NCBI GenBank assembly: GCA_965223845.1
Contig: CBDCXR010000004.1
Span: 7,680,001-7,744,000 of the forward strand
Source of the DNA: Planctomycetota bacterium
Lineage (GTDB): Bacteria > Planctomycetota > UBA8108 > SXIK01
Direction: 5' to 3'
Length of the DNA: 64,000 bases
Part shown: positions 1 through 64,000 of the stretch, one piece after another
Layout: the number at the start of each line of letters is the position of its first letter
Numbering within the stretch: the first letter of the stretch is position 1
Translations under genes and position numbers: made by a program
Notes under the pieces: model-generated
The model's input: the letters and a program-made list of their open reading frames with translations, nothing else
Database searches by the model: none
What the model was told of the DNA's origin: nothing

Positions 1-602
1 AGGAGACGCACCGTGAGAAGGAGCAAGTCGTCGAAGTCGACCGCGTTGAGTTCCCGCAGACGGGACTCGTACGCGTCGAAGAGCTCCGCGAGGAGACGCT
101 CGCGGTAGTCGATACCGCTCAGCTCGTTCACAGCGGGCGTGGAACCGTCGTTCTTGAGCTGGCTGATCGCCGACTGAAGCGGCGCGGGCGACCACATCGC
201 GGCGTCGACCGAGCGCTCCTTGAGGATCGCCTTGAGCAGGCCGCGGCAATCGTCTTGGTCGTAGATGGTGAACGACGAGTCGTACGGGTCGAGTCTTCCG
301 ATGTGACGACGGAGCATGCGCGCGCCGAAGCTGTGAAAGGTCGAAATCCACCGCGTCGCGATGCCCGAGATCGCCTCCGTGCGCTCGCGCATCTCTTGGG
401 CGGCTTTGTTCGTGAACGTGATCGCGAGCACGCTCTCCGGCGAGTATCCGTGCCGGTAGAGCTGTGCGACGCGGTGCGTGATGACGCGCGTCTTACCGCT
501 TCCGGGCCCCGCGACGACGAGGAGCGGGCCTGTCTCGTGAAGGACGGCCTCGCGCTGAGGCGGATTGAGGTCGCGGAGAGATCGGTCGAGGTTCTGGGCC
601 AC
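1..602 (-). CDS. pcrA: ATP-dependent DNA helicase PcrA/UvrD, 5' part (runs off window start)
   Basis: Manual translation of the minus strand from GTG 602: ...LNPPQREAVLHETGPLLVVAGPGSGKTRVITHRVA... then AITFTNKAA, STFHSF and AVDFDDLLL, which are SF1A helicase motifs. Not in the ORF track. Confidence 0.93.
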   Translation of the reverse strand, partial: MAQNLDRSLRDLNPPQREAVLHETGPLLVVAGPGSGKTRVITHRVAQLYRHGYSPESVLAITFTNKAAQEMRERTEAISGIATRWISTFHSFGARMLRRHIGRLDPYDSSFTIYDQDDCRGLLKAILKERSVDAAMWSPAPLQSAISQLKNDGSTPAVNELSGIDYRERLLAELFDAYESRLRELNAVDFDDLLLLTVRL

Positions 603-911
603 GCTTTAGCTGTCCGTTGAGCGCTTCGAATCTAGAGCCGGCGCGTCCGCTTGCAGAATCACCGCCGCCCGCGCCGGAGACCGCGACGGTCCTCGAGGAC
701 TCACGCGGCCGAGACGGACGAGAGCGTGTCGACCTCTCGACCGACCCAGTTTCGGGCGGGCAGCTAGGCTACCCTCGGGCGCGCCAGAATCCACCGCCTG
801 CGAGTCGCGGCGATGGCCCGGAGGGGGCCGCTCCGCCTCGCGTCGTTCGGTCGCGAAGGGGCTTATCGTAAGATGTTGTGATTGCTTAGGTTGGGTCGGT
901 CTCGGCCGGCG

Positions 912-940
912 TTGAATCGCGCTGAACTTTATGATAACTT
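912..940 (+). promoter_or_regulatory. Putative sigma70 promoter TTGAAT-N17-TAACTT
   Basis: Consensus-like hexamers with 17-nt spacing about 80 nt upstream of the CDS at 1018. Confidence 0.45.
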
Positions 941-1017
941 ACCCGGCTTCGCGCTGTTCGCGCAGATCTTCCCGTGCGGGTCCGAGACCCGCGTTCGCAC
1001 CGGTGTGGAGTTGAGTC

Positions 1018-2373
1018 TTGGACGAGAATACGAGCGCCGTGGTTTCGTTTTCTGATCGACTGGCTGAGGTAGGCGGTGAGGAGCTCTCGCCCGACAGCTT
1101 CCGCTCGCTCGCCGCGACGGCTTTCGATTCGATGAAGTCCTACGATGAGTTGCGGACCTTCCTCGAGGATTGGAGCCCGGCGGAAAAGTCGATCGGGGCG
1201 AAGACGGTCTCGGAAGTGATTCGCGGGTACTGCTCTCTTCTCGTCGGCGACCTCGACGGCGCCGTCGAGACACTCTCGAAGCAGAAGGCGCAGCTCTGGG
1301 GAAGCTACCATCTGGCTCGATCCCACCTCGAGTCGCGCCGACTCGATGACGCACTCGCCGTCGCCGAACCGGCGTACAAGAAGGCGTCCGACTCGACGCG
1401 TCTCGGATGCCTCGTCGCGGAGATCCAAGCTCGCCGCGGTGATCTCGACGCGGCGGAGAAGTGCCTCGCGGCCGTCGAAAAGAGCGCGCCGGATGCGGCC
1501 GAGACTCTCGTTGCTCGCGCGGTCGTTCTCGAAAAGACGGGCGACTACGCCGGCGCGATCGATGCCTATCGCGCCGCGTCGGAGAAGGACCCCGGCGATC
1601 CCGAGATTCTCTTTCGGCTCGGGTATCTTCTCGAGCTCCACGGGAGCGACGCGGACGAGGCGAACGACGAAGCGCTCTCCGTGTACGAACGTTGCGTCAA
1701 CCTCGGGCCCGTGCACGTCAACGCTGCGATCAATCTGGGTCTGCTCTACGAAGACCGCGAACGCTACCACGACGCGATTCGCTGCTACGAGACCGTGCTC
1801 CGGTATCACCCGAATCATGCGCGCGCGCGCCTCTACCTTCAGGATGCGCACGCATCGACGACGATGTTCTATGATCGCGAGCAGGAGAAGAAGGCCGATC
1901 GGCAGTCTCAGGTGCTCAAGATCCCGGTGACCGATTTCGAGCTGTCGGTGCGCAGCCGGAACTGTCTCCAGAAGATGAATATCAAAACGCTCGGCGATCT
2001 CATCATGAAGACCGAGCAGGAGCTTCTCTCGTACAAGAACTTCGGCGAGACCTCGCTCGAAGAGATCAAGCAGATGCTCAACCAGAAGGGTCTCCGGCTC
2101 GGCCAGGGACTCGAAGACGGTTCGTCCGACGCGTCACACGGACGCAATCCGCTCGAGGCCTCGGCGGCGCCCGAGATTCTCGACAAGTCAATCGACGACC
2201 TCGAGTTATCTGTACGAAGCCGGCGCTGCATGGAGCGTCTCGGTGTGCGAACGCTGCGCGATCTCATCAACAAGACCGAGATGGAGCTCATGGCGGCGAA
2301 GAACTTCGGAATGACCTCGCTCAACGAGATCAAGCGCAAGCTCGCCGAGCTCAATCTCGCGCTCCGCACCTAG
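1018..2373 (+). CDS. TPR protein with two tandem RNA polymerase alpha-subunit C-terminal domains
   Basis: TPR-like helical repeats followed by two alpha-CTD motifs (FELSVRSRNCL...KNFGETSLEEIK and LELSVRSRRCM...KNFGMTSLNEIK); no alpha N-terminal domain. Confidence 0.88.
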   Translation: MDENTSAVVSFSDRLAEVGGEELSPDSFRSLAATAFDSMKSYDELRTFLEDWSPAEKSIGAKTVSEVIRGYCSLLVGDLDGAVETLSKQKAQLWGSYHLARSHLESRRLDDALAVAEPAYKKASDSTRLGCLVAEIQARRGDLDAAEKCLAAVEKSAPDAAETLVARAVVLEKTGDYAGAIDAYRAASEKDPGDPEILFRLGYLLELHGSDADEANDEALSVYERCVNLGPVHVNAAINLGLLYEDRERYHDAIRCYETVLRYHPNHARARLYLQDAHASTTMFYDREQEKKADRQSQVLKIPVTDFELSVRSRNCLQKMNIKTLGDLIMKTEQELLSYKNFGETSLEEIKQMLNQKGLRLGQGLEDGSSDASHGRNPLEASAAPEILDKSIDDLELSVRSRRCMERLGVRTLRDLINKTEMELMAAKNFGMTSLNEIKRKLAELNLALRT

Positions 2374-2520
2374 CGGAGCCGCCTCGCAGCACATCGAGTG
2401 AATCGGTGCCGCGCGCCGAGCGCCGCGTCGAGAGCTAACGATCGTCGTCGGGCGTTGAGCCCATCGTCGAGCGGATTGCGTTCTACGGTGGCGTGGCGAT
2501 GGGACGAAGCGGAGGGGAGC

Positions 2521-3150
2521 ATGTTCGATCGATTTCGCGGCGCGGTCGCCGAGCTCTCGCCGACGAGAGTGGTCTTCGAGGTCGGCGGCGTAGGCTACGA
2601 CCTCTCGATCCCGCTTTCGACCTTCGACACGCTCAAGCGGGTCGGTGACGGCGAGTCGGTCGTCGTTTTCGTCCACCTGCATGTCCGAGAGGACGACCTG
2701 CGACTCTTCGGCTTCGCGTCGAAGGAGGAGCGACGTCTCTTCCGCATGGTGCTCGCCGTGTCGGGGGTGGGGCCCGGGATCGCTCTCGCCGCGCTGTCGA
2801 CGTTCGCGCCCGCGGAGCTCCTCGGGACGCTCGCCGCTGCGGACAGCAAGGCGCTTCAGCGCGTCAAGGGAATCGGTCGCAAGGTGGCCGAGCGCCTCGT
2901 CGTCGAGCTGAAGGATCGAGCCGCCGCTCTCGTCGGGAGCCTCGAGCCGGTCGCGCCATCCGGCGCGAGTTCCAGCGTCGCATCCGGCTTCGACCCGCGC
3001 GACGTCGACGACGCCGTGCGCGCACTCGTCGAAATCGGCTATCCCTCGAAGTCAGCGCTTCACCTTGTCGAGACATCGCTCGCTGGATTCGCCGCGCGGG
3101 GCGAGCGAGCTTCCCTCGAGGACGTCATCAAGGAGTGCCTCCGGCAGTGA
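2521..3150 (+). CDS. ruvA: Holliday junction branch migration protein RuvA
   Basis: VGGVGYDL, HLHVRED, LFGF, VSGVGPGIAL and KGIGRKVAERLVVELKD HhH motifs; ATG 2521 follows GAGGGGAG. Confidence 0.95.
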   Translation: MFDRFRGAVAELSPTRVVFEVGGVGYDLSIPLSTFDTLKRVGDGESVVVFVHLHVREDDLRLFGFASKEERRLFRMVLAVSGVGPGIALAALSTFAPAELLGTLAAADSKALQRVKGIGRKVAERLVVELKDRAAALVGSLEPVAPSGASSSVASGFDPRDVDDAVRALVEIGYPSKSALHLVETSLAGFAARGERASLEDVIKECLRQ

Positions 3151-3375
3151 CGCGGGCTTCGCGGTCCGGCGTCGGCACTCGAGTTGCCTCGATTCTCGGA
3201 TGAAACGCGGTCCGTGAACGAAGGCGCGGGTGATCGGCCCGTAGGACCACCGTCCCCGCTCGGAGACCGCCGGCGTTCGAGTACCGTTCGTACCAAGTTT
3301 GGGCGGTCGAGCCGAACGCGCGTTAAGTCTTTGTGAAATCTTGGCTTGAGTCGTCGGCGAAGGCGCTTCCGCTCG

Positions 3376-3404
3376 TTGACCTTGACTATCGGACGCTGTA
3401 TACT
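3376..3404 (+). promoter_or_regulatory. Putative sigma70 promoter TTGACC-N17-TATACT
   Basis: Near-consensus -35/-10 in an AT-richer intergenic patch. Confidence 0.65.
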
Positions 3405-3588
3405 GAAGTGGTGAAAGAGAAGTTCTGTGCTCCCCGATTGCCCTAAGTCCTTCTGCCTTTGGGACTTGTCAGTCGGGCCCACGGAGGGGGGAAGTGGACG
3501 GTCGCCCCGGCGGCCGTGCTTGCAGAGGACGTCACCGACACTGAGGCGCGAACTACCGCTAACGCCGAGACTCTAGACCGGAGGCCCC

Positions 3589-4881
3589 GTGAATCACCGA
3601 CGCCGCATCCGCGGAAGCCGATGTTCGATCGTGGTCTGCCTCCTCGTCTTGACGGGATTCGGGTCGTGGCGGGCGAACGCGCAGGAAGTGCGGCGGCTTT
3701 CTCCTCCCTCACCGACTTCGGCGAGCTCGACGCTCATTTCGGCGTCGGTCACGGCTGCAGTCACGACGGCTGCGACCACAAAGGTCGAGGTGCCGGCGAG
3801 CTCGGTGCCTTCGGCGCTCGATATCGCACGAATCGAGCGTCCGACGTCCGGGGCCCGAGCCGAGGGGCCGCGTTTCGGCTCGAACGACTCGACGCAGCTT
3901 CTCGCAGCCGGTTTCGGGCACGACGGTTCTGTCCGGTCGAATCGTGCAGCGCTTCGCGGGGCTGACCCGGTGGCGCGACCGACCGACGTCGATTGGTTCG
4001 GTTCCGCCGATGTCGGAGACTCGCTCGAGGCGATTCGGCGTCGGGCCGCAAGTCAGCGGCGTTCACTCGGCCGAGGGGCGACGTCCCTCGACGTGTGGGC
4101 GAGTCCGGTCGACGATCTCCGTGCCCGGGCCAACCCGGAGCTGCCGCACTGGCTCTTCGCCGGCCACATCGACGGCGGCGAAGAGCCGCCCGATTTCGCC
4201 GGTACGCGAAGCCTTCCGCTCTTCTATGTCGAGCCGCCACGCGAGACGAAGTTGAAGCGCAAGGTCCGAAAGCTCGTGCGGCGAAAGATCTATCGCGAGT
4301 TTCGTCGTCAAGTCAAGAAGGAGTGGAAGCGTCTCTTCCGAGACTCTTCCACGATGACCTTCGCGACGTACGAGCGCACGCTCACGGAAATCAATCACAT
4401 CGGGAAGAGCGCGTCGGAGTACGACGTGTTCAACGATGACCTCCGGACGCGAGAGACGCAGGACGAGGTGTTCCGGCGCGAGGACCGCGGCGGTGAGGCC
4501 GAGATTCCGATCGTCACCTGGGGCCCGCTCACGATCACCGACGGCGGTGACTTTATCTTCGATGTCGGAACCGCCGCGAGCGAGGGGGAGTTGGCGCTCG
4601 ACGACGAGCTCGAGGTCGGTGGCGAAGAAGCGCGGAAGCCTCTCCTCTCTGCGAACGGATTCGATATCCAGACGGGGCTTCAGCTCCGGTTCGATCCGCG
4701 CGATCATTCGGGCTCGGGCAACTACGTGCCGCTCGTCTCGTCCTACGGCTTCAGCGTCGAGGTCGATTGGCTGAGCGACGTGCTCGAGCGCGAGATGGTG
4801 ACGACGGAGTTCAGCGTCGAGGTCGATCGCCGCGGCGAAGTGGCTGGGTTCTTCAACTTCGTCATTCGCGCGCGGAAGTAG
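3589..4881 (+). CDS. Hypothetical exported protein
   Basis: 430-aa ORF with a hydrophobic N-terminal stretch ending ANA, a low-complexity linker, a basic helix and a beta-strand-rich C-terminus. Start uncertain. Confidence 0.65.
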   Translation: MNHRRRIRGSRCSIVVCLLVLTGFGSWRANAQEVRRLSPPSPTSASSTLISASVTAAVTTAATTKVEVPASSVPSALDIARIERPTSGARAEGPRFGSNDSTQLLAAGFGHDGSVRSNRAALRGADPVARPTDVDWFGSADVGDSLEAIRRRAASQRRSLGRGATSLDVWASPVDDLRARANPELPHWLFAGHIDGGEEPPDFAGTRSLPLFYVEPPRETKLKRKVRKLVRRKIYREFRRQVKKEWKRLFRDSSTMTFATYERTLTEINHIGKSASEYDVFNDDLRTRETQDEVFRREDRGGEAEIPIVTWGPLTITDGGDFIFDVGTAASEGELALDDELEVGGEEARKPLLSANGFDIQTGLQLRFDPRDHSGSGNYVPLVSSYGFSVEVDWLSDVLEREMVTTEFSVEVDRRGEVAGFFNFVIRARK

Positions 4882-5561
4882 GCAGACGCGCGACAAGCGC
4901 GCTTGCTTCCCCTTGCTAGGTGGCTTTCGCGAAGCCCGCTCGCCTGCGCGGCGGCGTTACGCGAGCTTCACCCCAGGGCGGGAGCTCATTCCGGGTCGCG
5001 GGGGCGCGCGCTTGATGTTCTGCGCTTCCGAGCGCGGATTCGGCTCTCGGTCGTGCAACGTTCTTTTGGGGCCTTCGCGAAGCCCCTTCGCCTGCTCGGC
5101 GTCGCCGCGCAGGTTTCAACCCCGACGAGGTGCGACATCCGGGTCGCGGGGATGCGCGCCTTGGTGTGCTCCGAACGCGGGGCGAGAGGTTCGAGTTTGC
5201 GGCTCGACGCGCGCGTCCCTCGCTGAGGGCTCGATTCTCGGCGGCTCGACGTTCGTCGCCGGGGCGTCCTTCTCGCGGAGCCTTCGCGAAGGCTTCGTGC
5301 CATCGAGGGCCGTCGCGCGGGAAAGCGCGCGTCTCGCGTCTCGCCGTCCGAGTCCTCGCGCGCACCGATTCCCGGGGTCGACGGGCCCCCGGACCCCGCC
5401 CTTGCAGCCCACCCGAACTACCGGTAATGTGTACTCCCGGAGGGAAGTGATGATCGCGATGGGAACCCCGAGCTCGAACCGTCCGCGCTCGAATGTCCCT
5501 GTCAACGGCGGCTGCCCGAATCGCGGGGAGGAGAGCGCGTCGGGCCCCGAGGGGAGCGACC

Positions 5562-7016
5562 ATGATCAACAGATTGTCCGACGAGTGGAAGCGGGTCGAG
5601 TCGAGGGTCGCAGACGAAGCGAGTGAAGGGTCGACGGAGCCGGACGTGCAGGACGTCAGCGAGATTCTCCAGCAGATAGGGGGAGTGCGGGAAGTCCTGA
5701 AGAAAATGTGTCAGGTCTCCGTCACGCGTACGACCGTGCGGAAGGCCGTACGCGACGCATTGATTCCCGTCCTGAAGGAGCACAAGGCCGAGCTCTTTCC
5801 GGAGCTCGCGGAGATCGAGGCGCTGCGGAAGCACCTCGGCCGCCGCTCGGGCGGCGGATTCCGTCTCTTCGGTGCGGATGCGAAGGTCACGGACGAGTTG
5901 CGCGAGCGAATCGACGCGTTCGAAGCGCGCGTTCGCGAGATCGCCGATCTCGGCTCGTCGGTCGAAACTACGGTCGAGCAGCTCGGCGGACGCATCGGCG
6001 ACGTGGACGGCCACATTCAGGAGCTCCGTGGTCGCCTGCAGGACTCCGAGGGGCGCGCGAACGTCACCGGGAGTCGCCTCGAGGCGATCCAGGGGCGCGT
6101 CGAGTCGGTCGAGGATGGGGTAGCGAAAACGCGGGGTGATCTCGACGCGAAGGTCGGGGAAGCCACGACGCAGTGGGCGGCGCGACTCGAAGAGTTGAGC
6201 GACCGCGTCGACTCCGACGCGCGACTCGGCGACGAGTTCCGTTCGGCGGCGGGCGAGAGACTCGATTCGATCGAAGACCGGCTCGAACGCAGCGACGAGC
6301 GACACGACCGAACCGACGAGCGGCTCGGGCAGATCAACGGCCGCATCGGCCAAGTCGAAGGACATGTGAGCCGCGTGGAGTTGCGCCTCGAAGAGATCGA
6401 GACCGCACTCCGGAAGGAGATCGACGACATGACGCAGGGCCTCATGGAGAAGTTCGCACTCGTCCGAGACATCCTCGCGCGCGTCGAGAGCGATATGCCG
6501 CACAAGGACGCCGTCTCGACCGCGAACGAGCGTCTCCAGGGACTTCAAGAGCGCGTCGAGACGATGGCCGAGCGCGTCGAGAACATCGATTCCGTGACGC
6601 CGCAGGTGCGCGGTCTCGGAACGCAGTTCGACGACTTGCGTTCGCGCATCGGGACGCTCTCCACTCAGGTCGATCGCAATGGCGACAACCTCGGCGAGCT
6701 CGAAGGCGAGTTCCGCGCTCGTCTCGAGCAGTTGACGTCGCTCCTCTCGGCGGGGATCGATCGCTGGGAGTCGGATCAATCCTTCGCGCTCGAACGTCTC
6801 ACGGTGATGCGCGACACGCTCCGTGACCAGCTGCATAGGGTCGGTGAGCAAGTCGATGATGCGCAGACGAGCCTGCTCGGTCGACTCGTGAAGCGCGACG
6901 CCGGTGTCAAGATGTCGCGTGGCGAGTGGGAGACGATGGCTGGAAAGCTCGAAGGCATCGTCGCGGGACTCGAAGGTGTTCTCGCGAAGCGCCGCGAGGT
7001 CGCCTCCGAGGACTGA
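5562..7016 (+). CDS. Long coiled-coil protein, function unknown
   Basis: ATG after GAGGGGAG; heptad pattern over most of the length (e.g. LGQINGRIGQVEGHVSRVELRLEEIE); no catalytic motif. Confidence 0.8.
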   Translation: MINRLSDEWKRVESRVADEASEGSTEPDVQDVSEILQQIGGVREVLKKMCQVSVTRTTVRKAVRDALIPVLKEHKAELFPELAEIEALRKHLGRRSGGGFRLFGADAKVTDELRERIDAFEARVREIADLGSSVETTVEQLGGRIGDVDGHIQELRGRLQDSEGRANVTGSRLEAIQGRVESVEDGVAKTRGDLDAKVGEATTQWAARLEELSDRVDSDARLGDEFRSAAGERLDSIEDRLERSDERHDRTDERLGQINGRIGQVEGHVSRVELRLEEIETALRKEIDDMTQGLMEKFALVRDILARVESDMPHKDAVSTANERLQGLQERVETMAERVENIDSVTPQVRGLGTQFDDLRSRIGTLSTQVDRNGDNLGELEGEFRARLEQLTSLLSAGIDRWESDQSFALERLTVMRDTLRDQLHRVGEQVDDAQTSLLGRLVKRDAGVKMSRGEWETMAGKLEGIVAGLEGVLAKRREVASED

Positions 7017-7150
7017 TTCGCTCGGGCGAACGTCACTCGGCGAACCGACGCCGCTCGTTCGTTGGATTCTTCCGCCGTGCGAGGATCGCGGCCGCGCGTG
7101 TAGAGCATTGCGGGCGACCAGGCGGCGTGCTATACATCGCGCCCTTCTCT

Positions 7151-7228
7151 GGTGGGTGTAGCTCAGCTGGCTAGAGCGCCAGGTTGTGGTCCTGGAGGCC
7201 GGGGGTTCGAGTCCCCTCACCCACCCCA
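7151..7228 (+). tRNA. tRNA-His (GUG)
   Basis: G-1, acceptor stem GTGGGTG/CACCCAC, anticodon arm CCAGG-ttGTGgt-CCTGG, T-loop GTTCGAGTC, C discriminator and encoded CCA. Confidence 0.97.
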
Positions 7229-7536
7229 CGCATTCCCTCCGAACCGCATGTCCTCGGCGTGCGAGTTCCTCGACGCCCGCGGGTGTACGCCCGCCGGAGC
7301 GTCCCTCCTCGCGAGTTCCGCGCCGGAGTTCGCTGCGCGTCCCCGAGCACGACGTCCAGCCGCCGGACGAACGAACGGATTCCGGAATCCGTGCGCTCCC
7401 TCCGGCGGTGGCCGGCCCCGCCATCGTCCCGTATTCTTCTCCGGGTCGCCCGCGCCTTCGACCGGGAAGGAGCTGGCGGCTGCCCGTGGTGGACTAGCGA
7501 ACGAGGACGAAGGCCGGTCGCCGGGACAAGCGACGC

Positions 7537-8949
7537 ATGAGCGCGCAGCGAGATCATCGATCGTCGAGTCGCCCGAGCGGGCGATCTCCGAGCGAGCCGC
7601 GACTCGAGGGTAGAGTCGGACAGTGCGTCGTCGAACGCATGCTCGGCGAGGGAGGAATGGGGCGCGTGTATCTCGCGCGTCACGAAACGCTCGGGAAGCG
7701 CGTCGCGGTGAAGGTTCTCCGTTCGAATCTTCCCACCGACGTCAACGCCGTCGAACGGTTCATCCGCGAGGCGCGCGCGACCGCGAGTCTCGATCACCCG
7801 ACGATCGTCGACATCTACGACGCGGGAAAGCACGAAGACACGTACTACATCGTCATGCAGTACGTCGACGGAGAGAGTCTCTCGGCGCGGCTCAAGCGTG
7901 AAGGACGTCTGCCTCTCGAGGAATCGCTCCGAATCTTCCGCACGATCGCGCAGGGCATTGGACACGCCCACTCGAAGGGGATCATCCACCGCGACATCAA
8001 GCCGGACAACATCCTCCTCGGTCGCGACGGCAGCGTGAAGCTCGTCGACTTCGGCCTCGCACGAGTCGTCGAGGGCGATTCGAATATCTCCCAGACCGGG
8101 ACGATCGTCGGATCGCCGACCTTCATGTCGCCCGAGCAGGCGCTCGGAAAGAAGCTCGATCAACGGACCGACATCTATTCCCTCGGAGCGACTCTCTACC
8201 AGATGCTCACGGGGGAAACGCCGTTTTGCGCGAGTGGGACGATCGAGGTGGTGTGGAAAATCGTGAAGGAGCCACCGCGTCCCGCTCACGAGGTGTGTCC
8301 GGACGTGTCCCTCCGGCTCTCGCGCTACGTGCACGAGCTGATGCGCAAGGATCCGCGAAAACGCATCGAGTCGATCCCGGCGGCACTCGCCGGCCTCGAC
8401 GACGCTTCGGACGCCGCGCCGGAGTGGGGCCCGAGGTCGCGTTGGGCCGCTCTCGGCGTCGCGGCCGCGGTTCTCATATCGGGCCTCGTCGGGATTTTCG
8501 GGGCGCTGACGTCGAGATCGTCGGCCGAGGCGAGCTCTCCGGCGGCGGTGGAATCGAACATCGCCGCTTCCGTCGCCGACTCGCGGTTTGCGCTCCTCGC
8601 GCGTCTCGCAACGGACGACGAGTACGGGGTGGAGGATCTCGCTGAGCTCCCCGCGCCAACGCGGCGCGCGTTGCTCGAGCGCGTGCGCGCGTTTCATCGC
8701 GCCGCTGCCGCCGGCGAACGGCTGCGGGAGTTCGTCGACACGGGGCTCATCAGCTCGGCACAGCCGCTCCGCAGTTTCGGTGCGAAGCTCGCCCGATCGA
8801 ATGCCCGCGTCCTCGAGGCGCGCTGGCTCGAGGAGGGACGTTCGGCCGTCGTCGAGGTCGCCCTCGACGGGCGCACGTTCATCGAGCCGTGGATTCTCGC
8901 GTCCGGAAGCTGGAAGTTCGACGTCCGCGCGTGGAGCGAGGCGAACTGA
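7537..8949 (+). CDS. Membrane-anchored Hanks-type Ser/Thr protein kinase
   Basis: LGEGGMGRVY, VAVK, HRDIKPDN, DFG, MSPEQ; one TM segment (WAALGVAAAVLISGLVGIFGAL) and a C-terminal extracytoplasmic part. Confidence 0.95.
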   Translation: MSAQRDHRSSSRPSGRSPSEPRLEGRVGQCVVERMLGEGGMGRVYLARHETLGKRVAVKVLRSNLPTDVNAVERFIREARATASLDHPTIVDIYDAGKHEDTYYIVMQYVDGESLSARLKREGRLPLEESLRIFRTIAQGIGHAHSKGIIHRDIKPDNILLGRDGSVKLVDFGLARVVEGDSNISQTGTIVGSPTFMSPEQALGKKLDQRTDIYSLGATLYQMLTGETPFCASGTIEVVWKIVKEPPRPAHEVCPDVSLRLSRYVHELMRKDPRKRIESIPAALAGLDDASDAAPEWGPRSRWAALGVAAAVLISGLVGIFGALTSRSSAEASSPAAVESNIAASVADSRFALLARLATDDEYGVEDLAELPAPTRRALLERVRAFHRAAAAGERLREFVDTGLISSAQPLRSFGAKLARSNARVLEARWLEEGRSAVVEVALDGRTFIEPWILASGSWKFDVRAWSEAN

Positions 8950-8973
8950 CCCGGTCGATTCAGCGGCCGCAGC

Positions 8974-10191
8974 TTACGCCGCCGGATCGTTCGCGCAGGA
9001 CGCCGTCGACTCGTCGCAACTGATCGTCGATGTCGCTCCGGGTTGCTCGGTGAACGAGCCGCAGTTCGGATACGGCGGGGGAATGTCGGCGCCGTCCGAA
9101 AAGAGGAACAGGAGGAGAAAGATGGCGTCGGTCACTCTCCCGATCACGCGGCCGTTGCCATCGGCGTCGCAGGCGGCGAGGCAGTCGGGCTTTCGCCCGC
9201 CGAGGAAGTTGTAGTGGAGAAGAAAAACGGCGTCGCCGAGATCGGGCTGGCCGTCGCCGTTGCAGTCGCCGCGAATGAACCTGCGGGCGCCGGCCGACCG
9301 CGCATCGACGTGCACTTCGACGTCATTGCTCGTCGCGCCGGGAAAGACGGCGGAGCGCGAGGGGAATCCCGAGTGGTTCACCTCGATGAGGAGAAAGCTG
9401 CCGTCGGGGAACCCGTGGCGAGCGGCTTCCGCCGCGTCGGGCACGAGATCGAGCGCCAAGTCCTCGAGCTTCGTCGTCGATTCCCAGCTCGCGTCCTCAA
9501 ACGCCATGAGGACCGTATCGCCATCGTTCGAAATCACCGAGCCATCGAGGGAGCCCGGAAGGTTGTACACGAGACCGTCGGCGATCAGCACGCTCGTGCC
9601 GGTGCGGTCCGCGTATTCGTACTTTGCGAACGGGCCCGACTCGGCCGCCCAGTTCTCGATTTGTCCGGCTTGAGCCGTCGCCAGTCGCAGGACGCAAGGC
9701 GCGCCGCGCCGGGCACTCGACCCGACGGTGATCAGGCCTTCGAGAGCGATCTCGAAGGACGAGCCCGACGCGAGATCGTGGAGGCCCGGGGGGAGGTAGA
9801 CCGCCCCGCCTAGCTTGATCCGGAAGTTACCGGGCTCGACGCGGGTCGGATTCCCGCGGACCTTCGCTTGCCCGACGCCGCGGTCGGCACAGGGGTCGGT
9901 CGAGGCGGCGGCGCACGTCGTCGGCTCCACGGTCACGAAATCGGATGACAAGGCGAGCTCGAGACGCGCGTCGAAGAACCCTTCGGCCTTGAGAAACATC
10001 CTTCCGAGGGACGCGCCGATACCGTTCGGGATGCCGTTACCGACGACGGCGTCGCCCGTCTCGGTCAGGACGCGATCCTGAGCGACCGAAAAACCGCCGC
10101 CGAGAAGTACGACGACGAGCGCGAGCGCACGCGAGCCACTCGCGATGTGCACACTCTTCCCCCTGCCCCGTCGAATCGACGAGTGGCGCAT
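8974..10191 (-). CDS. Secreted protein with C-terminal dockerin-like module
   Basis: Signal-peptide-like N-terminus; FIRGDCNGDGQPDLGDAVFLL...ACDADGNG...TDAIFLL duplicated Ca-binding-loop pattern. Confidence 0.75.
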   Translation of the reverse strand: MRHSSIRRGRGKSVHIASGSRALALVVVLLGGGFSVAQDRVLTETGDAVVGNGIPNGIGASLGRMFLKAEGFFDARLELALSSDFVTVEPTTCAAASTDPCADRGVGQAKVRGNPTRVEPGNFRIKLGGAVYLPPGLHDLASGSSFEIALEGLITVGSSARRGAPCVLRLATAQAGQIENWAAESGPFAKYEYADRTGTSVLIADGLVYNLPGSLDGSVISNDGDTVLMAFEDASWESTTKLEDLALDLVPDAAEAARHGFPDGSFLLIEVNHSGFPSRSAVFPGATSNDVEVHVDARSAGARRFIRGDCNGDGQPDLGDAVFLLHYNFLGGRKPDCLAACDADGNGRVIGRVTDAIFLLLFLFSDGADIPPPYPNCGSFTEQPGATSTISCDESTASCANDPAA

Positions 10192-10476
10192 GGACCGAAA
10201 ACCCTCTCTCCCCGGAAACCCTCTCTCTACTTCACTCCGCTCTCGTTCTTCACGGCGGAACGCCGTCCACCGGACCTTCCTCGGGAAGAACTCGAACTCG
10301 TGAAGCCCAGACTGGCGTCAATTCTAACCCGCGGTTCGACGCCGTTTCCACCGCGTGACGCAGCGTCCGAGCTCGCGCGTCGATCGCGTACGCGCGTCGG
10401 TCGCGTACGGGAGACGTCCGACCCGCGCCCGAGCGCTAACGGCGAACGAACCGCGCCTCCGGAGTCGCCCCGCGAT

Positions 10477-10492
10477 GGGCGTACAGCTTGCA
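10477..10492 (+). promoter_or_regulatory. Possible sigma54 -24/-12 promoter (GGGCGTACAGCTTGCA)
   Basis: GG-N10-GC with TTGCA; about 300 nt upstream of the CDS at 10800. Confidence 0.35.
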
Positions 10493-10799
10493 AACTCCGT
10501 CTCGGCGTCCGCGGAGGCGGACTCCGCACGGGAGAGATCCTGTGGTCGAATCGGCGTTCGCGCCGACGAAAGAGGAAGCTCCGGACAGTGCGTTCGGACG
10601 GAAAGTTCCGAGTATCCGCGGCATTTGGCCTGGCCGCACTGAACGCCGCATTCACTAGCGGGTCGGTGTTCGGCTTCCCCGGGCGCGGAGTGGCTCGGCG
10701 GTCGCGTTCGGTGGGGCGAAATCGGGCGACCGAGGCGAATCGCCACGGTCCCGCGGCCCGTTCGCCGCTCGCGAGATCCTTCGACGGAGAAAGACTTCC

Positions 10800-12212
10800 A
10801 TGCATCGCTTTCCGCGCCCTCGGGATGGCCTCGCGCAGTGCGCTCTCGTCGTCGCTTGCGCGCTTCTCCTAGCCGGCTCCGTCGGCTGCGACAGCGAGAG
10901 TCTCTTCGGCGATGGCGGATCCGCCGACGCGGCGGTGACGACCCCCGCCGGCGTCCAAACCGGCGATATTACGCTCGTCTACCGCCTCACCGGCGAAGAC
11001 GGCGAGACGGTGAACGTCCGCGTCCTCTATACGACGAACGGGATCACCTACCTCAACGCGTCGGAAGGTGTCGGCGGCGACGGCACTGAGGACCTCACCG
11101 TCAGCGCAGCCGGCGAGTTTCACTCTTACGTTTGGGATTCAGGGCGCGATCTACCGGGGGCACGACGCTCTGACATTCGCGTAAAGGTCGTTCCGACCGG
11201 CGGACTCTCCGATACGACGGGGAACATCCGCATCCACAACTCGGAGTTCCTCGTCACTCTCGACGACGCGTCCGCCGGGCGCGCGAGATTGTTCGTGGTC
11301 GACGTGACGGACGGAGCGGACTCCGCGCGCGGCACTTACGCCACCGGCGGGACGAATCCCGACGACCTCATCTACTCCGATGGGTTCTTCCTCATCACTC
11401 ACCGCACTACCGACGACGTCGCGGTGCTTCAGCTCGACGAAGAGGCCAAGACGCTCTCGCCCGTTGAGAGCTCACCGTTTGCGGGCGACGGGATCGGCGC
11501 GAGTGCGATCGCGACGGATGGTGAACACGTTTTCGTCTCCAACTCGGCGAGTCAGACTCTCTCGGTCTTCAACTTCAACTCGAGCACGGGAGCGCTGACG
11601 CTCAGCGCATTCAGCAACGTCTCTGCGAGCGGTTGCCGAGGCCTCGTCGTCCGCTCGAGTCGGCTCTACGTGGCCGACGCGGTGAACGATCGCATCCACG
11701 TCTTCGACATCGCTTCGAATGGCGAGCTCTTCACGAACAGCGCCTCTCCCGTGACGACGGGTGGACTCGGTCAGCCGGGCGCGCTCGCGCGTGTCGGCTC
11801 GTTCCTCTACGCGGCGAATGAAGGCGCGAGCTCGGTGAGCGGCTTTGTCGTCGAGAGTGGTGGAGCTCTCACTCCGATCGCGGGTTCGCCGTTCGCGACG
11901 ACGGTGTCGCCGCTCGTTCACCTCGCAGCGAATGGTTTCTCGCTCCTAGGCGTCGACGGCACCGGCGCTCGCCTCGACCTTCTCGCTGTCGACCCTCTCG
12001 GTGCACTCACCGAAGACCCGACCGGTCCGTTCGGACTCTCCGGTGACGGCGTGGCGATCGCATCGACCGGCGAGGTCGTCGTCGCGTCGGCGAGCGGCGC
12101 GAGGAGCCTCCACGTCTACACGATCGTTGCGGGAGGCGGGCTTTCGGAGATTTCCTCGAGCCCGATTTCGGTCGGCGTCGACACTCGTCGGATGGCGTTC
12201 TCTCGCGAGTGA
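10800..12212 (+). CDS. Lipoprotein with lactonase-family beta-propeller
   Basis: Lipobox-like SVGC; repeated blades such as FLYAANEGASSVSGF...GALTPIAGSPF. Confidence 0.8.
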   Translation: MHRFPRPRDGLAQCALVVACALLLAGSVGCDSESLFGDGGSADAAVTTPAGVQTGDITLVYRLTGEDGETVNVRVLYTTNGITYLNASEGVGGDGTEDLTVSAAGEFHSYVWDSGRDLPGARRSDIRVKVVPTGGLSDTTGNIRIHNSEFLVTLDDASAGRARLFVVDVTDGADSARGTYATGGTNPDDLIYSDGFFLITHRTTDDVAVLQLDEEAKTLSPVESSPFAGDGIGASAIATDGEHVFVSNSASQTLSVFNFNSSTGALTLSAFSNVSASGCRGLVVRSSRLYVADAVNDRIHVFDIASNGELFTNSASPVTTGGLGQPGALARVGSFLYAANEGASSVSGFVVESGGALTPIAGSPFATTVSPLVHLAANGFSLLGVDGTGARLDLLAVDPLGALTEDPTGPFGLSGDGVAIASTGEVVVASASGARSLHVYTIVAGGGLSEISSSPISVGVDTRRMAFSRE

Positions 12213-12291
12213 GCTCCAGTCCCGACTCTGACCGCGCCGTCCGTCGTAGACGGGAACGGACTCCGCCCGAACGCAGTACCCCGCGATCGGG

Positions 12292-13989
12292 CTAGGTCTC
12301 TCGCCCTGCGGCCGCGATACGGTCGCGGTGACGACGAAAGTACTTTAGCCCGGGAAAGAAAAAGCACGCGGCGGAGACGACGCCAAACACGGTAAGCCCC
12401 CAGCCCGGGTAGAGGATGATCACCGCGGAGCAGAGGTAGAGCGCCACGGCCTCGAAATAGAAGCGCCCCGATAGGATTCCGCCCTTCGAGAGGAAGACGT
12501 TCCCGCTGAGGAGCGGGAGTACGGGCGAGAGCGAGAGGACGGGGAGATCGAGGAGAATCTCGACGAGAAAGAGGAGCGAGCTCGAGAGGATGGCTCCGGC
12601 CCAGAGGTGTGCGATCTGGCGCTCCATGAACGTGATCGGGCCGGAGCGATGGCGGAGGCCCCAAAAGATCACGCCCCACGTGCCGAGGCCTCCACTCCAG
12701 AGCGCGATGTACGGAATGCGTGCCTCGACGCCGCCGTTCTTCATCGCGTTCGTCGTGACGCAAAGCGCGATCAACGCGACGCTGTGAAGCATCCAGAGGA
12801 GTCCCCAGTTCTCGAGGATCTGCGCGTGGTGAGTCTCGCGAAAAATGCGGCTCACGACGTCGACGATGCTCGTCGAACGCGCGGATACGGAATCCCCGTC
12901 GCGGTAGGCCCGGAGATCATGCGCGAGCTCTCTCGCGCTCTCGTAGCGAAGGTCCTGCGGCTTCTGCAGGCACTTGAGCACGACGAGCTCGAGGTCGCGA
13001 TCGATGCTCGGCTGGAGAACGCGCGGCGGCGGCGGGTCCTGCTCGATCACGGCGAGAATGGTCGTCACCGGGGTCGCCGCCTGAAACGGAGGGCGACCCG
13101 TGAGCGCGTGGTAGAGCACGCTTCCGAGACCGTACACGTCCGTCGTCGCGTCGATCCGGTCGCTCGCACCCGTCGCTTGCTCGGGAGACATGTAGCTCGG
13201 AGTGCCGAGAACTGCTCCCGTTTCCGTGAGATCACCGTCGCCCTCGATTTCCTTCGCGAGGCCGAAGTCCGTGACGTGAGGGATGCCGTCCGGATCGATC
13301 AGGATGTTCGAGGGTTTGAGATCGCGGTGATAGATGCCCTGTTCGTGCGCGTATTGAATCGCGTTCGCAACCGACGAGACGAGCTCTGCTGCTTCCCTGG
13401 ACTCGAGCGGTCCGCGGGCGAGGCGAGCGGCCAAGGTCTCGCCGGCGACGAAACGCATGGTGAAGTAGAGCTGCCCCCGCGTCTCGCCGACTTCGTACAC
13501 GGGAACGATGTTCGGATGGTCGAGGCGCGCCGCGGCCTGGGCTTCCGATCGAAAGCGTGCGACATCGACCGTCGACGCGGCCCCGCCGAGACGAAGGATC
13601 TTGAGCGCAACGGTCCGATCGAGACTCCGCTGGCGGGCCTTGTAGACGATTCCCATTCCGCCGCGTCCGAGCTCCTCGAGGATTTCGTAGTCGTCGAGAC
13701 CATCCAGGTTCGCGATCGGGTCGTTCGATTCCTCGCGGCCTTCTAGGCTCGTCTCGCTCGCCGAGTTGTTTTCGCTGAGCGTCGTTCCCGATCGCGCGAG
13801 CTGCTCGGTGACGACGAGTGCACCGAGCAGCGCGCGCAGCTCGCTCTCGAGCTCGGGACGCTCGCCGACGAGCGCGCGCGGATCCGGATGCCCCCCGGCG
13901 CGGAGCTCCGCCGTCGCCTCCTCGAGACAGCCGAGGAGGAACTCATCGGAGTCGGGAGGCTGATCGCCGGTGTCGTCGCTCGAGCTCAT
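12292..13989 (-). CDS. Ser/Thr protein kinase with multi-pass membrane C-terminus
   Basis: LGRGGMGIVY, VALK, HRDLKPSN, DFGLAK, GTPSYMSPEQ; several hydrophobic helices at the C-terminus; start overlaps the ECF stop. Confidence 0.95.
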   Translation of the reverse strand: MSSSDDTGDQPPDSDEFLLGCLEEATAELRAGGHPDPRALVGERPELESELRALLGALVVTEQLARSGTTLSENNSASETSLEGREESNDPIANLDGLDDYEILEELGRGGMGIVYKARQRSLDRTVALKILRLGGAASTVDVARFRSEAQAAARLDHPNIVPVYEVGETRGQLYFTMRFVAGETLAARLARGPLESREAAELVSSVANAIQYAHEQGIYHRDLKPSNILIDPDGIPHVTDFGLAKEIEGDGDLTETGAVLGTPSYMSPEQATGASDRIDATTDVYGLGSVLYHALTGRPPFQAATPVTTILAVIEQDPPPPRVLQPSIDRDLELVVLKCLQKPQDLRYESARELAHDLRAYRDGDSVSARSTSIVDVVSRIFRETHHAQILENWGLLWMLHSVALIALCVTTNAMKNGGVEARIPYIALWSGGLGTWGVIFWGLRHRSGPITFMERQIAHLWAGAILSSSLLFLVEILLDLPVLSLSPVLPLLSGNVFLSKGGILSGRFYFEAVALYLCSAVIILYPGWGLTVFGVVSAACFFFPGLKYFRRHRDRIAAAGRET

Positions 13990-14615
13990 ACCGTTTCCTC
14001 TCCTCCCGGATTCAGCGTCGCGCCCAGTCGGCGCAGCGCACGCAGGTACCGCATCCCAGCGGCCGGCTCACTGAGGCCGAGCTCTCGCGCGACCTCTTGA
14101 TTCGTGTAGTGCTCGAAGTGCCGGAGCACGATGATCTCGCGGTCGTCCGGCTTCAAGTGCTCGAGTGCGTCGCGGAATCTCCGCTCGAGCTCCGCGCGCA
14201 TCGCCGTGGCGGCTGGTGTGAGGCCACTCGCGGCGAGCTGAGAGGCGAGCTGGATCGAGGATCGGTCGCCGAACTGTGGATTCGCGAGCGAGCGCTCTCG
14301 GTCGACGCTCCGGCGCTGAGCGGCTCGGTGTCGGCGGTGGGCGTCGATCACGTGATCCTTCGCGAGGTGCCGGAGCCAGATGTGAAACGGCATCGCGGGA
14401 TTGCTCGCGTACTCGGCGAGCCGGCGACTTGCTTCGACGAGCGTCTCTTGGACGACGTCGCTCGCGTCCACCCGGCCGGCGATCGCGGGATCGAGGCGGA
14501 GCTCGACCACGCGGCGAAGCGTAGGTCGGTGCCGACCGAGCAGCCGGTCGATCGCTTTGCTGTCGCCGCTTCGAACGAGTTCGAGGAGCTCTTGCGTTTC
14601 GTCGGGTCCCGCCAT
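13986..14615 (-). CDS. ECF sigma-70 factor, Planctomycete type
   Basis: RVDASDVVQETL, WLRHLA, RRHRAAQRRSVDRE and region 4 DREIIVLRHFEHYTNQEVARELG; start taken at ATG 14615. Confidence 0.9.
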   Translation of the reverse strand: MAGPDETQELLELVRSGDSKAIDRLLGRHRPTLRRVVELRLDPAIAGRVDASDVVQETLVEASRRLAEYASNPAMPFHIWLRHLAKDHVIDAHRRHRAAQRRSVDRERSLANPQFGDRSSIQLASQLAASGLTPAATAMRAELERRFRDALEHLKPDDREIIVLRHFEHYTNQEVARELGLSEPAAGMRYLRALRRLGATLNPGGEETV

Positions 14616-14729
14616 GATAGTAGTCGGACGCATTGTACCCGATCGCTCCGGAGGGTGGTGGCGGGAGTCCCCTAGGCGGCGCTCGAGGGAGGGCGTTGTC
14701 GCCGCGGAGTTCGTACGGAGACTGAAGGT

Positions 14730-15740
14730 TTGGATTTCTCTCGGTTCGAGCAGTGGGCGGTCCCGGTCGGGAGCTTCTCCCGGATCCGCGTCAAGATTCA
14801 TGTGCTCTTGATTGGGTTCTGGCTCTACGAGCTGAACGACCTGTTGGGGCAGGACATCGCCCGCGGCCAATTGCTTCTCCTCTGGGTCCTCGGGAGCTTC
14901 ACTCTCTTCTTCACGATCCTCCTCCATGAGTTCGGGCACTGCTTCGCCGCGCGCAGAGTCGGCGGCGACGCCGAGGAGATCATCCTCTGGCCGCTCGGCG
15001 GGCTTGCCCTCTGTCACGCGCCGCTCCTCCCACGTTCGCAGTTCATCGTCGCGGCGGGTGGTCCGCTCGTGACGCTCGTGATCCTGGTCGTTTCATGGAT
15101 CGGGTTTTTCGCGCTCGACACGTGGTGGCCAGCGCTCACTCAGTCGAATCTCTACGTGATGTACGTACGCTGGTATCTCACGGATCTTCAGCTCTTCCTG
15201 CTCATATTCAACTCCGTGCCTTGGTACCCGCTCGATGGCGGCCGGATGTTCCAAGCGATGGTTTGGGCGCGTTTCTCTCGACGCGGTGACGCGGGATCGT
15301 ACGGCCACGCGTCGCTCATCACGGTGTATGTCTCCCGGGTCTGCGCCGCGCTCGGCCTCGCGTACGGTCTCTACGTGCTCTTTGTCCACCAGTCGATGTA
15401 CATGATCGTGCTCGCTCTCTGGGTGTGGATGGGGACGGAGGGACTCCGGCGTCAGATCGCCGAGGGCGCCGAGCAGGACTATTCGTTCGGCTACGATTTT
15501 TCGCGGGGGTACACGAGTCTCGAAAGCAGTCAGCCGCGAGCGCCGGAGCCGCGGCGGAAAGGAGCGTTTCGTGGGTGGCTCAGAGGTCGACGCAAGCGCC
15601 CGTTCGAGTCGGCGCAGCCATCCTCCGAGGAGCGCGAGAGGGTCGACGCGCTCCTCGCGAAAATCCAGCGCGAGGGAATGCCGTCGCTCACGCGGGAGGA
15701 GCGGAAGTTCCTCGATCGCGTCAGTCGACGCTATCGGTAA
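14730..15740 (+). CDS. Site-2 protease (M50) with C-terminal DUF6576-like tail
   Basis: HEFGH, AAGGP, FNSVPWYPLDGG; tail RVDALLAKIQREGMPSLTREERKFL. Confidence 0.9.
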   Translation: MDFSRFEQWAVPVGSFSRIRVKIHVLLIGFWLYELNDLLGQDIARGQLLLLWVLGSFTLFFTILLHEFGHCFAARRVGGDAEEIILWPLGGLALCHAPLLPRSQFIVAAGGPLVTLVILVVSWIGFFALDTWWPALTQSNLYVMYVRWYLTDLQLFLLIFNSVPWYPLDGGRMFQAMVWARFSRRGDAGSYGHASLITVYVSRVCAALGLAYGLYVLFVHQSMYMIVLALWVWMGTEGLRRQIAEGAEQDYSFGYDFSRGYTSLESSQPRAPEPRRKGAFRGWLRGRRKRPFESAQPSSEERERVDALLAKIQREGMPSLTREERKFLDRVSRRYR

Positions 15741-15763
15741 CGAGACGCGAGAATCACGCCGGC

Positions 15764-16438
15764 CTACTCGAGCACGAATCCCTCGCCGTGCCGAGTGACG
15801 ATGTGTTCGGGGCGCTTCGGATCGACTTCGAGCTTCCGCCGAAGCATCAAAATGTGAAAGTCGATGCTGCGGACTGCGCTCGAAGCCGCGAGTCCGCTCG
15901 TTCCGCGGAGGATTTCCTCGCGCGACACCGCGCGGCCGCGATGGCGGGCGAGGTACAGAAGAACATCGCGTTCCTTCTTTCTGAGCGCAACCTCGACGTC
16001 GCGGCGCCAGACGCGCCCCTCGCTGAGGTCGATGCGGACCTCCCCGAAGCTGACCGTGTCACCGGAGCGGCCCGCGCGGCGAAGAAGGGCCTGAATTCGC
16101 GCGAGCAGCTCGGCGATGCCGAACGGCTTCGCGAGGTAGTCGTCTGCACCGCTCCGAAGGCCTTCGACCTTGTCCGATTCGTCGCCCCGCGCACTCAGAA
16201 TCAGCACCGGGCGATCGCGATCCCGAAGCCGGAGCCAACGGAGCACGGAGAGTCCGTCTCGTTTCGGGAGCATGAGATCGAGCACGACGAGATCGAATGC
16301 TCGGTCCTCGAGCTCGCGGATGGCGCCTTCGCCGTCCACCGCCGTTGTGACCCGATAGCCTTCGGAGGTGAGTTTCTCCTCGAGCCCGACGCGGATCGCG
16401 GTGTCGTCCTCGACGATGAGAAGGCTCGGCGCGCTCAC
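15764..16438 (-). CDS. OmpR-family response regulator
   Basis: LLIVEDD, DLVVLDLMLP, GADDYLAKPF, winged-helix end LRRKLEVDPKRPEHIVTRHGEGF; GTG 16438 overlaps the kinase stop. Confidence 0.93.
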   Translation of the reverse strand: MSAPSLLIVEDDTAIRVGLEEKLTSEGYRVTTAVDGEGAIRELEDRAFDLVVLDLMLPKRDGLSVLRWLRLRDRDRPVLILSARGDESDKVEGLRSGADDYLAKPFGIAELLARIQALLRRAGRSGDTVSFGEVRIDLSEGRVWRRDVEVALRKKERDVLLYLARHRGRAVSREEILRGTSGLAASSAVRSIDFHILMLRRKLEVDPKRPEHIVTRHGEGFVLE

Positions 16439-18414
16439 GACGCGTCTCCGGCGGAGCGATGCGAGTCCTCGGGCGGGGCGGGATTCTCGGAACCTTCCGG
16501 AAAAGCGGGGAGAAGTCGCGGGCCGTTCACGCCTGCGATCGGGAGGCGGAGCGTGAACGTCGATCCGCTCCCGCGCGTGCTCTCGAGCGTGAGTTCGCCG
16601 CCCATCTGCTCGCTGAGCCGGCGCGCGATCGCGAGCCCGAGGCCCGTTCCCTGAACGGAGTAGTCGTCGAAGCTTGCGCGGACAAACTCGTCGAAGACGC
16701 GCTTTCGATCTTCGGGCGCGATGCCGACGCCGTTGTCTGCGATCGCGACCTCGATCCAAGGCGTCGCGCGCGAGACTCGAAGGCGAATCTGCGGCCGTTC
16801 CTCGCCTCGATACTTGAGTGCGTTCTCGAGGAGATTGAGAACGATTCGTTCGAGCGCGCGAGCATCGGCGCGTGCCACGCAGTCTCCTCTTTCGCGTTCG
16901 AATTGGAACTCGACGCCCGACTCTCGCGCGCGAAATGCGAACATCTCTGCGGTCTTTTCGAGTGCGGCGCCCACGTCGACACGTACGAGTTGAACGGTCG
17001 TGATCCCGCGCTCGAGTCGGGAGAACTCGAGCACATTCTCGATCGTGCGGCTGAGCCGGAGGCTCTCTCCGTGCAGGAGCGATGCGTAGCGCTGCGCCGT
17101 CGCGGCGTCCAGTTCGTCCGTCGAGAGCATCTCCGAGAAGAGACGGATCGACGTGGCGGGAGTCTTGAGCTCATGGGAGACGTTCGCGAGAAGCTGCGAC
17201 TTCAGGCGAGCGAGTCGACGTTCCCGCCGAACGAACGCGACGAGCGCGCCGGCGCCGGCGAGCGTTGTCACGACGAGGAGGCCGATGAGTAGGCGGAGAA
17301 TGCGGCGGCGTTCGTGGAGCCCAGCGACGCGTAGAGATCGGCGCGGGTCCGAGACAAGCAGCCGTCCGACCGTCGCCGCACCGAAGACAACCGGGCGCCG
17401 GACGCTTGCGTCGACGTGAGTCGTTTCCGACTCGCTGGGTTCGAGGCGAGCTTCGTACCCGCGCGCGAGCGCGAGCGGCGGAGGTTCGAACGGAACTCGG
17501 ACGAGCGCACGGTGTTGACCGCCGTCCGGCGAGGTCACCGGGAAAGCCGCGAGAATGCCGTCGCCGTCGAGTACCGCTTCTTCGTCGACGAGAGCGTGCG
17601 GGCAACGTCGCGCGGCGCCAGCGAGCTCAGCGCGAGCGGCGAGCAGGTCGGGCAGCGTCGAAGCCGGGAGGCGACGCGCGGCGAGCGAAAGAAGGCGGTC
17701 GGAGGCGAGGCCGTGCTCGCGGGCGAGGATCTCGCCGAGATCCGCGGTCGACATCGGAAGCGCCGGTCGGCTCGAGTCGGACTCCGGCCCGAGATCGAGG
17801 AGGGCGAACGCCGCGAGGAAGACGAGAGGTTTGCCGTCTTCAGACCAAGTCGCTTGCGTCCCGTTCAGAATCGACGTGAGGATCCCGCGTGCGAGACGGT
17901 CGCGACCGGTCGCGCGCGCGGCGCGCGCCGACGCGAGCCGAAGTCGATCGCCGAGCTCGCGGTCGCGAATGCGAGCTAGGTAGAACGCGTAGGCATCGAG
18001 AGCGCGCGCAGGCGCGTCGAGCACGTGCTCGAAGTACTCGCCGCCGCGAACGCAGAGTCGATAGAGGTACTCGTCGTCCCCGGCTCGTTGGAGCCGGGCT
18101 TCGGGCCGGAGATCGAACGTGAGAGTGCGGGCGGCGGCGTCGCGAACGAATCCGACGAGAGGTGCTACGCGCACCGGCTCACCCTCCGCTACCGAGCGCT
18201 GCGTCCGCGCTCGAATGCGCTCGAACTCTCGATCCGCTGCCGCGAGCGCGGAGCTGACGCGAGTCGCGAGCGCGTCGGCCTCGATCTCCAGCTCCGCGTC
18301 GATGGCTGAAACCGCCGCGGCGAAATCCTGGTCCGCGACGCGTAGAGCGAAGTACGCGAGACCGAGAGAGGGCGCGAGGAGTAGGAGCGCGAACGCAGCG
18401 ACGGATCGGATCAA
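16435..18414 (-). CDS. Membrane sensor histidine kinase
   Basis: Two TM segments, H-box SHELKTP, NLLENALKY, DNGVGI, GTGLGL; TTG start overlaps the upstream TGA. Confidence 0.92.
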   Translation of the reverse strand: MIRSVAAFALLLLAPSLGLAYFALRVADQDFAAAVSAIDAELEIEADALATRVSSALAAADREFERIRARTQRSVAEGEPVRVAPLVGFVRDAAARTLTFDLRPEARLQRAGDDEYLYRLCVRGGEYFEHVLDAPARALDAYAFYLARIRDRELGDRLRLASARAARATGRDRLARGILTSILNGTQATWSEDGKPLVFLAAFALLDLGPESDSSRPALPMSTADLGEILAREHGLASDRLLSLAARRLPASTLPDLLAARAELAGAARRCPHALVDEEAVLDGDGILAAFPVTSPDGGQHRALVRVPFEPPPLALARGYEARLEPSESETTHVDASVRRPVVFGAATVGRLLVSDPRRSLRVAGLHERRRILRLLIGLLVVTTLAGAGALVAFVRRERRLARLKSQLLANVSHELKTPATSIRLFSEMLSTDELDAATAQRYASLLHGESLRLSRTIENVLEFSRLERGITTVQLVRVDVGAALEKTAEMFAFRARESGVEFQFERERGDCVARADARALERIVLNLLENALKYRGEERPQIRLRVSRATPWIEVAIADNGVGIAPEDRKRVFDEFVRASFDDYSVQGTGLGLAIARRLSEQMGGELTLESTRGSGSTFTLRLPIAGVNGPRLLPAFPEGSENPAPPEDSHRSAGDAS

Positions 18415-21158
18415 GGCTCGCCCTCGGCTCGTTCCGTGCGCAAGGACTCGACGAGCGCCTTCCATTCCCGTCGCTCTTCGAGTGTTTTTCGAATGCTGCG
18501 GAGAGCGTTCAGTGCGCGTGCGCGGAGGTCGACATCGGGGTCGTCGAGAAGCACGGTGAGAGGCTCGATTCCTTCCGGTGCCGCGAAGCGCTCGAGGCCG
18601 GCGATCCCGGCGAGTCGATCGACGCGTTTCTCACTGCGCGCCAGCTCGACGAAGATCGGGGCGACGTCGCTTCGGGTGAGCTTCTCGAGCTCCGCGAGCG
18701 GCTCTCCATGGACCCACTCGCTCGGGTCTGCAAGTCCGCGCCGGAGGAGGCGAAGGACGGTCTCCGTGTCCTTCTCATCGGCGAAGGGATAGTGCCGGTA
18801 CGCACCGACGCGGACATTGGTTTTGTCGCTCGTCAGCGCGGCTTCGAGGAGGCGAGCGCGAACCTCCGGTTCACGCTTATGAATCCAGCGCCAGAGATCG
18901 CGCGAGTAGTCGAGCCGTCCACCGACTCGACGAGTTCGACCGTCTGTCCGTCTGCGTTCGACCATGAGAAGACGCGAGGCGAGTGGATCGTCGCTCACGA
19001 ACATCTCCGCCCAGTCGAACCATTCGAAGCTACCGGTCGGATCGACCGAAACGGCTCGATCACGGATGTCCACGTCCATTTCTGCTGACTGGGCGATCGA
19101 CTGAGCGAAATCGGTGAGCTCGGCGCGCTCGAAGCTTCTCTGCGTGAGCGACCGCAGTGCTTCGGCTCGAGCGGCGGGCGTGCGCAGTGAACTGCAACGG
19201 GCGAGAAGTTCATCTCGGTGAGAGTCGAAGTCCTGACTGGGGATTCCCCTCAAGTAGTAGCGATGGACTGCGTCGAGGCCCGGAGTGTCGAGCTCCTTGA
19301 GAATCTCACCGTAGAGGCCGCGCGGGAGCGGCTTAGAGGGGCGTCGCAGCCTACCGGCCCGGTCTTGCGGCCCGATCACCTGGTCGAGGTGGACCTTGAG
19401 AAGATGGACGAGTCGCGGCGCGACGAGACCGGGCTGCCGGTCGTAGTGGTCCGCGAGGAAGGTGAGCGCTCGTTCCCGAAACGGTGCATCGGCCGATGCC
19501 GACGCGACCGAGGCGAGACGTTCGAGAAACGACCCGTGAAGGTTCTCGGTTTTCCAGAGAAGGTGGAGCACGGTGCGAACGGCGTTTTCGTCTCCGCTCG
19601 CGAGAACGGGAGTGAGAGCGGTGACGAGCTCGGTCGGAACCACCTCGGGTTGGAACGAGGATCCGAGCACATTGTTACGCGACTGTAAGGCTTTCGCGAG
19701 ACTCGGATGCTCCGTCCGATAGTTCATGAGAAATTCGCCGAAGGCGGAGGCGAAACGCGCGTCCACGATGGCGGCTGCGCCGAGCAGCTCATGCCCGTAG
19801 CGAAACTTCGGCACTGCTCGTTGCTTCTGGTCGAAAAACCCGCACTGGGCGAGCACCGATGACCAAGCCGCAGGTGCATCCGCAACCTTGCCGGTCGCAA
19901 CGTAGGTGTCGTGGAAGTAGTTGGCGACCGCGTTGCCCGCGCCACGTTCGGCCCGGTCGGCGAGGATTTCGAACGCCCCGCCCCGCTCGAGATTCGCGAG
20001 GAGCGTCTTCACGCTGCCATAGCTGAGTCGACTCGTACCCGAAGTTTTGGATCGGGCGATCGTTTCGTCGAGAATCGCCGTCCACTGAGCGACCCCTAGC
20101 GCCTCCGGCGCCACCGCCTCGAGAACCGATATCAGCGTTCGGGAGTTCCGGCAGTCGTCGGCGAGGATGCGTTCCGCGACGATCCCTGCGAGCTCCGGAT
20201 GCCGGCGGAGAAACGCGCGCAGTCGTTCAAACATGGAAAAGGATTCGAGACTCGGCAGGATCGCTCGGAAATCATCGACGGCATCGATTTGGAGTGCGAC
20301 GAGACTGCGCCACTCGGCGGTGCCCGGCGTGATGGGGAGGGCGTCGACGCGGCTACCGATCTCTTTGCGCTCCTCGGGCGAGAACTTCGCGGCTCGATCG
20401 AGATAACCGGTCAAGTGGTCGAAGAGGAGGCGATCGGTCGCTGCGACCTGCGCCGCCGACGGGATCGGATCTTTCTCTCCAAGAAGCACGGACCAATTCT
20501 CATGCCGTCCGAGTTCGATGAGAACGAGCGCGAGGTGCCAGCGCTGAGTGCGGTCGCGAGACGTCGACAGAACGCGAGAGAGTACCGGGACTCCGATCGC
20601 GCCGAGCGCCTTGAGCTGGCGCCGCGCGCGCCGGCCCTCGTCGGTCTCCGGGCTGACGAGATCCATGGCGAGATCGAAGACGCGAGCCTGAATGAGCTCG
20701 CTTCGTCCGAGCTCCCCCAGCCAGTCGAACTCCGGGTTCTCGGTCGTCCCGCGCTCGAGCTCGCGGAGGAAAACACGCGCCTCCTGGATGACGCGGCGTT
20801 CTTCCGGGTGCGCGGCCACGACGCGCTCCAGGATCTTTCGCGCCTCCTCGATCTCGCCGGTCTTCCGGCGGCAGCGCGCGAGATAGAGAAGCGCACGCGC
20901 CCGGATCGACTCAGTCGCCGCCTCGGACTCGGCCAAGACGGTGTAGATCTTCACCGCGCGATCGAGATCGCCCGATGCGACTTCGAGAAGCTCGGCCTCG
21001 AGCAGCCGATCCTCGAGATCGTCGCCGGCCTTTGCGGCCGAAGACAACCGGCTCCCCGTGGGCGAAGTGGCGGCCGTATCCGACTGGCTGAGTAGAATCG
21101 ACGGTGAGCTACCGACGATCGCCAGCGCGATCCCGATCGTGAGCACGTTTCGGCGCAT
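18411..21158 (-). CDS. Exported TPR/HEAT-repeat protein
   Basis: Signal peptide, N-terminal TPR pair and C-terminal HEAT-like repeats (LTVLLDDPDVDLRARALNAL). Confidence 0.75.
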   Translation of the reverse strand: MRRNVLTIGIALAIVGSSPSILLSQSDTAATSPTGSRLSSAAKAGDDLEDRLLEAELLEVASGDLDRAVKIYTVLAESEAATESIRARALLYLARCRRKTGEIEEARKILERVVAAHPEERRVIQEARVFLRELERGTTENPEFDWLGELGRSELIQARVFDLAMDLVSPETDEGRRARRQLKALGAIGVPVLSRVLSTSRDRTQRWHLALVLIELGRHENWSVLLGEKDPIPSAAQVAATDRLLFDHLTGYLDRAAKFSPEERKEIGSRVDALPITPGTAEWRSLVALQIDAVDDFRAILPSLESFSMFERLRAFLRRHPELAGIVAERILADDCRNSRTLISVLEAVAPEALGVAQWTAILDETIARSKTSGTSRLSYGSVKTLLANLERGGAFEILADRAERGAGNAVANYFHDTYVATGKVADAPAAWSSVLAQCGFFDQKQRAVPKFRYGHELLGAAAIVDARFASAFGEFLMNYRTEHPSLAKALQSRNNVLGSSFQPEVVPTELVTALTPVLASGDENAVRTVLHLLWKTENLHGSFLERLASVASASADAPFRERALTFLADHYDRQPGLVAPRLVHLLKVHLDQVIGPQDRAGRLRRPSKPLPRGLYGEILKELDTPGLDAVHRYYLRGIPSQDFDSHRDELLARCSSLRTPAARAEALRSLTQRSFERAELTDFAQSIAQSAEMDVDIRDRAVSVDPTGSFEWFDWAEMFVSDDPLASRLLMVERRRTDGRTRRVGGRLDYSRDLWRWIHKREPEVRARLLEAALTSDKTNVRVGAYRHYPFADEKDTETVLRLLRRGLADPSEWVHGEPLAELEKLTRSDVAPIFVELARSEKRVDRLAGIAGLERFAAPEGIEPLTVLLDDPDVDLRARALNALRSIRKTLEERREWKALVESLRTERAEGEP

Positions 21159-21367
21159 GAGTCTGCCTCCCGCTCTGCTGATGGTACGTCGTTCGGCGCG
21201 GGACGAGAACTCTCTCGTCTCCGGTCCTCAGCGTAGCGAGCGAGTATTAGACGGCTGTTAGATCGAGCGCGAGCGGGGTCGAGTCCGCCCGCAGCGCGAA
21301 CGAGATCGGGACCGTCGCTTGATCGTACGTCGCTTTTCCAGCGCGATGGCGGCCGAATCGGCCGGCG

Positions 21368-22144
21368 TCAGACGCCGACGATGTTGTACCCGCAGTCGAC
21401 GTAGATCGTTTCGCCCGTGATCCCGCTCGAGAGCGGGCTGAGCAGGAACGCCGTCGCGTTCGCCACTTCGTCGACCTCGACGTTCCGCCGGAGGGGAGAG
21501 ACCGACGCGACGTGATCGAGGATATCGGTGAAGCCGGAGATCCCGCGTGCGGCGAGTGTGTTGATGGGGCCCGCGGAGATCGCATTCACGCGGATCTGCT
21601 TCTCACCGAGGTCGGCCGCGAGATAGCGAACAGACGCCTCGAGCGCGGCTTTCGCGACGCCCATGACGTTGTAATTTCGAACCGCTCGCGCGGCGCCCAG
21701 GTAGGTCATCGCGACGATGCTCCCGCCTTCCGACATGAGAGGAGCGGCCATGCGCGCAATGGCGGTGAGGGAATAGCTGCTCACGTCCTGGGCGAGGTGG
21801 TAGCCCTTGCGCGACGTGTTCACGAACGTCCCCTCGAGGTCGTTTCGGTCGGCGAACGCAACGGAGTGGACGACGAAGTCGAGTCGACCGAAGTCGGCAG
21901 CGAGCCGCTCGCCGAGTGCGGCGATGTCATCGTCATCGGTCACGTCGCAGGGATAGAGGGGCGTCGATCCGGGGAGCGTTTCGGCGAGACTTTCGACCTT
22001 CCCCTTCAGCTTATCGCCCAGGTAAGTGAGCGCGAGCTCGGCGCCGGCGTGCGCCGCCGCCTGCGTGATCGCCCACGCGATGCTGCGCTTGTTCGCGACT
22101 CCGAGGATGAGGCCCTTCTTCTCCGCCAGCATGTTCGTGGTCAT
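21368..22144 (-). CDS. fabI: Enoyl-ACP reductase FabI
   Basis: GVANKRSIAW, YNVMGVAKAALEASVRYLA, NAISAGPI. Confidence 0.97.
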   Translation of the reverse strand: MTTNMLAEKKGLILGVANKRSIAWAITQAAAHAGAELALTYLGDKLKGKVESLAETLPGSTPLYPCDVTDDDDIAALGERLAADFGRLDFVVHSVAFADRNDLEGTFVNTSRKGYHLAQDVSSYSLTAIARMAAPLMSEGGSIVAMTYLGAARAVRNYNVMGVAKAALEASVRYLAADLGEKQIRVNAISAGPINTLAARGISGFTDILDHVASVSPLRRNVEVDEVANATAFLLSPLSSGITGETIYVDCGYNIVGV

Positions 22145-22498
22145 CCCGATTCGTCCTGCCGCTTCTCGCGCCTTCGCCAGTGCCGCGGAGCCGCGCTACG
22201 CCGTTCTCTCTCGCGTGCTCCGGAACGCGGGCGAATTGTACCCGAACAGCTGGGAGCGGTCGACGTCACCGAGCCGTCCGGCCCGGCGCGGTCGCCGTAC
22301 GGCGTGCGATCTCCGACGCCGGGGAATTCGCTTTACCGCGCTTGGGGCCCTCGTTATAAGGGGCGGTTTCCCCCGAGGACGAGACGACTCGCGCCCACGC
22401 GGCCGATCGATCTCTCGAGGCGGGTGCGGCCACCCGCGGTTTCGAAGGTTTACCGTCCTCGGGCGCTCGCTCGGAATTCGGCGACGGAGCCGACCAAC

Positions 22499-22567
22499 AT
22501 GCATCCGACCGACCACTCGTTCCATCGTGGAAGACCCCGCCGGGGACGCGGCGGCCGCCGTCGCTAG
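22499..22567 (+). promoter_or_regulatory. Putative Arg-rich leader peptide MHPTDHSFHRGRPRRGRGGRRR
   Basis: 22-codon ORF with GGAG 9 nt before the ATG; 8 Arg among the last 13 codons; lies 328 nt upstream of argB. Confidence 0.5.
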
Positions 22568-22895
22568 GCCCCGGCTAACGACGTTTTCGAACGAGATGGT
22601 CCACTCGGACGCCGTCCGATTCTCCCCTGGCCGGCACTCTCGCTTTCTGACGGGCGAAGAAGGTCGCGGACCGGGAGGGAAGGACCAGCGAGGCGCAGCG
22701 GGTGATTCGCTGCGCGACCTCTCGCGACAAGCGAGAAGTAGAATCGCGGCCCGAGCCGCGCGACGTGACGTCCCCGTTCGTGGATCGTTCCGACCGCGAA
22801 GAGACGCACATCGGCGCCGGTGAGAGCCGCGACGCTCGAGGAAACGATCCGCCGATCGGTGACATCGGTGGGGCGGATCGCAAGCGAGGACGACG

Positions 22896-23891
22896 ATGAC
22901 CCCCGACGCTGATCTCAGTCTTCTCAAGCAGGCGCTTCCCTACATCAAGGAGTACCGCAACAAGACCTTCGTGATCAAATTCGGCGGCGAGGTCGTGTCC
23001 GATCCCGATCGACTCGACGCGCTCGCCGAGCAGATCGCGCTCCTCCACGAGCTCAACGTCCGTCTCGTGATCATTCATGGCGGCGGGCCTCAACTTTCGA
23101 ACTACGCCGAACGTCTCGGGATCGAGGCGAAGAAAGTAGGGGGGCGACGCGTCACCGACGACGGTCTTCTCGAGGTGGCGAAGATGGTCTTCGCCGGCGG
23201 GATCTCGACCGACATCCTCGCGGCGCTCCGGCGGCACGACACACCGGGGGTGGGCCTCTCGGGAGTCGACGGCGACCTCGTTCAGGCCGTGCGTCGACCT
23301 CCGCGACGAGTCTACGACGACACCGCGGGCGAGGAGCGCGAGGTCGACTTTCAGAACGTCGGCGACATCCAGTCCGTGCGTCCGGAAGTCCTGAGCGTTC
23401 TTCTCGAAAAGAGATTCGTCCCCGTCGTTGCCTCCCTCGGCTGCAGCGACGACGGGCGCGTGCTCAACATCAACGCGGACACGATCGCGGCGGAGATCGC
23501 TTCCGCCCTGGACGCCGAAAAACTCTTTCTCTTCTCGAACGTGAACGGAGTTCTCCGCGATGTTGCGGATCCGTCGAGTCGGCACTCGTATCTCCTCGTC
23601 GACACGGTTCGACGAATGCTCGAAACGCGCGAGATCTCCGGCGGGATGGGCCCGAAGCTCACTGCGGCGATCGCGGCCGTCGAGGGCGGAGTTCGCCGGG
23701 CGCACATCATCAACGGGCTCGTCGAGAACGCGCTTCTCCTCGAAGTGTTTACGGTCGAGGGCGCGGGAACCATGATCCTCGATGAGGAAGAGGCCGCGAT
23801 GTACGCGGCGCGCCGGAAGGGAGTTCTCAGCCGCGGGGAAGCCTCACGAGAAGAGGCGCCCCCGAAGGTCGCAAAAAAAGGCGAAGAGTAG
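22896..23891 (+). CDS. argB: Acylglutamate (acetylglutamate) kinase
   Basis: QALPYI, VIKFGG, IHGGGPQ, LNINADTIA, GGMGPKL. Confidence 0.95.
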   Translation: MTPDADLSLLKQALPYIKEYRNKTFVIKFGGEVVSDPDRLDALAEQIALLHELNVRLVIIHGGGPQLSNYAERLGIEAKKVGGRRVTDDGLLEVAKMVFAGGISTDILAALRRHDTPGVGLSGVDGDLVQAVRRPPRRVYDDTAGEEREVDFQNVGDIQSVRPEVLSVLLEKRFVPVVASLGCSDDGRVLNINADTIAAEIASALDAEKLFLFSNVNGVLRDVADPSSRHSYLLVDTVRRMLETREISGGMGPKLTAAIAAVEGGVRRAHIINGLVENALLLEVFTVEGAGTMILDEEEAAMYAARRKGVLSRGEASREEAPPKVAKKGEE

Positions 23892-23960
23892 AAGCAAAGG
23901 AAAACCTAGAGACCGGGAGACACCGAGTTCGGGTCCGGGATGACCTGGCGGGAGAGAACT

Positions 23961-25346
23961 ATGCGGAGTGATCGGTTCGGGGCGGAGCTGAACGAAGCGA
24001 TGGCGCGACTCAACGCGTCGATCGGATTCGACCATCGCCTCTACAACGAGGACATCGATGGTAGTCTCGCGTGGGCGGACGCCCTCCTCGATCGCGATCT
24101 GATCGACGGTGAGGAGCACCGCCGCATCTGCGACGGACTCGAGAAGGTCCGCGGCGAGATCGACGCGGGCAGCTTCGAGTTTTCGGTCGAGCACGAGGAC
24201 ATCCACATGAACGTGGAGTCCCGTTTGACGGCGCTCACCGGAGACGCGGGAGCAAAGCTCCACACCGGACGAAGCCGGAACGACCAAGTCGCGACGGATC
24301 TGAGGCTCTACTTGAAGCGTTCGGCGGTGACTGCGGCGCGCGCGCTCGCCGAGCTCGCCACGGAGCTCTCGGCGCTCGCGGAGCGGGAGATCGACGTCGT
24401 GATTCCGGCGTATACGCATCTTCAACGCGCTCAACCCGTCCTCTTTGCGCATCACGTTCTCGCGTACGCCGAGATGCTCATTCGCGATCGCGATCGCTTT
24501 CTCTGGGCGGCGAATCAAGCCGATTCCCTGCCTCTCGGGTCGGGAGCGTGCGCGGGGAATCAATTCGGCATCGACCGCGAGCTCCTCTCGGCCCGCCTCG
24601 GGTTTGCCCGGCTCACCCACAACTCCATGGACGCGGTGAGCGATCGCGATTTTGTCTGCGATTTTCTCCATGCGGCGTCGCTGCTCCTCGTCCATCTCTC
24701 GCGCTTCAGCGAGGACCTCATTCTCTGGTCGAGTGCGGAGTTCGGATTCGTCGTTCTCGACGACGCGGTGACGACCGGAAGCTCCATGCTGCCGCAGAAG
24801 AAGAATCCCGATGCGTGCGAGCTCGCCCGCGGAAAGTGCGGTCGCGTGTTCGGACATCTCGTTGGACTCCTGACGACGCTGAAGGGCTTGCCGCTCACGT
24901 ACAACAAGGACCTCCAGGAAGACAAAGAGGGAGTGTTCGACGCGATCGACACGATCGAGCTCCTTCTCCCCGTGTTTCGAGCGACGGTCGCGACGCTCGC
25001 GGTCCGCCGCGAGAACATCGCGGGGTCATTGAGTGGGGGGTTCCTCGATGCGATGGGGCTCGCCGACTACCTGACTCGGCGCGGCGTTCCGTTTCGCGAT
25101 GCCCACGGTGTCGTTGGGGCCGTCGTACGTCGAGCCGAAGCGGAAGGGAAGGAACTCTCCCAGCTCTCCCTCGAAGAGCTGAAGGAGATCCATCCCACCT
25201 TCGAGAGCGACGTCTTCGAGGCTCTCCGCCTCGAGAACCTCGTCGCAGACAAAGATGTCGTCGGGGGCACGGCCCCGGCGCGAGTGAGGCAGGAGATCGA
25301 GCGGGTGCGTTTGCTCGCCGGGGCGACCCCGCCGGACGAGGAGTGA
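23961..25346 (+). CDS. argH: Argininosuccinate lyase
   Basis: KLHTGRSRNDQ, YTHLQRAQP, TGSSMLPQKKNPD, YNKDLQEDKE. Confidence 0.97.
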   Translation: MRSDRFGAELNEAMARLNASIGFDHRLYNEDIDGSLAWADALLDRDLIDGEEHRRICDGLEKVRGEIDAGSFEFSVEHEDIHMNVESRLTALTGDAGAKLHTGRSRNDQVATDLRLYLKRSAVTAARALAELATELSALAEREIDVVIPAYTHLQRAQPVLFAHHVLAYAEMLIRDRDRFLWAANQADSLPLGSGACAGNQFGIDRELLSARLGFARLTHNSMDAVSDRDFVCDFLHAASLLLVHLSRFSEDLILWSSAEFGFVVLDDAVTTGSSMLPQKKNPDACELARGKCGRVFGHLVGLLTTLKGLPLTYNKDLQEDKEGVFDAIDTIELLLPVFRATVATLAVRRENIAGSLSGGFLDAMGLADYLTRRGVPFRDAHGVVGAVVRRAEAEGKELSQLSLEELKEIHPTFESDVFEALRLENLVADKDVVGGTAPARVRQEIERVRLLAGATPPDEE

Positions 25347-25460
25347 CGGCCGTTCGGACGGCACGAACCGCGGCGAAGATCAACGAGTCCGCCGAAAGGC
25401 GGAGCGCAGGCGCGCACGGAGCACGGATTCGTGCGCGAAATGGAATCGTAGGAGCGAGAC

Positions 25461-26675
25461 GTGGCCGAGAAGAAGAAAGTCCTCCTGGCGTACTCGGGCG
25501 GACTCGATACGACGTACTGCATCATCTATCTGAAAGAGAAGGGCTACGACGTCCTGACGGTGACCGTCGACACGGGCGGCTTCACGGCGGAGGAGCTGCG
25601 CGGAATCGAAGAGCGCGCCGCCGCGCTCGGAGTCCTTAAGCACGAGACCATCGATGGGCGACAGCGCGTTTTCGACGACTACGTCAGCTACCTCATCAAA
25701 GGGAACGTGCTCCGCGGTTCCGTCTACCCGCTCGCTGTCGCGGCGGAGCGAGTCGTCCAGGCCGAGATCGTCGCCGAGATCGCTCGAGCTGAGGGCGCCG
25801 ATGCGATCGCGCACGGATCGACCGGAGCGGGAAACGATCAGGTCCGCTTCGACATCGCGTTTTCCGTGCTCGTGCCGAACCTTCCGGTCATCACTCCGGT
25901 GCGCGATGAGACGCTGAGTCGGGATGAGGAGTTCGACGCGCTCGAGCGCCACGGCATCGACATTCCGAAGACGCTGCGAACGTATTCGATCAACAGTGGT
26001 CTCTGGGGAGCTACGATCGGCGGAGGGGAGACGCATGATCCGTGGCAGGAGGTGCCGGACGCCGTCTTCGAGGAAGCGATCGACGCGCCTCGAGCAACCG
26101 CGACGGAGTACGTCGAGATCGAATTCGAGCACGGGGTGCCGGTCGGCCTGGACGGTCGTACGGTGCCGGCGGTCGACGTGATCGCTGCGCTCGGCGAACG
26201 ATGCCGGAGCCACCGCGCCGGGCTCGGAATCCACATCGGCGACACCGTTCTCGGCATCAAGGGACGCATCGCGTTCGAGGCCGGCGCGGCGCTCGTCCTG
26301 ATCACGGCGCACCGGGAGCTCGAGAAGATCACCACGACTGCATGGCAGCGCTTTTGGAAGGATCATTCGGCGGAGTTCTACGGGAAGATGCTTCACGAAG
26401 GGAACGCTTTCGATCCCGTTCTTCGCGATATCGAGGCGCTGATCGACAGCTCGCAGGAGCGGGTGAGCGGAACGGCGCGAATCCGGTTCGATGCCGGCCA
26501 GTTTCGTGTCGTGGGGGTGAAGAGCCCTCACGACATGATGCGGCAGGAGTCCGGAGTCTACGGCGAGAAGCCCACTCTGTGGACGGGCGCCGACGTGAGC
26601 GGCTTCAGTACCGTGACCGCGGTCTCTTCGCGGCTTCATCGCCAGGCGGGTGCGAGGGACGAAGGCGGCTCGTAA
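25461..26675 (+). CDS. argG: Argininosuccinate synthase
   Basis: LAYSGGLDT, HGSTGAGNDQVRF, GIKGRIAFEA. Confidence 0.97.
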   Translation: MAEKKKVLLAYSGGLDTTYCIIYLKEKGYDVLTVTVDTGGFTAEELRGIEERAAALGVLKHETIDGRQRVFDDYVSYLIKGNVLRGSVYPLAVAAERVVQAEIVAEIARAEGADAIAHGSTGAGNDQVRFDIAFSVLVPNLPVITPVRDETLSRDEEFDALERHGIDIPKTLRTYSINSGLWGATIGGGETHDPWQEVPDAVFEEAIDAPRATATEYVEIEFEHGVPVGLDGRTVPAVDVIAALGERCRSHRAGLGIHIGDTVLGIKGRIAFEAGAALVLITAHRELEKITTTAWQRFWKDHSAEFYGKMLHEGNAFDPVLRDIEALIDSSQERVSGTARIRFDAGQFRVVGVKSPHDMMRQESGVYGEKPTLWTGADVSGFSTVTAVSSRLHRQAGARDEGGS

Positions 26676-27733
26676 TGGACCTACGCGTGCACAAGATCGC
26701 CTCGGTCGTTCACCGCCTCGGCTTCGAAAAGACCGTCGAAGTGACGGAATCGCTCGAGGTCGCAGCGGGGAATGCCGTCGTTGTCCGCGCGCTCCGTGAG
26801 AAGCGAGTGTACAGCGACCTCGAGCTCGACAGCGGACGCATGGCAAAGATCTACCGCGGCGACGTGTTCATCGGTGCACTCGGATGCCGGCGTGCTCTGC
26901 GAGGGTTTTGCGGCGATCTTCCCACGCGTCTCCGCGTCGGCGACACGCTTCAGCTCCTCAACCGCGGTGGCGTCGTCGGTCGAAGCGCGACCGAGCACAT
27001 GGACATCGGCTCCCCCGTGACCTGCGAGGTTCTGGGCATGCCGATTCGCGGCGGTCGCATCGCGAACGTCGCGGATTCTCGACTGCCGTCGACACCCGAA
27101 CGCCGTGACGTCGAGCTTCCGCCCGTCCTCGTCGTCACCGGGACGTGCATGGATTCGGGGAAGACACTTTTCTTGTCCGAGCTGATTCAGGAGCTGACGC
27201 GCGACGGTCTCGCGATCGCGGGCGGAAAGCTCACCGGAATCGCGTGCCAGCGAGATCTGCTCGCGATGGAAGACCACGGCGCGATGGCGACGGCGTCGTT
27301 TCTCGACGTCGGGCACACATCGACGGTGGATCTTTCGCCGGCGCGTCTCGTCGAGGCCGCGCGCGACATCGTGAGCTATCTCGCGAGCTTCGGCCCGGAT
27401 CTGATCGCCCTCGAGCTCGGGGACGGACTGCTCGGTGACTACGGCGGCCTCGAGCTCCTCCGGCACGAAGAGTTCCGCGATTGGGTCCGCATGCACGTTT
27501 TCTGCGCTTCGGATCCCGTCGGTGCGTGGGGCGGGAAGCGACTCCTCGCGGAGAGCGGAATCGAGATCGACCTCTTCTCCGGACCCTGTACCGACAACGA
27601 AGTGGGCAAGGAATCCCTCGAGCGGGAGTGGGGAATCCCCGCGATCAACGCCCACCGTCAGCCGGCGGAAGTCGCGCAGGTTGTTCGCCGCCATCTCGAA
27701 GCGGGCGGGAACGCGGATCCGGGCATCCAGTAA
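26675..27733 (+). CDS. DUF1611/DgcN-like P-loop protein; candidate N-acylglutamate synthase
   Basis: TAATG coupling to argG; GTCMDSGKT P-loop, GKLTG, ELGDGLLGDY. Family from recalled motifs, function inferred from context. Confidence 0.7.
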   Translation: MDLRVHKIASVVHRLGFEKTVEVTESLEVAAGNAVVVRALREKRVYSDLELDSGRMAKIYRGDVFIGALGCRRALRGFCGDLPTRLRVGDTLQLLNRGGVVGRSATEHMDIGSPVTCEVLGMPIRGGRIANVADSRLPSTPERRDVELPPVLVVTGTCMDSGKTLFLSELIQELTRDGLAIAGGKLTGIACQRDLLAMEDHGAMATASFLDVGHTSTVDLSPARLVEAARDIVSYLASFGPDLIALELGDGLLGDYGGLELLRHEEFRDWVRMHVFCASDPVGAWGGKRLLAESGIEIDLFSGPCTDNEVGKESLEREWGIPAINAHRQPAEVAQVVRRHLEAGGNADPGIQ

Positions 27734-27794
27734 GAGGCTTTCCACTAGCGCGTACGGTGCGACGGGACGAGCATTCACGAAGGACGAAGGCGAC

Positions 27795-28847
27795 ATGGCG
27801 AGCGAAGGCGGGGCGAGGAAATCGATCAAGGTCGGGGTTGCGGGCGCGTCCGGATACATCGGAGCGGAGCTCCTTCGCTATCTGGTGGGGCACCCGCAGG
27901 TGTCGATCGACTGGGCGACGGCCAACACGCACGCAGGGAAGTCCGTGGCCGACGTGCTGCCGAATCTTGTCGGGGTGCTCGATCTCGAACTCGAGACGCT
28001 CGAGGACGTCGAGTCTCGCGTGCCGGAGACGGATGTCGTGTTTACCGCGCTTCCGCACAATCACTCGCAGGATGTCATTCCACGGCTCGCGGCAGCGGCA
28101 CCGAATACGGTGTTCATCGATATGGGCGGAGACTTTCGCAGTCCCGACCCCGAGCGTTACCGATCGTTCTACGGTCGCGATCACGCGGCGCCCGATTGGC
28201 TCGAGCGTTTCGTCTACGGAGTGACCGAACATCGGCGCGACGCCCTCCGCCGGACGAAGCTCGTCGCGAATCCGGGCTGTTTTGCCACGGCGATGGGACT
28301 CGCGCTCGCGCCGCTCGCGCGGGGCGGGCGACTTCCCGCCGACGTTTACGTCGCTGCCATCACCGGGTCGTCCGGTGCGGGGAACAAGCCGCTCCAGACG
28401 ACGCATCACCCGGAGCGCGCCGCAAACGTCCGCGCGTACAAGCCACTCGTGCACCAGCATCTTCTGGAGGTCGAGTCGTTTCTCGCGACGTTCGGCGAGC
28501 GCGAGTTTCGTCTTCACTTCGTGCCGCAAGGCGGTCCCTACGTCCGCGGGATCTTCGCCACGATCTTCACTCCCGGACTGAATCGCGACGAGCTCGAAAG
28601 GATCTACTCCGACGCCTATGCCGACGAGTCGTTCGTCTCCGTGGTGAGCGGTTCCCCCGAGGTTCGGTGGATCCAGGGTTCGCCCCGAGCGTTTCTCGGC
28701 GTCGCCGGCGACGCCGGGCGCGGTGTAGTTTTCGCGGTACTCGACAACCTCGGAAAGGGGGCGGCCGGGCAGGCGATTCAGAACATGAATTGTATTTTCG
28801 GTTTGCCGGAGACCACGGGCTTGGTGGTTCCCGCGGGTTGGGTTTAG
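27795..28847 (+). CDS. argC: N-acyl-gamma-glutamyl-phosphate reductase
   Basis: GASGYIGAELLR, ANPGCFAT, DNLGKGAAGQAIQNMN. Confidence 0.96.
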   Translation: MASEGGARKSIKVGVAGASGYIGAELLRYLVGHPQVSIDWATANTHAGKSVADVLPNLVGVLDLELETLEDVESRVPETDVVFTALPHNHSQDVIPRLAAAAPNTVFIDMGGDFRSPDPERYRSFYGRDHAAPDWLERFVYGVTEHRRDALRRTKLVANPGCFATAMGLALAPLARGGRLPADVYVAAITGSSGAGNKPLQTTHHPERAANVRAYKPLVHQHLLEVESFLATFGEREFRLHFVPQGGPYVRGIFATIFTPGLNRDELERIYSDAYADESFVSVVSGSPEVRWIQGSPRAFLGVAGDAGRGVVFAVLDNLGKGAAGQAIQNMNCIFGLPETTGLVVPAGWV

Positions 28848-28915
28848 GTGATGGGGCGGCGACGGGGGAGCGGAAGTTCGTCGGGAATGTGGAACGTGGA
28901 ACGGGTGTGAGCGAT

Positions 28916-30097
28916 ATGAACAGCTTTGAACAAGAAGATCAGTTTGTCCTTCCGACGTACAGCAAGCTTCCGATGGCTCTCGTCCGCGGCCGTGGATCGT
29001 GGGTCGAAGACCAGGCGGGCGAGCGCTACCTCGACCTCTACGGCGGTCATGCCGTCACGCTCCTCGGCCATTCGCACCCGAAGTGGGTTGCGGCGCTCAA
29101 GGAACAGCTCGACGCGCTCGACTTCTATTCGAACGTCAGCTACCACCCGCTTCGTGCGGATGCGGCGCGACGACTCGTCGAGCACAGCTATCCGTCGATG
29201 GCCTCGGCGTACTTCTGCAATTCCGGTGCGGAGGCCGTCGAGACAGCGCTCAAGATCGCGCGCGGAGCGACGGGGCGCGAACGGGTCATCGCTCTCGAGC
29301 GCGATTTTCACGGGCGCACCGCCGGTGCGCTCGGAGTAGCGGGGAACCCGAAGCTCCGCGATCAGTTTCCCGCGTCTCTCGGGTCGTTCACCGACTTCGT
29401 TCCGCTCGGCGACCTCGACGCCCTGCGCGCGATCGATCCAGCAGCCGTCGCGGCGCTCATCCTCGAGCCGATTCAGAGCCTCGCCGGGGTGTATCTCGCG
29501 CCGCCCGAGTATTACGTCGAGCTCCGCCGGTACTGTTCGGAACACGGCATACAGCTCATCTTCGACGAAGTGCAGACCGGGAGCGGCCGCACCGGCGAGT
29601 GGTACGTCGGGACGCACTGGGACGTCGAGCCGGATCTCGTGACGACCGCCAAAGGCGTTGGTGGAGGCTTTCCCGTCGGCGTGGTCCTCGTGAACCGATC
29701 GCTGACGGACGGCGTTTCCGTCGGCGATCACGGGAGCACGTTCGGCGGAGGTCCGCTGGCGGTCGCCGCGGTGAGCGCGACGTACCGAATCCTCGAAGAA
29801 GAGGGGCTCGTCTCGGCGGTCGCGAAGCGCGGAGCAGAGGTGCGTCGCCGGCTCGAAGCGCTCGTGGGAGGACCCGTCGTGCGCGAGGTTCGCGGGCTCG
29901 GCTACCTCCTCGGTGTCGAGTGCACGGTGCCGGCAGCGGACGTCCATCGCCATCTTCTCGCCGCGAAGATTCTCGTCGGAAAATCCGGCGATCCGAACAC
30001 GCTCCGTCTTCTCCCTCCGCTCACCGTGACCGACGAGGAGTGGGATCTCTTCTTCTCCGCCCTCGAGAGTTTCGAGCCGGCCGCCGCCACCGCATGA
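28916..30097 (+). CDS. argD: Acylornithine aminotransferase (class III)
   Basis: YLDLYGGHAV, NSGAEA, FHGRT, FDEVQTGSGRTG, AKGVGGGFP, HGSTFGG. Confidence 0.92.
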   Translation: MNSFEQEDQFVLPTYSKLPMALVRGRGSWVEDQAGERYLDLYGGHAVTLLGHSHPKWVAALKEQLDALDFYSNVSYHPLRADAARRLVEHSYPSMASAYFCNSGAEAVETALKIARGATGRERVIALERDFHGRTAGALGVAGNPKLRDQFPASLGSFTDFVPLGDLDALRAIDPAAVAALILEPIQSLAGVYLAPPEYYVELRRYCSEHGIQLIFDEVQTGSGRTGEWYVGTHWDVEPDLVTTAKGVGGGFPVGVVLVNRSLTDGVSVGDHGSTFGGGPLAVAAVSATYRILEEEGLVSAVAKRGAEVRRRLEALVGGPVVREVRGLGYLLGVECTVPAADVHRHLLAAKILVGKSGDPNTLRLLPPLTVTDEEWDLFFSALESFEPAAATA

Positions 30098-30180
30098 TCG
30101 GTTCGTGGCGCAGCGTTTCGTGGGCAGTTCCGCCTGCGCCGTCGTCGTAGTATACTCCGGGTTTTGGCCAGGGCCGTCTG

Positions 30181-31173
30181 ATGCGACATTTCTATAGTCT
30201 GAACGAGTTTAGCCCGGGCGACATCGACGAGCTCCTCGATCGAGCGGTCTACCACAAGGAGAACCGCTACGTCGACGTGCTGCGTCGGCGGCAGATCGCC
30301 CTCCTTTTCCTCGATCCGTCGCTTCGCACGCGCTGCTCCTTCGAGGTCGCGCTCCGCGAGCTCGGCGCCGGAGTGAGCAATCTCGAGAGTCAGTCGCTCT
30401 GGACGCTCGAGACCGAGTTCGGAAAGCGGATGGACGGCGATCGAACCGAACACGTCCGCGAGGCGATCGGCGTTCTCTCTCGCTATTTTGACGGACTCGG
30501 CCTCCGCTGCTTCGCGCGCGGGGAGAATCGCGACGACGATCTCGTCGACCGGATGTTCAGCTCGTTCATGGAGCACGCGAAGATTCCGGTCTTCAATATG
30601 GAGTCGGCCGTTTACCACCCGTGCCAGGCGATGGCGGATTTGCTCACGATCCGCGAGTTGCTCGACTCTCTGAACGGCCGAAAGATCAGCATCGTCTGGG
30701 CGACGCACCCGCGACCACTTCCGCACGCGGTGGCGAACTCGATCGTGCTCGCGACGGCGCTCACTGGAATGGACGTGACGCTCGCGCATCCGGAAGGCTT
30801 CGAGCTCCACGACGGGATCATGACTCTCGCGCGTAGTTTCGCGGAAAAATCGGGAGCCAACCTGCGCGTCACGCACGATCTGTCCGACGGTGTTCGCGAA
30901 ACGGAAGTCGTGTACGCGAAGGCGTGGGGCGGTCTCCTCCGCTACGACGACCCCGCCGCCGAGGCGGCGCTCCGGGAGAAGCATCGCGACTGGATCGTCG
31001 ACAAGCCGCTCCTCGACCTCACGCGACGCGCGTACTTCATGCACTGTCTCCCGGTGCGGCGGAACGTCGTCGTCTCGGACGAGGTGCTCGACTCGCAGCA
31101 GTCGGTCGTCCTTCGCCAGGCCGAAAACCGACTCCACGCCCAGAAAGCGATTCTCGAGTGGATGTTCTCTTGA
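30181..31173 (+). CDS. argF: N-acylornithine carbamoyltransferase (ArgF', AOTCase/SOTCase type)
   Basis: PSLRT, HPCQ, WATHPRPLPHAVANS and FMHCLPVRRN are ArgF' signatures rather than those of canonical OTCase. Confidence 0.93.
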   Translation: MRHFYSLNEFSPGDIDELLDRAVYHKENRYVDVLRRRQIALLFLDPSLRTRCSFEVALRELGAGVSNLESQSLWTLETEFGKRMDGDRTEHVREAIGVLSRYFDGLGLRCFARGENRDDDLVDRMFSSFMEHAKIPVFNMESAVYHPCQAMADLLTIRELLDSLNGRKISIVWATHPRPLPHAVANSIVLATALTGMDVTLAHPEGFELHDGIMTLARSFAEKSGANLRVTHDLSDGVRETEVVYAKAWGGLLRYDDPAAEAALREKHRDWIVDKPLLDLTRRAYFMHCLPVRRNVVVSDEVLDSQQSVVLRQAENRLHAQKAILEWMFS

Positions 31174-32525
31174 TCCGGCGGGCAGGAACGGCAGTCGCGA
31201 TCTGGACGGCACTTTGCGCGGCAGCGAGCGGCGCGCTGGTCGCCGCCGACCCGATCGTTCAGGACGACGATTTTCTCGGGAGCGCACCGTTCATTCGCGC
31301 GGTGCCGTCGGACGTCCTCTTTTACGGCGAGTTTCGCTGCCCACGGGGAGGCGCGTTCGCCGCCGGCGCGGCCGGTCTCAGAGACGCCCTCGCCGAACCG
31401 ACCTTCCTCTCTTCCTTCGCCGAGTATCTCGGCCCGCGCGTGCGCGAACGGAAAAAAGGCTCGGTCAAGGAGTCGCTCGATCACTGGGCGCGCCTTCTCG
31501 GTTCTTCGAGGTGGTGGCGGTTCGGCGCGGGCGAAGGCTTCCTCGCCGCGAGAATCGAGGACGGCCGGCGCGTCTGGCTCGCGGGCACGCGCGTCCCGGC
31601 GAGCGAATGCGACGCGCGATTCGCCGAGATCGAGCGGGTTCTCTACGGATTCGCGGCGATCCTCCCGAATCGAGAGCTCGAAGTGGGGCGGCACAAAGGC
31701 GCGAGCGTCATCCGGCTCTACCGCCTCTCCTATCCGCTCGACGAGCTGTGTGTGTCGGCGGAAGAGGGATGGATCCTGGCGTCGACGTCGCGTCAGTTCC
31801 TCCGCCAGGCGCATCTCAATCTGCGCGGCCGCACCCGTGACCGGGGACTCGAGCTCACCGCGCTCGACGACAAGGAACTCGCGTCAGTCGCGGAGACCTC
31901 GCGGTTTCTTGCTCGTCGCCGGTCGAGCTGGTCGAACGGATCGACCGACCGGGTGCATTCCGAACGATCGGACTCAGACGGTCCGCCGGCGGGGTTCTTC
32001 TTGTCGGTGCGCCCCGATCGCCTGTTCGCCGACGCGATCGGAGACGACGCGCTCCTCGGTGAGTGGACGAACTTCGTCGTCGCGATGGACGTGAGTGCGT
32101 CCGAGGCCGCGCTCGAGGGCGTATTTGCGAGCGACTTCCGCGGAGGGACGGCCGAGCTCCGGCGCGTGTTCGAGCGAGCGCTCTTGGATCCGCTCGCATC
32201 CGGCGATCTCGGGCCGACGATCGCGCGGGAAGTTCCCGTTCTGCTGCCGGTCCGCTATCGCGTTGATGAATCCGGACGTGCGGAGGCGGGACTCGGTTCG
32301 CCGGCGGTGCTCGCACTCCTCCGGTCGATCGCGGATTGGGTCAAGTCCGCAGCGACGGTGTCGGGCATCGATTCCACGCAGATTGCCGTCGACGCGGCAC
32401 CCGCCGCCGGAGGTCTCTCGGGACGAGTGAAGCTCACGCTTGGCGCACCGCGAAACGACGGCGACGACGGTGCCGATGGGGCGCCGGACGACGGCGCAGA
32501 ATCGAAACGCGAATCTTCGCGCTGA
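31170..32525 (+). CDS. Hypothetical exported protein
   Basis: TTG start overlapping the argF' stop; signal-peptide-like N-terminus; no recognised motif. Confidence 0.6.
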   Translation: MIRRAGTAVAIWTALCAAASGALVAADPIVQDDDFLGSAPFIRAVPSDVLFYGEFRCPRGGAFAAGAAGLRDALAEPTFLSSFAEYLGPRVRERKKGSVKESLDHWARLLGSSRWWRFGAGEGFLAARIEDGRRVWLAGTRVPASECDARFAEIERVLYGFAAILPNRELEVGRHKGASVIRLYRLSYPLDELCVSAEEGWILASTSRQFLRQAHLNLRGRTRDRGLELTALDDKELASVAETSRFLARRRSSWSNGSTDRVHSERSDSDGPPAGFFLSVRPDRLFADAIGDDALLGEWTNFVVAMDVSASEAALEGVFASDFRGGTAELRRVFERALLDPLASGDLGPTIAREVPVLLPVRYRVDESGRAEAGLGSPAVLALLRSIADWVKSAATVSGIDSTQIAVDAAPAAGGLSGRVKLTLGAPRNDGDDGADGAPDDGAESKRESSR

Positions 32526-32602
32526 ACGAGCCGGCGAAAAATCGTCGGATTTCGGCCGGTCGCGCGGACGCGACACGGACGAACTCGAGGTAAGATCGCG
32601 GC

Positions 32603-34615
32603 ATGAGCCAGTGCCCGAGTTGTCACAGCTACAACGACGACGCGGCGGGATTCTGCGGCCAGTGCGGCGAGCGTCTTCCGACGCAGGCGCGCCCGACGAC
32701 GGTGGTGAGGACGCGGGCGATCGGGCGCGACGGGACGCGGCGGCGCACGCGAGTGGCTTCAGCTCTGATCGGGATCGTGCTCGTCGCGCTCGTGTTCGTT
32801 CTCATCGTCGCGGACGGAGAGTCCGATCCCGCACCGGCGGGCGAGGCGCCGAGCGATGTCGGTGCCCCGGCGGCCGTTTCGGCGGCAGCGGGGACCGTGC
32901 GCGCGAACGATGACTCGGCAGCGATCCCCGAGGAAACCACGCCTGATCCCGGCGCGGCGGAGCCTGCGGAAGCGGCCCAACTCCGTGCGGCGCGTGCGCT
33001 CGTCGTCCTCGAGCTTCGCGACGAGCGCGGGCGACCGTGGCGAGAGGTGCGAGGCGTCCTCATCGACCGGCGCGGCATCGTCCTTTGCCGCTGGTCGCCG
33101 CTTCTCGGCGCGGTCGAGGGTGAAGCTCGGCTGCTCGCTGATCGCGGGGACCGGATGCCGATCACGGGTGTCGTCTACTCAAACGCGTGGCCCGACTGCG
33201 CTCTCGTTCACGTCGAACCGCGGTCTCCCGTGCCGGGGATTTCCCTCCGGCCGACTCGGCCGGAGGACGGGGACGCCGCCGTGCTCTTCTACGACCACCG
33301 TCCGATCGCCGCGAGCGTCGGCGAAACCGATGTGACGGGCGCCGACGGACGAACGCGCGTTCGCGCCGTCGCCGAGCGCGCGCTTCCGCCCGGCGTGTTC
33401 CTCGCGGTGGACGACCGGGCTCGCGTGGTCGGACTCTGCCGACCGGACGACGAGATCGGTGACCCCGGTCTCGTCGCGACGAACGGGGAGTCTTCGGATG
33501 ACCGTTCGCAGGCGCGCTCGGTCCTCGTCGATCCCGTCGGCGAGCTCGTCGATGCCCTCGACGATCCCGCCCTCTTCAGTCTTCAGGGAGCAACCGAGCG
33601 GTTCTACCGGGACACGTTCGCCGACTTGTATCGACGCGGCCGAGAAGCGATCGTCGACAAACGCTGGACGGACGCCATCGATCTCTTCGCCCGCGCGGTC
33701 GACGCTGCGTCGCGCGAAGGGATCTCCGAGGAGGATCTCGACCGGGCCCGAGCGGAACTCCGGGAGGCGTATTTCCGCGAGGCAGAGCGTCGGCTCGCGG
33801 CGCGTCGACTCGAGGAGACGGAGGAGCTGCTCTCGCGCGCGCTCGAAGCGTTCGAAACCGACGTGACTCTCTGGCGCATGCTCGGCGACGTGCGCTCGGC
33901 TCTCGGCCTTCACGCCGACGCGATCGCCGCCTACCTAGCCGCGCGCGACGCGGGCGGGGGAGCGGACATCGAGCGCTCCCTCGAAGACGCGTACCTCGCG
34001 CTCATTCGAGCACAGGCGACCGCCGGTGACATACGCGGAGCCGAGCTCTCCCTCGTCGACGGAATTGAGCAACTTCCCGGGAGCGCCGCGCTGCGGATCG
34101 AGCTCGCGAAGATCTACATCGACTTCGACGCGTACGATGACGCGGTGCAGCTGCTCAATACTGCGCGCGAGCTCGATCCGAAGGCAGCGAACGTCGTCGA
34201 GACTTTTCTTTCCCGCATCGACGACGCGCTGCGACGGCGCGACGCCGTGATCATTCCAATCGAATCGTCGTCGTCACTGCGCGCGCGAGCTCTCGTCGAC
34301 GGTCGCGAGAACGTCACGTTCGTCATCGATACCGGCGCTACCTACACGGCGATTCCACTCGCCGCGGCGACGCGTCTCGGCTACGACGTCGAAGGTGCGC
34401 CGCGGCGCACCGTGCGAACGGCGAGCGGTCTGTCGACCGTGCCGGTTCTTCGCGTCGAGTCCGTCGATCTCGAGGGGTACGCGGTGCGTAATCTCGAAGT
34501 GCTCGTCCTTCCGACGAACGGACCGAAGGTGGGGCTCCTCGGCCTCAACTACCTCAACCACTTCCGCTACAGCGTCGACTCGGCCCGTCGCGAGTTTCGG
34601 TTGGAGCGCCAGTGA
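32603..34615 (+). CDS. Zn-ribbon/TM/TPR protein with C-terminal retropepsin-like aspartyl protease
   Basis: CPSC...CGQC, a TM helix, TPR-like helices, FVIDTGATY and GLLGLNYL. Confidence 0.85.
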   Translation: MSQCPSCHSYNDDAAGFCGQCGERLPTQARPTTVVRTRAIGRDGTRRRTRVASALIGIVLVALVFVLIVADGESDPAPAGEAPSDVGAPAAVSAAAGTVRANDDSAAIPEETTPDPGAAEPAEAAQLRAARALVVLELRDERGRPWREVRGVLIDRRGIVLCRWSPLLGAVEGEARLLADRGDRMPITGVVYSNAWPDCALVHVEPRSPVPGISLRPTRPEDGDAAVLFYDHRPIAASVGETDVTGADGRTRVRAVAERALPPGVFLAVDDRARVVGLCRPDDEIGDPGLVATNGESSDDRSQARSVLVDPVGELVDALDDPALFSLQGATERFYRDTFADLYRRGREAIVDKRWTDAIDLFARAVDAASREGISEEDLDRARAELREAYFREAERRLAARRLEETEELLSRALEAFETDVTLWRMLGDVRSALGLHADAIAAYLAARDAGGGADIERSLEDAYLALIRAQATAGDIRGAELSLVDGIEQLPGSAALRIELAKIYIDFDAYDDAVQLLNTARELDPKAANVVETFLSRIDDALRRRDAVIIPIESSSSLRARALVDGRENVTFVIDTGATYTAIPLAAATRLGYDVEGAPRRTVRTASGLSTVPVLRVESVDLEGYAVRNLEVLVLPTNGPKVGLLGLNYLNHFRYSVDSARREFRLERQ

Positions 34616-34691
34616 ACGCGGAACCGCTTCACTCGGGAGCGCCGAACATAGACGATGAGCGGGAAGGTCTCGCCGGAGCCGGCGGCGCGAT

Positions 34692-35831
34692 CTAGAATTG
34701 TGCCCGCACCGGGATCTTCAGTTCGGGGAGAAGCGGATCGTCGGTCGTGACCGCGATCACGTCCTTCACGAAGCGCTTCCCGCTCTCCGGCCTCCGCAGG
34801 AGGTCGACGGTAAGCCGGTAGGATTTACCCGCTTCGATCGGCGCGAGATCGACGCGAAAGAGGTCGCTTTCCCTCTTCACGCCGCGCACGCTGAACCGGT
34901 GGGATTCGCCGCCGCGACTCGTCAGCGTGAGAACTTTTCGTACGGCCGAGCTCGACTCGTTCGCCGAGGGGCCGAGCCCGGTGGTCTCCCGCCGGCGAAA
35001 GTACACGGAACGCCGGGGTGTGACGTGGATGCGCGGGAGAAGCTGAAGCGTTACGGGGAGGTGGAGTGAGTACTGGCGCTCGCCCGCGCGGACGTTCGTG
35101 ACCATCGTCTCGGTCTCGAGGCCGAGTTTCTTGGGGTCGAGCTTCCCCGTCGCGAGGTGGGTGACGATCGTTCCGTCCTTCTTCTGAGAGCTCGTGGGGA
35201 CAAGGAGCTTCCGCTTCGCGGCGAGCGAGATCAGCTCGACTCCCTCGAGCTTCGGTCGGAGCTCGAGCCGGAGCGGCTTCTCCGGGGGGGGGCCGCCGGA
35301 GACTACGGGGATGACCGGAGCTTTCGGATGGAGCTCGAGGAGCTCTGCAATCCGGCCGCGCACGCGGAGCTCGCTGACGCTCTTCCCCGCGCCGTTCGAG
35401 ATGATCTCGGTCGTCTTTTCGATTTCCCCGCGAAACGTTCCGGTGTCGATCGTCATGCGGAGCACCGTCGCCTCGCCGGGCGCGAGGATCTTCTTGAACG
35501 TGCGCTCGTCGACGAGAGTGCACCCGCAGGCCGGTTTCACGGATCGAATCTTCAGCTCGGCGGTGCCGGTGTTTTCGAGCGCGAAGGCGACGTCGAGCTG
35601 CTCGCCGCGATAGCGTTCGCCCCAGTCGTACACCGGTGCGCGGACCGAGAGTACGGGCGCGGGTGAGGTCGGGCTTGCGCCGTCACCGGCGGGCGAGGTC
35701 TCTTCAGGTTCCGCCTGCGCGGAGACGCTTCTCGCGGCGACGGCGACCAAGAGGGCAAGGAGCACCGACCGCACCGCACGGAGTCCTCGGCGTCGACGCC
35801 ACCCGATCGGTCGGTCGCAGTGTGAATTCAC
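34692..35831 (-). CDS. DUF1573 (Ig-like) exported protein
   Basis: YDWG, FALENTG, VKPACGCT, LAPGE. Confidence 0.8.
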   Translation of the reverse strand: MNSHCDRPIGWRRRRGLRAVRSVLLALLVAVAARSVSAQAEPEETSPAGDGASPTSPAPVLSVRAPVYDWGERYRGEQLDVAFALENTGTAELKIRSVKPACGCTLVDERTFKKILAPGEATVLRMTIDTGTFRGEIEKTTEIISNGAGKSVSELRVRGRIAELLELHPKAPVIPVVSGGPPPEKPLRLELRPKLEGVELISLAAKRKLLVPTSSQKKDGTIVTHLATGKLDPKKLGLETETMVTNVRAGERQYSLHLPVTLQLLPRIHVTPRRSVYFRRRETTGLGPSANESSSAVRKVLTLTSRGGESHRFSVRGVKRESDLFRVDLAPIEAGKSYRLTVDLLRRPESGKRFVKDVIAVTTDDPLLPELKIPVRAQF

Positions 35832-35875
35832 CGGCGGTTCTCGCGGCGAGCAGAGAGGGAACGGGGAGACTGCGT

Positions 35876-35919
35876 GACAAAGGAGCCAGCACCCAGACGA
35901 CGGTACCGGCTCCTTTGTC
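35876..35919 (-). terminator. Intergenic hairpin (terminator or mRNA-stabilising stem)
   Basis: 12-bp perfect inverted repeat GACAAAGGAGCC...GGCTCCTTTGTC between the two DUF1573 genes. Confidence 0.5.
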
Positions 35920-35953
35920 GCGATTTCAGTGGATCGAGACGCCGCGCTCGCAA

Positions 35954-37114
35954 TCAGCGCGAGCCGAAGATCGCCATCGCCGTGATCTTGAGCTCGGGTT
36001 GACTCGGGTCGTCCGTCTTGACCGTCAGCCGTTCGCGGAGCGTCCGCGTCGCGGACTCCGGCCGACCCTTGAGGGTCACCTCGAGCTCGTACTCGCGACC
36101 CTCGGCGCGGGGAGTGAGCTTCGTCTCGAACGCGCTCGTCTCCGCATCGCTTTCGATGCTGAGGATCTTAAACTTGTGCGTCTCGTCCGCGAGGCTCTTG
36201 ATCGTCAGCTTCTTGACGAGTGCCGGCGCCTCCGGCTTGGCGAGTTCGGTCGTCTCCTTCCGCGGGAAGTACGCCGAACGGGGGTTGACGTCGATGCGGT
36301 CTTTGACGAGGAGCGTCACGCGCACCGGGATCTCGATCGTCTTCTCACCCGTCTCGACCTTGACGGTGACATTCTCGTAGAAGTAGTTCCGGTTGCTGTT
36401 CGCGAGATCGATCGCGAGATCGACCGCGTACTCTTCTCCGGCCTTCACTTCCCGAAGCGACGCGTTGATGATCGTGCTCTTCGTGGTCACCTCGACCACC
36501 TTGGCTTCGGACTTCGACTGCCGGCGCAGAATGAACTCGCCGGAGGGCGACGCCGTCCCGCGTACGACCTCGATGCGCGGATTCTCGGGCTGAACCGCGT
36601 AGACCTGCTCGACGGTCCCCTGCATGGTGAGCTTGATGGGCTTCGCCGTCGCGTTCGAGTAGACGTCGGCGGTCTTCTTGAGTGCGCCCTTAAATCGCTT
36701 CGTGTCCACGCTGAGCGTGATGGATCCGCTCGCACCGGGAGGAATCGGCTGCTCCGGCTTCTCGACCGCGGTGCAGCCGCACTGGGCCTTCACGCGCTCG
36801 ATGATGAGCGGACTGCCGCCGGTGTTCTTCACGCCGAACGTGTGCTTGACGACGGAGCCGCGCACGACCGTGCCCCACTCGTGGACGGGTTCTTCGAACT
36901 GAATGACGGGCGGCGTAAAGTTGCGCGGCGGCACGGGCGGACGATAGTTCCGCTTTTTCCTCGTGGGCGGCGCCTTCGCCGGCTCGACGGTCTCGGCCTT
37001 GGTCTTCGCGTCGCTCTGAGCCATCGCCGGAACGGAAAAGAGTGCTGCGGCGACGAGGGCGAGAGCCGCGCGCTGCGTCAACGAGGAGGGACGGGCAAAC
37101 GAAGCGGTGTTCAT
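35954..37114 (-). CDS. DUF1573 (Ig-like) exported protein
   Basis: Signal peptide (AMA-Q), HEWG, FGVKNTG, VKAQCGCT, IPPG. Confidence 0.85.
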   Translation of the reverse strand: MNTASFARPSSLTQRAALALVAAALFSVPAMAQSDAKTKAETVEPAKAPPTRKKRNYRPPVPPRNFTPPVIQFEEPVHEWGTVVRGSVVKHTFGVKNTGGSPLIIERVKAQCGCTAVEKPEQPIPPGASGSITLSVDTKRFKGALKKTADVYSNATAKPIKLTMQGTVEQVYAVQPENPRIEVVRGTASPSGEFILRRQSKSEAKVVEVTTKSTIINASLREVKAGEEYAVDLAIDLANSNRNYFYENVTVKVETGEKTIEIPVRVTLLVKDRIDVNPRSAYFPRKETTELAKPEAPALVKKLTIKSLADETHKFKILSIESDAETSAFETKLTPRAEGREYELEVTLKGRPESATRTLRERLTVKTDDPSQPELKITAMAIFGSR

Positions 37115-37563
37115 GAGTCGACCTCAAAGTCTGTGGCAAACCGGCCGGCGTCGGCCGGTTGAACCCTACGGCAACCAAGTCCCGCCGTGTCCCTCCGCCG
37201 AATCGCGCGGCGGGAGACACCGGCGAACGCGGGGGCACGCAACCGTCCCGTGCTCAGACGAAGGTTCCCGCAGACGAGAACCTTCGACGGTACCCGGACT
37301 GCCCGGACCGGTCCAGCGCGGCCCGATCGAGATCGGACCGGCGGGTCGAGCGGTAGATGGTCGCGTGGAGACTGGATTTCCTGGAAACCTCTCCATTTTA
37401 GCACAAGAGCTCGCCTTGTCAGCCAGCGGGGAGGCGCGCGTCGCGCCCCGAAAGCCGCTCGGCCAAACGGTCGGCGTTTCCCTCGTAGTACCCCGTGGGG
37501 CGACGATTCGGGAAGGTCCGGCTGGAGTTGCGTGGGCCCGACCTTCCTGGCAAGATCGGCAGC

Positions 37564-38928
37564 ATGCTGGGGATTCCGCATCGCTATCTCACGCGCTCGC
37601 TGCCGGGCGTCGGGGGCGAAATCAAGCAGCGCTACGAAGATTTCCGCGTGACGGAAGTTCCCCTCTACACCCCGAGCGGTGAGGGCGAGCACACTTACTT
37701 CGAGATCGAGAAGCGCGATTTGGCCACCCGCGAGGCGATCGATCTCATCGCCCGCCGCATCGGCGTCTCCCCCGACGAGATCGGTTACGCCGGCCTCAAG
37801 GACCGCCGTGGGATCACGCGGCAGACCCTCTCGGTGGGCGGCGTCGAGCCCGATCGCGTCCGCGAGCTCGCGATCGACGCGATCAAGATCCTCTGGGTCA
37901 ACCGGCATAGCAACAAGCTGAGGATCGGACACCTGCGGGGAAACCGCTTCGAGATCCGCGTCCGCGGCGTTTGTCCGGACGCCGAGGCGCGGCTCGGACC
38001 GATCATCGAAGCGATCTTGGCCCGCGGCATGCCGAACTACTTCGGGCCGCAGCGATTCGGGAGTCGCGCGGACGCCCACACGCTCGGCCGCGACCTCCTG
38101 CTCGGTCGGTGGGACGCGGCGGTGCGGCGTCTCCTCGGCGCGCCGGCCTCTACCGAGCGCGACCCTCAGACGATCGAGGCGCGCCGCCGCTTTGACGCCG
38201 GCGACCCCGTCGGCGCACGCGACGCATTCCCGCTTCAGTACGGGGATCAGCGAAGGGTTCTCGCCGCACTGATTCGAAATCCCGACCAACCCGAGCGCGC
38301 GCTCCGCCGCATGAGCGAGCCGAGCTACAAGATGTATCTCTCCGCGTACCAGGCCTATCTCTTCAATCTCATCGTCGAGTTCCGCATCGACGGGATCGCG
38401 GGTGCCGAGAGCGGCCTCGATGCCATCGCCCAAGGCGATCTCGCCTACCTCCACCGAAACGGCGCGGTCTTCTCGGTCGAGGATCCCGCGGCCGAGGCGG
38501 AGCGCATCGAGACGTTCGAGCTGAGCCCGAGCGGTCCGCTCTTCGGTGAGGCGATGCCTCACCCGAAGGGGGCCCCCGGCGCGCTCGAGGCTGAAGTGGT
38601 CGGCCGCGAGGGTTTCGAGCCGGTCGCGTTCTCGCGCTTGTTCCCGCGGCGAATTCTGAAGGGCGGGCGCCGCCCGCTCCGCGTGCCGGTTTCCGATCTT
38701 CAGTGGCGCATCGAGAAGAGCGACCTCCTCCTTCGGTTCTTTCTTCCGAAGGGCTCGTACGCGACGACCTTCATTCGCGAGCTGTCGAAGAACGAGGAGG
38801 TGCCCGACGAGTTCTACGCGGACGGGGAAGACGAGCGCCACCGACTCTGGCGTCCGGATCCTCCCGTCGAGTCGCCGGCCGGAGTCGACCGCGCGGATTC
38901 GCCCGACGAAGCGGGGGAAGACGCATGA
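37564..38928 (+). CDS. truD: tRNA pseudouridine(13) synthase TruD
   Basis: EDFRVTE, YAGLKDRRGITRQ, GHLRGNRF, PNYFGPQRFG, FFLPKGSYAT. Confidence 0.95.
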   Translation: MLGIPHRYLTRSLPGVGGEIKQRYEDFRVTEVPLYTPSGEGEHTYFEIEKRDLATREAIDLIARRIGVSPDEIGYAGLKDRRGITRQTLSVGGVEPDRVRELAIDAIKILWVNRHSNKLRIGHLRGNRFEIRVRGVCPDAEARLGPIIEAILARGMPNYFGPQRFGSRADAHTLGRDLLLGRWDAAVRRLLGAPASTERDPQTIEARRRFDAGDPVGARDAFPLQYGDQRRVLAALIRNPDQPERALRRMSEPSYKMYLSAYQAYLFNLIVEFRIDGIAGAESGLDAIAQGDLAYLHRNGAVFSVEDPAAEAERIETFELSPSGPLFGEAMPHPKGAPGALEAEVVGREGFEPVAFSRLFPRRILKGGRRPLRVPVSDLQWRIEKSDLLLRFFLPKGSYATTFIRELSKNEEVPDEFYADGEDERHRLWRPDPPVESPAGVDRADSPDEAGEDA

Positions 38929-39521
38929 CGACCGAGTCGTTCCTCGATCGACTCGCCGCACCGACACCGACGCCGGGTGGGGGAGCCGCGTCGGCGCGGG
39001 TCGGTGCCCTGGGCTGCGCTCTCCTCCGAATGGTGACCGGCATCACGCTCGGAAAGATCCCCGACGGCGAGCGTCCCCCCGAGCTCGAGGCGGCTCACCG
39101 ACAGACGGAGGACCTTCTCGAGCGTCTCGCGAAGCTCGAGGCGGACGACGCCGCCGCGTTCGATGCCTTTATCGCTGCCGTCCGCCTTCCGAAGTCCACA
39201 ACGGCGGAGCGCGAGGAGCGCCGACGGGCGCGAGCAGCGGCCGCCGTGCGCGCCGCGTCGGCTCCCCTCGGCACCTTGAGCGCGGTGCGCGACGTCCTCC
39301 AGCTCGCCGACACCTTGAACGAGCTTTCGCACACGACGCCCCTCCGCGCGGAGAGCGATCTTCGCGTCGGCGCCGAGCTCGCACGCGCCGCAGCCCGCGG
39401 CGCGGCCCTCAACGTCGAGGCGAATCTTCCCTACCTCGACGAGTCGACGGCGGCGCAGCTCACTGCCGAATGCGAGTCGACCGCCGCCGAGATCGAGCGA
39501 CTCTACGCGCGGGTCGTCTGA
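38925..39521 (+). CDS. Cyclodeaminase/cyclohydrolase family protein (FTCD C-terminal domain)
   Basis: FLDRLAAPTPTPGGGAASA, DAAAFD, ALNVEANL; ATGA overlap with truD. Confidence 0.85.
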   Translation: MTTESFLDRLAAPTPTPGGGAASARVGALGCALLRMVTGITLGKIPDGERPPELEAAHRQTEDLLERLAKLEADDAAAFDAFIAAVRLPKSTTAEREERRRARAAAAVRAASAPLGTLSAVRDVLQLADTLNELSHTTPLRAESDLRVGAELARAAARGAALNVEANLPYLDESTAAQLTAECESTAAEIERLYARVV

Positions 39522-39626
39522 CGACCTCGCCCTCTCGAGCCCGTTCGCGCGTCGGGGATGGGCCGGACGTCGTCGGATCTTCGCCGCCGGTTCACGCCGG
39601 GCGGCGCTAGCTCGCCGAAGCGGTGC

Positions 39627-41231
39627 TTACTCGAGGAATCCCTCGAGCAGTCGACTCCGCACCGGATGCTGCAGCTTCTTCAGGGCGCGAATCTCAATTT
39701 GCCGAATGCGCTCTCGGGTCACCTTGAACTTTTTCCCGAGCTCTTCGAGCGTGTAGGTGCTGTCGCGTCCGAGTCCGAAGCGCAGACGAACAACTTCGCG
39801 CTCGCGGAGGCTCAGGGAGTCGAGCACATCTTCCAGTCGCCGTTTCAGCATCTCCTGGTTGAGCGCGAGAGTCGGCGATTCACCGCGGTGATCTTCGATG
39901 AACTCGCCGAACGTGCAGTCGTCGTCGTCGCCCAGCGGATTGTTGATCGAGATCGGCGGCCGCGACAGCTTGAGCGCCTTCCGGATCTCCTCGCGCGGCA
40001 GCTCGAGCTCGTCGGCGAGCTCCATCAGATCTGGCGCTTGACCGTTCTTCAGGCCGAGCTCGCGCGTCGCGTTCATCAGCTTCGACATCGTTTCCGACAT
40101 GTATACGGGCAGTCGAATCATGCGGGATTTTTCCGCGATCGCCCGCGAAATCGCCTGTCGGATCCACCACGTCGCATACGTGGAAAACTTGTAGCCCTTG
40201 CGGTACTCGAACTTCTCGGTCGCGCGCATGAGGCCGGTGTTCCCCTCCTGGATGAGGTCGAGGAACGACAGGCCGCGCTTTCGGTAGCGCTTCGCGACGC
40301 TCACGACGAGCCGGAGGTTGGCGGAGGAGAGTCGGCTCTTCGAATCTTCGTAGCGCCGAAACTCGGCGTCGATCTTCGCCGCGCGCTTGAGGAAGGCCGC
40401 GTACGACTCGAAGACCGCCCGGTTCGCCTTGCTGAGGGCAGGAGACGAGATGATTCTCTGGCGCTGGCGCGGGCCGAGCTCCTTCTCGATCTGCGCGGCG
40501 ATCTGCAGGATGATCGTGCGCCACCGCGTCAGGTATTTCGTCTTGATCTGATACCGATCAACGAGCTTCACGACGCGCCGGATGCGTCCGTCGAGTCGAC
40601 GCCGCAGCGCGGCCCGCTCGGGCGAGCGCGCCGAGAGGGCGCAGAGGGCTTCGAAGTCCGCGATGTTGCGTTCGAGGTGCCGCCGGAGCTGATCGACCGA
40701 CCTCTCGAGCTCGATGAAGAATTCGTGTCGCTCGCCCTTCCGAGAGAGATTCACGTCGAGCACCTTCTCGATGAAGACCTCCTTCCGGAGGATCAGCTCG
40801 AGAAGCTCGAGCGCTTGCCGCTGCCCGAAGCGCGTGGAGTAGATCAGAACCCGAAGCTCGTCGCGGGACTCCTCGAGGTTGCGTGCCAGCTCGATTTCCT
40901 GCTCGCGGGTGAGAAGCGGGATCTGGGCCATCTGCGAGAAGTACATTCGGATCGGGTCGTCCAGCTTCCGCAGGGCGGCCTGTTCGGCCTCCTTGTCCTC
41001 CGCGGCGCCGAAGACGAGCCCTTCCCGTTCGCCCGACTCGAGCTCGCCCTCGCTCTCGGTCTCGTCATCGACCTGCACCCCCTCCTCCTCGAGGCCGCGG
41101 ACGATCTGGTCGAAGAGCCCGGCATCCTGGTCGACCTCGGGGGCGACTTGAAGAATGTCGTCGACGGAAGCGGACTTCTTCGATCGGAAGGCCGAGAGCA
41201 CGCGGCGTAGCAGGGTGTCAGCGGGTGTCAA
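39627..41231 (-). CDS. RpoD/SigA-family sigma-70 factor
   Basis: DDPIRMY (1.2), [52 protein letters not shown]. Primary versus alternative status is not determinable here. Confidence 0.95.
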
Positions 41232-41391
41232 GAGAGGCCTCCTCGAGGTCGGGGCGAGAGAGCGTGGACTCGAGCCCGCGAGGGTCGAGCCCAGACCGGG
41301 TCACCGGTGCGCCGAGGGCGAGTCAAGAGACGCCGGAGGAGCGACGCTGACGCGCAGCGGTGTACCATGTCAGGACAGTGGACACTCGAGT

Positions 41392-41407
41392 AGCAAACCC
41401 CGAGCCA
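41392..41407 (-). promoter_or_regulatory. sigma54 -24/-12 promoter TGGCTCGGGGTTTGCT
   Basis: One mismatch to TGGCACG-N4-TTGCW; faces the RpoD-like gene about 160 nt downstream. Confidence 0.75.
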
Positions 41408-41756
41408 GATCTCCCCGATTCGTCTCTAAGCACCTAAGAACAATGCAGTTGAGTGTGGATGCCGTCTTATCCCACGGGAATCGCTGAGGCGAAAACTGTC
41501 CACTTTTTGACACGGGCTGCAAAAAAGTGTTAACGCTTCGCGGATTTGTGCCGAATCCGGACAGTTTCTCGGTGCGGAGTGCCGGGACGAAGCTCGCTCG
41601 GGGTGGCGAGAGCGAGTCGCCGCTCCCCGCGTGCCGGCGGAGTTCGCCGCGACCGGCGCTCCGGCGAGCCGGAACGCGGGTGCCGGCGGGGGGAGCCTTC
41701 TTCAGGAAGAAGGCCGACGCGCGCGCGAGCGCAACGCGCTCGATCGGGGACGAGCG

Positions 41757-42725
41757 CTACCTCTCGGCAAGATCGGCGCCGACCGAGTAGACCTCGGAGC
41801 GAGTCCAGCCGATGTCGCTGCGGAAGGTCCACAGGACGAGGAAGTACTGGGAAGCCTGGACCGAGTCGATCTCGATCTCCTCCCGGCGTTCGCCGTCGAG
41901 AGGTCCACCCGAGAGAACCCGGACGCGGGCGTAGGTTGCCGGGTTTTCCGGCGACAGCAGGACATCCGCTCGATTGCGCGACCCGAAGACGAAATAGAAG
42001 CTCGCCAGCGGATCGGCATGGACGAGGAACGTCGACGTTTCCGCGGGTGCATCCATCGCGCCCAGCTCGGCGGCGCCCGGATTCGGGGCGCCCTCCTCTT
42101 CGGCGGGGGCGAGGTCTTCGAGCCACGGGCCGATCAAGCGGCCGGTCCAGCTCGCCGTGAGCACCGTGAGTCCGAGCGGTCCGCGGAGCAAATCGACGCG
42201 CACGGTGATCGGTCGAGCGTCCGGATCGCGCAAGGACACATTCAGCCGGCGCTCGAGCTCGCTTACCTTGAGCTCGACGACCGAGTGATAGAGCTGCCCG
42301 TCGAATCGGCTCTCCACGCGGTGGAGGGGGGTGCTGTAGATGAGGAGCCCGTCGACGCTGACCGTCAGCGCGCCGCCATCGCTGCAGTTGGTCGCCATCG
42401 GGAGGCGGGCGATGCCGGTTCGGGCTGGCTCGCCGTCGTTCGGACCGCCGAGGAGAAGGGTCGGGCCGGCCTTAGCCCGAAGATCGGCGAACGCCGTCGC
42501 GGCTCCGGCGACTCCGGGTGAGTCGATGCCCGTCCGAACGCCCAAGAACATCCCCACGGCGAGCCCGAAAAGTACGAGCCCGCGGGCGAGCGGAGGCTCG
42601 GGAAGCCTCGCGACCAGGAATCTGACGGTCCGAAATCCCACTCTCACGGTGAATCGCGTCCTGCGTTCTGCCCCCATGATTGCCCAACCGAACGCCATCC
42701 TAAGGGCGCGATTTCGGGCTGGCAA
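41757..42725 (-). CDS. Hypothetical protein, probably exported; start uncertain
   Basis: ORF with a hydrophobic segment followed by beta-rich domains; no recognised motif. Confidence 0.55.
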   Translation of the reverse strand: MPARNRALRMAFGWAIMGAERRTRFTVRVGFRTVRFLVARLPEPPLARGLVLFGLAVGMFLGVRTGIDSPGVAGAATAFADLRAKAGPTLLLGGPNDGEPARTGIARLPMATNCSDGGALTVSVDGLLIYSTPLHRVESRFDGQLYHSVVELKVSELERRLNVSLRDPDARPITVRVDLLRGPLGLTVLTASWTGRLIGPWLEDLAPAEEEGAPNPGAAELGAMDAPAETSTFLVHADPLASFYFVFGSRNRADVLLSPENPATYARVRVLSGGPLDGERREEIEIDSVQASQYFLVLWTFRSDIGWTRSEVYSVGADLAER

Positions 42726-42974
42726 CGACTAATGGGAAGTGGCCGCTCTGTCCGCGGCCGGGGGCGCTCGTCGGCGATCGGTGGAGTTTCGTTCGGCGCG
42801 ACGAGGACGGGGTGCACGGCGAAAGGGGGGCGAGCGTCGATCCGGTGCGGCGAGTTATCGGGCTAGCTCGTCAGTGCGAACGAATCCATACCGTCATCTC
42901 GCTGGGCTCCCGGTTGCCCGCGCGTGGTACGGAACGAGTCGGACGGGACGCACGGCGCGTCCCGGTCGTCCCTC

Positions 42975-45900
42975 CTATCCGGCCGAACCGCGGTTCAATC
43001 CGTGCTTTCGCAGCAGCCGGTACAAGGTCTCGCGCGAAACGCCGCACACTCGCGCCGCCTCGGAGACGTTTCCGCGCGTCTTCGCGAGACAGCGCTCGAG
43101 GAATTCTCGTTCAAACCGCTCGCGAGCCTCGCGGAGGTTCCCTGATTCGCTCGCGGTCGCGACGGACGAATCCATGATCAAGTCCTTGGCGCCGATCGCG
43201 TCGCTCGCTCGCACGAGGAGATTCCGCTCGACGATCGACTTCAGCTCGCGCACGTTCCCGGGCCAGTCGTGGAGCGTGAGCGCCGCGACCGCGTCGGGAA
43301 GGAACTTGGGGGGTGTCCCGCCGCTCTCACGCGCGAACTCGGTGCAAAAGTGATCGACGAGAACGGGGATGTCCTCCTTGCGGTCTCGCAGGCTCGGCAC
43401 CGGGATGCGAATTCCGTTTAGACGATAGTAGAGATCTTTTCGAAACGTGCCGTCGTCGACGCGGTCCGACACGGGTCGATCGGCCGCCGCGATGACACGG
43501 ACGTCGATCGTGCGCGGGCGCCCGCCGATCGGACGGACTTCGCCTTCCTGGAGGACGCGTAGGAGGAGCCGCTGATCGTCGAGCGCGAGCTCGTCGACTT
43601 CGTCGAGAAAGATCGTTCCTCCGTTCGCCTGTTCGAAGAGACCGGTTTTGGCTTCGCTCGCGCCCGTGAACGCTCCGCGTTCGTGGCCGAAAAGCTCACT
43701 CTCGAGAAGCTCCCCCGAAAGCATGCCGAAGCTCGCGGAGACGAACGGACCGCCGCGACGATCGCTCGTGTAGTGGAGCGCGCGCGCGATGAGCTCCTTT
43801 CCCGTTCCGCTTTCGCCCTCGATCAAGACCGAGAGAGGAGTCGGCGCCACGCGTTCGATGAGGTAATAGAGAAGCCGCATCGCCGGCGAGCGCCCGACGA
43901 TGTTGCGAAACGAGTACCTCTCCTCGAGATTGCGTTGCCGCTCCCGCAAACTCTCGCGGACGAGCGCGAGCTGCTCGTTCTGGCGCGCCACGCGTTCCTG
44001 GAGCTTTTGATTGAGGAGATCGAGCTTCCGGTTGGCGCGTACGAGCTCCTCGGTCTGCCGGCGATTCTCGTCGACGAGCTGCGCGTTCGTCACCGCGATC
44101 GCCGCCTGGTCGGCGAACGCCTGGAGCGTAGCGACGTCCGCGTCGCGAAAGGCGTCCGTGCGCCAGCGGTTGTCGATGTAGATGAGGCCGAGCGTCGCGC
44201 CACGAAAGCGGAGCGGCGCGCAGAGAATGGAGCGCAGCTTGAGTCGCTGGACGCTCACCGCCTCTTGATAGTCGTCCTCGTCGAGCGCGTTGCGGATGAG
44301 GACCGTCTCGCCACTCTCGAGCACTCGGCGCACGACCGAATCGCTCACGATTTCCTGGGGCGGGGGCGTCTCGCTGCCGCTCCGGTCGCACGCGACGACG
44401 ATTTGCGGCCGCGCTCCGTCCTCCTTGAGCAGCACGAACCCGCTCTCGCCCGCGACGAGCTCGAGCACGGATCGAAGAAGCTCGCGGAGGAGACGATTCT
44501 TGTCGCTCTCGCGTCCAATCAAACCCGCGATCTCGTGGAGCCGTCGCGTCTCTTCGAGGAGCTGAGGGCCGACGGGCGGCGACGTCGCTGGAGAACTCGT
44601 CGCCGGGGCGTCCGCCACGGTTGAGTTCCCGTCGTCCCCGCCGCCGCGGAGGCGTGCGCGCTCGCGCGGGAAGAACATCTCGCGGGCGAAGCTCGGCGGC
44701 GCGGTCTCGAGCATGGACTCGATCGCACGCACTGCGCTCCGGCGCTCGACCTCGCTCTCCTTCGCGTCACCGCTGAGAGCCGCGAGGTCGGAAAGACTCG
44801 CGTGAAAGCGACCGGCGAGATCCGGGAGCTCGGCGTCGCGCGATTCCTTGAGCCCGCGAACGAGGTAGCGGCGCGCCCGACTCGACCAGCCGTCACCCTG
44901 TCGCGCAATCTCGAGTCGTCCGCGAAGAAGAAAATAGAGCGGAACGAGGTCGCGGATCGCCAGAATCTCGAGATGTTCGTACGCCTCTTCGAGCAGTCGC
45001 TCCGCTTCGGCACTGCGGTTTGCGCTGACCTGGTGCCACGCGCGTTCGAGCAGCACTTCGACCACCTCGCGGCGACTGGCGGCACTCCGGAAGACGCTTT
45101 CTGCCTCGGCGAGGATCGGCTGCGTCGGCGAGTGCTGACCGGACTCGCGCTCGACCCGCGCTCGGCCGAGGAGGCACGACGCGCGAAGGAGCGGTTGGTC
45201 GAGCTCGCGGGCGGATGCCTCGACGCTCGCGAACACTCGACGCGCCGAGCGCAGTCGTCCGACGGCCGCGAGAAACCGCGCCTCGACCTCTCGAGCGACG
45301 AGGACGCCGAGTCGGTTGCGGAGCGCCCGAAAGGTTCCGTGGGCGCTTCGCGCATCGCTCAGCGCCGCCGCGAGCTCACCGCGGGCGAGGGCGATCTGCG
45401 CGAGCTGAAGGCGCGAGTACGCGGCGCCGAGTCGCTCGTCGATCCGCTCGCGCAGCTCGAGCCCTCTCTGCGCGTACGCCGCGGCTTTCGTCAGCTCGCC
45501 CTGCGCGAGGTAGATCTTCCCGATGCGGTAGTAGGAGAAGCCGACGGCGGCGGGCGCCGCTGATCGTTTGCGCTTGTCGAGAGCGCGAAACGCGTAGTCG
45601 AGCGCCTCGCCGTAGTTGCCTTCGCGCTCGAGGATCGTCGACAAGTTCCCGAGCGCGCGAGCCATTCCCGCGCGGTCGTTGAGCCGCGTGTAGAGCTCGA
45701 TCGCGCGTTCGTAGCACTCTCTCGCCGCCCCGAGATCGTCCCGCACCTGATAGACGAGCCCGAGGTTGTTGTAGTTGTCCGCGATCGCTCCCTCGTCGCC
45801 CACGTTTCCCGCGAGGCGGAGCGCGATGCGATAGTTCACGAGCGCACGCTCCTGCTCGCCGCGGTCGTGATGCGTCGTCCCGAGCGCCTTGTGCACCGCG

Positions 45901-48900
45901 GCCCGGTGCTGCTGGCTCGCGAGCTGAGACGCGACCGCTCCGCCCTCTTCGAGGATTTCCGTCGCGCGGTCGTACTCGCCGAGATCGCGGAGCTGATTCC
46001 CGAGCGCGATGGTCGTCTCCACGTGAAGCGCGAGATTCTGCGAATCCCGAGCGATCGCAAGGGCGTGCTCGAGTTGATCGCGCGCCTCCTCGCTTCGGCG
46101 ATCGGCGCGGGCCGTTTCGGCGAGAAGAATGAACGCGCGGCAGCGCGCGGCGGCGTCGCCCCCGTCCGGCGCCTCGGCGATGCACCGCGCGAGGCGCTCG
46201 GTGGCCGATCGTTCGCCGCGGGCGAGGTGCGCCCTCGCGAGCGCGAGTCGCGTTCGGCCGAGCTCGGCGTCGGGATCGAGGAGGCGCGGCGCGGAGTTTG
46301 CCGACGCCGGGTCGCTGGAGGCGCCGCCGGCGAAGAGGCTCTCGCTGAGCTCGAGGACGAGGAGCGCGCTCGCGATCTCGCCGCTCTCGAGGTAACTCTC
46401 GCCGATTCGGCGCAGCACCTCGGCGCGCGCGAGAGCGTGGGCTTCGCCTTCGTAAAGAGACGAGAGAAACGTGAGGCGCTCGCGAGCCTTCTCGGGTTGG
46501 CGCAGAGCCGCGTAGAGCGTTGCGAGTCGGTCGACGGCGAGGGGGACCAGCGGGTCGAGCTTCGAGCCGGGGCGGCCGGTGGCGCGGCCGCCCGCTTCGA
46601 GCAGCGTTTCGAGCTGGAGCGCCGCGGCGGCGATCGCCTGCGAGCTCGCGAGGCGATCTGCCGTGACGAGGGTTTGGTCGGCGGCGAGGCTGTCCCAGCG
46701 CGCGAGCCGCGCGTGATGGGCGACGTCTTCCGGCACGCGGCACGGCGCCTCGTCGCGCGCGAAACCGTGGAGAGCCGCAGCGATCCCGCGGTGGATCTCG
46801 CGCCGCCGCGGCGCCGCGACCATGCGGTAGACGTGCGACGCGAGACTCGGCGAGGCGATGCCGATCTCTTCGCCGGAGATTCCGTCCCGCCGAGAGACGA
46901 GCCCGGCGCGTTCGAGTCTGCCGACGCTCGCAGTCGTCTCCGCACTTGTCGGTTCGGTTCGATCGCCAGCTCGGAGGGCGTCTAGAATCGGCGTCCGAAG
47001 GGGAGTTCCCGCCGCGGCGAGAATCTCGACGATCGATCGCGCATCGGTGCCGAGTCCGTCGAGCCGCTGGAGCATCGCTTCCTCGTGGCGGCGAGGGTAG
47101 TCCAGAATGTCCGCGCTCGAAGGCTCACCCCGCGCCCGGCGGATGAACTCGTCGAGAAGGCGAGGAGAGCCCTGAGAAACTTCGATCCACCGGCGCATCA
47201 CGTCGGGCGGGACATCGAGCTCCGGCGCGCGCTCGCGAATCCACTCCGGCACGCGATCGGCGGCGAGCGGCTGGAGGACTCGCCGCGTGCCGCTTGCGCG
47301 CTGGAGGAATCGGCCGAGATCGACGCTGGGGCCGATCCCCTCGACGGCTTCGCGGTGCCGGTCTCCCGCCGATGTGGTCGCAACGACGAGGAGTCGCGGC
47401 ATCGAAGCCGCTTCGTCGTGGGCGTCGTCTTCGCTTCGTTCGAGCCGCGTCGCGGATCGGTGAATCGTTTCGAGAAGCTTCAGCGTCTCGGGGCCGCCGA
47501 GCTCGACGTCGCGGAGTAGGAGCGCGACGGGTCGATCGCGAGCGAGAGCGAGGAGGACGTCGGCGATGAGGGAGCGGAGGCGTTCCGGCTCACGCGCGGC
47601 ATCGATGCTCGGGAGCGGAGCCGCCACGTCACCTTCTACGGGCGCGATTCGGCGAACCGCGTTGAGGTGCGCTTCGGTGAGGCCCAACTCCGGGGCGACG
47701 GCGCTGAGATCGATCTCTCGCGCGATTTGGACGAAGATTTCGGCGAACGGCTGGAACGCGTACTGACGCGGCAATCGACCGGCGCCGCTGTAGCACGACG
47801 TGCCACGCGAAAGGATGCGCAATTCGATCTCGCCGGCGAACTCGTCGAGGAACTGTCCCTCGTCCGCCTCGTAGATGCAGATCGTGCATTCGACCTCGCC
47901 TCGCTCGAGCTCCTCGAGCAGGGTCTCGACGTGCGCGAGTTCACTTTCCCAGCCGACGCGCGGGACGCGCGGACGGGCCTCGCGGACCGGCGCAGCGAGG
48001 CGAAAGCCGCCGATGCGCTCGAGCTCTTCGGCGACGGCGCGCGCGTCCGGAGGGCGCCGATCGGGGTCGGGATCGAGAAGTCGATCGATCAGATCGTCGA
48101 GGTCCGGCGGCGTGCCCGGCTCGGTGTCGCTCACGCGCAGTCGCGCGCCCGTGTTCGCGGCCTGCACCCACTCGGCCGGAGTGTCCCCGGGAAACGGCGG
48201 ACGCCCGGTGATCGCGTACGCGAGAGAAACGCCGAGTGAGAAGAGATCGCTCCTCCGGTCGGCCGGGCGTGCGTTCATCAACTCGGGGGCGACGAACGGA
48301 ACGGTGCCGCCCGGGTGCCCGTCGGCCGGCTTCGTCTCGTCTGCCGACAATCCGAAGTCGAGGATGGTCGGCCGGAGCGCGTCGCCCGGAGCCGCGCCCT
48401 TCTCGCGGACGAAAACGAGGTTCTCGGGCTTGATGTCGCGGTGGACGATTCCCTGGCGGTGGATCGCGTCGAGTGCCTGTGCCACTCGGGCGAGCGCGCG
48501 GAGGAACTCGCTCCAGCGAGCAGACTCCTCACGCGCGACTCGCTCCGAATCCTCCCCGGTCTTATCGAATAGATCGAGATACGTCGCGCGCAGGTTTTCG
48601 CCGTCGTAGTACACACTTGCGAGGTACGTCGCGTACGGCGCGTCGAGCGCGACGTCCGGTGAGAGCGCACGCATCGATGCGCGATCCAGCCGGCCGAAGT
48701 CGAAGACCTCCGCGATTCCCGGCTGGCGGAGGCGATGGACGATGCGGTACTCGCGCTGCGCGCGAGCGGCGAGTGCTGGATCGTTCCCCGGGAAGATCTT
48801 CAGCGCGCACTTTCGCCCGCCTCGGCGACGGTCGCGGGCGAGAACGACGCTCCTCTCGGGCTTCGTCGAAAGAGTCCCGAGCAGCTCGTAGCGGCCGGCC

Positions 48901-48929
48901 AGGTCGCCCGTTCGCACCATGCGTTCCAC
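42975..48929 (-). CDS. Giant Ser/Thr kinase-NTPase-like-TPR-GAF-sigma54 activator-Fis HTH fusion
   Basis: HRDIKPEN/DFG/APE kinase, TPR array, GAF (RSILCAPL...GLIYIDNR), GESGTGKE, ESELFGHERGAFTGA, WPGNVREL and C-terminal HTH. Confidence 0.92.
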   Translation of the reverse strand: MERMVRTGDLAGRYELLGTLSTKPERSVVLARDRRRGGRKCALKIFPGNDPALAARAQREYRIVHRLRQPGIAEVFDFGRLDRASMRALSPDVALDAPYATYLASVYYDGENLRATYLDLFDKTGEDSERVAREESARWSEFLRALARVAQALDAIHRQGIVHRDIKPENLVFVREKGAAPGDALRPTILDFGLSADETKPADGHPGGTVPFVAPELMNARPADRRSDLFSLGVSLAYAITGRPPFPGDTPAEWVQAANTGARLRVSDTEPGTPPDLDDLIDRLLDPDPDRRPPDARAVAEELERIGGFRLAAPVREARPRVPRVGWESELAHVETLLEELERGEVECTICIYEADEGQFLDEFAGEIELRILSRGTSCYSGAGRLPRQYAFQPFAEIFVQIAREIDLSAVAPELGLTEAHLNAVRRIAPVEGDVAAPLPSIDAAREPERLRSLIADVLLALARDRPVALLLRDVELGGPETLKLLETIHRSATRLERSEDDAHDEAASMPRLLVVATTSAGDRHREAVEGIGPSVDLGRFLQRASGTRRVLQPLAADRVPEWIRERAPELDVPPDVMRRWIEVSQGSPRLLDEFIRRARGEPSSADILDYPRRHEEAMLQRLDGLGTDARSIVEILAAAGTPLRTPILDALRAGDRTEPTSAETTASVGRLERAGLVSRRDGISGEEIGIASPSLASHVYRMVAAPRRREIHRGIAAALHGFARDEAPCRVPEDVAHHARLARWDSLAADQTLVTADRLASSQAIAAAALQLETLLEAGGRATGRPGSKLDPLVPLAVDRLATLYAALRQPEKARERLTFLSSLYEGEAHALARAEVLRRIGESYLESGEIASALLVLELSESLFAGGASSDPASANSAPRLLDPDAELGRTRLALARAHLARGERSATERLARCIAEAPDGGDAAARCRAFILLAETARADRRSEEARDQLEHALAIARDSQNLALHVETTIALGNQLRDLGEYDRATEILEEGGAVASQLASQQHRAAVHKALGTTHHDRGEQERALVNYRIALRLAGNVGDEGAIADNYNNLGLVYQVRDDLGAARECYERAIELYTRLNDRAGMARALGNLSTILEREGNYGEALDYAFRALDKRKRSAAPAAVGFSYYRIGKIYLAQGELTKAAAYAQRGLELRERIDERLGAAYSRLQLAQIALARGELAAALSDARSAHGTFRALRNRLGVLVAREVEARFLAAVGRLRSARRVFASVEASARELDQPLLRASCLLGRARVERESGQHSPTQPILAEAESVFRSAASRREVVEVLLERAWHQVSANRSAEAERLLEEAYEHLEILAIRDLVPLYFLLRGRLEIARQGDGWSSRARRYLVRGLKESRDAELPDLAGRFHASLSDLAALSGDAKESEVERRSAVRAIESMLETAPPSFAREMFFPRERARLRGGGDDGNSTVADAPATSSPATSPPVGPQLLEETRRLHEIAGLIGRESDKNRLLRELLRSVLELVAGESGFVLLKEDGARPQIVVACDRSGSETPPPQEIVSDSVVRRVLESGETVLIRNALDEDDYQEAVSVQRLKLRSILCAPLRFRGATLGLIYIDNRWRTDAFRDADVATLQAFADQAAIAVTNAQLVDENRRQTEELVRANRKLDLLNQKLQERVARQNEQLALVRESLRERQRNLEERYSFRNIVGRSPAMRLLYYLIERVAPTPLSVLIEGESGTGKELIARALHYTSDRRGGPFVSASFGMLSGELLESELFGHERGAFTGASEAKTGLFEQANGGTIFLDEVDELALDDQRLLLRVLQEGEVRPIGGRPRTIDVRVIAAADRPVSDRVDDGTFRKDLYYRLNGIRIPVPSLRDRKEDIPVLVDHFCTEFARESGGTPPKFLPDAVAALTLHDWPGNVRELKSIVERNLLVRASDAIGAKDLIMDSSVATASESGNLREARERFEREFLERCLAKTRGNVSEAARVCGVSRETLYRLLRKHGLNRGSAG

Positions 48930-49241
48930 TCCGTGAACCCGCGCACCCGAGAGGCCCCGGCGCCGGCTCCGTGGGATCGCGCGCGCGCGATCCTCCGCGC
49001 TCCGCTGCGGTTCGACCGGCCGGGATCCGTGGCGGCTTCCTAGACGATAGCGGGCCCTGGCGGATCTGCCACATCGAGTGTGTCAGAAACGTGACACTTT
49101 TCCCCCGTACCTATCGCCGGGGGCACCAGGAACCGGGGCGGCGCGACGACGACGTTCGGGCGTTGGTCGTCTCGTCCGCCGGACAACGTCGAGCTCAGGG
49201 GGCGGGCGGGCCGCCCCGTTCTCCGCCGACGTCAGAACAGA

Positions 49242-50900
49242 TCAACGATTCAGATTGTACTTGTTGATCTTGTTGTAGAGGCTCGTCTTCGGCACGGCGA
49301 GCTTCTTCGCGACGAGGCTCTTATTCCCTCGGCACTCGACGAGCGACGCGCGGATGATCTGCTCCTCGACCAGCTCGACGGCCTGTTTGAGAGTCAAGTC
49401 GACGAGATTCGTCTTCAACTCGGCGAGCGTCGTCTGCTCCGAGCCGCGGAGAAGAATGGTCTCGGAGAGCGCATCGACGCCGATCTCTCCGTCCGAGAGC
49501 GCATAGAGGCGCTTCACCTCGTTCTGGAGCTCGCGGATGTTTCCCGGCCAGTCGTATTCCTCGAGCTTTTCGAGGGCGCGCGAATCGATCTCTTTGTGGT
49601 CGCCGTGCTCTTCGTCGAGGACCTGGAGAAAGTGGCGGACGAGGTCCGGGACATCCTCGCGTCGTTCGCGGAGCGGCGGCAGCTTCAGGTTGATCACGTT
49701 CAGGCGGTAGTAGAGGTCCTCGCGGAAGTTCCCCTGCCGGACCTCTTCTTGCAGATCCTTGTTCGTCGCCGAGATGATGCGAACGTCGACGTCGATGAGC
49801 TCCTTGCCGCCGACTCGCCGGACGACGTTTTCCTGAAGGACTCGGAGGAGCTTTTTCTGCATCGTCGGGCTCATGTCGCCGACCTCGTCGAGAAAGAGCG
49901 TCCCTCCCGTCGCGAGCTCGAAGAGGCCCTTACTGTCTTTCGTGGCGCCGGTGAACGCGCCCTTCATGTAGCCGAAGAGCTCGCTCTCGAGCAGCGTTTC
50001 GGTGAGCGCGCCGCAGTTCTCCGAGATGAAGGGCTGGTCGCGGCGGGAGCTGTTTCGGTGAACGGCGTTCGCGATGAGCTCCTTCCCCGTTCCGCTTTCG
50101 CCGTTGATGAGAACGGGCGCGTTCGACGTCGCGATGCGATCGAGAATTTGAAAGATCTCGATCATGCGCGGGCTGTTCCCGACGATGATCGAATAGTCGC
50201 CGGCGAGGTCGCTCCGCTGCGCCTGCTTCCCGCGCCGCACCGGCGTCGGGACCTCGAGTGCGGTCGCGGTGGCGGTCGGGGGCTGTTCGCGGAGACGCGC
50301 GACGTCTCCCCAGAGGGAGCGGTTCTCGGCTTGCAGTCGGTCCTGGGCGAGCATCCCGGCGATCACGTCGCACTGAATGCGGACCACCCGGAGCCGATCC
50401 GGGTCGGTGTGGAGCTCGCGGAACCGGTTCTCGACCTGAATGACCGCGTCGACTCCGCGCGGTCCGACGATCGGGAGTGCGAGCAAATGCGGCTCGCGCT
50501 CCTTCGACGCCAAGTAGCCGCTTCGCACGACGGCGGCGGTGATCGCCGGGTCGATCTTTTTCTCCGGCTGCTGAACGCTTTCGCCGTCGACATCGATCGC
50601 GACGAGACAGTTCGCGGCTACCCGGCCGGTCGTCACCGCCTCCTCGCCGTTCGTCGCGAGCAAAAACGCCCGCTCCCCGCCGAGGAGCTGAAGGAGATCG
50701 AGAAGCAGCGATGCGACCGCCGGCGGCGCGTCGCCCTCAGCGGCGCGTTCGGACTCGGCATCGTCGGGTCGACGGAGGAGCGCGGAGGCGCGCATCGCGT
50801 GGTCGAGCATCGACGCGGGTCTTTCGAGGCCGGACCAGATATCGTTCCACTGCTGGTCCGGGGTGGTGACCGGCGTCGCTTTCGAGCTCTGTTCGTTCAC
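49242..50900 (-). CDS. sigma54-dependent Fis-family activator with GAF-like N-terminus
   Basis: GESGTGKE, ESELFGYMKGAFTGA, FLDEVGD, WPGNIREL and HTH; GTG 50900 with upstream GAGGAG. Confidence 0.92.
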   Translation of the reverse strand: MNEQSSKATPVTTPDQQWNDIWSGLERPASMLDHAMRASALLRRPDDAESERAAEGDAPPAVASLLLDLLQLLGGERAFLLATNGEEAVTTGRVAANCLVAIDVDGESVQQPEKKIDPAITAAVVRSGYLASKEREPHLLALPIVGPRGVDAVIQVENRFRELHTDPDRLRVVRIQCDVIAGMLAQDRLQAENRSLWGDVARLREQPPTATATALEVPTPVRRGKQAQRSDLAGDYSIIVGNSPRMIEIFQILDRIATSNAPVLINGESGTGKELIANAVHRNSSRRDQPFISENCGALTETLLESELFGYMKGAFTGATKDSKGLFELATGGTLFLDEVGDMSPTMQKKLLRVLQENVVRRVGGKELIDVDVRIISATNKDLQEEVRQGNFREDLYYRLNVINLKLPPLRERREDVPDLVRHFLQVLDEEHGDHKEIDSRALEKLEEYDWPGNIRELQNEVKRLYALSDGEIGVDALSETILLRGSEQTTLAELKTNLVDLTLKQAVELVEEQIIRASLVECRGNKSLVAKKLAVPKTSLYNKINKYNLNR

Positions 50901-51436
50901 GCGATTCTCTTCTCCTCGAAGTGCTCCCGCGCCCGCATGCGATGACGAGCGTCCTCCGATGGAATCGGTCGCCGACGCACTCTCTCTTCGCCGCGAGTCG
51001 AAAACGGAACCTCGGGCGCGAAGCGAGCGGTCGGGGTCCGGGCTCTCCGCCGGCGAACTCGACGCGCCGGAGCAGGGCGACGGGAGAACTGCCCGTTCGG
51101 AGGAGAAGAGTACCATCTCGGCCCCGAATCGGCCGGTCGGGCGGCTCGAGGGGGCGCTCGCCGCGTCTCCGGGCTTTTCCTTGCTCCGATGCCTCTGCGG
51201 AGGTAGAGCTCGAGGTTCCGGGACGGCGAAGAATCCTCGCTGCGCGAGGCGTGGAGGTGACGTCCGGTCGCCGCGCCGCGGCACCGCCGAACTCGAGTAA
51301 AGAGCCGAAACGATCCTTCCGATATCGAAGGAGCACCGCGCGCCTCGGATACGAACGTCTCACCTCACGAACCGTTCACTGCGGCGTCCGGGGTCGTCGC
51401 GCGCAACTTCCGAACCGAAGCTCGAGGACTCGAACC

Positions 51437-51895
51437 ATGGAACGAACGCTGATCATCCTCAAACCCGATGCCGTGGACCGGCGGCTCGCCGGCGAGATCC
51501 TCGGACGTTTCGAGCGGAAGGGACTGAGAATCGCCGCGATGAAACTCTCGCGCATCACGTCCGAGCTCGCCGCGCGGCACTACGAAGCGCATGTTTCGAA
51601 ACCCTTCTATCCCAGCCTCGAGCGCTTTATCACCGGCGGACCCGTCGTACTCCTCGTCCTCGAGGGCGAGCACGCGATCTCCGTCGCGCGAAAGCTCATG
51701 GGGAAGACGGCGGCCTACGATGCCGAGCCCGGGACGATCCGCGGCGAATTCGGGTTGTCGGGGCAGTTCAATCTCGTTCACGGATCGGACTCTCCCGAGT
51801 CCGCCACACGCGAGATCGGACTGTTCTTTTCGGCCGAAGAGATTCATTCGTACGAGACGTCCGACGCGGCCTGGTGCACGACGCCGTCCGACTGA
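51437..51895 (+). CDS. ndk: Nucleoside diphosphate kinase
   Basis: MERTLIILKPDAV, PGTIRG, NLVHGSDS. Confidence 0.97.
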   Translation: MERTLIILKPDAVDRRLAGEILGRFERKGLRIAAMKLSRITSELAARHYEAHVSKPFYPSLERFITGGPVVLLVLEGEHAISVARKLMGKTAAYDAEPGTIRGEFGLSGQFNLVHGSDSPESATREIGLFFSAEEIHSYETSDAAWCTTPSD

Positions 51896-51925
51896 GAACG
51901 AAGCGAGTCGATCGGGAGAGAACTC

Positions 51926-53344
51926 GTGACGATCGGCGCAGAGGAGTTGGCTGCGCTCGCTCGAGACGCGCTCGACCTCGCCGTTGGCGCGCGAGTCGAG
52001 AACGTTCACGTCTCTCCTGGTGACGTCGTCACGCTCACGCTCTATCAGCGCGGGCGCGGCAAGGGCTTCCTGCTCTTCTGCCTCGAGCCCGAGCTCCGCC
52101 GGTTTCATTTCGTCGCGCACCGACCCCCGGCGCTCGCGGAGGCGTCAGCAGCCGCGAAAACGCTGCGGCGCCATCTCGCTAGGCAACACATCGAGCGACT
52201 CGACTGGAACGAGCGCGGGCTCTGCCTCGAGTTCCCCGAAGGTCTCGGTCTGCGCGTCGATCTCCTTGCGAACTCGCCGCGTCTTCGCCTAGAGCGCGGT
52301 GGCGAAGCTCTCCTCGAGGTCGCCGCGGGCAAGCTCGGTCCGGGGGGCGGTGACGTCGCGGCCGCCGAGCGGACTCGCGCCGGTCTCGTACCGGCGTCGC
52401 ACGCGCGAGTCGCGGCGCGCTATGCGGACGTCGAGAAGGACGTTCACCTCGAGGCGGCGCGGCAGTCGCGTCTGCGCTCCCTCACCCGGGCGCGGCGCCG
52501 TCAGAGGCGGCTCGTCGACAACCTGCTCCGCGATCGCCAGCGAGTCGATACCGCGTCCGACGCTCTCCGCGAGGGCGAGTTGCTGAAGTCCGCGCTCGGA
52601 TCGCTGAAGCGCGGAATGACCGAGGTTGAGATTCCCGATTACTACGCCGAGGGGGCGCCGCTTCGGCGGATTCTCCTCGATCCGCGCCTTTCACCGATCG
52701 AGAACGTCGAGCGGCGGTTTCGCCGTTACAAGAAGCGCGAGCGCGCGCTGCCGATCATCGCGAAACGTCTCGCGCGTGCCGAAGACGGAGCGCGCGAGAT
52801 CGCTTCGCTCCGGGAGCGCGTGGCCGCGGCGGAGTCGATCGAGGAGCTCTCCGCTCTCGACGCGGCGATCTCGCGCTTCGCCCGGGAGAAAGGAGTCCGC
52901 CAGAAAGGCGCGGCTCGGACGGCGAGAGCCGGGCCTCGTCGCTTCGTCTCGGCCGATGGCATCGAGATCCTCGTCGGACGAAACGCCCGTGGGAACGACG
53001 AGCTGACGTTTCGCATCGCGCGAGGAAACGACCTCTTCCTTCACGCGAGCGGCGTCGTAGGCTCGCACGTTATCGTGCGCGCCCCCGTCGAGTCGGTCCC
53101 GCCGGAGACTCTCATCGACGCGGCGCATCTCGCCGTCTACTACAGCGGACCGCGGCGCGACCGCGTCGCAGCGGGCGGCGAGGTCGATTACACGTCCGTG
53201 AAGCACCTCCGGCGGGTGAAGGGCGGACCGCCCGGGCGGGTCCTCTTTACGGATCACCGCAGTCTTCGCGTCCGCTGGGAGCCCGAACGATTCGCGCGAC
53301 TGCGCGGCGAGGACGCCGATCCGCCGCGAGGCGAGTCCCGTTGA
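51926..53344 (+). CDS. NFACT/RqcH (FbpA-like) family protein
   Basis: Coiled-coil middle, LDPRLSPIEN, ILVGRNARGNDELT, FLHASGVVGSHVIV, AAHLAVYYS, VDYT. Confidence 0.88.
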   Translation: MTIGAEELAALARDALDLAVGARVENVHVSPGDVVTLTLYQRGRGKGFLLFCLEPELRRFHFVAHRPPALAEASAAAKTLRRHLARQHIERLDWNERGLCLEFPEGLGLRVDLLANSPRLRLERGGEALLEVAAGKLGPGGGDVAAAERTRAGLVPASHARVAARYADVEKDVHLEAARQSRLRSLTRARRRQRRLVDNLLRDRQRVDTASDALREGELLKSALGSLKRGMTEVEIPDYYAEGAPLRRILLDPRLSPIENVERRFRRYKKRERALPIIAKRLARAEDGAREIASLRERVAAAESIEELSALDAAISRFAREKGVRQKGAARTARAGPRRFVSADGIEILVGRNARGNDELTFRIARGNDLFLHASGVVGSHVIVRAPVESVPPETLIDAAHLAVYYSGPRRDRVAAGGEVDYTSVKHLRRVKGGPPGRVLFTDHRSLRVRWEPERFARLRGEDADPPRGESR

Positions 53345-53453
53345 TGGAGCGTGCGCTCGAAGCACCAGAGGAAGCGGGGGGCGCGAGGCGGCGGAACGCG
53401 TAAACACGGCCGGATTCTCGCGCTCGGAGTACGCGCCGCGCCCCGCTGTAACA

Positions 53454-53482
53454 TTGACCTGCCAACAGAGTTATGCTACGAT
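53454..53482 (+). promoter_or_regulatory. Putative sigma70 promoter TTGACC-N17-TACGAT with extended -10
   Basis: 17-nt spacer and TGn before the -10 box. Confidence 0.6.
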
Positions 53483-53600
53483 TAGAAGTCTCTTGAGCCC
53501 GCCGTCCGGCGCGGCTCCTCTCCGAGAGAAATCAGAAGAGTTCAGCCGAAGAGTACCGACGAGTATCGCCGTCGATACCACTGCCGACGAGGTTCCCGCT

Positions 53601-54308
53601 ATGTCTGCAGCGTGCCGTCCGTTCGTCCGGGTAGCTGCTTGTTCCGTGTTCAGCGTTCTCCTCTTTTCCTGCTCCGGCTCGGAGAAGCTCTCGGTCACCG
53701 AGAAGGCCCGCCGGATCACCGAGAAGCGCGCGGAGGCGAAAAACGCCTACGACGCGTACGTGAACTCCGACTACACCGATCTCGAATCGCTTCAGGCTTG
53801 CGCGGATGCCTACGTCGAGTCGACCAAGATCGCGCCCGGAAGCTGCAATCTCTGCTTCTACCACGCCGGTCGCGCGCTGCGGGCGGTTGGGAATCACTAC
53901 CGCACCCTGATTGCACAGCTCGATGAGGAGCGGCGGCGCGGCGGCGACGCGAGCGCCATAGAGAAAACGGTCGAGAGTTACCGGGAGCTCGTGCGCGAAA
54001 ACTACCGCGAATCGAATCGGATGTACCAGTCGTACTTCCGTCGCGAAGGCACCTACGCGCATCCCGACGCCCATCTCGACTCGGTCGACAACTTCGCCCA
54101 GCTCGGTGAGTACGATCGAGCGCTTTATCACCTCGGTGTGTTCGAGGAGATCATCGACGAGCGGAGCCAGCTCGGCGAGACGAATCGCACCGAGATCGCG
54201 CGGCTGCGTCGCACACTCGAGACGCGCCGGCGCGTCGCAGAGGATCGGCGCATCGAAGAGGAACTCTCGGAAACGGACCGAGACCACCGTCCGCGCTTCA
54301 GCAACTGA
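53601..54308 (+). CDS. Hypothetical helical (TPR-like) lipoprotein
   Basis: Lipobox-like LLFSC, internal CNLC and helical repeats. Confidence 0.7.
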   Translation: MSAACRPFVRVAACSVFSVLLFSCSGSEKLSVTEKARRITEKRAEAKNAYDAYVNSDYTDLESLQACADAYVESTKIAPGSCNLCFYHAGRALRAVGNHYRTLIAQLDEERRRGGDASAIEKTVESYRELVRENYRESNRMYQSYFRREGTYAHPDAHLDSVDNFAQLGEYDRALYHLGVFEEIIDERSQLGETNRTEIARLRRTLETRRRVAEDRRIEEELSETDRDHRPRFSN

Positions 54309-54723
54309 TCGCGTTTCGCAATCAGGGGCGGACAAAGCTGCCGAACGCATCGAGCCGTTTCCCGACGCGATGCGCGTTCCCATCGGGCGGCGGGGACGGA
54401 CCCGCTCCGATCGCGGCCCTCGCACGGGCCGGAAATGTGTGACGCCGCCGGAGCCGCAGCTTCCGCGCGAGGCCGGTACGGCCTTCCGCTCCTAAGCCGG
54501 TCTGGCGCGGTCCGTTTGGCGGTCCCTGAGGGCGATGCTATTCTTCGATACCCCGAAGGAAGCCGGCGGGTTCCGCCCGCGGATCGGCTCCTTTGGGACC
54601 GAGGTGCATCCTCTACTTCGGACGCATCGCCACTCGACCTTTCGAGGTCATCCCGCCTTCGCGGGCGACGATCCCCGTCGCCCGCTTCGCCCCAGCCCGC
54701 TACGGATACTCCGGACTCTGCCC

Positions 54724-55578
54724 ATGCCGGAAGCGATCGACATCAAGAGTGTCATCCAGGGTAGCACCTGCGATATGACCGTGGACTCCCTCACGAAGAA
54801 GGGAGTGAAGCAGGTCAAGGTCCTCAATCAGGCCACGATCACTCGATTGATCTCCGAAACGATCGACCAGGTGCTCGCGGAGCGTTCGGAGGACATCAGT
54901 GCGCGCGAGCGGCAGCGAGTCGCGGCGCAGGCGCAAGACCGGCTGCAAAACAGCATCGGCGATCTCGCTCGTCTCCGCGCGCAGGTGGCGCAACTGACGG
55001 AGTCGAACAAGGCCTACTCGGAGGAACACGACCGTCTCCGGACGCGCCTCCAGTCGCTCGTCGACGCCCAGGCCGAGCGCGACCAGCTCTCGCAGCAGCT
55101 CCAGTCGTCGCGCGAAGAGATTCTTCGGCTCCAGCGGTCTTCGGCGAGCGCGTCGGAGGCAGCGGTCGAGCTCGAATCCTCACGGCAGCGCGCGGCGCAG
55201 CTCGAAGGTCAGCTTACCGCGCTCACGCAGCAGCTCTCGCAGCTTCAATCGAGCGCCGGCTCGAGCCCGGAGCTCCAGCAGATTCTGGAATTGTTGAGCA
55301 CCAAGTCGGACGGCAGCGCGCAGGCCGGCGGCGACGTCCTATCGGCGCTCACGAAGCTCACCGAAAAGGTCGAGCGAATCACGGCCAGTGGTGGAAGCGG
55401 TGGAGCCGGCGGATTCGCGGATATCGCACCGCCGGATGAAACGGCTCTCGAGTTCCTCGTGAAGGGCGAGGGACCGGTCGAGAGCAATATCGACACCGTC
55501 GAAGTGAAGAAGAAGTCTGCGGGTGACGTTAAAGGCGCCCTCGCCAAACTGAAAAAGCTTCAACAAGGAGGAGAGTAA
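54724..55578 (+). CDS. Coiled-coil protein coupled to the actin-like gene
   Basis: Gln/Leu-rich heptads; C-terminal amphipathic helix DVKGALAKLKKLQ; its stop overlaps the next start (TAATG). Confidence 0.82.
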   Translation: MPEAIDIKSVIQGSTCDMTVDSLTKKGVKQVKVLNQATITRLISETIDQVLAERSEDISARERQRVAAQAQDRLQNSIGDLARLRAQVAQLTESNKAYSEEHDRLRTRLQSLVDAQAERDQLSQQLQSSREEILRLQRSSASASEAAVELESSRQRAAQLEGQLTALTQQLSQLQSSAGSSPELQQILELLSTKSDGSAQAGGDVLSALTKLTEKVERITASGGSGGAGGFADIAPPDETALEFLVKGEGPVESNIDTVEVKKKSAGDVKGALAKLKKLQQGGE

Positions 55579-56639
55579 TGTCACAAGGCACCGATGGCGG
55601 TTCCCAGGTAGCGGAGCCAGTCGCCGGGGGCGCGGCGGTGGGCGGCGGTCAGTTCGCTCCGGGTCGTGGCCTGGATGTCGGTACGGCCAACTTGGTCAGC
55701 AGCGTGCAGGATCATTCCGGCAACGTCACGATCAAGATCCAGCGGAACGCCTTTATCGACGTCAACGCGGACGACTACACGAAGAACATGCTCTCGAAGC
55801 TGAACGTGCAGTACGTCGTCATCGACGGTCGCATGATCGTCGTTGGTGACCCCGCGTTCGAGCTCGCGAACATCCTCAACAAGGAAACGCGGCGTCCGAT
55901 GAAGGACGGCGTGATCAGCCCCGCCGAAGCGGACGCGATGCCGGTCGAGAAGATCATCCTCGCGAATCTGCTCGGTGAGCCGAACTTTCCGAAGGAGAAG
56001 GTGTACTACTCGGTTCCGGCCGACCCGATCGACGCCGACTTCAACGTCGTCTATCACAAGGGCGTGTTCGGTGGGCTCCTGAAGAAGCTCGGATACGCAC
56101 CGAAGCCGCTCCAGGAAGGGCACGCGGTGGTTTTCTCCGAGCTCGCCGAAGACGATTTCACCGGAATCGGAATCTCCTGCGGCGGCGGAATGTTCAACAT
56201 CTGCGTCGCGTACAAGTCGATCCCCGCGCTCACCTTCTCGACGAGCAAGGGCGGCGACTGGATCGATCGCAATGTCGCGACCGTGCTCGGGATCAAGGCC
56301 TCCCGCGCGACGGCGATCAAGGAGCGCGGAGTCAATCTCCTCAGCCCGCGGAATCGCGAAGAGGAAGCGGTCGAGATCTACTACCGAAACCTGATCTCTT
56401 ACACGCTCGAGTCGATCAAGAAGCGCTTCGAGTCGTCCGAGGGCATGCCCTCGTTCCCCGAGCCGGTCGAGATCGTCTGCGCGGGCGGGACCTCGATGAT
56501 CGGTGGCTTCGTCGAGATCTTCCAGGACGAGTTCGAGTCGATCAACTTCCCGATCGAAGTGAAGGGAATCCGTCGCGCCGACGATCCCCTCTTCAGCGTC
56601 GCGAAGGGTTGCCTCGTCGCCGCCCTCTCGGACGTCTGA
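55578..56639 (+). CDS. Actin-fold ATPase resembling haloarchaeal volactin
   Basis: Phosphate-1 GLDVGTAN, RRPMKDGVIS, YSVPADPID, EGHAVVFSEL, GISCGGGMFN, GGDWID, adenosine AGGTS, PLFSVAKG; AGGAGG SD. Confidence 0.85.
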   Translation: MSQGTDGGSQVAEPVAGGAAVGGGQFAPGRGLDVGTANLVSSVQDHSGNVTIKIQRNAFIDVNADDYTKNMLSKLNVQYVVIDGRMIVVGDPAFELANILNKETRRPMKDGVISPAEADAMPVEKIILANLLGEPNFPKEKVYYSVPADPIDADFNVVYHKGVFGGLLKKLGYAPKPLQEGHAVVFSELAEDDFTGIGISCGGGMFNICVAYKSIPALTFSTSKGGDWIDRNVATVLGIKASRATAIKERGVNLLSPRNREEEAVEIYYRNLISYTLESIKKRFESSEGMPSFPEPVEIVCAGGTSMIGGFVEIFQDEFESINFPIEVKGIRRADDPLFSVAKGCLVAALSDV

Positions 56640-56686
56640 TCAGGCGCCGCCTCGGCTCCGACGAGCCGAGGGGAAGATGAACTCTG

Positions 56687-56731
56687 CCGCGAGCTCCCGA
56701 TGCCGAAAGCTTCCGGGGCTCGCGGTTTTTT
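56687..56731 (+). terminator. Intrinsic terminator of the actin operon
   Basis: Stem CCGCGAGCTCC...GGGGCTCGCGG followed by TTTTTT. Confidence 0.7.
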
Positions 56732-56826
56732 CTTGGTTCGTGGCCTCGAGTTCAGCCGCCGGCGAAGCCGCGGACTTCACCGGATTCGGTGCGCGCAACG
56801 ACGACGCATCGATGCTCTGTTCCCGG

Positions 56827-57861
56827 TCACGACGTCGCGGTCGCATCGGGTGGGGACTGCGGCCGCCCGGAATCGACGCGCTCCGAAGTGCCTTCCGCAG
56901 CCTCCCTCTCCTCGTCTTCCGCCATCTTCCGAAGTGCGCGTCGAAAGCGAATCCGGTGTCGCACGATCGCTGCGACGGCGAGGATCGCGCTCACGGTCCA
57001 AAAGTTGAGGAGTCCGATGATCGACCACGGAAGCGAGCTCCGGGCGGCCAGCCAGTCGGCGAACGCGTCGTCGAGCTCACTCTCCGCGACTCCCGTCACG
57101 CGCGCGAGTCGGGCGTGCGAGTCGCCGCCGCGGACGCTCTCGACGAGTCGCGGAACGATTCCTTCACCGTGCCGCTCGACGAGGAACTCGATCCAGGCGT
57201 AGCTCTGAAGATACGCGAGCGAGCTCTGTCGGTGTGCGCGGGGAAACTCGTCGCGGAGCTTCTCGAGCGAGTAGATTCCGCCGACGCGCGCCGCGATTCC
57301 GAGATGGGATTCGTCGCTCGGCGACGGACGATGATCCGAGACCCACATCGCGAGGCCTTCGTCTAGCCAGCGAGGGATCTCTTCCGCGCCCTGATGGAGG
57401 ATGAGATGCGCGATCTCGTGACGGAGCGTCTCCGCGAACGGGCTGTACCTGAGAATCAGCCCACCGCGGAGAACGAGGGTCCTCAGTGACGGAACTGCGA
57501 CGCCCACGGCGCCTTCGGGAGGCGATCCACCGCGGGTGAGCTGACCCACGACGCGGCGAAACTCGGGGTCGTCCGGTGTGAGGACGACCCGGATCGGAGT
57601 CTCGAGCTCTCGACCCAGCCGGGTCCCGATCTCACCGGCCACGCGGGGCAGCGACTGGCTCAGTCGCTCGACTTCGCTCTCCGACCAGCCCGTCGCGTCG
57701 ATCGGGCCCACCGCCGACGCGGTCCGGGTGTACCCCTCGAGTGGGACTCCGCCGAGCTGAGCGACGAGCGCGACGATGGCGAGAGCAGAAGCGATCACCG
57801 CACGTGCCTCCGAGCTGATTCGAGTCGATCCAACGCCAACAGACCCCGCCGATGCTGTCAT
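56827..57861 (-). CDS. Peptidase MA-family metalloprotein with C-terminal TM
   Basis: LRHEIAH, PRWLDEGLA, AYLQS; N-terminal hydrophobic segment and C-terminal TM. Confidence 0.8.
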   Translation of the reverse strand: MTASAGSVGVGSTRISSEARAVIASALAIVALVAQLGGVPLEGYTRTASAVGPIDATGWSESEVERLSQSLPRVAGEIGTRLGRELETPIRVVLTPDDPEFRRVVGQLTRGGSPPEGAVGVAVPSLRTLVLRGGLILRYSPFAETLRHEIAHLILHQGAEEIPRWLDEGLAMWVSDHRPSPSDESHLGIAARVGGIYSLEKLRDEFPRAHRQSSLAYLQSYAWIEFLVERHGEGIVPRLVESVRGGDSHARLARVTGVAESELDDAFADWLAARSSLPWSIIGLLNFWTVSAILAVAAIVRHRIRFRRALRKMAEDEEREAAEGTSERVDSGRPQSPPDATATS

Positions 57862-57929
57862 TCTGACGCACGCAACTTGTTGTTCAACGTCCGGGTTCTA
57901 TAATCGGGCCTTCGACTGTCAGAATGGCT
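57855..57929. promoter_or_regulatory. Divergent promoter region with TATAAT and two TGTCA-N3-TGRC sites
   Basis: CTGTCATTCTGACG 57855-57868, TATAAT 57899-57904, CTGTCAGAATGGC 57916-57928. Confidence 0.55.
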
Positions 57930-58745
57930 GGCAAGCGAACTCGACGCGATGGGGGGCGACCATTGAGTGAGACCGTGGATACCCGCGGGAGCGGATCGAG
58001 CGACTGGGACTTCGACGTCGCCGCGATGGCCGGGAGCCTCGTCCACGAAATCAAGAATCCGCTGAGCACGATCGGGATCAACGCGCAGCTCCTCCTCGAG
58101 GAGTGGAAGGATGCCGAATCGACCCGCGAGCTTCGCGCGCGGAAGCGTCTCGAGATCATCTCGTCCGAAGTGCAGCGTCTCGAGGGCATCGTCGAGTCGT
58201 TCCTCCGCTTCACCGAGCGCCACGAGCTTCGGCGAGAGCCGACGAATCTGAACGATCTCGTCACGGATCTCGAAGAGGTGAGCGCATCGAAGGCGGCTCA
58301 GAGCGGCGTGACGACGCTTCTCGGGCTCGATCCCGATTTTGCGCTCGCCGACGTCGACCCCAGTCTCGTGCGTCAGGTCGTGCTCAACTTGATCTTGAAC
58401 GCGATTCACGCCATGGCGGAAAGCGGGGGAGAGTTGATCCTCCGCACGCGGGCGGTCACGCGCGACGGTACGCCGTGGTGCGTGGTCGATGTCGTCGACA
58501 CCGGCTGCGGCATGAGCGAGCGCGTCCGGGAGCGCGTCTTCGACCTCTATTACTCGACGCGACGCGACGGGAACGGACTCGGCCTCGCAACGTCGAAGCG
58601 CATCGTCGATGAGCACGGAGGGTGGATCGAAGTCTCGAGCGAAGAAGGGAAAGGGAGCCAGTTCAGCGTCTATCTTCCGGTCGCGCCGGCGGGCGCGGGA
58701 ACGCAGGATCCCGGCGCGGAGCCGAGCGAGACGGAGGCGAGCTGA
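57924..58745 (+). CDS. Cytoplasmic histidine kinase lacking a sensor domain
   Basis: HEIKNPL, NLILNAIHAM, DTGCGM, GNGLGL; only about 40 aa precede the H-box; start uncertain. Confidence 0.9.
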   Translation: MAGKRTRRDGGRPLSETVDTRGSGSSDWDFDVAAMAGSLVHEIKNPLSTIGINAQLLLEEWKDAESTRELRARKRLEIISSEVQRLEGIVESFLRFTERHELRREPTNLNDLVTDLEEVSASKAAQSGVTTLLGLDPDFALADVDPSLVRQVVLNLILNAIHAMAESGGELILRTRAVTRDGTPWCVVDVVDTGCGMSERVRERVFDLYYSTRRDGNGLGLATSKRIVDEHGGWIEVSSEEGKGSQFSVYLPVAPAGAGTQDPGAEPSETEAS

Positions 58746-60220
58746 TGGCGAAAGCCGACGAGAAAAAGACCCAACTCGCGATCGTGGACGAGCCGGCAGA
58801 AGCCGAGACGTCGTTTCCGCGCGAGCCGGAGCCCGCGTCCGACGAAAGCGACCGCAGCTCGGACGATTCCTTGGGGCGCGTTCTCATCGTCGACGATGAT
58901 CCGCACCACGCCGAGAGCACCGCCGACGTCCTCAGCACGGTGGGATACCGGTGCGACACGGCCGGGAGCGCAGAAGCTGCGCTCGAGCGGCTCCGCGAAC
59001 GCGAGTACGACCTCGTCCTCACCGATCTCGTCCTCGGCGATTTAGACGGTATGGAGGTCCTTCGCGGTGCGCTCCAGATCAATCCTCTCATCGCGGTCAT
59101 CGTCTTCACCGGCCACGCGACGGTCGAGACCGCGGTCGAAGCGTTGAAGCGCGGCGCGGTCGATTACCTCATGAAGCCGCTCAACATCGACGGTCTTCGC
59201 ATCCGCGTGAAGAAGGCGCTCGAGCGGCAGGAGCTCGTCCGCATCAACCGCGACCTCGAGAAGCGCCTCGACAGCAAGTTCGGTTTTGAAGGCATCATCG
59301 GCAACAGCGAGCCGATGCGCGAGACGATCGAGCTCATGAAGCAGATCGTCGACACGGATGTCTCGGTGCTGATCACCGGCGAGAACGGTACCGGGAAGGA
59401 GCTGATCGCGCGCGCGATTCACGAGAACAGCGGCCGGCGTCACCGCGCGCTCGTTCCGCTCAACTGCGCGGCTCTCTCCTCGCAGCTGGTCGAAAGCGAA
59501 CTCTTCGGGCACGAGAAGGGAGCGTTCACCGGCGCGCAGAACCAAAAGAAGGGGCGGTTCGAGTTCGCGAACCACGGGACGCTCTTTCTCGACGAGGTGG
59601 GGGACATCCCGATCGACACCCAGGTCAAGCTCCTCCGCGTGCTCGAGTCGGGCGAGGTGATGCGCGTCGGATCCAACGAGGTGATCCGCGTCGATGTTCG
59701 GTTGATTTCGGCGACGAACCGCGACCTCGAGCAACTCATCGCCGAGGGGAAGTTTCGCGAGGACCTCTACTACCGACTCAAGGTGGTGACGATCCACCTT
59801 CCGCCGCTCCGCGATCGCGGTCCCGACATCACGCTTCTCATCGACCACTTCGTCCGCGAGTTCGCGCGAATCTACAAGAAGCCGATCACCGGGATTACGC
59901 GCGAGGCGATCACCGTGCTTCAGACCTACCGCTGGCCGGGGAACGTACGCGAACTGAAGCACGCGGTTGAGAACATGGTGGTCGTCTCCCGCGGTCCGGT
60001 GCTCGGGGTCGACAGCCTGCCGCAGAGCATTCACCGCGCCGAGAAGGTCGCGAGCGTCGGGCTCGGGTCGATCGTGGGAATGACCAGCGAGGAGCTCGAC
60101 CGGGAGCACGTCCGGCTCACGCTCGAGCACGTCGGGGGAAATCGCCAGGCGGCCGCGAAGATGCTCGGCATCGGAGAGCGGACGCTGTACCGTAAGCTGA
60201 ATCGCTACGGGCTGTCGTGA
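58745..60220 (+). CDS. NtrC-family sigma54 response regulator
   Basis: Receiver (LIVDDD, DLVLTD, KP), GENGTGKE, ESELFGHEKGAFTGA, WPGNVREL, Fis HTH; TGATG coupling to the kinase. Confidence 0.95.
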   Translation: MAKADEKKTQLAIVDEPAEAETSFPREPEPASDESDRSSDDSLGRVLIVDDDPHHAESTADVLSTVGYRCDTAGSAEAALERLREREYDLVLTDLVLGDLDGMEVLRGALQINPLIAVIVFTGHATVETAVEALKRGAVDYLMKPLNIDGLRIRVKKALERQELVRINRDLEKRLDSKFGFEGIIGNSEPMRETIELMKQIVDTDVSVLITGENGTGKELIARAIHENSGRRHRALVPLNCAALSSQLVESELFGHEKGAFTGAQNQKKGRFEFANHGTLFLDEVGDIPIDTQVKLLRVLESGEVMRVGSNEVIRVDVRLISATNRDLEQLIAEGKFREDLYYRLKVVTIHLPPLRDRGPDITLLIDHFVREFARIYKKPITGITREAITVLQTYRWPGNVRELKHAVENMVVVSRGPVLGVDSLPQSIHRAEKVASVGLGSIVGMTSEELDREHVRLTLEHVGGNRQAAAKMLGIGERTLYRKLNRYGLS

Positions 60221-60278
60221 CGGGCCGCTCCGGGCGTGACCCCACCGCGCGGCGAAGCGTCGGGGTGCGCGCGCTGCG

Positions 60279-60337
60279 CTGCCAGCCTGGCAGTTGGATA
60301 GCCTCGAGAGCCCCCGGCGGAGCCTGTCATTTTGACG
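60279..60337. promoter_or_regulatory. Candidate enhancer (UAS) pair
   Basis: Palindromes CTGCCAGCCTGGCAG (60279-60293) and CTGTCATTTTGACG (60324-60337) upstream of the sigma54 promoter. Confidence 0.55.
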
Positions 60338-60414
60338 GCTGCGCTCGGTTCGGACGCGGCCGCCGTCTTTTTAAGTCATTTGAATATAATGGGTTGCGTG
60401 GTGTCCGCGTCTTG

Positions 60415-60430
60415 CGGAACGAGGTTTGCT
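60415..60430 (+). promoter_or_regulatory. sigma54 -24/-12 promoter CGGAACGAGGTTTGCT
   Basis: GG-N10-GC with ACG and TTGCT; about 190 nt upstream of dnaK. Confidence 0.65.
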
Positions 60431-60618
60431 TTTCTCACTGGCGACGTGTCCCGGTGCCCGATTGCCAAGCGAAGCGGGTTTCGGGGCGAGACTGGGTTTG
60501 TCCAGACCGGGCAGTAACGGGCCGAAATGAGAAACATTGAGTCCCGTCGGCTGAGCACAAGGAACCGCTGAGCTCGCGAGACCGCAAGTCGACGCCGGAC
60601 GGGTGAAGGAGGTAATCC

Positions 60619-62553
60619 ATGTCGAAGATCATCGGAATCGATCTCGGAACGACGAACTCCGTCGTCGCCGTCATGGAGGGTTCGGAGCCGAACGTGATCC
60701 CGAATGCCGACGGGCAGCGCGTCACGCCGTCCGTCGTCGCGTTCACCGATAAGGGGCGACTCGTCGGGACGACGGCGAAGCGCCAGGGCGTCACGAATCC
60801 CGTGCGGACGATCTACTCGATCAAGCGCTTCATGGGGCGCCGGCACAACGAAGTCGAGTCGGACGAGCGACGCGTTCCGTACAAGCTGGTCGGAGCTAGC
60901 GATGACCTCGTGAAGGTCGAGATCGACGGGAAGGAACACACGCCGCCGCAGATCTCTGCGATGATCCTCGGCTACTTGAAGGAGGCGGCGGAAGCCTATC
61001 TCGGCACGAAGGTCGAGAAGGCCGTGATCACCGTCCCGGCCTACTTCAACGACGGTCAGCGCCAGGCCACGAAGGACGCGGGTGCGATCGCGGGACTTCA
61101 GGTCGAGCGGATCATCAACGAGCCGACCGCGGCCGCGCTCGCCTACGGACTCAAGGAGCGCCCGGCCGGATCGAAGATCGCGGTCTTCGACCTCGGCGGT
61201 GGTACCTTCGATGTTTCCATCCTCGAAGTCGACGAGGGCTTCTTTAAGGTGCTCTCGACGAACGGCGACACCCAGCTCGGTGGCGACGACTTCGACGAGG
61301 TCGTCCTCGACTACATCGCGGACGAATTCCGCAAGGAGCAGGGGATCGACCTCCGGCAGGATCATATGGCGCTCCAGCGGCTCAAGGAGGCGTCGGAGAA
61401 GGCCAAGTGCGAGCTCTCGAGCAAGGTGGCGACCGATGTCAACTTGCCGTTCATCACAGCGGATCAATCGGGACCGAAGCACCTCCAGATCGAAGTTTCG
61501 CGTGCGAAGTACGAGCAGCTGATCAAAGACACGCTCGAGCGCTGCCGTGAGCCGTGCGAACTCGCGCTCAAGGACGCGGGACTCAGTGCGGAACAGATCG
61601 ACGACGTCGTTCTCGTCGGCGGCTCGACGCGCGGTCCGCTCGTTCAGGCGCTCGTGAAGGAGATCTTCAAGCGCGATCCGAACCGTTCGGTCAACCCCGA
61701 CGAAGTCGTCGCGCTCGGTGCGGCCATCCAAGGCGGGATCCTCCAGGGCGACGAGACGCTTAAGGATGTTCTCCTCCTCGACGTGACTCCACTCTCTCTC
61801 GGTGTCGAGACCTACGGCGGCGTCATGACGCGGCTCATCGAGCGGAACACCACGATCCCGACGCAGAAATCGGAGACATTCACGACGGCGTCCGACAACC
61901 AAGCCGCGGTCGACATCAAGATCTGGCAGGGCGAACGCGAAATGGCGCAGGACAACCGGCTCCTCGGAACGTTCGTTCTCCAGGGGATCGCCCCGGCCCC
62001 GCGCGGCGTCCCGAAGATCGAGGTGACGTTCGATATCGATGCGAACGGAATCCTGAACGTGGGCGCGAAGGATCTCGGCACGGGCAAGGAGCAGTCGATC
62101 CGCATCGAGTCCTCGAGCGGCCTCAGCAAGGACGAAGTCGAGCGCATGCGCTCCGAGGCGGAGGCGAACGCCGAGAAGGACAAGGAAAAGCGCGAGGTGA
62201 TCGAGCTCAAGAACTCCTCGGAGCAGCTCGTCTATCAGATCGAGCAACAGCTCGGAGAGAACTCGGGCGCGATTCCCGACGATCTCCGGGCGAAGGTCGG
62301 CGTCGCGATCGATCGACTGAAGTCGGCGCGCGGCAGCGACGACGTAAACGGCATGCGTTCGGCGCAGACGGAGCTGAACGGGCTCCTGCAGGAGATCGGG
62401 AAGTCGGTCTACGAGAAGGCGGGCGCGGGTGCGGCGTCGGCTGGTGCTGCTGCGGACACCGAAGGTGAAAGCTCGAGCGCGGATGCGGGAACGCAAGGCA
62501 CGAGCGGCGACGACGAAAACGTGATCGACGCCGACTACGAGGTTAAGAACTGA
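60619..62553 (+). CDS. dnaK: Chaperone DnaK (Hsp70)
   Basis: [38 protein letters not shown]-terminal VIDADYE; AAGGAGGT SD. Confidence 0.99.
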
Positions 62554-62585
62554 CCCGATCGGGTTGAGGCTGACTTTCACACACC

Positions 62586-62628
62586 ACGCGGCGCCGTTCG
62601 ATCCCCGTGATCGACCGGCGCCGCGTTT
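62586..62628 (+). terminator. Probable terminator after dnaK
   Basis: ACGCGGCGCCG...CGGCGCCGCGT stem followed by a short T run. Confidence 0.55.
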
Positions 62629-62809
62629 CGTAGGCACGGCACGACAAAACGCGCCGTCGCGGCGAGAGTGGAAGATGCGAAGGCGCGATCTCCGCATTAT
62701 CATCCCTATTGAATCGAGTTTCTCGCCGCTGCCACGCGGAGTTCGCCGCTGCGCGGTTCCGCGCGCCGGCAGCGCGTGAGGGCCTCGGAAAAAAGGGGGC
62801 GGTGCACAC

Positions 62810-62825
62810 GGGAACGGCGATTGCC
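62810..62825 (+). promoter_or_regulatory. Possible sigma54 promoter GGGAACGGCGATTGCC
   Basis: GG-N10-GC with the same GGAACG-N4-TTGC core as the dnaK promoter. Confidence 0.4.
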
Positions 62826-63307
62826 TTTGGATCCGGACCGTCCCCGCTCCGCCTCGACCGACCGCGATCCGTACGGTCTCAACGGCGCTCGTTCGCAGAA
62901 CGCGATGCGCTGGGGTTTCGTCCCGCGCGCCCGGGGCCGGGATCGCGCTCAGATCTGAACGTTGCAAGAGCGGCAAGCGAAACGGAAGCGAGCGTTCGCA
63001 CTAGGGCTTCGAGTCGTTCGCCGAGCGGAGCGTACCTACTGGCACGCGAGCATTCGCGGAACGGCCCGAAGGCAGCTGCGGCTGGCTGCTCGCCGACCGA
63101 AAGCGAATCTTGCCGCGAGGCTTTTGCCACGTTGGGGTCAAGTCGGAGTTCCTTCAGGTTCGATAACACACGTAGCCCGGCCTCCTCACCCAGTGGGGTG
63201 AGCGTAGAGGCGAGCCGCCGCGCGCGACGTAGGACCGAGCGCGACCCGCGCAACGCGGCGGGAAATCGAGGAGCGAGCGAGCCGGGCCCCCCAGGAGGTT
63301 TGCGCCG

Positions 63308-64000
63308 ATGTTGGATGTCCGCCGGGTCTACAACCTGATCGAGAAGAGTGTCGATCTCACGAGCTACCGCGAGCTTCACTGGACCGGTTCCTTCAACGAC
63401 TACCTGAATCTCGTTATCGAGACGCCGCGCGTCTGCCGGAACGCGTACCAGCGTCTCTACGACATGGTCATGTCGTACGGGACCGTCGAGTACAAGCTCA
63501 TGAAGGAGCACATGGTTCACTACAACTTCTTCGATGATCCCATCGGAGGAGGACACGACGCGGTCTTCGGACTCGACGCGCCGCTCATGCGACTCGTCGG
63601 TCACATCAAATCCGCTGCGCACGGCTACGGCACCGAGCGCCGCGTGCTTCTTCTTCACGGACCGGTAGGAAGCGCCAAGTCGACGATCGCGCGCCTCCTC
63701 AAGAAGGGTCTCGAAGAATACTCGCGGACTCCGGGTGGCGCGCTCTACTCATTCCGCTGGCGCATTCCCGACGGTCCGGACGCCGGCGTGCACGACTGCC
63801 CGATGCGCGAAGATCCGCTTCGCCTCATCCCCGAGGAGTCGCGGCGGAAGGTGCTCGGTGAGCTGAACGAGCAGATCGACGGCGGCTACCAGGTCCGCGT
63901 CGAGGGCGCTCCGTGCCCCTTCTGTCGCTATTACTACAATGCGCTCCTCAAGCAGTACGAAGGGGATTGGTCGCGGATGACGGAGCACGTCGAGGTCTAC
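63308..64000 (+). CDS. prkA: PrkA/YeaG serine protein kinase (AAA+), 5' part (runs off window end)
   Basis: Manual translation from ATG 63308 (AGGAGG SD): ...WTGSFNDYL...RNAYQRLYDMV...ERRVLLLHGPVGSAKSTIARLLKKGLEEYS...CPMREDPL. Not in the ORF track. Confidence 0.92.
   Translation, partial: MLDVRRVYNLIEKSVDLTSYRELHWTGSFNDYLNLVIETPRVCRNAYQRLYDMVMSYGTVEYKLMKEHMVHYNFFDDPIGGGHDAVFGLDAPLMRLVGHIKSAAHGYGTERRVLLLHGPVGSAKSTIARLLKKGLEEYSRTPGGALYSFRWRIPDGPDAGVHDCPMREDPLRLIPEESRRKVLGELNEQIDGGYQVRVEGAPCPFCRYYYNALLKQYEGDWSRMTEHVEVY

What the first reader, a model, noticed from the sequence alone, without database searches (positions are those of the whole stretch)
54724..56731. Volactin-like actin plus coiled-coil partner: candidate undescribed bacterial cytoskeletal system
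Seen: a compact two-gene unit (TAATG coupling, strong SD, own terminator) with no mreC/mreD, fts, pil, par or mam genes nearby. The actin has GLDVGT, QRNAF, ETRRPM, PADPID, EG.AV.FSEL, FTGIGIS and GGDWID blocks that match my recollection of Haloferax volactin (VolA, disk-shape determinant) far better than MreB, FtsA, ParM or MamK. Phosphate-2 reads SCGGG, not DIGGG. The partner is a long coiled coil ending in a basic amphipathic helix. Established: planctomycetes divide without FtsZ. Inference: a filament plus anchor or nucleator pair for cell shape, budding or membrane organisation, shared with archaea by transfer or ancient descent.
Basis: partly seen in the sequence, partly recalled or inferred. 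Interest (0 to 1): 0.82.

Follow-up and report, generated by a model that had tools for sequence, protein, structure and literature searches.

The report
Planctomycete volactin actin with adaptor
A bacterium of the FtsZ-less planctomycete phylum carries an actin of the archaeal "volactin" family next to a conserved coiled-coil partner protein of no known family, which points to a widespread but unstudied bacterial cytoskeletal module.

Summary
Two + strand genes overlap by one base (TAATG). The partner is at 54724-55578 (284 aa) and the actin at 55578-56639 (353 aa). A strong Shine-Dalgarno site lies upstream of the actin start and terminator-like hairpins lie downstream.

The actin is a full-length member of Pfam PF25216 (Volactin): 291 bits against a cut-off of 35. 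MreB, FtsA and MamK models score far below their cut-offs. It is 42-43% identical to haloarchaeal volactin-locus proteins. It sits in its own well-supported clade, seen in 86 of 301 sampled genomes of its phylum.

The partner has no known family. It has an N-terminal domain of about 55 aa, a helical spacer of variable length, a Gly-rich linker and a C-terminal motif of about 45 aa. That motif lies directly upstream of the actin, on the same strand, in 77 of 80 independent loci. In 10 of 150 cluster representatives the N-domain is fused to the actin and the C-motif is missing. A membrane-anchored zinc peptidase gene follows the actin on the same strand in 44 of 71 loci.

Best reading: an actin filament with a dedicated adaptor, linked to the envelope. 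Binding, polymerisation and function are inferred, not shown. The co-folding job gave no verdict.

The parts
54724..55578 (+). Partner gene, 284 aa (stop included): N-terminal domain, helical spacer, Gly-rich linker, C-terminal motif.
   Evidence: ORF. The start at 54724 agrees with the N-termini of homologues. No Pfam or NCBIfam family reaches its cut-off. Directly upstream of the actin in 77 of 80 loci.
54724..54891 (+). Partner N-terminal domain (residues 1-56): two short helices, a basic stretch with a VKVL-type segment, then a longer helix.
   Evidence: HMM built from 15 upstream ORFs. Found in the upstream ORF of 75 of 80 loci. Fused N-terminally to the actin in 10 of 150 representatives. 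AF2 model has pLDDT 52-77 over this part. No fold match, no Pfam family, no Atlas hit.
54895..55383 (+). Helical, coiled-coil-like spacer (about residues 58-220), variable in length between homologues.
   Evidence: AF2 gives one long helix over residues 60-104, pLDDT 85-97. There are only sub-threshold matches to the coiled-coil parts of SMC, Rad50, YabA and ZapB. The stretch between N-domain and C-motif is 69-599 aa, median 162, in 73 loci. No dedicated coiled-coil predictor was run.
55384..55413 (+). Gly/Ser-rich linker (residues 221-230).
   Evidence: Read from the translation. Gly-rich stretches lie at the same place in homologues.
55426..55575 (+). Partner C-terminal motif (residues 235-284). 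Asn255 and Leu273 are invariant; Glu253 and Leu276 are nearly invariant.
   Evidence: Alignment A2 of 44 tails. HMM hit in the ORF directly upstream of the actin in 77 of 80 loci, with no hit elsewhere in those loci. It ends a median of 1 residue before the stop. It is the only hit among 72,182 ORFs of the window's genome. It is absent from all 10 N-domain-actin fusions.
55565..55571 (+). Shine-Dalgarno-like AAGGAGG, six bases before the actin ATG and inside the partner's last codons.
   Evidence: Read.
55578..56639 (+). Actin-fold gene, 353 aa (stop included), Pfam Volactin family, 'type i' planctomycete clade. Residues 1-24 are predicted disordered.
   Evidence: PF25216 at 1.4e-86, 291.4 bits, profile positions 3-321 of 321. 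AF2 pLDDT 86, pTM 0.84. Actin fold, with MreB and MamK as best structural matches. 42-43% identity to haloarchaeal homologues. Clade support 98*.
56650..56735 (+). Two hairpins (56650-56671 and 56686-56726), the second followed by a U-run: a likely intrinsic terminator, in the gap between convergent genes.
   Evidence: Not flagged by the consensus scan, probably because its loop limit is 8.
56827..57861 (-). Peptidase_MA_2 zinc-metallopeptidase-like membrane protein, 344 aa: N-terminal hydrophobic segment, HExxH at residue 148, C-terminal TM segment, Arg-rich then acidic tail. It is a conserved neighbour of the pair, here inverted.
   Evidence: Pfam PF13485 at 45.6 bits, cut-off 32.4. A homologue lies next to the actin in 45 of 80 loci: same strand downstream in 44, opposite strand in 1, with 71 loci having at least 1200 nt downstream. 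HExxH is kept in 43 of 43, counting the window plus 42 delimited ORFs.

Best explanation
The 353-aa protein is a real member of the volactin family of actin-fold proteins (Pfam PF25216). It belongs to a subclade that I call type i, which is widespread in Planctomycetota.

It is made together with a dedicated adaptor protein by translational coupling. The adaptor most likely dimerises through its long helical spacer. It most likely holds the actin, or its filament, through the conserved motif at its extreme C-terminus, and docks through its basic N-terminal domain to a cellular target that is not yet known.

The third conserved gene is a zinc peptidase anchored in the membrane with a short cytoplasmic tail. 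This suggests that the module acts at the cell envelope, in shape, budding/division or wall remodelling.

Shown: family membership, clade, synteny, domain architecture, natural fusions and the conserved peptidase neighbour.

Inferred: polymerisation (by homology to volactin, which forms dynamic filaments in Haloferax), which part of the partner touches the actin, dimerisation, the target of the N-domain, and the cellular role.
For: Family:
- PF25216 scores 291.4 bits against a cut-off of 35, over the full length.
- FtsA scores 22.6 (cut-off 31.8) and MreB_Mbl 18.4 (cut-off 27).
- NCBIfam MamK scores 29.9 (cut-off 400).
- tblastn against 72,556 plasmid records finds 5 records, all haloarchaeal, at 41.5-42.8% identity over 92% of the query.
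- Those loci have the membrane-protein neighbour that PMC12126565 describes next to volA.
- In the tree, PF25216 rows separate from the genome's own MreB and its second actin (96*). The window lies in a 33-row clade (98*).

Fold: AF2 pLDDT 86. The best PDB matches are MreB and MamK, with TM-scores of 0.55-0.75 among the top hits.

Spread:
- PF25216 is over the cut-off in 114 of 301 sampled genomes of the phylum.
- Type i (at least 51% identity) is in 86 of 301 by my count of the rows.
- 273 loci in the species-level genome collection encode a relative. Of the best 80, 71 are titled as planctomycetes.

Partner:
- The C-motif is directly upstream on the same strand in 77 of 80 loci, the N-domain in 75 of 80, and both in one ORF in 73 of 80. 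There are no hits elsewhere in those loci.
- Four of the misses (L057, L073, L091, L101) sit at contig ends.
- The spacer varies from 69 to 599 aa while both ends are kept.

Fusions:
- 10 of 150 cluster representatives carry the N-domain fused in front of the actin, and none carries the C-motif.
- Seven of the eight fusions put in the tree form one clade (96*).
- One fusion is confirmed in a genome assembly (L151).

Coupling: TAATG overlap and AAGGAGG.

Envelope link: peptidase neighbour in 45 of 80 loci, on the same strand in 44. HExxH is kept in 43 of 43, and a C-terminal hydrophobic segment followed by a tail was flagged in all 43.

Filament behaviour of the family: passages of PMC10869688.
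Against: - No experiment or structure supports binding of this pair or its polymerisation.
- The phosphate-2 Asp of MreB, MamK and ParM is a Ser here. This is true of all PF25216 subfamilies I aligned, including the haloarchaeal type, whose family founder polymerises in vivo. It is therefore not specific evidence against activity, but the chemistry is untested.
- In the window the peptidase gene is on the opposite strand, so it is not co-transcribed here. It was not detected in 26 of the 71 loci that had room.
- Three of 80 loci lack a detectable C-motif: L089 despite 3 kb of upstream sequence, L108 with the N-domain only, and L091 with almost no upstream sequence.
- The N-domain model is only moderately confident (pLDDT 52-77) and matches nothing known. 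Its target is a guess.
- All 80 best related loci are from metagenome-assembled genomes. The sampled family f8, which includes the one named cultured match (Polystyrenella longa), lacks type i (0 of 15).
Confidence: 0.6

Rival explanations
1. A ParMRC-like segregation machine. The partner is a ParR-like adaptor whose basic N-terminal domain binds DNA, at a chromosomal centromere-like site or the nucleoid. Its C-terminal peptide captures the ends of dynamically unstable actin filaments that push DNA apart.
For: The architecture resembles ParR: a small N-terminal domain with a basic strand-like segment followed by helices, and a conserved C-terminal peptide. The comparison with ParR is from my recall. 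Volactin dynamics are described as resembling ParM (PMC10869688). Salactin, another haloarchaeal actin, aids DNA partitioning (same paper).
Against: - There is no array of iterated repeats in the 415-nt region upstream of the partner, only two-copy matches of 11-12 nt.
- No bacterial plasmid among 72,556 records carries a relative.
- The gene order is adaptor then actin, unlike parM then parR (recall).
- In 10 of 150 representatives the N-domain is fused to every actin subunit. That fits a membrane or scaffold tether better than an end-binding centromere complex.
- The conserved neighbour is an envelope peptidase.
- No match to DNA-binding families.
Confidence: 0.12
2. The partner is mainly a regulator of assembly (nucleator, capper or bundler) and not an anchor. 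A dimeric coiled coil would present two actin-binding tails, bring two subunits together and seed or cross-link double filaments.
For: A long helical spacer with one binding motif per chain. Translational coupling would give fixed stoichiometry. Fusions that tie the N-domain, a possible dimeriser, to the actin.
Against: A conserved, basic, folded N-terminal domain is not needed for a pure nucleator. A related N-domain also occurs in two other proteins of the same genome, one of them not next to any actin. That argues for a docking module with its own target. Dimerisation has not been tested.
Confidence: 0.15
3. A recent transfer of the haloarchaeal volA system into planctomycetes, working as in Haloferax: filaments that span the cytoplasm, are held at the membrane by their tips, and drive a shape switch.
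For: 42-43% identity across domains. All nucleotide-binding and family-specific blocks are shared.
Against: - The window's clade (98*) and the haloarchaeal clade (100*) are separate. Planctomycete type ii and unlabelled sequences group with the haloarchaeal clade, weakly (82).
- Type i is deep and diverse within the phylum, at 51-79% identity across sampled families.
- The partner differs: a soluble coiled coil here, a CdpA-like multi-pass membrane protein in haloarchaea.
- Profile searches found no shared tail motif.
Confidence: 0.05
4. The protein is a non-polymerising ATPase of the actin/Hsp70/sugar-kinase superfamily. The upstream gene is merely an operon neighbour with no physical link.
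For: Phosphate-2 lacks the usual Asp. No direct evidence of filaments exists for any bacterial member.
Against: It scores full-length in a family whose founder forms filaments. The structural neighbours are the filament formers MreB, MamK and BeeR. The 77 of 80 synteny together with recurrent gene fusion is hard to explain without a functional link.
Confidence: 0.05

Closest known systems
Volactin (VolA, HVO_2015) of Haloferax volcanii with its neighbour HVO_2016 (CdpA-like)
   Same: Same Pfam family (PF25216). Haloarchaeal locus homologues are 42-43% identical. They share the blocks around phosphate 1, phosphate 2 (Ser instead of Asp), connect and adenosine. In both cases a gene directly upstream on the same strand is conserved.
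   Different: The window's protein is in a separate clade. The haloarchaeal neighbour is a membrane protein of about 300 aa; HVO_2016 has four predicted TM segments according to PMC12126565. Here the neighbour is a soluble N-domain, coiled coil and C-motif protein. Profile searches found no common motif. I did not have the H. volcanii sequence itself; I used Natrinema, Haloarcula and Halogeometricum homologues.
ParM/ParR (type II plasmid partition) and other actin-adaptor pairs such as AlfA/AlfB and Alp7A/Alp7R
   Same: An actin-fold filament former encoded with a small dedicated adaptor that carries a conserved terminal peptide (architecture; the ParR details are recalled).
   Different: There is no ParM Pfam match for the window's actin, no centromere-like repeats, and a chromosomal housekeeping context. 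No bacterial plasmid carries a relative. The gene order is reversed (recall).
MamK or Mad28 with coiled-coil or acidic adaptors (MamJ; Mad20, 23, 25, 26) of magnetotactic bacteria
   Same: Actin-like proteins that work with coiled-coil partners to place a cellular structure (abstract of PMC12748827). MamK is among the best structural matches (5ljv_A, TM 0.69/0.75).
   Different: The NCBIfam MamK score is 29.9 against a cut-off of 400. There are no magnetosome genes nearby.
MreB with RodZ, MreC and MreD
   Same: Actin fold (TM about 0.6). A possible link to envelope enzymes through a membrane protein with a cytoplasmic tail (inference).
   Different: MreB_Mbl scores 18.4 against a cut-off of 27. 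The genome has a separate true MreB at 414.6 bits. There are no mreC or mreD genes nearby.
Saltatorellin, the MamK-like second actin of Saltatorellota (bioRxiv 10.1101/817700)
   Same: A non-MreB actin in the planctomycete-related lineage that forms filaments when expressed in E. coli and Magnetospirillum (passages).
   Different: It is described as branching next to MamK. The window's genome has such a protein elsewhere (L004: MreB_Mbl 64.5 bits, Salactin 38.8 bits). BLASTP finds no significant similarity between that protein and the window's actin (best E 0.46). Whether saltatorellin equals the L004 type was not tested.

Membership tests
Volactin family (Pfam PF25216) | Score over the curated gathering cut-off across the whole profile | tested here: met
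   291.4 bits against 35; profile positions 3-321 of 321. Same result in the genome search.
Volactin family (Pfam PF25216) | Closer to haloarchaeal volactin-locus proteins than to other actin families | tested here: met
   41.5-42.8% identity over 92% of the query to 5 haloarchaeal records. Against the genome's other actin the best BLASTP E-value is 0.46. PF25216 rows separate from the MreB and L004 outgroups at 96*. The H. volcanii VolA sequence itself was not available.
Volactin family (Pfam PF25216) | Forms dynamic filaments in vivo | not testable with these tools
   Shown only for Haloferax VolA (PMC10869688, passages).
Haloarchaeal volA-cdpA-like locus | Adjacent multi-pass CdpA-like membrane protein | tested here: not met
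   The window's upstream gene shows no hydrophobic segment by eye (translation). It is a coiled-coil protein. The haloarchaeal upstream proteins do not match its N-domain HMM. One (L117) gives a weak C-motif HMM hit of 10.4 bits, E 1.9e-4 in a six-sequence database and 0.015 among the loci's six-frame ORFs; the other two give none.
MreB | Pfam MreB_Mbl or NCBIfam MreB score over cut-off; mreCD neighbourhood | tested here: not met
   18.4 bits against 27; 13 bits against 293. The true MreB is elsewhere in the genome. No mreC or mreD nearby.
MamK | NCBIfam NF040964 score over cut-off; magnetosome gene context | tested here: not met
   29.9 bits against 400. The PDB sequence match to MamK has only E 0.016.
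FtsA | Pfam FtsA or TIGR01174 score over cut-off | tested here: not met
   22.6 bits against 31.8; 20.8 bits against 175.85. Some public records name close homologues 'cell division protein FtsA'. These scores do not support that name.
ParMRC type II partition | ParM-family actin, centromere repeats, plasmid or mobile context | tested here: not met
   No ParM family hit. No repeat array upstream. No bacterial plasmid hit. DNA binding by the partner was not testable.

The most novel reading that the evidence does not exclude
Volactin-type actins come as modules with a lineage-specific adaptor encoded just upstream:
- a coiled coil in type i;
- a protein of about 200-300 aa in type ii;
- a single-pass membrane protein of 600-800 aa in the family that holds cultured planctomycetes;
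- a CdpA-like membrane protein in haloarchaea.

On this reading, the type i module, together with its membrane zinc peptidase, is a cytomotive machine. It directs envelope remodelling for growth or division in planctomycetes, which lack FtsZ. That would make it a candidate for part of the long-sought FtsZ-independent division or budding apparatus.
Probability: 0.15. Interest if true: 0.9.

Novelty: new variant of a known kind. Interest (0 to 1): 0.66.

Why it matters
How planctomycetes grow, keep shape and divide without FtsZ is an open question. This finding defines a concrete, widely conserved gene set that could be tested: a non-MreB actin, its own adaptor and a membrane peptidase. Type i is present in 86 of 301 sampled genomes.

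It also extends volactin, so far studied in one haloarchaeon, to a large bacterial clade. It shows that each branch of the family carries its own upstream partner. The Haloferax paper notes that volactin-binding factors are unknown, so these partners are obvious candidates.

The natural fusions say which parts of the partner can be dispensed with, which helps in designing experiments.

Tried and rejected
Co-folding. One complex-prediction job was run with actin residues 25-353 (alignment A1) and the last 80 residues of the partner (alignment A2). Verdict: no answer. The complex scored 0.45, 0.52 and 0.37, but one control with an unrelated protein scored 0.83. It counts neither for nor against binding.

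Expression. The look-up of sequencing runs listed no RNA holder. The four listed holders, all from one study, are not on record as RNA (kind unrecorded).

A binding peptide shared across subfamilies. By eye, the C-terminal ends of the type i partner, the f8 membrane partner (11 of 13 tails alike), the haloarchaeal CdpA-like proteins and the ORF upstream of a phage copy look like similar amphipathic helices. Profile tests did not support a shared motif. The f8-tail HMM gave no hit better than E 1.2 among 463 haloarchaeal-locus ORFs and none better than E 0.34 among 6,487 type-i-locus ORFs. The haloarchaeal-tail HMM gave only noise. I dropped the idea as a sequence claim.

Known folds or families for the partner:
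- Pfam and NCBIfam give only sub-threshold coiled-coil matches.
- Pfam on 38 N-terminal segments: no family in more than 7 of 38, none near its cut-off.
- ESM Atlas: no usable hit.
- Foldseek on the N-terminal model: 1 match, at E 9.
- The search for homologous proteins on residues 1-75: 8 proteins, none with a Pfam domain or an informative name.
- BLASTP of the partner against the L004 upstream protein: no alignment. The N-domain HMM, however, finds that protein at E 2.4e-5.

Centromere or RNA elements. No repeat array. No Rfam match at E up to 0.1 in 53000-58000. No sigma-70-like promoter.

The direction and age of any transfer between domains could therefore not be judged.

Papers:
- 'volactin' occurs in 17 papers, of which 14 were listed.
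- 'volactin' together with 'planctomycet' occurs in 1 paper, a review that lists them separately.
- A search for planctomycete actin homologues with coiled-coil partners found nothing relevant beyond the magnetosome paper.
- Supplements are closed. Supplementary Note 5 and Fig. 8 of PMC10869688 report BLAST results for volactin and may mention bacterial homologues.
- I did not read the list of planctomycetal actin homologues cited as ref. 47 in 10.1101/817700.
Full report
WHAT IS THERE

One search lists two + strand ORFs, 54535..55578 and 55578..56639. Homologues of the first begin at the position of the ATG at 54724, so the partner is 284 aa and the actin 353 aa. The partner's TAA (55576-55578) overlaps the actin's ATG (55578-55580). 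AAGGAGG lies at 55565-55571.

Downstream, RNA folding gives two strong hairpins, the second followed by a U-run (MFE -56.3 kcal/mol, z -2.83). The consensus scan had missed them. The next gene is convergent (56827-57861, minus strand). Within about 5 kb there are no mre, fts, pil, par or mam genes.

The window lies in a genome of 7.93 Mb in four contigs, 91.7% complete. That genome has a true MreB elsewhere (414.6 bits) and no tubulin/FtsZ match.

THE ACTIN

Family scores:
- Pfam Volactin (PF25216) matches at 1.4e-86 and 291.4 bits (cut-off 35), over profile positions 3-321 of 321.
- FtsA (22.6 bits) and MreB_Mbl (18.4 bits) stay below their cut-offs.
- NCBIfam MamK scores 29.9 against 400.
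- No solved structure is a close relative by sequence. The best is MamK at E 0.016.

An AlphaFold2 model from 17 aligned sequences is confident (pLDDT 86, pTM 0.84; residues 1-24 disordered). It is an actin fold. The best Foldseek matches are MreB, Mbl and MamK, then BeeR, FtsA and eukaryotic actins.

An alignment with the genome's own MreB shows the phosphate-1, connect and adenosine blocks in place. It also shows Ser in place of the phosphate-2 Asp. This feature is shared by every PF25216 subfamily I aligned, haloarchaeal ones included.

RELATION TO ARCHAEAL VOLACTIN

tblastn against 72,556 plasmid records found only five records. All are large haloarchaeal replicons (Natrinema, Haloarcula, Halogeometricum), at 41.5-42.8% identity over 92% of the query. 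In three of them I read the neighbourhood. A protein of about 300 aa with several N-terminal hydrophobic segments is encoded directly upstream on the same strand.

[quoted passage not shown] I did not have the H. volcanii sequence itself.

SUBFAMILIES AND SPREAD

In a sample of 301 genomes of the phylum, PF25216 is over its cut-off in 114. Searching the same sample with the window's protein gave 94 genomes at E up to 1e-30. In 86 of them the best match is at least 51% identical (my count from the rows). I call these type i.

The family coded f8 has 15 of 15 genomes with PF25216 but 0 of 15 with type i. Its proteins are only about 22% identical to the window's. The one named hit is from Polystyrenella longa.

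In the species-level genome collection, 273 loci encode a relative. The best 80 (58-91% identity by the listed best segment) are all metagenome-assembled genomes:
- 71 are titled as planctomycetes;
- 7 are titled only 'bacterium' or 'uncultured bacterium';
- 1 is titled Proteobacteria and 1 Bacillota.

The exhaustive profile-free search counts 1,171 representatives of 50%-identity clusters at E up to 0.001, 826 at E up to 1e-10 and 378 at E up to 1e-30.

The tree has 91 rows: every second one of the single-domain-length (320-400 aa) representatives ranked P0146-P0270, plus all labelled sequences. It was built with IQ-TREE quick search and SH-aLRT support. It shows:
- PF25216 rows separate from the genome's own MreB and second actin (96*);
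- an f8 clade (92, long branches);
- a type ii planctomycete clade (99*);
- a haloarchaeal clade (100*);
- a 33-row type i clade (98*) that holds the window.

The haloarchaeal and type ii clades are joined only weakly (82). Unlabelled representatives lie between the groups, and I could not label them. The tree therefore does not decide between transfer and ancient descent. It does show that the window's protein is not a recent haloarchaeal import.

THE PARTNER

Neither Pfam nor NCBIfam assigns it; there are only sub-threshold coiled-coil matches. Reading the ORFs upstream of the actin in 25 loci of the phylum sample showed two conserved ends and a variable middle. I built HMMs of both ends from those loci. 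I then tested them on the 80 independent loci, which were not used to build them.

Results of that test:
- The C-terminal motif is in the ORF directly upstream on the same strand in 77 of 80 loci.
- The N-terminal domain is there in 75 of 80.
- Both are in the same ORF in 73 of 80.
- Neither HMM hits anything else in these loci.

The misses are: loci cut by a contig end (L057, L073 and L101 lack only the N-domain; L091 has about 270 nt upstream), one apparently frame-split gene (L106), one locus with the N-domain only (L108), and one with neither despite 3 kb of upstream sequence (L089).

The span from N-domain to C-motif is 204-696 aa (median 292). The stretch between them is 69-599 aa. The C-motif ends a median of 1 residue before the stop.

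In the alignment of 44 tails, Asn255 and Leu273 of the window's protein are invariant, and Glu253 and Leu276 nearly so. A Gly-rich linker precedes the motif.

AlphaFold2 on the first 105 residues (38 sequences) gives two short helices, an extended basic segment, a 20-residue helix and then one long helix. Confidence is moderate in the domain (52-77) and high in the long helix. No known fold or family matches.

FUSIONS

Among the 150 best cluster representatives, 10 carry the N-domain at their N-terminus, followed by a linker or coiled coil and then the actin. None of the 150 has the C-motif. Seven of the eight fusions placed in the tree form one clade (96*), so this is an inherited architecture and not a gene-calling slip. 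One fusion is confirmed in a genome assembly (L151: N-domain at residues 3-62, actin at 373-701, no C-motif).

The simplest reading is that a covalent link makes the C-motif unnecessary. That in turn points to the C-motif as the part that holds the actin in the two-gene form. This is inference.

In another sampled family (f57), all 11 loci I fetched have the actin at the end of an open frame of 671-944 codons. The extension is acidic, in one case also coiled coil, and matches neither HMM. I did not fix the start codons there.

OTHER SUBFAMILIES HAVE OTHER PARTNERS

- f8: all 13 loci have a same-strand ORF of at least 300 aa that ends at or near the actin start. The ORFs I read are 486-805 aa with a hydrophobic segment. 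Eleven of 13 share a conserved C-terminal tail.
- Type ii: in 7 of 9 loci, a protein of about 200-300 aa with a conserved N-terminal region and a coiled coil.
- Haloarchaea: the CdpA-like membrane protein.

A common tail motif across these groups looked plausible by eye but failed profile tests. What is shared is the layout, not a detectable sequence.

A THIRD CONSERVED GENE

The convergent gene at 56827-57861 encodes a Peptidase_MA_2 protein (45.6 bits, cut-off 32.4). It has an N-terminal hydrophobic segment, HExxH, a C-terminal transmembrane segment and a tail that is Arg-rich and then acidic.

A homologue lies next to the actin in 45 of 80 loci: downstream on the same strand in 44 and on the opposite strand in 1. 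Seventy-one loci have at least 1200 nt downstream. HExxH is kept in 43 of 43, counting the window plus the 42 of 45 ORFs I could delimit.

In the window and its closest relative (L037) the gene is inverted but still adjacent. An NFACT gene lies upstream in 28 of 80 loci. Because its distance is constant in related genomes, I take this as conserved gene order and not as a functional link.

HOW IT MOST LIKELY WORKS

- By homology, the actin forms nucleotide-dependent filaments (inferred).
- The partner is made in fixed proportion by translational coupling (the overlap and Shine-Dalgarno site are shown; coupling itself is inferred).
- It probably dimerises through the helical spacer (inferred).
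- It holds the actin by its C-terminal motif (inferred from conservation, position and its loss in fusions).
- It docks by its basic N-domain to an unknown target (inferred).
- The conserved membrane peptidase points to the envelope as the place of action (inferred from synteny).

A ParMRC-like DNA-segregation role is less likely. There are no upstream repeat arrays, no bacterial plasmid relatives, and the fusions would put the N-domain on every subunit.

NOVELTY

The family label already exists in Pfam and is attached to these bacterial proteins in precomputed annotation. Public names are 'hypothetical protein', 'actin-like ATPase involved in cell morphogenesis' or 'cell division protein FtsA'.

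I found no paper that describes bacterial volactins or this partner. The supplements of the volactin paper, which I could not open, may mention bacterial BLAST hits.

The system is a new variant of the known kind 'actin-like filament plus dedicated adaptor'. Its adaptor belongs to no known family.

Noticed in passing
L004 = G000:C4:2153046-2157005 (same genome, outside the window): A second actin-partner pair. The actin is 371 aa, MreB/Salactin-like (MreB_Mbl 64.5 bits, Salactin 38.8 bits). Directly before it on the same strand lies a 413-aa coiled-coil protein whose middle part matches the partner's N-domain HMM (E 2.4e-5 among 72,182 ORFs). It may be the 'saltatorellin' type of actin; that was not tested.
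   Followed up: partly
G000:C4:1632009-1632575 (+), outside the window: A third, weaker match to the partner's N-domain HMM (E 5.6e-4) in a protein of about 165 aa with a short helical tail. No actin gene lies next to it.
   Followed up: partly
L006 = G000:C4:7147851-7151546, ORF 1177-2244 (+): A further divergent actin-fold protein of 355 aa (MreB_Mbl 32.7 bits, just over its cut-off of 27). Counting MreB, L004, L006 and the window's volactin, but not DnaK, the genome encodes at least four actin-fold proteins.
   Followed up: no
L158 (LR745208.1, 485 kb) and L159 (LR756511.1, 595 kb), 'uncultured phage' records: Two very large phage records carry volactin-family genes, 41.6% and 35.5% identical to the window's actin. 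In L158 an upstream 209-aa ORF overlaps the actin's open reading frame, and its C-terminus looks like the partner's tail by eye. Neither the N-domain HMM nor the C-motif HMM hits it.
   Followed up: partly
L031, L033, L035, L088, L092, L153, L154 (related loci); P0121, P0122, P0124 and others: Some genomes have two type i actin genes in tandem behind a single partner gene. Some cluster representatives of about 700-750 aa contain two actin stretches in one protein.
   Followed up: no
L140-L150 (family f57 of the phylum sample): In all 11 loci fetched, the type i actin is the C-terminal part of an open frame of 671-944 codons. The N-terminal extension is strongly acidic and lacks the partner's N- and C-motifs. 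Start codons were not determined.
   Followed up: partly
L120-L127 (type ii) and L008, L018, L129-L139 (f8): Other planctomycete volactin subfamilies each have their own conserved upstream gene. Type ii has a protein of about 200-300 aa with a conserved N-terminus. f8 has a single-pass membrane protein of 486-805 aa with conserved cytoplasmic motifs; in 11 of 13 it also has a conserved C-terminal tail that ends at the actin start.
   Followed up: partly
window 49242-51284 (-), 57924-58745 (+), 58622-60220 (+): Two sigma-54-type AAA+ activators and a histidine kinase flank the locus. The kinase and response-regulator pair is kept next to the module only in the closest relatives (6 of 80 loci each).
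   Followed up: no
window 53454-54308 (+): A 284-aa protein with no Pfam family lies between the NFACT gene and the partner. A homologue is at the same place in only 4 of 80 loci.
   Followed up: no
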